Shown one piece after another: positions 1 through 24,104 of a stretch of DNA of 24,104 nucleotides (the first letter of the stretch is position 1; every line of letters begins with the position of its first letter). The DNA comes from a virus (lineage: Duplodnaviria; Caudoviricetes). The stretch is taken from IMG/VR virus record IMGVR_UViG_3300025314_000100, positions 1-24,104 of that record; one strand, written 5' to 3'. Made by a program: the position numbers and the translations under genes. A model generated the notes under the pieces. It had not been told where the DNA came from, ran no database searches, and was given only the letters and a program-made list of their open reading frames with translations.

Positions 1-9
1 CTTGGTTCT

Positions 10-1254
10 TCAAGCCGCGCTGACCTGCCGTACATCGCTTGCTCTGGCGATCCCGTTGCTGAACGTGATTGTTCGTAACGGGTCAAGGATCGATCCTCCC
101 CGCTTCAGATTGCAGGTCGTGATCGTCCTCGACGAATTGTCCTGCGAGGCATCCAGCAACCCCGCAACTTGAGCCGTCGTGATCGCACCGGATGACTTAT
201 GAATGAACGTACCGCCGTCCAAGTTTAATGTGGTCACCGTTGCCGTTCCAAGCAACGTCAACGTGCCGTCCGCGATCGTGACCGTCGTAACGTTGTCGCG
301 CATCGTCACGTTTCCGGCTTGAATCGTCAGCGTGCCCAACGGCGCTGTGAATCCCGGACCGGCTACTAGCGTGCCGTTAGTGACCTCCGCTGTCAGCAAC
401 GCCGCTGGTTCGCCGTTGAACGCCGATATCGATACGCTTCCGTCCTGCAACCGCAGGCTGTTACTCGCATGCGTGCCCTTCCACACGACCCCACCGATTC
501 CGACTTCGGCCGCCGAACCTGTCGATTCGATCAGCAGAGCCGTCTGGACCGACCCGCTATCTATCTTGATCCGGCCCGATCCCGACCCCTCTCCGTAGCC
601 GATCGTGACCGCGCTGCAATCGATGTCGAAATAGGTCAACCTGTATTCGGGATACCCGCTCGCATTGGTCGCTGGCAATCCAATGGTGCCGATGTAGCTG
701 CGTGCGACATTGCACGACGTCAGCGTGCCGCTGATTCCATCAAGGCCGTAGAGCACCGACACGTCCGAATTGTCGAACCACAGGTCATCGGCAGCGCCTG
801 GCACCCCGGTGGGCGACCAATTGTCCGCATCCGATGCGAAATTCGGACCCGTGGCCGCCGTCGCATTGGCCAGCGTCGCCGTCCCAGTGCCTGCCGTGAC
901 CTCTGTCACAGCCATGCCGCTATTCACATTCCAGGGCACCCCCGCCGTATCGCCCGTCAGCGTCACCACCGACCCGGACACCGTGGCCGTGATCTCAGAG
1001 TACTCCGTGAAATCCGGTCCACCTCCCGATGGCCGGACCGTGGCAGTTGTATCCGTGAAGGTCTCCCCTTCCCAAGCCTGTTTCAACGTCGTGGCCACCT
1101 GCGCCGTGGTTACCAATGTCCCGATCGTCACTAACAGGTCTTTTGCGTTAATCGTCACTGTGATCGTGTCGCCTGCCGCCCATGTCAGCGCAATCGTGAT
1201 CGTGTTGACCTCTGCCACAGCCCCGGCCCTGCCCAGCCATCGTTTGTTCGCCAT
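10..1254 (-). CDS. putative virion structural/adhesin-like protein with beta-strand-repeat (beta-helix-like) C-terminal half
   Basis: 414 aa, T/G/A/V-rich. Repeated 'T.T..GG' beta-strand units (TVTTLNLDGGT, VTTVTIADGT). SD GAGGTAGGAG lies upstream of the ATG. Confidence 0.55.
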   Translation of the reverse strand: MANKRWLGRAGAVAEVNTITIALTWAAGDTITVTINAKDLLVTIGTLVTTAQVATTLKQAWEGETFTDTTATVRPSGGGPDFTEYSEITATVSGSVVTLTGDTAGVPWNVNSGMAVTEVTAGTGTATLANATAATGPNFASDADNWSPTGVPGAADDLWFDNSDVSVLYGLDGISGTLTSCNVARSYIGTIGLPATNASGYPEYRLTYFDIDCSAVTIGYGEGSGSGRIKIDSGSVQTALLIESTGSAAEVGIGGVVWKGTHASNSLRLQDGSVSISAFNGEPAALLTAEVTNGTLVAGPGFTAPLGTLTIQAGNVTMRDNVTTVTIADGTLTLLGTATVTTLNLDGGTFIHKSSGAITTAQVAGLLDASQDNSSRTITTCNLKRGGSILDPLRTITFSNGIARASDVRQVSAA

Positions 1255-1320
1255 AAAGAACTCCTACCTCATAACCCGTTCGGGCGCAAAAAACTGGCCG
1301 CACATAACCCACCAGAGGGA

Positions 1321-1348
1321 CAAATCGGTCTCACCTGAGACCGATTTG
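1321..1348. promoter_or_regulatory. perfect 13-bp inverted repeat (operator or RNA hairpin)
   Basis: CAAATCGGTCTCA-CC-TGAGACCGATTTG in the intergenic gap between the HTH gene and the structural gene. Confidence 0.6.
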
Positions 1349-1387
1349 AAGCCAGAAGGGGGGGATCCCGATTATTTCGTCTTTAAT

Positions 1388-1627
1388 TCATCTCTCTAGC
1401 TTCTTGTAGTAGACCACTCCCAGCCATGCCTTGACCGTGCTTTCCCGCACAGCGAACTTGCCGGACGGCATCCGAACTGCCTCGAGCAACCCCTGTTGAA
1501 TCCACGCCATCACGGTTTGCGGCGACCGATTGAACATGTCCCCAGCCGCCTTGAGCGTCAACAGCGGGTCCTCTTCGTTCGTCTTCGCCTCGACTATCTT
1601 CCGCGAGAGTTCTTTACTTCCAGCCAT
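1388..1627 (-). CDS. excisionase/MerR-like HTH DNA-binding protein
   Basis: LLTLKAAGDMFNRSPQTVMAWIQQGLLEAVRMPSGKFAV matches the HTH_17/Xis-type winged HTH pattern. Starts 1 nt after the TerL stop. Confidence 0.8.
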   Translation of the reverse strand: MAGSKELSRKIVEAKTNEEDPLLTLKAAGDMFNRSPQTVMAWIQQGLLEAVRMPSGKFAVRESTVKAWLGVVYYKKLER

Positions 1628-1628
1628 G

Positions 1629-3167
1629 TTATGCCCCTATCTTTAACACGCCGCCCCACGATCCGCTGCGCTGCCGCACGTAGTTCGCCGCATAGCTGCA
1701 TACGTCTACTTGATCTGCCGTTTCGTCAGGTCGCCCAGTCCAGCCCAGCAATTCTGACTCGAATTCCGGCATCCATTTCGATGCCTTCGGTACCGTCTTC
1801 ACGTCCGGCAGCAGGAACTGCCCCGCCTGTAGCTGGGCCATCAGCCCCGAGTTGATCGCTCGCTCCTGCTTGGCACCCTTCACGTCTCCGACCCGGGCTG
1901 TGCGCATTCCTTCGATTACTGGGTTCACGAGCTCCGTTGTGGTTGCTCCCGATAACTCCGAGGCCAACACTTGCCCGTGGTGCGCGTTTTCCACCAGCGC
2001 TAACGGCACCGACCAGTCGGCCACGACCCGCTTGATCGCAGCCCGCAATTCATTCCACTCGACCCGATCCCGCCACACATACCGCAGGAAAATCAACTCC
2101 GCTGCCGGCCAATAATCCCACACCGCACATACGCTCCAGCTGGCCGACCGTCCCTTATCCTCGGCCGCCTTTTGCCGACTGGTGCCCGCTGTGTCGATCG
2201 TAGCAAATCGCTGGCACTCGCGCCGCTCGATCAGACCAGCCATCAATTCGCCCGACGGCGCAAGCAAAACCAAATGCTCGCCTCTGACGGTGTAATACCT
2301 CAGCCACTCCGGATCGATCAGTGACCCCTCCGTTACCGTCCAGTCGCCGTTTGCCAACCTGGCCGCTAGCAGCGGGCCAAGTTTGCTTCGCAACCGCCCG
2401 ATGTACTCCTCAACCTCGAGAGACGGGTTATCCGCCACTCTCGAGGGCACAAATACCGCGCCGCACGGTGCCCGGAACCGCAGCCCTGGCGGACTCGGGT
2501 CGTAGGCCGTGTATTGCTTGAGGGCTTCCATGGCTTCCGGCGTAATGAACCGCCTTTTCACCCAGCCTGCACCCGTCGGGTTGGCAGCGCAACGGATCCC
2601 ACACGGGATCGGGTAATCCACCGTCCGCCTCAGTCGAGACCACATGTGCTCATACTGGGTCTCGCTGAATTGCTCGACCTGGTCAAAACAAATTCGGTGA
2701 AATTCGGGGCCGTCATAGGAAAACTTGTCCTTTTCCCGCTGCATGTGGCCGAACCGGATCATCGCTCCGTTGTCGAACACCCACCAGCGTTTCGACGCAT
2801 TGAACCGGCCACCAATCGGCGAGAAAAACCTCCAGGAACGCTCGACTGGCGTCGTCGGCGAACCCTCCAATTGGGTGAATGTCCTACGTAGGAACAGGCC
2901 TGAAAAATCCTTGTATCGCACTCCTTGCTGCAGCCATCGCAACAACGCCTCCGTCTTTCCACCACCCACCGCACCGCCAAATAACACCTCTTCGTCGTCC
3001 AATGCTAGGAATTCAGCCTGCCTCGGGTGATTAACCTGCCTGGCCGTTTCCGTTATTTCCAGGTGGCCTGCCAGTCTCGAGAGATACTCCGCGCTTGGCG
3101 AGTTCTCCAAGGATCTCAGCGCGGAGACCAGCAGCTCGCTGCTCAGATGTGATAGAGGACTGGTCAT
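1629..3167 (-). CDS. terL: terminase large subunit
   Basis: HPRQAEFL Q-motif, Walker A GGAVGGGKT, Walker B-like ICFDQVEQ, motif C AANP, nuclease-domain motifs IDTAG, LVEN and DQVD. Confidence 0.93.
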   Translation of the reverse strand: MTSPLSHLSSELLVSALRSLENSPSAEYLSRLAGHLEITETARQVNHPRQAEFLALDDEEVLFGGAVGGGKTEALLRWLQQGVRYKDFSGLFLRRTFTQLEGSPTTPVERSWRFFSPIGGRFNASKRWWVFDNGAMIRFGHMQREKDKFSYDGPEFHRICFDQVEQFSETQYEHMWSRLRRTVDYPIPCGIRCAANPTGAGWVKRRFITPEAMEALKQYTAYDPSPPGLRFRAPCGAVFVPSRVADNPSLEVEEYIGRLRSKLGPLLAARLANGDWTVTEGSLIDPEWLRYYTVRGEHLVLLAPSGELMAGLIERRECQRFATIDTAGTSRQKAAEDKGRSASWSVCAVWDYWPAAELIFLRYVWRDRVEWNELRAAIKRVVADWSVPLALVENAHHGQVLASELSGATTTELVNPVIEGMRTARVGDVKGAKQERAINSGLMAQLQAGQFLLPDVKTVPKASKWMPEFESELLGWTGRPDETADQVDVCSYAANYVRQRSGSWGGVLKIGA

Positions 3168-3564
3168 CCGTTTTCGCCGCCTCCGGGTGCATCGCGACGT
3201 ACATTTCGGCTTGCGAGATCTCCAACGCCAACAGCTTGTCGATACGCTCCTGTGCCTTTATCTTGTCCCGGTTGCTGGCCTTCGGTTCCGCGATTATCGC
3301 CCTGTATAAAGCCAGCGATTCTGCCCGCAATTCCGTCTTCGCTCGGGCGATTTCCGCCAGCATGATGGTCCGCGCGCGACTGAGGTATTGGTCCTTTACC
3401 GTTTTCGTCGCGCAGCCGAACTTTTGTGCCACGGCCCGAGCTATCACCGATGGGCGCTGACCCTTGGCCAACAACTGGTAGGTCAGCTCTATTCGCTGAT
3501 CGTACTCTATCCTAGTCGGCTTTCTGCCCTTTCGCTTGTCTTCTGCCATGGGATTGCGGTCCAT
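3031..3564 (-). CDS. putative terminase small subunit (N-terminal HTH); true start may be ATG 3549
   Basis: Directly upstream of TerL. HTH-like segment (LLAKGQRPSVIARAVAQKFGCATKTVKDQYLSRAR) followed by a helical 'KAQERIDKLLAL' region. Confidence 0.7.
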   Translation of the reverse strand: MDRNPMAEDKRKGRKPTRIEYDQRIELTYQLLAKGQRPSVIARAVAQKFGCATKTVKDQYLSRARTIMLAEIARAKTELRAESLALYRAIIAEPKASNRDKIKAQERIDKLLALEISQAEMYVAMHPEAAKTDDQSSITSEQRAAGLRAEILGELAKRGVSLETGRPPGNNGNGQAG

Positions 3565-3629
3565 TTACAGGGTCTTTGGCCGAGTATCGCGTTCGACTTC
3601 CTGCATAAATTGCCGTCCTTTGCGTCCGT

Positions 3630-3872
3630 TCACATCAACTCATCTACGCGGCACGGCATGAATTCCGCACACCACTGGGTGCTTTGCACCGTGGGAAAAG
3701 TCGTAAGAATCTGGACGCCCTGCGCACCCATTGGCACAACCACTACCTGCGGCGGGAATCTGCAGCACAAGCCGACTTTCGCGCCCAGGTCTCGCGGATT
3801 TGGCTGCGACTTGTACCAATTGCACTTTATACATTGGGCTTCGATTTCTGCCTCGCCGTTGTTTTCGGACAT
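3630..3872 (-). CDS. small Cys-rich phage protein (CxxC...CCRFPP...WCAEF)
   Basis: Start reassigned to ATG 3872 (MSENNG, 80 aa) to avoid overlap with the upstream gene. The metal-binding Cys pattern is common in small phage proteins. Confidence 0.7.
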   Translation of the reverse strand: MSENNGEAEIEAQCIKCNWYKSQPNPRDLGAKVGLCCRFPPQVVVVPMGAQGVQILTTFPTVQSTQWCAEFMPCRVDELM

Positions 3873-3882
3873 GTTTTTACCG

Positions 3883-4212
3883 CTACTTAAGACTTTCCAT
3901 CCCGTGTAACGTAAACGTGACCGCGTTGGCTGTGGCCGACGACACCGCGATATTCCCGGCGTCCTCATTCATCGGTCCAATCCCGAGTCGCAGCGTGGCC
4001 TTGGCCGCGATCTGCAAATCGAAATACAACGCTGTCGCGGCCGAGTACGTTGTCCCGTCGTGGTCCTGATACACTCGGAGCGTGTCTGCGCTCGCCGTCG
4101 TGTTGACGCAGGTCAGCGTCATATTTGAAGTTTCCACCCCGGCGGCCGGCGAGTAAATGGACGTAGCTGTCCCGGCTGCCGTCTGCGTCTGACCGAGTTG
4201 TTTTTGTGACAT
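3883..4212 (-). CDS. small beta-rich putative virion protein
   Basis: 109 aa, T/A-rich (LGQ...TSIYSP...CVNTT...LRVY). SD AAGGAG at the end of the upstream gene. Confidence 0.6.
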   Translation of the reverse strand: MSQKQLGQTQTAAGTATSIYSPAAGVETSNMTLTCVNTTASADTLRVYQDHDGTTYSAATALYFDLQIAAKATLRLGIGPMNEDAGNIAVSSATANAVTFTLHGMESLK

Positions 4213-4214
4213 TT

Positions 4215-4541
4215 CTACTCCTTAACCAATAGAGCCGGAACCTCTCGACCCAGGATCCACAACGCCGATGCGCGATGCATTCCATTTACCGGGAACCAAT
4301 CTCCGTCGCGTACCTGTATCTCGTCTCCCGGTTCTGGATTGAATGGTTCTCGGCGAAATCGATCAATCCACTTGAACATCCGCACAACTTCGTTCCACTC
4401 GACACGGTAATCTGGTGACGGCCTCGGCAGGTCCAGATCATTCAGCAACGCCCCAGTATGGAGCAAATCACGACAAGCCCTCCAAAACGGCACGGCCCGC
4501 TTGTCCAGAGTCAGGTCCGGTATGATCTCGAGTACGATCAC
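4215..4541 (-). CDS. hypothetical protein with ParB/Srx-like 'NGMHRASA' motif
   Basis: The C-terminal FPVNGMHRASALWILGREVPALLV resembles the ParB-N DGxHR motif. 4-nt overlap with the upstream gene. Confidence 0.5.
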   Translation of the reverse strand: MIVLEIIPDLTLDKRAVPFWRACRDLLHTGALLNDLDLPRPSPDYRVEWNEVVRMFKWIDRFRREPFNPEPGDEIQVRDGDWFPVNGMHRASALWILGREVPALLVKE

Positions 4542-7225
4542 GCATTTACCGCATTGTTTACCCGTTCGATGAAAATCAACGAGGCGTATTCCGGCGTGTG
4601 GTCCGCCGGGTCCATGTAGCTCGACGATGTGATGTGCACCAATCCCGAAGCGGTCCCGCCCTCCGGATACGCTGGCTCAATGTTCACCGTGTGTGTCAGA
4701 GGTCCCCACGCGCCGGCCAACAAGCAAACCAAGTCTGGTTCAACCGGATCGCCGGTGCAACCGACCCGGCGAGCCTGATCAGGAGTCCAAGCTTCATAAT
4801 CCGCTTTCCAACCCAACGACGGCGTGTCCAGATTGATCGGATGATTGTGGCGCAATTGCGCAACTGTGTGATTATCTACCGAGGCCTCATGGGTGTGATC
4901 GAGCGCCACCGCAAGCTCAAATTGACTGTGCCCTTCTACGAACACGAATAAATTATGCCAGTGTTCCTTATTTCCGCCCTGTTCGCCGGCGCTAAGCGAT
5001 CCCCTCACAAACCGATCGATCAGGCTGATCCCGCTGCCATGGGCGACCGCCGAATTGGCCGATCCGTCCATCACCTCCCAACCTGGCGGGATGGCCGCGA
5101 CCGACCCTGACCACATCTTCACCGTCCCGATCTTGTCGTCCAAATAGTCCGACACGCAGACAAACTTGCCATCCTGCCCCAAGCGCGCGGCGATCACATC
5201 ACCCGTGACCACGTTCGGATCCATCTCCGCGACCTGGGGCAGGTAGATAGTCTTAGTCACCCCCGTGTCCACATTGATGCCGTCAACATCTTCCGCCGGA
5301 TTGCAGAGGACCGTATCCGCGAACGTCTCGATTCTCCAGTTCTCGCTCGCCTTGAAGTAAAACGTCTCCTGATCCTTCGCGGCCAAATACAGAGGTCTTG
5401 CCACGCCATCCGTTGGCGTGAAGTCGAACCCGGCCGAATAGGCAACGAACTTGCCACCGTGCGTCAGGAAGTACGGATCGGCCGCGGCATCCGAGCCGAG
5501 AAACGCGAACCACCCCGCCGTCCCCAGTGTGTTCGTTCCATCGCCGCACAACTCTCCACTTACCTGGGCCGGGGTGACCAGGTTGGCGTCCCACACACAG
5601 ACCGGGGTGCCTCCGGCGGTTTCCTCGCTCGCTTGGCCTCGACCATCCGGTGTGCCGGCGACCTGGATCATGAACTGCGGTTGTGCCGACCCGGCTTCAC
5701 CCTTCCGCACCAAGTAAACCGGTCTGGTCGAGCCCCCGCTTGTCGCGATTCCGTACAACCGCGCGATGAGTCTGTCCTTCTGTTTCAGCTGGACGATCGC
5801 TGATTCGCTCACCCCCGACAGGTCGGACGGCCGGATCCAACATGCCTCGAGCGTGTCATAGCCAACAGCCGTCCACCGGATCACAAAACCAGGAAACAGG
5901 CCGTCCACATTGGCCGTCAAGTCCGCGCCCGTCGCGCTTGCCCCATCATCCACCTGTACCAACTGTGCCACGCGCGGATGCACTGGGTAGGAAGGCCTGG
6001 ACAGGTCCAGCGTGGCCAGGTGCTCGTCAACGGTCTTGTCGCGCTGCGCTATGCGCTCCGTGATCGGCCGCCGTACGATTTCTGTGACCAGCCCTCCACC
6101 GTCCCCATAGTCACGCCAAATCAATTCCGAGATTTCGGCCCCTGGAATGATTGTCTTGACAAGGCCCGAATACGTGCGCCGCAGGCGCTCCTCCGAGACA
6201 TCTATTCGACGCACGATATTCAGGCCAATCTCGTTTGCGCGTGTCTGCAGCGCAGCTGAGTTCGTGTTTAGGTTCGTGTAATCGAACAACGCTGGCAGAT
6301 CGTCCCACACCGACACGATGGTGCCCGCCTGCGCGCCAGCGATAGCCGTCGCGTAGTCCTTCGACACAGCGGGACTCATCTCCCAGTTGTCGACTAAAGG
6401 CGTGTCCATCTCAATGCCGTGGTACGTCTCGCGGCGCGCGAAGAACACCCGAATCTTTTCCGGCATGTTGGCAAGCTGATAATTCTCCTGGGGATCGTAA
6501 TCGTAAAGTTTCCTGTCTTCTATCCGATCCAACGCGGCCAGCAATCCTGTTTGCGCAACGCCCAACTGAACGTAGGTGAACACATCCAATATCGGATCGT
6601 AAACCGTCGTGCAGCCGATCTTTTCCAAAACTACATGCAGCCCACGCCATGCGCTAACACCGATGAACCGCCAACCCTCCGGCGTGCCGTCCGGCGTGTA
6701 CGGCAGCGCTGGTGCCGTGCCAGCCACCGTTGACGGCAGACTGGCCCATAGGTTTGTGGCCAATGTTTGCCACGTCCAAACTGACCCGCTGTTCAACGAT
6801 GCCGTGTAATACAAACCCGTCCCCGATGTGGTGCTCGGCGCTGGGATCCGTACGTTGTACTGGGCGTTGATCGAGGAATACTGAAGTTGACGCCGTTTGT
6901 CCTCAAGGTATACCAGCCGCGGGGCTCGAGCGTCGCCTGCCACCGATTGGCTCATTGTCGAAGATTTGACGATGGACAGGTTTTCGATATCGATGATCGT
7001 CTTTCCGTCAACGAAACGCAGCGTGTGGAATTCGTTGCGGCCGAGCTCGTCCAGCAACTTCCTGGTCATCAGTACCCACGCCTGGCCAGGCTTCTCTCCC
7101 CGGCCGCACGTGTAGCTGTTGGCTCGTTGCCAGAAATCCGTAGGCGTCCTGTTGGTTATCGCGTATTCGTAGACCTCGCGCGGGTGCGTCAGCCTCTTGC
7201 CACCCAGCTCAGCGTAGATCGCCAC
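4538..7225 (-). CDS. large tail/baseplate-associated protein with tail-collar domain and His-rich fibre-like C-terminus
   Basis: 895 aa. IGTVKMWSGSVAAIPPGWEVMDGS...LIDRFVRG is a phage tail-collar signature, followed by HxH repeats and a terminal 'PEYASLIFIERV'. Confidence 0.7.
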   Translation of the reverse strand: MAIYAELGGKRLTHPREVYEYAITNRTPTDFWQRANSYTCGRGEKPGQAWVLMTRKLLDELGRNEFHTLRFVDGKTIIDIENLSIVKSSTMSQSVAGDARAPRLVYLEDKRRQLQYSSINAQYNVRIPAPSTTSGTGLYYTASLNSGSVWTWQTLATNLWASLPSTVAGTAPALPYTPDGTPEGWRFIGVSAWRGLHVVLEKIGCTTVYDPILDVFTYVQLGVAQTGLLAALDRIEDRKLYDYDPQENYQLANMPEKIRVFFARRETYHGIEMDTPLVDNWEMSPAVSKDYATAIAGAQAGTIVSVWDDLPALFDYTNLNTNSAALQTRANEIGLNIVRRIDVSEERLRRTYSGLVKTIIPGAEISELIWRDYGDGGGLVTEIVRRPITERIAQRDKTVDEHLATLDLSRPSYPVHPRVAQLVQVDDGASATGADLTANVDGLFPGFVIRWTAVGYDTLEACWIRPSDLSGVSESAIVQLKQKDRLIARLYGIATSGGSTRPVYLVRKGEAGSAQPQFMIQVAGTPDGRGQASEETAGGTPVCVWDANLVTPAQVSGELCGDGTNTLGTAGWFAFLGSDAAADPYFLTHGGKFVAYSAGFDFTPTDGVARPLYLAAKDQETFYFKASENWRIETFADTVLCNPAEDVDGINVDTGVTKTIYLPQVAEMDPNVVTGDVIAARLGQDGKFVCVSDYLDDKIGTVKMWSGSVAAIPPGWEVMDGSANSAVAHGSGISLIDRFVRGSLSAGEQGGNKEHWHNLFVFVEGHSQFELAVALDHTHEASVDNHTVAQLRHNHPINLDTPSLGWKADYEAWTPDQARRVGCTGDPVEPDLVCLLAGAWGPLTHTVNIEPAYPEGGTASGLVHITSSSYMDPADHTPEYASLIFIERVNNAVNA

Positions 7226-8253
7226 TACCTGCGCCTCCCACCCACGAAATCAGACTCCGGACGAAAAGGGATAAACTCCAACCTCCACTCCGGGACCAGC
7301 GGCGGCTGCCCGGTACGATCCCACATGCGGGCCTCCTGGACGCCCTTCCTGGCAGCAGCCTCAACCGTCAGTAGATTCACCCCGCAACGACACTGATAGC
7401 GCCACGGCGGCGTGAAAAACTGCCACATCGGATCGTCGCGCCGATAGATGCCGGTCCCGGACAAACCGAGGCTTGCTAGCGCCAAGTGATCCGGGCCAAC
7501 CCTCGTGTCGCGGATTGGCAGGTACTCCTGGTACGGGAAGATCTCGCGCACCACCGGGTTGTCAGCCAACTCGTCGTATGCCTCGTGGAATCCGGCCTGA
7601 ATGTTCGTCCGGTAGACGTTCTCTAGGTGGCCCGGGCCGATGAAACTGGACTGCAGCGACTCGCCCAGATTCTTCTCGAACGTCTCGAGCGATGCCCCTT
7701 CCTGAATGGTCTCGACCAACGTGTCCCGGATCCGGCCGATCACCTCGTCCGACTGCTCTTTGGCCATCGTGAACGCCCTGGACCTGGCATCCCTGCCCAA
7801 CTGGTCGAATTCGTCCCTCGTGACGATATTCCGCTCCGCAAGGGCCTCCGCTGCCCTCTCAATGACCGGGAATCTCACTATCGGCTCATTTCCCTCCGGA
7901 CCGCCCGTCAGCGTCTCAAACGAAACTGGAGGTCTTGGGGGGCCCTCGATCGCATCAAGGGCCAGAGCTGGCAATTGTGATATGACCTGGTCAGCACCAG
8001 CCACCCAGGCGATTATCTCAGCATCTGCCGCGGTCTCGCCAAGGCTAGGCTCCAGGTCGTCCAGCAGCGACCGAGCCGTCAAAAGAAAGGTATCGACTGG
8101 CTGCCCAAGTCCGATATTCGTCAGCTCGTAAAGCAGGACTCTACGGTAATCCGACGCAATAGTCTCTGCCGCCAGCAACGATCGGCCAATAATCGTTTCG
8201 ACCACCTTGCGTCGAGCATCGGGCATGTTTGGATCATCTGGTATGGCCCCCAA
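7225..8253 (-). CDS. minor head morphogenesis protein (Mu gpF / SPP1 gp7 family)
   Basis: RAFTMA...LENVYRTNIQAGF...PYQEY...DTRVGPDH...PPWRYQCRC motifs. Confidence 0.9.
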   Translation of the reverse strand: MGAIPDDPNMPDARRKVVETIIGRSLLAAETIASDYRRVLLYELTNIGLGQPVDTFLLTARSLLDDLEPSLGETAADAEIIAWVAGADQVISQLPALALDAIEGPPRPPVSFETLTGGPEGNEPIVRFPVIERAAEALAERNIVTRDEFDQLGRDARSRAFTMAKEQSDEVIGRIRDTLVETIQEGASLETFEKNLGESLQSSFIGPGHLENVYRTNIQAGFHEAYDELADNPVVREIFPYQEYLPIRDTRVGPDHLALASLGLSGTGIYRRDDPMWQFFTPPWRYQCRCGVNLLTVEAAARKGVQEARMWDRTGQPPLVPEWRLEFIPFRPESDFVGGRRR

Positions 8254-8446
8254 GCTCTACCAGGTAAATTTCAGTGGCCCGTTGCCACCGTGTCGCCGGG
8301 GGCTCGTGTGCCACCATGGTAACCGCTTGATCCCATTCCGGCAAATCGGCGACCCAGCATGGCCTATCGCGGCCCTTGTCCATTTGCTCCCTCGCAACGC
8401 TGGCGAGGGCCCTGATGCGCTTTGCCTCCTGTGGGCTGATCGTCAC
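8234..8446 (-). CDS. hypothetical protein (~70 aa)
   Basis: GTG start overlaps the TGA of the upstream gene (GTGA coupling). Fills the gap before the MuF gene. Confidence 0.55.
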   Translation of the reverse strand: MTISPQEAKRIRALASVAREQMDKGRDRPCWVADLPEWDQAVTMVAHEPPATRWQRATEIYLVELGGHTR

Positions 8447-8643
8447 TTGATCCGGCCGCCCATCTGCTTGTAGATGTGAGTCACGACCGCGTAGAAATCC
8501 TCGGCCGGTGAGTCTTTTGCAGCCTTCTTGGCCTCTTCCCAAATTCCCTCATTTACAACCCACGACGGCGGGTTTCTCTTGAAGTCCTCGGCCTGACGCT
8601 TGGCATCCTTTCCATACAATCGATCGTCACTTGTCAATTCCAC
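8443..8643 (-). CDS. small phage protein (NPPSWV...WEEAKKAA...YAVVTHIYKQMGG)
   Basis: 66 aa, protein-like helical composition, tightly packed between neighbouring genes. Confidence 0.7.
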   Translation of the reverse strand: MELTSDDRLYGKDAKRQAEDFKRNPPSWVVNEGIWEEAKKAAKDSPAEDFYAVVTHIYKQMGGRIK

Positions 8644-8655
8644 AATACGATCCCT

Positions 8656-8871
8656 TCAAAAAATGAACTCTGCAATAACGCCAACCGCTTCCCGGACCGA
8701 CAGCCAAATCGGGTGCCGGTCGCCGTGGATCCACTTTACGGCGAGTGCGCCAATCAGGATACCCGACAATCCACCCGTGATCACTTGAAATCCGATCGCT
8801 GCCCGCATCCATAGCGGCATCGATCTGGTCCGATTCTTGTGTGCACGCAAAACTCTTAGATCATTTGCCAT
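8656..8871 (-). CDS. small single-pass membrane protein
   Basis: Start reassigned to ATG 8871 (MANDLR, 71 aa) with SD GAGGG. Hydrophobic stretch IGFQVITGGLSGILIGALAVKWI. Confidence 0.6.
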   Translation of the reverse strand: MANDLRVLRAHKNRTRSMPLWMRAAIGFQVITGGLSGILIGALAVKWIHGDRHPIWLSVREAVGVIAEFIF

Positions 8872-9431
8872 GTATCCCTCACCGGAACTACTTGGCCGCT
8901 GATACCGTTCACTACGTACTTGTATTTCTGCAAGAAACTGCAAAGGTCCCTCTCCAACCGGACATCGTCCATGCAATACTCGACCAACCTGGGCCAATTC
9001 CCCTCCTGCCACAACTTCGGTGCATCGGCGCCGTGGCCACTTTTCCCTACTCCCAATGTTCCCTTGCAAACGACGTCCAGACCCCACCCGGCATGCCGAC
9101 TGCTGAACGAATGCGGATCTAGCCGAAGCGCCGACCAAATCCGCATCAGCAAATCGTCTGTCTTCGATCGCAAATCCTCAACTCGCTCTCGGGACGGCAG
9201 GCCCCAAATCACCGGGAAATCAAACTTCCAGATGTTGTACCCGCTGATCCGGTCAGCCTTCAGGATTCGATCCTTTAGGGCCTCAACATCATTGGGCCCA
9301 TAGATTCGGTATCGGTCCGTGGTGAATTCATAAACCACAGCGCACGATACGCCCATCTGGTCGGTGTTGTTCCACCCTCCGACTTGCTCGATTGTCTTTT
9401 GGATTTCGACGTCAACAACGATGTGGTCCAC
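8856..9431 (-). CDS. RNase H-like (DEDD/RNase_H_2-type) 3'-5' exonuclease
   Basis: ExoI VVDVEIQ, ExoII GYNIWKFD, ExoIII YCMDDV. GTG start at 9431 with SD GGAGG. Confidence 0.85.
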   Translation of the reverse strand: MDHIVVDVEIQKTIEQVGGWNNTDQMGVSCAVVYEFTTDRYRIYGPNDVEALKDRILKADRISGYNIWKFDFPVIWGLPSRERVEDLRSKTDDLLMRIWSALRLDPHSFSSRHAGWGLDVVCKGTLGVGKSGHGADAPKLWQEGNWPRLVEYCMDDVRLERDLCSFLQKYKYVVNGISGQVVPVRDTWQMI

Positions 9432-9432
9432 A

Positions 9433-9591
9433 CTAGTCCTCCCCTTCCCAATGTTCTCCGGCACCTTGCTGGATTTCCCCGCCACACTTGACGCACTTAC
9501 GAGGATGCCCTGGCGGGTAATCAAGTATTTCCTCGTGGCATTCCTCGCACACCGCGCCGCGCTCGATCATTTCAGCCAGACGATCATCCAT
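9433..9591 (-). CDS. 52-aa zinc-ribbon microprotein (not in ORF track)
   Basis: MDDRLAEMIERGAVCEECHEEILDYPPGHPRKCVKCGGEIQQGAGEHWEGED has two CxxC pairs. SD GAGGA. Fills the gap between flanking genes. Confidence 0.8.
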   Translation of the reverse strand: MDDRLAEMIERGAVCEECHEEILDYPPGHPRKCVKCGGEIQQGAGEHWEGED

Positions 9592-10318
9592 TGGTTTCCT
9601 CATTTCCGAAAACGGACTCTTGCTGAATTTCGCTCAATCGGGCGTCGTAAGCCGCCCGAACCCGCGCGACATGGAACGGAGGGAATCCCCGGCTCACGAT
9701 CGCGTTCAAGAACTTTTCTGCCTCTTCTACCGTCGCCGTCTTGATGTTATGCACCGCCTTTTGTACTTTCGCCGACAACTCTTGCGGGCTGAGATTTCGC
9801 CCTTCCTTTTCCTTGTAATATGCCTTGGCATCCTTGTACTTGTCGTCGTCGTATTCGCCATAGTACACGTCCGCATACCAGCCCAAGTACGTCATCGCCT
9901 TTTTCAGGCAATCAGTCTGGAGTTTCTTATTCGTATCCGATCCCTTCCGGCAAGGCCAGTCCGCCGTGACCGCGAACGACCCGCCAGGCCAGTAGAATTC
10001 CGCCAGCATCTCGACCTCTGCTGGCAGAGTTTCCTCACACGTGATTTGCCTCTGCCTGTCGTCCGTCTCCGTCCACGTCCGTTTGGATTGACCGCGATTG
10101 CGAAGTCTGATTTTCCGCAATCCCCACTCTGCGCCGTACGGTCCCCAAAGTGCCGTTGCGCGTTCCTTGATCCACGTCGCGTCGACCGCCGTGAATTTTC
10201 GCTTACCCATCTCGACCGACTTTACGTGCGCGGCGTCCACATGCCGAACTGCATTCCACAGCTTCAGGTTCTCCGACTGCTGTTCGTCGTCCACGATCTG
10301 TTCAAATACGCACCGCAT
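9584..10318 (-). CDS. Rad52/Sak-like single-strand annealing protein
   Basis: 'TAVDATWIKERATALWGPYGAEWG' and 'KKLQTDCLKKAMTYLGWYADVYYGEYDD' resemble the Rad52/22-family core. Confidence 0.75.
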   Translation of the reverse strand: MRCVFEQIVDDEQQSENLKLWNAVRHVDAAHVKSVEMGKRKFTAVDATWIKERATALWGPYGAEWGLRKIRLRNRGQSKRTWTETDDRQRQITCEETLPAEVEMLAEFYWPGGSFAVTADWPCRKGSDTNKKLQTDCLKKAMTYLGWYADVYYGEYDDDKYKDAKAYYKEKEGRNLSPQELSAKVQKAVHNIKTATVEEAEKFLNAIVSRGFPPFHVARVRAAYDARLSEIQQESVFGNEETNG

Positions 10319-10320
10319 TT

Positions 10321-11727
10321 CTATTGCCCTTTCCTTGATCGGCCGAGTTTAAATACGTAGTGGCACTCCGCACCTTCGCTGACGCGCTCCACTAGCACTT
10401 GCGCATCCAAGTCCTCCGCGATTGCCTCCAACTCCTGCAGCCTCTGCTCGTCCAGCAACGATCCGTCGCGGATGATTGCGTATCGGAACACCGGGTTCAG
10501 GCTCACCGCAATCGCCACGGCAATCTTCAGCTGCTCGCTTGACGCCAAGTCCGGCAGCACGTGGCCGTTCCACACCAAGCCTCCAGCCTCGTCAAATCCA
10601 AGACCCTCAATAGGCCATTTAGCCTCTGCCATGGTCTTCTTTTTGTTCCTGTCCAATGCCTCGATCGACTCGGTCAGCTCCAGGGATTCTTTCTTGAGCC
10701 CATTCCGCTGCTGCATGACAGCCAGCCGCGCGTCAACCGCTTCGATCTTCGTGTTGATCTCCGCCGCCTTTTCAATTCGTACGCGGATCGGCTCCGGGTC
10801 GACCTCCGGTTTCCCAAACAGTGGCAACTTTTCTATTTCGGCAAGCTGGATTTTAATCGTTCCGATCTCTCTCTGGAAATCACTACCCCTGCGCTCGGCC
10901 TCTTCAACAATCTTGCACAACATCCGACCCTTTTCGGCATTTAGCGCAGCAATGCGACGATCAAAATCATCGTGTATTCGTTGCGTCTCAACCTCTAGCT
11001 GGGGCGCCAACGTATCCCACCTAGTCATCACGTCTCGCAACTCCCTGTTTTTCTCGGCCATCGTGGCATTCAAAATTCTCAAGGATATGTTGTGATTTTC
11101 AGCCGCACGAATCTCCTGCACCTCTCGCGAAACGTCGATCTTCTCGCGCGGCACGTCGTCGTACATGGGCATCTCGCGCAGGTCGCCCTCGATGTCCCGC
11201 ACTCGCCGATTCAATGCCGTTCGCGCATTGAATAGCCTAGTCCGCTCGATGTCCATTTCCGTGAAGTCCAGCCCGACCAGCTTCTGCACTATGTCCGCCT
11301 GGACCGTGGGTTTTTCTCCGATGAATCGAACTGGGTCGAATTCAAGTTTTCTCGGCGTCAGCAAAGAATCCAAAATCTTCTGCGGCGTAGGTGCTGTCTC
11401 CCCATCGTCCGCGATTATTTTCACTTCCGTTGTGTAGCTCAATCCGCCTTCGTCCCTCGTGATCACCCGATGGACCTTGCATGGCCAAGGCAGCGCCACT
11501 GTCCCTCCGTCCAATGCGATCACGATCTCTGCCTCGTCCTGGCCGTCTTGGATCGGGTCGCGCGGAAATAGTCGCTTACCACCGATCGCCATCGCGATCG
11601 CATCCAGCGCGCTCGACTTTCCCGCCGAGTTGGCCCCCCCCAAGATTGTCAGACCTCGGTCTCGGGGCCGAATGTCCGCGTACTCGCATCCCCGCACGTG
11701 ATACACTTGGATCGTTTGCAATTTCAT
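10321..11727 (-). CDS. SMC/Rad50-like ABC ATPase with long coiled coil
   Basis: Start ATG 11727 (MKLQTIQV). Walker A GANSAGKSS, central coiled coil, signature-like LASSEQ, Walker B IIRDGSLLD. Confidence 0.88.
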   Translation of the reverse strand: MKLQTIQVYHVRGCEYADIRPRDRGLTILGGANSAGKSSALDAIAMAIGGKRLFPRDPIQDGQDEAEIVIALDGGTVALPWPCKVHRVITRDEGGLSYTTEVKIIADDGETAPTPQKILDSLLTPRKLEFDPVRFIGEKPTVQADIVQKLVGLDFTEMDIERTRLFNARTALNRRVRDIEGDLREMPMYDDVPREKIDVSREVQEIRAAENHNISLRILNATMAEKNRELRDVMTRWDTLAPQLEVETQRIHDDFDRRIAALNAEKGRMLCKIVEEAERRGSDFQREIGTIKIQLAEIEKLPLFGKPEVDPEPIRVRIEKAAEINTKIEAVDARLAVMQQRNGLKKESLELTESIEALDRNKKKTMAEAKWPIEGLGFDEAGGLVWNGHVLPDLASSEQLKIAVAIAVSLNPVFRYAIIRDGSLLDEQRLQELEAIAEDLDAQVLVERVSEGAECHYVFKLGRSRKGQ

Positions 11728-11757
11728 GTCCTTGCCCCTTGTGTGATAGTTGACCGA

Positions 11758-11796
11758 TAAAAAACACCAGACCGCGCACCGCGATGCGCGGGGTTG
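11758..11796 (-). terminator. putative intrinsic terminator/attenuator
   Basis: Minus strand CCGCGCA-TCGCGG-TGCGCGG hairpin followed within a few nt by TTTTTTAT. Confidence 0.5.
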
Positions 11797-11806
11797 GCAG
11801 CTCCTA

Positions 11807-12136
11807 TCAGTTCTTGTCGAAGAAAAGCGTTTCCCAATAGCTGGCATTTTGCGACTCTCGCAAAGTCTTGTCCAGATACGCAAACAACTCCGGGAAATCT
11901 CTTCGCTCTAGCTCGTCCTCTTCTCCCATGATCCTATTTACAGTCAAGTCGCACAGCTCGGCCCTGTCCGAGCTCCCTGGGTATCCGCTGCCGTCCTTGT
12001 AGTAGATCACCCGAGGCTCTCCGGGCTTTAATTCGAACTGCAACGTTGCCTCCGCCGTCAACCAAAACGATTTCTGATTCTTCCGAGGAAGTTCGATTTC
12101 GAACGTGTGCCCTATGTTCTGCGTGGTTCGTGTCAT
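11807..12136 (-). CDS. hypothetical phage protein
   Basis: SD GGAG 9 nt upstream of ATG 12136. 109 aa. Confidence 0.7.
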   Translation of the reverse strand: MTRTTQNIGHTFEIELPRKNQKSFWLTAEATLQFELKPGEPRVIYYKDGSGYPGSSDRAELCDLTVNRIMGEEDELERRDFPELFAYLDKTLRESQNASYWETLFFDKN

Positions 12137-12160
12137 TTGGTGTGTCTCCAAAAGCTACAT

Positions 12161-12190
12161 ATTATACGATCACATAATATCAAACAAGAA
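12161..12190 (-). promoter_or_regulatory. sigma70-like promoter
   Basis: Perfect TATAAT at 12166-12161 in an AT-rich gap. The -35 is weak (TTGTTT with a 15-nt spacer). Confidence 0.55.
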
Positions 12191-12218
12191 TGCTCGACAG
12201 CGATTTCCCATACTTTTT

Positions 12219-12743
12219 TTAGATCCTCGACAAGATATCGGCAACCCGTGCCGAATAGTCAGAATTGATCGCCAACAGTTCTTCCCTCGTCCACTGACCG
12301 CTTTTCCACTTCAGCGCCAGCAGCCGGTCAATGGTTTCCTGGCCGCGGTTCCGCAGCATCCATGGCCAGTATTCGTCCTTGTTCCCTCCCAGCACGACAT
12401 TGCACCGATGGCATTGCGGGTTGACCCCGTCCGGCTCAAACAGGATCCCCTTCGACCGAGACTGCAGGAAATGCCCCGCATGCATATTCCTGTCGTCCCA
12501 AGGGAGCCTGATGCCGCACGTGACGCACGTGCAATACCCCTCATGATCAGACTTGCTCAGCTTCAGCCACTGTGAAAACACCGCCCACGTAGATCGCTTC
12601 AGCGCCGACACGCCCTCCCGTCGCGCGACCCGGCTGGAACAATACGGGCAAATTTGCTCCTTGACCACTCCGCGACCCGCACGCTTCGGCACAAAGCGCT
12701 TGCCGCATTCCTGGCAACGGATCGTCTTTACCCTAGCCGTCAT
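12219..12743 (-). CDS. ninG: NinG/Rap-family recombination endonuclease with extra N-terminal Zn finger
   Basis: WAVFSQWLK...CVTCG...HAGHF...FEPDGVNPQCHRCN motif set. Confidence 0.85.
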   Translation of the reverse strand: MTARVKTIRCQECGKRFVPKRAGRGVVKEQICPYCSSRVARREGVSALKRSTWAVFSQWLKLSKSDHEGYCTCVTCGIRLPWDDRNMHAGHFLQSRSKGILFEPDGVNPQCHRCNVVLGGNKDEYWPWMLRNRGQETIDRLLALKWKSGQWTREELLAINSDYSARVADILSRI

Positions 12744-12985
12744 CCTCTGACTGCTTTCGCTGTCTCAAACGCCGACTCAAATGCCGACTCGCCTGCTGCG
12801 TCAGAGATTGGCGACGCCGGCCCAGCGCTCCAATAGCCCCCGTTGCTGTCGACGATCCGGCGCAGCCAGCAGTCACCTGTCCGCTTGATCTGATGCAAAT
12901 GGACACCTCCAGTCGCTCGTTTGTCCGTGCCAACCTGATACGTGTACGCCCTTACTTCCCAGGTGTTCCACGAAGTTCGTCGCAT
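12740..12985 (-). CDS. hypothetical accessory protein (81 aa), cassette A
   Basis: ATG 12985 follows the conserved leader element. Its stop overlaps the ninG start (ATGA). Confidence 0.75.
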   Translation of the reverse strand: MRRTSWNTWEVRAYTYQVGTDKRATGGVHLHQIKRTGDCWLRRIVDSNGGYWSAGPASPISDAAGESAFESAFETAKAVRG

Positions 12986-13017
12986 CGTTCTCCCTTGTGT
13001 TGTGGCCCCGGTGGGCC

Positions 13018-14007
13018 TCAGCTTATCGACGCCGATTTTTTCGCGGCCTTCTGTACAGCAATCTCCCGCAATCGCTGCTGCGTCGCCTCGTCCGACTCCA
13101 CGATGCTCCGATAGACCTCCTCCCCGTGGCACCCCGCATACTTGCTCAGCCACGTGGCCGCCTCCTCGGGACTGATGCCGCGGTCGGCGGCACTGGCCAG
13201 GCACGCTGCTTGCATTACGTCCTCCGGCACCCAGTAGTAGTCCCGCCAGTCGTCACCACCAGTAATCGAGTGATGCCACCCGAGCCGGCCGTCAGATAGC
13301 CGGAACGCATAGGCGCAGGACCCTTCCCCAAATCGGATAGATTCGCCTGTTCCCCCGATGTCACCAGGACGGACTGTGCAACAGACAAGTCCTGACTTGG
13401 CGGCTTCCCATGCGGTCATCCGAGCATCCTGCTCTACCTTGGCCTTGGCGGCTACGTCCTTTGCGATCTGTTGCCTCTCGGCCGCCTCAGCAGCCTGAGC
13501 CGCGTCGATCGCCCTCTCCTCGACCGTTGGCTCAACCTCCACGCCGTCCCAGGTGTAATGTCCCCCGGGCTGCTCGCCGAAGATATCACAATCGTCGAGG
13601 AAATCGCGTGACATATACCGCCGTTCCGAACGAGCTACCTGGACGATCCGCTTTCCGGTTCTGGACCGGTGGATCGTGCCGTTCGGGTCGCCATCGTCGT
13701 GCTTGTTCAGGCCGTACACCTCGTACGTCCTGGTAGAGGCCCCAGCCATTGCTGTGCGCTCGTACCGGGACGCCAGCACGCCTGGATCCTCGTCTCCTAC
13801 CAAGTCCGCTGGTGGTGGTGAGGCGTACAGGGTCCCACCGACCAGCGCCTGGCACTCCGCTCGGACCTCCTCGGTCGGAGCGTACCAGCTTTTACTGCCG
13901 GGATCCCACGCGCATCCTTTCCCCTTGATGGCGCCTCTGTGCGCGTAAGTCTCGCCCGAGATTCGCAATCCCAGGCCGACAACCGAACTAGCTTCCTGAC
14001 GTGTCAT
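13018..14007 (-). CDS. hypothetical accessory protein (329 aa), cassette B
   Basis: ATG 14007 follows the leader element. The N-terminal 'GETYAHRGAIKGKGCAWDPGSKSWY' is a DUF5710-like small domain. Confidence 0.8.
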   Translation of the reverse strand: MTRQEASSVVGLGLRISGETYAHRGAIKGKGCAWDPGSKSWYAPTEEVRAECQALVGGTLYASPPPADLVGDEDPGVLASRYERTAMAGASTRTYEVYGLNKHDDGDPNGTIHRSRTGKRIVQVARSERRYMSRDFLDDCDIFGEQPGGHYTWDGVEVEPTVEERAIDAAQAAEAAERQQIAKDVAAKAKVEQDARMTAWEAAKSGLVCCTVRPGDIGGTGESIRFGEGSCAYAFRLSDGRLGWHHSITGGDDWRDYYWVPEDVMQAACLASAADRGISPEEAATWLSKYAGCHGEEVYRSIVESDEATQQRLREIAVQKAAKKSASIS

Positions 14008-14050
14008 CGTTTCCCCTTTCATGTTGTGGCCCCCGCGGGGGGCTAATCCA

Positions 14051-14248
14051 TTACTCAATCCTCACCAGTGCCGCGCTTGATCGAGGATACGCACGATGAA
14101 TTTTCCGCAATGTGCCCCGCGCCTGCGATAACGACATGCGTTGCGCAGCTTGACTGGTGAGTTTCCAGTCGCAGCAAATGCACTGCCACCGGTTCTGCCG
14201 GATGGCATACCAATTCCCCATGAACATCGCACAGACGATGAATTTCAT
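14051..14248 (-). CDS. hypothetical accessory protein (65 aa), cassette C
   Basis: ATG 14248 (MKFIVC) follows the leader element. Confidence 0.7.
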   Translation of the reverse strand: MKFIVCAMFMGNWYAIRQNRWQCICCDWKLTSQAAQRMSLSQARGTLRKIHRAYPRSSAALVRIE

Positions 14249-14364
14249 CACCTTACCCCCTTTGTGTTGTGGCCCCCCTTGGGCCTTGTTGATGTGCGAT
14301 GGCATACATCCGCCGCGCAAAAAGGTGCACCATCACCACTCTGTGTGCGACCGCGGTCGCGAGG

Positions 14365-14445
14365 AAAAAAGGCCGGCGCGGAAAACAGCGAGTCACCAAC
14401 CGAAACTCTAAAAGAAGACACGCTTTGATGGGGCCGCGCCGGCCC
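14365..14445 (-). terminator. long hairpin with U-tract and an alternative fold
   Basis: Minus strand GGCCGGCGCGG (14444-14434) pairs with CCGCGCCGGCC (14381-14371), followed by TTTTTT. Confidence 0.55.
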
Positions 14446-14503
14446 AAGAATCACCTTAGTGAAAACGCTCCCGCCGCGACGCTCGTGGGGCGTTTCGGTT
14501 CCG

Positions 14504-15193
14504 TCACACAACGGCGGCCCATGCCGCCGCCGCCAGACACCCCTCGGCCGCGGCTCGGGACTCGGTCATTACGACCTGCCCCGCGACACACTCCACCCGC
14601 AGGCAGGCTGGCTTACCGTAGAGCCGTCCGCTACGGACGATCTCCACGGCCTGCCCGTGCGCCAACACGAGCAAGTACTCCGGGCCTCCACCCATCATTC
14701 CGGCTTGGCCTTGGGCCGCATAACCCTCAGCGACTACCGTCGCGGATGGTTTCCGCTCTTCGATCGGCGGCGGGCACGCTGGGCAACGGGCTCCGCCCAT
14801 CGGGGCGTCGTGACCCAAGCTGGCCGCGCAGAAGGCGGCCTTATTCTCTTCGTTCGTGCCGTCGGCGCGATAGGCGCCGCGACCAGCTTCCACGCACCGC
14901 TCATGCTCCGCAGCGGTGCACACGACCCTATCCCATTCTTCCGCCGAACGGGCGTCCCGAAGACGCCACGTACCACGGAACCCGGAATGATCCGGGATGT
15001 ACAGGAGGGCATTTGCCCCCCCATCGGATTCGATCAGCAGATTTGCATCTCCTCCTGGCCGAATGTCGGACTCCATCACCGACCCAGGCGGTAACGGAAC
15101 CGATACCAGCTTCCGGCCCCGGCCGGATTCTCCGACAGGAATCGTCCCGGAATCGCACCGGATTCCGGGACAGTCCATGGTGAAACAAAACAT
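14504..15193 (-). CDS. hypothetical accessory protein (229 aa), cassette D
   Basis: ATG 15193 (MFCFTM) follows the leader element, with SD GGAGG. Confidence 0.75.
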   Translation of the reverse strand: MFCFTMDCPGIRCDSGTIPVGESGRGRKLVSVPLPPGSVMESDIRPGGDANLLIESDGGANALLYIPDHSGFRGTWRLRDARSAEEWDRVVCTAAEHERCVEAGRGAYRADGTNEENKAAFCAASLGHDAPMGGARCPACPPPIEERKPSATVVAEGYAAQGQAGMMGGGPEYLLVLAHGQAVEIVRSGRLYGKPACLRVECVAGQVVMTESRAAAEGCLAAAAWAAVV

Positions 15194-15361
15194 GTGTCTT
15201 GTCCTCCCCTTTGTGTTGTGGCCCCACGGGGCCAGAAAAAACAAAACACGCACCGACCGCAGACAGCCAGCCTTGAGCCCACTTGGGCCGGCCAGAAATC
15301 TATCACTCGCACCCACCTGGGTGCATATGACCCCACCCAGGACGTGCTGAGTACTCCGGCT

Positions 15362-15407
15362 CGCGCGACGACGGGAATCGAACCCGCAACCGCCAGCGAT
15401 CGGCGCG
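15362..15407 (-). ncRNA. tRNA-like fragment (acceptor stem + T-arm, no D or anticodon arm)
   Basis: GCGGG-TTCGATT-CCCGT T-arm at 15387-15371. CGCGCCG/CGTCGCG acceptor-like stem pairs 6 of 7. Confidence 0.45.
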
Positions 15408-15586
15408 TGTGCCCCCCTATCAAGCCGGGGGGCGTGGCGATTCAATTTCGTTTCCCCTTTGCGTTGTTGTTTTCGTCCATTCCTGCCAGGAATACACTGC
15501 ATGTTGTGTGCCAATTGGGCACGTTTCTGTAGGCCGATTTTGTGGGGAATTTTGGCCATTCTCCGTGGCTATCGGTCTTGATTTGG

Positions 15587-15714
15587 GGCGTTTTGCCACA
15601 GTGGTTTGGGGCATTGTGCCGCGCTGTCCACTAAACCATTGGAACATAAGAAGTTAGCGTGTGGCGTTTTGCCCCATGGAGATTGGGGCATTGTGCCCCA
15701 TGGGACATTTTGCC
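15587..15714. promoter_or_regulatory. five operator-like 11-mers, consensus GGCRTTKTGCC
   Basis: Copies at 15587, 15610, 15663, 15687 and a variant at 15704. They lie next to and within the 3' end of the XRE gene. Confidence 0.55.
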
Positions 15715-15935
15715 ACGCTAGCCGGCTGGCAAAGAATCTGGGTGTCGAGCCCAAGACGATTGGCAATCCCGATTAGCCGTTCAATCGTCGGCGTTTTCGT
15801 CCCGTTCTCCACGTGCGCGTAATCGCCGCGGGTCAATCCCACGAGTTGGGCCGCGTCAACCTGAGTGAGATGAAGGGCCTTCCGGTGCACCCGAATACAC
15901 CGCCGCAGATAGGCGTGATAGATTGTCTTGGGCAT
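15654..15935 (-). CDS. XRE/Cro-CI family HTH transcriptional regulator
   Basis: IRVHRKALHLTQVDAAQLVGLTRGDYAHVENGTKTPTIERLIGIANRLG is a canonical HTH_3 pattern. Confidence 0.88.
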   Translation of the reverse strand: MPKTIYHAYLRRCIRVHRKALHLTQVDAAQLVGLTRGDYAHVENGTKTPTIERLIGIANRLGLDTQILCQPASVAKCPMGHNAPISMGQNATR

Positions 15936-16040
15936 AGTTGATTTGGTGGCAACTGGCGTGCCGCCAGTCGCCTCGCTGCTACGTTGTCCGCGAGAGTCAT
16001 GCTTCTACCTCTGGGCCAAATCCATGCGATGATACATCTC

Positions 16041-16217
16041 CTACTGATTGGTGAAATGACTCAGCCGGTGGATCGGCGACGGCTGGCCATCTTCCGGTTC
16101 ATTCCACCTGCCAAGTTGCCGTAGCTCTCGCTCCCAATGCTGGTTGTGTGGCATCTCAGGCGCGTGCATCGTCGCGCAAATCGGACACGTTCCTGGTGCT
16201 GCCGGTAAGAGCATCAT
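16041..16217 (-). CDS. 58-aa CxxC-x3-H small phage protein (not in ORF track)
   Basis: MMLLPAAPGTCPICATMHAPEMPHNQHWERELRQLGRW... with strong SD AAGGAGGAG. Confidence 0.75.
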   Translation of the reverse strand: MMLLPAAPGTCPICATMHAPEMPHNQHWERELRQLGRWNEPEDGQPSPIHRLSHFTNQ

Positions 16218-16855
16218 CGAAATCTCCTCCTTCTATCGTCGCCTGTAGATAAACCACGCCCCTTCTTTCCCCTCTGGTGGCTGACGAGCCACCTGCGAAA
16301 GCTGGTGTGGTTGTCTGGCCCCTACTTGCCAGTCCCTCGTGTGCATGTTCGTTGAGGTGTTACCATTCTGGGTCGAGGGCGACAAGGACAGTCGCTCGTT
16401 CCTCTCTATGCCGGCCTCCCCTATCCACCAATGCCGACTGGCACCTCCCCGATTTGCAGGGCTTGTGACGCCCCTCTTCCATGCCACTCAACAGGCTGGT
16501 GTTCGCCGACTGTCTTCGACCCGAGCGACGCCCAGGATTCTTCCGGAGTCGAGCCCACGCACCGTATACCAATCCCGCATCCCCGCATGGAAAAAACGGA
16601 CCAATGCCGAGGGTATTGGTTATTGGTCTCGGGACCCAATTGATATTGGGCCTTAACCAATCGGTCCGTTCACATTCCAAGTAGGGGTCAGCCATGGATA
16701 ACTGGCCGAGGGGTTCTTGGTTTCTTGGCCGATTCATGCTCATGTATCCGTCTCATGTACGCGGCGAGTTTCGTTGGACCATCCGTGCCCGCGGATCACC
16801 AACCGCAGCACACATAGATGCTTCAACAAAAGTCCAGAGTGGACGGCGCAAGAGA

Positions 16856-16944
16856 AAGACCCCCGGAAGCGCTGCGGTCTGTGAAGGCCGTGACGTGCGG
16901 CCCAAATGATTTGTTCATTTGACCGCGGCGCTTCTGAGGGTCTT
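16856..16944 (-). ncRNA. three-way-junction structured RNA element
   Basis: 24-bp outer stem (16856-16879 with 16921-16944, 21/24 complementary) enclosing two small hairpins. U-rich tail on the minus strand. Confidence 0.6.
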
Positions 16945-16983
16945 GCAGATACGTCATATCTACTCCTGACTTTTCACACCCGT

Positions 16984-17013
16984 ATCGTATCACACTGGAC
17001 GCCGGCGTGTCAA
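16984..17013 (-). promoter_or_regulatory. sigma70-like promoter
   Basis: TTGACA - 18 nt - TACGAT with an extended -10 TG. Confidence 0.7.
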
Positions 17014-17139
17014 GTTGGCAAGGCAAAAATCCCCGGTACGATGACCAACCGGGCTTTGCTGATCTTCCCTCACAGCACGGGACCCATCTGCTGCCAGTTG
17101 CCGGGACCAGCGTGTCACCGTCCACGCCGCCGCCGCTAC

Positions 17140-17202
17140 CTACATACAGGCCTGTCCCGGTAGGTGTATCGCTCCACAAGCACCACAGATTTGGCTCTGC
17201 AT
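17140..17202 (-). CDS. 20-aa Cys/His micropeptide
   Basis: MQSQICGACGAIHLPGQACM, preceded by SD GGGAGGTGA. Confidence 0.5.
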   Translation of the reverse strand: MQSQICGACGAIHLPGQACM

Positions 17203-17407
17203 TGCACATCACCTCCCATCTCCAGCAAAACGCTCGTCTCTCCGAGCCGTCACGCCGTTCTGCTGCTGGCCGGACTCCAGGCGTTCTCGTGCCACCCATA
17301 TCCCCGTTCAGCTTAGGGTCGGCCGCCTGCTCCTGGGCGTGGCCGAATTTCTATGGCCCAGGCTGGCGTATGTTCCACGCAGCGACTGCTAGGGCTCTCG
17401 GGACTCC

Positions 17408-17908
17408 TTATGGCTTCAAGGCTTCTAAGGCCGTTCGCATCGCCTTTGTTTCTTCCGTCTGCGTCTTGGCGTGCACCTCCAACTGCTCCAGGATCCGCAA
17501 CATTCGTTCTGCGCGTGCTGGAGACCCCGCCATCAGCGAATGGGCTGTATCGAATTGTTGTACCAGCTTGGTGATTGATGCCGAGTTGACCGCTTGATTT
17601 TCCATGGCCCTTTTCAAATTGGCAGCCAGTTCGTCCGACTTCTCCTGGTGGCGATCAAGGCTTTTGGCCACGACTCGAATAAAATCTGCCTGCGCGCCAA
17701 CGTATCGTTGTGACCACTGGTTCAATTCGTACCCAACTCCTCCCAGGATCATGATTGTCAGCAGCGCCCAAGGTCCATTCTTGGCGAACGACATCACGAC
17801 CACGAACAGCATTGCCCGCCAATTTCCAGGCATTCTCCCGTTGATATCGATCGACTTGTTGTCACCTGGATCTGAGGCCATCAGCATTTCCCCCACCTTG
17901 GATGCCAC
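17408..17908 (-). CDS. membrane protein with C-terminal coiled coil (holin-like topology, unproven)
   Basis: Hydrophobic segments MLFVVVMSFA and WALLTIMILGGVGY, followed by a heptad-rich helix. Confidence 0.6.
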   Translation of the reverse strand: MASKVGEMLMASDPGDNKSIDINGRMPGNWRAMLFVVVMSFAKNGPWALLTIMILGGVGYELNQWSQRYVGAQADFIRVVAKSLDRHQEKSDELAANLKRAMENQAVNSASITKLVQQFDTAHSLMAGSPARAERMLRILEQLEVHAKTQTEETKAMRTALEALKP

Positions 17909-17947
17909 GCCCCTTGATCCGTTTTTTGCCCAGCATAAAATCCGTCA

Positions 17948-18166
17948 ATGAACCGCACATACACCAGCCGTGAAGTTGCCGACCTATTTGGCATAACCAA
18001 AGGTCGAGTATACCAGTTGATCACCGAGCTCGGCCTGGAGCCCAGCCGATGCGGTTGTCCAGCTCGAACGATTTTTCTTACCCAACGCGATCTGGGCCGA
18101 ATCCGAACCTATCTCGAATCGCGCGAAACCGGCGTCGGGCGGCCTCGTCTTTGTCAGTTGCGGTAG
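17948..18166 (+). CDS. MerR/Xis-like HTH DNA-binding protein
   Basis: YTSREVADLFGITKGRVYQLI HTH with a C-terminal GRPR motif. Confidence 0.8.
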   Translation: MNRTYTSREVADLFGITKGRVYQLITELGLEPSRCGCPARTIFLTQRDLGRIRTYLESRETGVGRPRLCQLR

Positions 18167-18185
18167 ATCGCCGCCCTCTCTCTTA

Positions 18186-18598
18186 GTTGCCACGACTGCC
18201 GCGCCTCGCCCCGCCCGGCCTCGGCCTGCCTCGCCGCGCCGCGCCTCGACTGCCACGCCCAGACCAGCCTCGCCGGGCCCCTCCACGCCCGTCCAAGCCC
18301 CGACTGCCACGCCCCGCCCAGCCGTCCCATTCCCAGCCAGGCCTCGCCATGTCTCGACTGCCACGCCGGTCCCGGCCCCGCCCCGCCTTGTCTGGCCTTG
18401 CCCCGGCTGCCGCGCCTCGCCTTGCCTCGCCAGGCCGGGCCCAGCCAAGCCATGGCTGCCCCGCCCCGCCCGGCCATGCCATACCTCGCCCAGCCCGGGC
18501 CTGCCCAGGCTGCCACGCCACGCCATGCCCAGTCTCACCCGGCCCAGCCATGCCCAGTCTCACCCGGCCCAGCCTGGCCCCGACTGCCTCGCCTCGTC
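18186..18598. repeat. phased degenerate pentamer (NNGCC/GGCNN) array with eight G(A/G)CTGCC nodes
   Basis: Nodes at 18193, 18247, 18301, 18355, 18404, 18453, 18507 and 18581. Exact 25-nt tandem duplication at 18522-18546 and 18547-18571. Confidence 0.92.
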
Positions 18599-18605
18599 GT
18601 CGCCC

Positions 18606-18971
18606 TCAAAATGGCATGCCAACCATTTCTCGTCGCTGTCGTCCAGCGTCGCAAATGATCTCTCGGTCGCGCGCTGGAACCGCCTTCCAATACGCGCGCA
18701 AATCGACCTTGATGCGATCTAACTCGGCTGACGATTGCGCCTCGTTGATCAATTCGACAATTTGCGCTGTCGGCGGCGGCGCTAATCCGCCGCCTCGCTT
18801 TATCCTGTCAATCATTTCGCTCGCTGCATACTTCGATAGTTCCTTGTCTGGATTGATCCCGGCCCGGTGCAAAGCCCATCTCTGTTTCTTCGTCGCATAG
18901 GCCGGTTCCCATTGGTCGTCGCTAATCCGGTTCGAGTAAACAACGTCTCCGCGTGGTACACCCGAACCGGA
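18606..18971 (-). pseudogene. in-frame C-terminal continuation of the helicase beyond a TAA
   Basis: Same frame as 18972..21875 and open for 121 sense codons. ATKKQRWAL...SKYAASEMID repeats the helicase's ASDSQLKFI...TKNQAGRII module. Confidence 0.75.
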
Positions 18972-21875
18972 TTAGTTAATGATTCGACCTGCTTGGTTTT
19001 TCGTCGGCTCCCAACCGATCAGCCGGATTCCCAAACTCTCGATGAACTTTAGTTGTGAATCGCTGGCCATGCCCGGTAGCCCGCTGCTGCCAACATCGTG
19101 GACTGTGTAGTCCACCTTGGCCCCGGCCTGGGCACGTCGCTTGGCCTCTTCCTGCGCTGCCTGTTCTCTCTTTTCTTTGGCTATGCGTGCCGACTTGCGT
19201 TGCTGTTCTATTTCGTCCTTTGCCCTCTGGATGGCCAGCTGCACGTCCTCAACGCCTCCCAGGACGATCTCTTCCGCGCGATGGATGACGACATCCTCCA
19301 GCCCCTCCGCGTAAATCTGGACTGTCGTAGCGCAATCCCCGAGTCCCGTAACACCGGTCAGGTCCACGACCAGGCAATTCGGCTTGTCGCTCGCAGCGAT
19401 GGCCGCCAGCCGTTCGTCGGCCGTTGCCATCCCCTCAATCAACCCGCGTGTCGGTCGACTACCGCGGCCCTTCATTTGCTCGGCAAGACTGCTGGCCTTG
19501 CGCGACACCGGCCGGAAAATTGCGACGCATGATATGTCGCAGTTGCCAAGAATCATAACTTTCCCTTGTCGCCGCGTCACAAGAGTTGAATTGCGGTTCG
19601 ACACACACCATACATGCTCGTTTGACCGTCGTTCAGTAAAGCCAATTCGTGTTGCGCGTGGATCGGATGGACGAACTGTCAACCATTGCGAATCGCGGAC
19701 AGATGCTCGATACACAGTTACGCCGGCCCTTGTTACTACCTCGGCGCAGCTTGTTGCAAAACCGCGGACTGCTGCCATGTGCGTGAAGGCATCGGCCTGC
19801 GCCTTGAGCGAGCAAAGAAGCCATCCAGATTTCCCAGGCATAACCGATCCATCGCCTAGAAGCAATTCGAACCAGAACAGCCGGAATTGCTCACGAGTCA
19901 TTTGGTGGAGCAGCGGCGACACATTCTTATCGAGCCAGGGAGCAAGTCTCACCCATCCATTTCTGGCCATGCTCCCGCCGTGAGTTCCAGATGGAACAGC
20001 GAACTCTATCATTGGGCACGTGCCGTAGGCGTTCTTGGATTGGGCGTGCTGGCGACGACGATAATCAAATCCGCAAGAACGGAGCACGGCTTCGATTCGG
20101 TCGCACAATCCCTGATTGGCGGTCGATTGGCTTATGATCAGATCGGTTTTGCCCCAAGAGCCTTCAGTCATAAACCATGCCGCGAATCGAAGCTCGTCAT
20201 CTGTCAACGGAACCCCAGAAAACTCGCCCTCAGCCGCCAGAGGGAATGCGAATTCACGCTTGCGGTCAATCAAGTCGCGGGCCTTGAGTGTCGTGAAATC
20301 TTTCGAGTGGCGCGGCGATTTTCTCGAATCGTATTCCTTGCCGTGAATATTGTGGCCCTCGGTAACGCGAACGCTCATGTGCTGACCTGAACACAATACC
20401 ATCCTTTCGTCCGGCCTAAGAGGTCGACGAATGTAGCAGCTGATCGGAACGATTTCTATTAGCCCGGTTGTGCGGCTGAGCGAATAGATCAAATCGCCGA
20501 CGCCAACTTCGTGCCATCGCTTCCATCCGTTTGGCCCAAGAATTTCAGTCTCGTCGTCCAGGCAGTCGTTGTAGCCCTCCCGGCACAATCCGCACACCGA
20601 CAAAAATTGGAACTGGCCCGACTGATGCGCCTGGTATACCTCTTTGCGATCTTGTGCAGGAACCTCACCCCAAACGCACATGGCTTGGAATTCCGGCGTC
20701 TTCAGTACGTCGGTGTCAGTCAGTTGTCGATTACATGCCTTGCATGCAGCGCCGTCTCCGACTCGTGACCGAGCATGCCATTGGGTCGCGCCGCACGAAC
20801 ACCGGCATTTTGACCGCGCATTGACATACTCAGCTACTCCTTGAGCCATGGAAACGCTCGGGGAAAACACCAACGTCTTGCGGTTCTCAACCAGATCGAG
20901 CAATGGCTCGCATACGCCGGCCAGCTCTGTCTCCAACCTTTTGGCAACTTCCTGGTCCCACTTCGACTGAACGTCCCCACACAGTTTTTTGATGTCCGCA
21001 AAATCAATCCGTTCTACCTGGATGTACTTCTGCATGTACGGGACAGCGAACCCATCGCGCACAGCGCACGCCCCATCCGCGACCTTCAGCGGATAATCTA
21101 TTGCGATTGCAGGAAACATCTTCGAGCCGATCGATATTCCGTCGGCGCGTTTCGGCGTAGCGGTCATGCCCAGCCGTTTTGACTTCGGGTTCCGTTCAAA
21201 CCATTCCACCAGGTGCCCGACCGTGGACAGTTGCTGCACGTGCTTATGGGCCTCATCGAACGCAACCAACCAATTGAGCCGCCAATCGAACTTGTGCAGT
21301 CTCGACACAACCCCGCGCTCCTGATCGCATCTGTAATCTTGTCTCCAGTCGTGCAACTCTTGCTCGATCAACTCGGGACCCACACCTCGCCTGATTCCTC
21401 GAATCAATCGCTGAGCCATTTTGAACGTGCACAGCGCGATACGATCATCGCTATAACCGTGCTCATTCATGAATGCCCGCTGATCCGCGCCGATCAAATT
21501 GTGCTGGGCCAGCGATTGACGACTTGCCACGATCACTTTGGGAATTTTCCCTGGTTTAACGTGCTCCGATTCCATTTCGATCCCCGGCTCGACGCCAAGT
21601 ACGTCTTGGATTTCCTCCGCGAATTGCCACACGAGTTGCTTTTCGTAGCTCACGACCATCACGCGGTAGTCCTCGCCCTGGCTCAACCATCGGTCGGCAA
21701 TCATTGCCGTGGTGATGGTCTTGCCGCCGCCCGTAAATATGCGCAGAAGTACACCTGGCTGACCAACAGCAAACAGCCGAAACGTGCCGTCCAGGGCCTC
21801 ATGCTGGTACGGTCGCGGGATTAGTGTGTATCCGACCACGTCAGTTTCTTCTTGTTTGTCAAATAACAGCTGCAT
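18972..21875 (-). CDS. superfamily 2 (DEAH) helicase with intein
   Basis: PRPYQ, TGGGKT, DEAH, MTATP, LVFSPSV, REGYND and QMKGRGSR motifs. Confidence 0.92.
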   Translation of the reverse strand: MQLLFDKQEETDVVGYTLIPRPYQHEALDGTFRLFAVGQPGVLLRIFTGGGKTITTAMIADRWLSQGEDYRVMVVSYEKQLVWQFAEEIQDVLGVEPGIEMESEHVKPGKIPKVIVASRQSLAQHNLIGADQRAFMNEHGYSDDRIALCTFKMAQRLIRGIRRGVGPELIEQELHDWRQDYRCDQERGVVSRLHKFDWRLNWLVAFDEAHKHVQQLSTVGHLVEWFERNPKSKRLGMTATPKRADGISIGSKMFPAIAIDYPLKVADGACAVRDGFAVPYMQKYIQVERIDFADIKKLCGDVQSKWDQEVAKRLETELAGVCEPLLDLVENRKTLVFSPSVSMAQGVAEYVNARSKCRCSCGATQWHARSRVGDGAACKACNRQLTDTDVLKTPEFQAMCVWGEVPAQDRKEVYQAHQSGQFQFLSVCGLCREGYNDCLDDETEILGPNGWKRWHEVGVGDLIYSLSRTTGLIEIVPISCYIRRPLRPDERMVLCSGQHMSVRVTEGHNIHGKEYDSRKSPRHSKDFTTLKARDLIDRKREFAFPLAAEGEFSGVPLTDDELRFAAWFMTEGSWGKTDLIISQSTANQGLCDRIEAVLRSCGFDYRRRQHAQSKNAYGTCPMIEFAVPSGTHGGSMARNGWVRLAPWLDKNVSPLLHQMTREQFRLFWFELLLGDGSVMPGKSGWLLCSLKAQADAFTHMAAVRGFATSCAEVVTRAGVTVYRASVRDSQWLTVRPSDPRATRIGFTERRSNEHVWCVSNRNSTLVTRRQGKVMILGNCDISCVAIFRPVSRKASSLAEQMKGRGSRPTRGLIEGMATADERLAAIAASDKPNCLVVDLTGVTGLGDCATTVQIYAEGLEDVVIHRAEEIVLGGVEDVQLAIQRAKDEIEQQRKSARIAKEKREQAAQEEAKRRAQAGAKVDYTVHDVGSSGLPGMASDSQLKFIESLGIRLIGWEPTKNQAGRIIN
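19542..20564 (-). mobile_element. 341-aa intein with LAGLIDADG-type homing endonuclease
   Basis: Begins CLDDETEIL, has block B VTEGH and ends LVTRRQGKVMILGN before a +1 Cys. Endonuclease motifs AAWFMTEGS and FELLLGDGS. Confidence 0.92.
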
Positions 21876-21885
21876 CGGATCCGTC

Positions 21886-22824
21886 CTATAGTTGTGCCGC
21901 GAGATCCTTTGTCAGCCAGCCGGTTTCGAGACACACCTTGCAGCCGTCCCCGGAACATCGCGGGCAGACCACTGCGCCCTTCCCTGTTCGGACCGTGGTG
22001 AGTCCGGATTGCACGCTAGCCTTCGCCGAGCCGACTCTCCCCAAATGCCGGAGCCAAGCGTTTTCGTTTTCCAATGGCTCTAGGTGCTCCTTGAATGCTG
22101 CCATCACCGCGCGACAGGCTGACTCGATTTTTTTGTTCGCCGCTTCCATCCTCTGCGAGGGGCTGATCTCGGTCGGTTCTTGTGCCTCCTCTTCCAATGC
22201 GGCCGCCTGGGCCATCGACACCGGCTCGGCCTTGGTTCCCTTCAGCGCCTTGCCGTGGACTAGCTTGTAGGCTTCCTTGGTCGTCTCGGCCTGGCCGACC
22301 CGCAGGGCCCGCTCGACCTGGGACGCCTCCCCGTTGTTCAATAGCGTTTCGACCTGACCAGCCCATAACCGGCAGGTCCCGTCTTCGTGTTGCCGCCGGA
22401 TCAGCGGGGGAAGTTTGGCCACCGCACCGGCCAGCTTCTCGGCTTTGGCTTCTTTGCCCACGTCCGACCCGCCTTCGTCCGCATCGCTGGCCAGCATGGT
22501 CAACGCCCGCCGCACGGTCAAATCAGGATCGTCTTGTCCCTTGAAATCGGCAGCGCGCTGCTGATTTCCCCCACAACGGGTTATTCGATCCCAATTGGCA
22601 GCAATGCGAATGTAGCTGCTGGCCTGCCGCTCTCGTACGCTGCAATGCTGCCGCAGCCAGGGCAACCATTCGCCGTGGGGTAACTGCGATTTAGCCTCGA
22701 GCAGCAGGCGTCCACAGTGGAGCGCGTGGTCCACGGCAGACCTAGCGTCCCTCATTACCGCCAAATGTTCCGACTTGATCTCCTCGGCCAACTCGTCGAG
22801 ACTTTTTGTTTTCACGATCGACAT
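21886..22824 (-). CDS. DUF3102-like protein with C-terminal CxxCxGxGCxxC zinc finger
   Basis: ATG 22824 with SD GGAGAG. 'GRLLLEAKSQLPHGEWLPWLRQHC...RQASSYIRIA' signature. Confidence 0.8.
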   Translation of the reverse strand: MSIVKTKSLDELAEEIKSEHLAVMRDARSAVDHALHCGRLLLEAKSQLPHGEWLPWLRQHCSVRERQASSYIRIAANWDRITRCGGNQQRAADFKGQDDPDLTVRRALTMLASDADEGGSDVGKEAKAEKLAGAVAKLPPLIRRQHEDGTCRLWAGQVETLLNNGEASQVERALRVGQAETTKEAYKLVHGKALKGTKAEPVSMAQAAALEEEAQEPTEISPSQRMEAANKKIESACRAVMAAFKEHLEPLENENAWLRHLGRVGSAKASVQSGLTTVRTGKGAVVCPRCSGDGCKVCLETGWLTKDLAAQL

Positions 22825-22839
22825 AAAATCTCTCCGGAA

Positions 22840-22929
22840 ACGAAAAAGCCCAGTCATGGGCCGGTTGTACAGGGTGTTGGGTTGACCCTGCCGCATCCTG
22901 GCGAATGCGGCCCGGCCCATGGCTGGGCT
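22840..22929 (-). ncRNA. three-way-junction structured leader / attenuator
   Basis: 18-bp outer stem (22847-22864 with 22912-22929, 17/18) enclosing hairpins CAGGGT/ACCCTG and CCGCAT/ATGCGG, then TTTTT on the minus strand just before the SD. Confidence 0.65.
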
Positions 22930-22983
22930 CTCGCGCTAAACTCTCTTTATTCCCAAACTTTGTACAATTCAGCGATCCCTGTT

Positions 22984-23271
22984 CTATCCGACGGGCCTTG
23001 TCAACTTCTTGACGACTTCCGAGGCCTTTTCAATCCTGCCTATTGCCCACTCCAACCTGGTGGACAACCGATTGACTTCCTTGCGGAGCGCGTCCTGTTC
23101 TGTTTTCATTTGCGCCACCACTCGCATCAGGTACAGCGTGCTGATTGTTGATTCTCCGTGCAACGCTTCGTGTAGCTCTCTGTTCGCTTCGGCGAGTTTC
23201 TCCAGGCCGGTCATCAGCACCTCGGCCGTTGTCCTCAAGACGTCCGCCTGTGTTTGGATTTCGTCAGTCAT
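22984..23271 (-). CDS. hypothetical coiled-coil protein
   Basis: 95 aa, heptad-rich. SD GGAGAGG. Confidence 0.75.
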   Translation of the reverse strand: MTDEIQTQADVLRTTAEVLMTGLEKLAEANRELHEALHGESTISTLYLMRVVAQMKTEQDALRKEVNRLSTRLEWAIGRIEKASEVVKKLTRPVG

Positions 23272-23467
23272 TAACCTCTCCTATCGGCTCCGTCGCCGGG
23301 TGCATCGCCACCACGTCGTTGATTGCGTCACGGGCAGCGGCGTATGCGCTGATGATCGGTTGATGCTGGGCCATCAAGTCCAACATTTTCACCATTTTTC
23401 GCAGTGACCGGATGTCTCTTTTGGTCAACCGCGTCGATACGCCTTTGTCGGTGATCGTGATTCGCAT
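23264..23467 (-). CDS. hypothetical protein
   Basis: 67 aa with an 8-nt overlap with the downstream gene. Confidence 0.65.
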   Translation of the reverse strand: MRITITDKGVSTRLTKRDIRSLRKMVKMLDLMAQHQPIISAYAAARDAINDVVAMHPATEPIGEVND

Positions 23468-23498
23468 GAGGCGATTATTGCCGTTTCACGGAAACGTG

Positions 23499-23750
23499 TC
23501 AACCCCGTCCCCTTTTTTTTATGGACCGTGCTGGCCGCTCGCCCTGCGGTCGCTGGAATTGCTCGATGGACGCTTGCGTGATCAGCGGCTGGTTCCCCAA
23601 GTACACCCGGTCCAACCAGCCCCATTCGCCGTATCGCCTGATCGTTTCTGACGTCAATCCCAACAATTTCGCCGTCCGTTCGTAGGTGTGGTAGCCGAGT
23701 TTCTCTGAGGTTTCCTCGTCAACTTGGATCTTGATTGGTTTTTTTGCCAT
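23499..23750 (-). CDS. MerR/Xis-like HTH protein (Cro-like position)
   Basis: Start reassigned to ATG 23750 (MAKKPIK). HTH TYERTAKLLGLTSETIRRYGEWGWL. Confidence 0.75.
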   Translation of the reverse strand: MAKKPIKIQVDEETSEKLGYHTYERTAKLLGLTSETIRRYGEWGWLDRVYLGNQPLITQASIEQFQRPQGERPARSIKKRGRG

Positions 23751-23764
23751 CTTTGGCTTACCGC

Positions 23765-23793
23765 TTGACGGAATCAGATAGTTGAGGTAGTGT
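23765..23793 (+). promoter_or_regulatory. sigma70-like promoter
   Basis: TTGACG - 17 nt - TAGTGT, followed by SD AAGGAGG and ATG 23821. Confidence 0.65.
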
Positions 23794-23820
23794 ACTCCCA
23801 GAAGAACAAGGAGGAAAGTC

Positions 23821-24104
23821 ATGGTCTCTGAAGCCCGTCACACCCTACCACGTTTATTTTTGGTTTGCATGATCGTTCTACTCGTCTGGACTCATTCAGG
23901 GATCGCAGCCCAACGAGAAGTTCGGGTGTTCTGCCCTGGATGCCGCCAAGCGATTCTGAGGCCGGGACAACTCGCGTATCAGTCCTACCAGACGGTGCCC
24001 GCGCTCCGCTGGGGGATTTTTGGGCGCCGGCTCGTGCCGTGCGCCATGTACGTTCCTGGTCCTGTGTACGTGCCATGGATTCCCAGCGGAGCGCGGGCAC
24101 CGTC
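23821..24104 (+). CDS. partial secreted protein with signal peptide (not in ORF track, runs off the end)
   Basis: MVSEARHTLPRLFLVCMIVLLVWTHSGIAA|QREVRVFCPGC...; SD AAGGAGG and an upstream promoter. Confidence 0.7.
   Translation, partial: MVSEARHTLPRLFLVCMIVLLVWTHSGIAAQREVRVFCPGCRQAILRPGQLAYQSYQTVPALRWGIFGRRLVPCAMYVPGPVYVPWIPSGARAP

Follow-up and report, generated by a model that had tools for sequence, protein, structure and literature searches.

The window analysed here is a stretch of 24,104 nt, positions 1 to 24,104 of IMGVR_UViG_3300025314_000100 (Duplodnaviria; Caudoviricetes), from an uncultured phage whose complete record is 45,336 bp (45.3 kb). Four accessory genes, D, C, B and A in reading order, lie on its minus strand, as do all features described below. 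Gene D (14504..15193, 229 aa) belongs to a widespread family of unknown function with 254 relatives, and its homologs in other phages lie in arrays with other repeated leaders. Sixty family members gave no PHROGs match, the Atlas gave no usable match, and neither gene D nor its copy of the element described below had a match among GenBank phages. The confident structural model of gene D reached a best Z of 4.2 and gave no Foldseek match at E <= 0.001, an absence of clear fold match that does not establish a new fold. Gene C (14051..14248, 65 aa) has no family match; gene B (13018..14007, 329 aa) has only a sub-threshold DUF5710 match at its N terminus and, against the Atlas, only leads below 0.8; gene A (12740..12985, 81 aa) has one relative, 81% identical. 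The anti-defence or host-takeover role envisaged in the initial annotation finds no backing in these searches: genes A–D matched nothing in PHROGs, PADLOC or NCBIfam, and nothing in Pfam above the cut-off.

Gene A runs, via an overlapping ATGA, into a gene for a NinG/Rap-family nuclease (12219..12743), whose start overlaps the gene A stop. Next come gene E (11807..12136, 109 aa), the conserved downstream anchor of the array, and the first core gene past it, which encodes an SMC/Rad50-like ATPase (10321..11727); an IMG/VR query with this ATPase returned the phage's own record only. The adjacent gene (9584..10318) encodes a predicted Rad52/Sak-like single-strand annealing protein. PHROGs labels it an exonuclease, and the Sak-like assignment made earlier receives tentative support from its predicted fold (model pLDDT 62): the top nine Foldseek rows are RAD52 (E 0.002–0.012, probability 0.89–0.99) and the Sak protein of 80alpha is also among the matches, all of which have E > 0.001.

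The upstream anchor is an XRE-family helix-turn-helix gene (15654..15935). The sigma54 consensus is GG-N10-GC with -24/-12 spacing, and motifs of this type lie ahead of the array (15498..15513) and ahead of the XRE gene (15948..15963). Both are conserved at the same places in the related contigs L264/L265; these two syntenic intergenic sites hold two of the three sigma54-type matches in the window and both of those in L265. The first motif may be a sigma54-like candidate promoter of the array. No match to the sigma54 activator family (enhancer-binding ATPases) was found among the phage proteins scanned, and phages are described as rarely using sigma54 (PMC5053324). Upstream of this motif, five repeats of a GGCA-containing box (15540..15714) are candidate enhancer, operator or iteron sites. 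Just past the motif lies a hairpin-less linker with a Shine-Dalgarno sequence (15447..15475). Next to it the window has a TTG in frame with gene D, where related contigs have a different sequence. A structured leader without an Rfam match (15250..15446) then extends towards gene D, and the folding z is -4.06 for 15170–15490.

A repeated hairpin joined to a ribosome site

Each of the four genes is headed by the same element, in which a GGCCC/GGGCC stem is followed by an A/C linker, a Shine-Dalgarno sequence and the ATG, the whole unit measuring 30–40 nt. The stem has 5–6 bp with near-perfect pairing and the loop is the variable part. Copy D (15194..15233) combines a 5-bp GC stem and a 4-nt loop with the linker and Shine-Dalgarno sequence; copy C occupies 14249..14285, copy B (14008..14043) lies 7 nt past the stop of gene C, and copy A (12986..13017) lies directly past the stop of gene B. 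The initial annotation had reported this repeat, and its quoted sequences, its start codons (ATG at 12985, 14007, 14248 and 15193) and the distances of copies A and B from the upstream stops are all correct. Indeed, GGGGCCACAACA has four exact copies in the window, all on the minus strand, at 12998, 14022, 14265 and 15214, against a mean of 0.01 in shuffled sequence (0/100 shuffles reach four).

In the complete 45,336-bp record the 11-mer core of the element has the same four exact copies and none besides, and a profile made from 15 element copies matches only these four in the window and the remainder of the record. The element is thus limited to one operon-like run and, as had been proposed, no full copy precedes a core gene. 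The additional copy suggested at 11728–11750, which heads the core SMC-like ATPase, has no match to the profile. For 11 of 14 copies, <=13 nt separate the upstream stop from the stem; in five of the 14 this stop is a TAG that precedes and overlaps the stem, and the TAG is kept in two further copies although it is not the stop there. The view of the array as a series of units, each the element plus one ORF, is only partly true. Copies A and B do sit at stops, but gene A overlaps ninG, and the nearest upstream ORF end is 218 nt from copy C and 186 nt from copy D.

There was no relevant Rfam 15 covariance-model match to the element in the window, in 14 other loci or in 6 short loci, the best match in the last set being a chance-level histone stem-loop of 15 bits. 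Searches of the openly readable literature listed no description of the element, and passages of bioRxiv 2023.04.06.535777 contain nothing on intergenic repeats.

The retention of the stem while the loop varies had been taken as a sign of selection on structure. However, pair counts with the stems in register showed a stem conserved in sequence, with zero compensatory base changes and no strand bias of G-U over A-C (7 versus 9 of 34 positions); covariation therefore gives no support for structure at the RNA level. The stem and ribosome site do co-occur in unrelated contigs (14/80 versus 13/328, p = 1e-4; in a second comparison, 7/20 versus 120/905, p = 0.013). The predicted openness of the region from -20 to +3 is 0.60 for the element (n = 14) against 0.47 for core genes (n = 25; p = 0.006), and the predicted accessibility of the Shine-Dalgarno sequence falls from 0.55 to 0.42 when the stem is opened (p = 0.025). 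The Shine-Dalgarno sequence itself is predicted to be as open as that of core genes (0.55 versus 0.54, p = 0.91). In copy D only, the predicted fold has an extra lower stem of 16 pairs, many of them G-U, in which a U-rich strand (15234..15249) pairs with the Shine-Dalgarno region of gene D; this ribosome site is predicted to be occluded, with an unpaired probability of 0.32. No sense-strand U-tract follows the stem-loop, and a terminator-like score was obtained for copy C alone, on the antisense strand. Sigma70-like sites between 11500 and 16500 number two, against 1.6 expected, and neither is at an element.

Variable gene content and predicted ribozymes in equivalent positions

Related contigs carry different genes between the same anchors. 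L264/L265 keep the XRE gene (38% identity) and gene E (43% identity in L264), whereas the interval between them in L264 has ten genes unrelated to A–D, as judged by queries with A–D against L264, and no ninG homolog. Five of these ten genes are headed by the same element; several other junctions are filled by hairpin-less leaders, and one by a hammerhead. A third array, in L236, terminates at a gene E homolog, and one element-headed gene is common to L236 and L298 with different upstream neighbours. Overall, a near-identical element recurs in four or five divergent contigs whose arrays have hardly any genes in common. The expectation that gene content between the anchors would vary, with the element at junctions, is thus borne out. 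In L057/L067, similarity starts and stops at a closely similar hairpin element, identical over 30 nt, and the flanks diverge. Such nucleotide-level breakpoints are seen only in related element types (L057/L067 and the hammerhead arrays), not for the phage's own copies. No tRNA was found in the five loci scanned.

A strict scan of IMG/VR for the element gave six loci, three of them the phage's own record; a TAG-anchored scan gave 120 loci, eight passing the leader filter and none resembling these arrays; among species genomes, 58 loci were recovered, none of them an array. A looser form of the motif often occurs as a lone copy and also precedes cellular genes: similar leaders with a hairpin, ACAAC and a Shine-Dalgarno sequence stand singly in 58/120 loci scanned and in 7/58 cellular loci.

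The L264 ribozyme is a type II hammerhead (RF02276, scoring 47.7 bits where the Rfam gathering score is 37), for which self-cleavage is predicted. Four phages with gene D homologs (L398/L400/L401/L402) have leaders of the type I hammerhead type by descriptor, one copy of which matches RF00163 at E 2.8e-4, below the gathering score. At its start, their predicted 3' product would carry a small GC hairpin and a Shine-Dalgarno sequence. In these four arrays the breakpoints of gene gain, loss and reordering fall at the hammerhead-type leaders. The layout punctuated by hammerheads is present in L264 and these four phages and absent from the window's own array, where no hammerhead core was matched in the element by Rfam in the window or by descriptor in the window or the rest of the record; the element would not be expected to cut itself. 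Hammerheads co-occur with the element in 3/65 versus 1/274 loci (p = 0.023), a comparison not fully de-duplicated. The presence of ribozymes in the same slots strengthens the earlier suggestion that the element acts as an RNA signal. In L019, a hammerhead-like descriptor match lies 18 nt upstream of a hairpin; Rfam did not recover it at E <= 0.1, and it is treated as a lead only.

Interpretation and comparison with known systems

It seems somewhat better than an even chance (probability about 0.55) that the element is a portable module of mRNA punctuation and translation start that heads interchangeable accessory genes, likely also serving as a short-homology swap point. The array would be transcribed as a single unit starting from the sigma54-like motif at 15498–15513. 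The stem would lock up G/C-rich sequence and stop scanning, or decay by exonucleases, at the border between cistrons, allowing the downstream gene to initiate de novo at an open ribosome site of its own, irrespective of the upstream sequence. Hammerhead leaders would do the same job in the same slots by cutting. Occasional recombination between copies matching over 20–28 nt, aided by the Rad52/Sak-like annealase, could yield gains, losses and reorderings that are viable because any gene put behind the element would be expressed. Against this proposal, the stem shows neither compensatory changes nor a G-U bias, the looser motif often occurs alone and also precedes cellular genes, the window copies share <=20 nt of perfect identity, fewer than the 23–27 nt published for Red-beta, only 6/87 between-phage copy pairs reach 23 nt, the hammerhead co-occurrence is thin, the Shine-Dalgarno sequence is predicted to be no more open than in core genes, and that of copy D is predicted to be occluded.

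Alternatively, the element could be primarily a DNA recombination junction, integron-like or driven by an annealase, in which exchange keeps the sequence constant and the ribosome site rides along. A stem that is fixed in sequence rather than covarying would fit such a junction, as would the TAG at the stem (five of 14 copies, and two more where it is not the stop), the variable gene content, the adjacent Rad52/Sak-like and NinG genes and the similarity breaks at the L057/L067 element. This alternative is nevertheless unlikely. Perfect identity among the four window copies covers only 12–20 nt. Moreover, a dedicated recombination site would not tolerate the hammerhead and the several hairpin-less leaders at equivalent L264 junctions. 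ORFs of the complete record (36 in the window against PHROGs and Pfam, 36 selected elsewhere against PHROGs) gave no match to an integrase family and only excisionase-like HTH matches; an integrase too divergent to be matched, or an enzyme of the host, may act instead. With no integrase found among these ORFs and no circles seen in assembled contigs, the array does not look like an integron, and the site-specific system of that type considered earlier is not supported. Contigs of six runs contained no joint linking one of the phage's own copies to another; because assembly discards rare variants, this lack is no evidence of absence. Two contig joints involving the element, both in lower-depth contigs that match only at the element or promoter, are read as related phages.

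Less probable still is that the element is an operator, at which a regulator, for instance the neighbouring XRE protein, binds the RNA hairpin or a DNA palindrome and switches the genes together. The fixed stem and linker, the XRE gene as a conserved array anchor and the predicted fold masking the Shine-Dalgarno sequence of copy D are consistent with this idea. However, the loop, usually the recognition surface of RNA-hairpin binders, is the variable part, and the same stem and linker occur in unrelated phages and cellular genomes. An alternative of about the same low probability, in which a strong ribosome site generic to some GC-rich host is combined with an ordinary post-stop hairpin and spread through the array by duplication without any special system, would account for the single leaders in other loci and fits the post-stop structures described for 18–65% of bacterial genes (PMC7518266), but it is at odds with the confinement of the element to the array and its recurrence in divergent contigs.

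The general strategy has precedents in print, namely the PeSLs, the SAS of mycobacteriophages and prophage operons punctuated by hammerheads. Among T4-type phages, RB49 and phi1 carry PeSLs (Arbiol et al. 2010, PMC2839356), which likewise place a stem-loop and a Shine-Dalgarno sequence before orphan genes of a variable region and are proposed there as gene-shuffling junctions. PeSLs are described as about 100 bp long and about 50 per genome; each has a sigma70 promoter and a stem resembling a terminator, and mini-circles have been demonstrated. The element, by contrast, has 30–40 nt, no promoter, no U-tract and four or five copies, and circles were not observed. The SAS/ESAS of cluster K mycobacteriophages (Pope et al. 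2011, PMC3203893) are similarly conserved, oriented repeats over the ribosome site of non-structural genes, and the SAS is reported to be more conserved than pairing with the anti-Shine-Dalgarno sequence requires. However, the 13-bp SAS consensus GGGATAGGAGCCC is unrelated to that of the element, and the 17-bp inverted repeats of the ESAS are judged in that report not to be RNA hairpins, in contrast to the near-perfectly paired 5–6 bp arms here. The ribosome termination structure (Chemla et al. 2020, PMC7518266) is also a stable structure right after the stop codon, described for gene pairs >25 nt apart and proposed to insulate against re-initiation; it is a statistical folding feature, whereas the element is a fixed repeated sequence joined to a ribosome site. 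Integron attC arrays and the DUF1874 motif (Weinberg et al. 2017, PMC5737381) share the alternation of repeat and ORF and the hairpin potential.

An attC site is a long bottom-strand hairpin of about 55–140 nt with R and L boxes (RYYYAAC/GTTRRRY). The element, with its 5–6 bp stem and 30–40 nt unit, lacks such a hairpin; it is far shorter, carries a ribosome site and is accompanied by no integrase that could be found. The hammerhead-punctuated prophage operons of Perreault et al. 2011 (PMC3088659), in which clustered ribozymes flank single genes, resemble the present arrays in that repeated RNA elements flank single, inconstant genes of phage operons. A hammerhead also occurs in the syntenic L264 array, and hammerhead-type leaders flank gene D homologs; the element itself differs in being a 5–6-bp hairpin without a hammerhead core or an Rfam ribozyme match.

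The novelty lies in the element, in the apparent ability of the element and ribozymes to stand in for each other, and in the conserved sigma54-like motif. It is an open question why ribozymes that cleave themselves gather between variable phage genes (PMC6765202), and the mixture of hammerhead, hairpin and hairpin-less leaders in L264, together with gene D under several leader types, makes it testable. If a hairpin can replace a ribozyme, the shared job would lie in insulating or in protecting ends, not in cleaving as such. In a bolder and rather doubtful version, the array would be a sigma54-driven, integrase-free gene-capture system whose 35-nt leader is both an annealase crossover point and a non-catalytic ribozyme stand-in. 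Phages of the same habitat would then draw on a common pool of plug-in genes, each forming an mRNA unit that is stabilised and translated on its own, and the clustering of ribozymes in phage accessory operons would be explained too. A context-independent ribosome site of 35 nt would, moreover, be a natural insulator part.

A repeated stem-loop leader confined to one gene run

The 12-mer described in the initial annotation as invariant in four minus-strand copies was confirmed, with four occurrences on that strand of the window against 0.01 expected, each lying 15–21 nt upstream of an ATG that has a G-rich Shine-Dalgarno sequence. The window matches one stretch of a complete tailed-phage record, 45,336 bp long, which has terminal repeats and carries terminase, head, portal-side and tail genes. 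There are no further exact copies of the element elsewhere in this record, and a profile built from 15 copies retrieved nothing beyond the four in the window. None of the genes that they head (A–D) matched a family above the cut-off. Close by, a 244-aa product is predicted to be Rad52/Sak-like, as the initial annotation had suggested, its gene lying beside those for NinG and an SMC-like ATPase.

Stems were anchored by script and compared in 15 copies from six contigs. The first five pairs are G-C, G-C, C-G, C-G and C-G in nearly all of them, the exceptions being three mismatches and one U-G. Because these pairs are near-constant and both sides depart from them only in a single degenerate copy whose register is doubtful, the stem is fixed in sequence and no covariation can be claimed. 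The stems show no G-U strand bias either, and the earlier suggestion of selection on structure is not borne out. The proposed unit of one element and one ORF abutting the upstream stop codon is partly borne out. Of 14 copies that could be resolved, five have a stop (TAG) that shares the first stem G and six more have the stop no further than 13 nt from the stem; the window's copies C and D are exceptions, at 218 and 186 nt. No sense-strand U-tract and no sigma70 site was found at the elements.

Only in copy D is a lower stem predicted to mask the ribosome site; this copy closes a structured leader (z = -4.06). The strongly structured leader at 15250-15446 (minus strand) has, near 15370–15390, a hairpin resembling a tRNA T-arm; ARAGORN found no tRNA here, and a similar hairpin lies 5' of a gene in L265. 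The 218 nt separating gene D from copy C (14286-14503, minus strand) contain several short hairpins and U-runs and are a possible attenuator. Where a gene comes first after a promoter-like site, its leader is often the A/C linker and Shine-Dalgarno sequence without the hairpin (L059, L071, L264 and window 15447-15475), the hairpin being present at internal array genes; L062 and L067 are exceptions.

Variable genes between conserved anchors

When metagenomes were searched for the linker plus Shine-Dalgarno sequence, with the stem not required, 117 loci were obtained, including the main relative, L264/L265. Here the XRE gene upstream of the array (38% identity; window 15654..15935) and gene E downstream (43%; 11807..12136) are in the same order as in the window, and the ten genes between them show no similarity to A–D. 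Gene content between fixed anchors is thus variable. Five of the ten are headed by the element, four by a hairpin-less A/C leader and the tenth by a type II hammerhead (L264 3934-3996, minus strand), which lies within the syntenic accessory array, exceeds the Rfam gathering score and has a stem III similar in sequence to the element's hairpin. Another locus, L236, has two element copies and an array ending at a gene E homolog; it shares one element-headed gene with L298, the neighbours ahead of this gene being different. Contigs from the sequencing runs in which the phage occurs reveal further relatives: in one case two elements enclose a different insert of 517 nt, and in another the promoter region is followed 20 letters on by a full element. 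Since they match the window over short stretches only, these contigs point to variable content and not to strain-level excision.

The array is preceded by a GG-N10-GC motif (15498-15513, minus strand), which we take to be of the sigma54 -24/-12 type, and a second precedes the XRE gene (15948-15963, minus strand). Two of the three matches in the window fall at these sites (0.61 expected), as do both matches in L265 at the syntenic places (4496-4509 and 4909-4922, minus strand; 0.14 expected); the motifs are kept though the phages are divergent. Five repeated GGCA boxes (15540–15714, minus strand) lie 40–200 nt upstream of the array-proximal motif, a putative sigma54-type promoter; the phage proteins scanned included no match to an activator. 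Phage YuA is a known case of sigma54 dependence, which is termed rare (PMC5053324 and bioRxiv 2023.10.13.562163).

Gene D (14504-15193, minus strand) has 254 relatives, invariant glycine-rich motifs and a confident structural model (pLDDT 88.6) with no clear structural match. None of nine other viral loci with homologs has the element; seven have, by inspection, other repeated structured leaders. The family tracks repeated-leader arrays. In L399 (800-1700) and L403 (4420-6000), these leaders appear compact-pseudoknot-like by eye, lie directly 5' of the Shine-Dalgarno sequence and have no Rfam match. Four of the gene D loci (L398, L400, L401 and L402; mutual identity ~80–88%) each have two type I hammerheads by descriptor match, one copy being found in Rfam under the gathering score (E 2.8e-4); the predicted 3' product would begin with a small GC hairpin and Shine-Dalgarno sequence. 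In L398 and L401, D is followed by an 84-aa gene, which in L400 stands before it; L400 and L402 have a 95–97-aa gene inserted ahead of D, and a different gene follows D in L402. Alignment blocks begin and end at the leaders. On sequence comparison, this seems a clean example of cassette shuffling bounded by ribozyme-like leaders, in which early genes would have been gained, lost and reordered. L057 and L067 share a close hairpin-element variant, identical across 30 nt, and the stretch of similarity between them runs from one copy to another. Hammerheads clustered in this way have been shown to cleave, and the genes they flank are inconstant (PMC3088659); PMC6765202 treats their purpose as an open question.

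Punctuation, shuffling and other readings

The repeated leader is limited to one gene run, variable genes lie between fixed anchors and a ribozyme occupies an equivalent slot. On this basis, the element is best read, with a probability of about 0.55, as transcript punctuation with an insulated start, combined with shuffling by short homology. The whole array would form one transcript, and the hairpin at each cistron border would sequester G/C-rich sequence and insulate the start that follows it, a role suggested for structures after stop codons (PMC7518266). Folding predictions give this insulation modest support. Compared with core genes, the start region is more open (p = 0.006), and Shine-Dalgarno access falls when the stem is opened (p = 0.025), but the Shine-Dalgarno sequence overall is no more open than in those genes. 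Genes would be shuffled through short-homology recombination. Window copies are perfectly identical over 20 nt at most, and six of 87 between-phage pairs reach 23–28 nt, against 23–27 nt cited for Red-beta (PMC3945230); exchange would therefore be infrequent and would occur mainly between phages.

A dedicated recombination site, at which similarity might likewise begin and end, seems unlikely. No integrase was matched among the phage ORFs scanned, as first noted. A fixed stem sequence could also suit a regulator-binding site, a rather more doubtful proposal. The looser GGCC-stem/ACAAC/Shine-Dalgarno pattern is common, with ~260 stretches estimated in IMG/VR, and its stem and ribosome site show a statistical association (14/80 vs 13/328 and 7/20 vs 120/905, in tests neither of which presupposed both features). 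It occurs as a single copy in 58 of 120 scanned loci, some before genes read by eye as core genes, as two copies in one locus, and once in seven of 58 cellular loci. The building block is therefore common and its repeated use at array junctions lineage-specific; that the element is simply a generic leader is the least probable reading. An unrelated phage (L062 4700-5700) has a sister element (ACCACC-GGCC stem-ACAAC-SD) in four copies that head consecutive small genes.

The element works like the PeSL cassettes of T4-type phages and hammerhead-punctuated operons, yet is a member of neither, nor of the mycobacteriophage SAS or integrons. No Rfam family matches it, and no published description was found in the literature searched, whose coverage is incomplete, one relevant supplement lying outside it. 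The element is real and follows an already known strategy.

Elsewhere in the window, a GC-rich degenerate tandem repeat of ~5-nt units (18189-18605) leaves two frames open on the minus strand. At the window end (23991-24104), the final ~20 nt depart from the sequence of the complete record; together with 23991–24013 they make up a perfect inverted repeat of 23 nt, which probably arose as a fold-back artefact of assembly.
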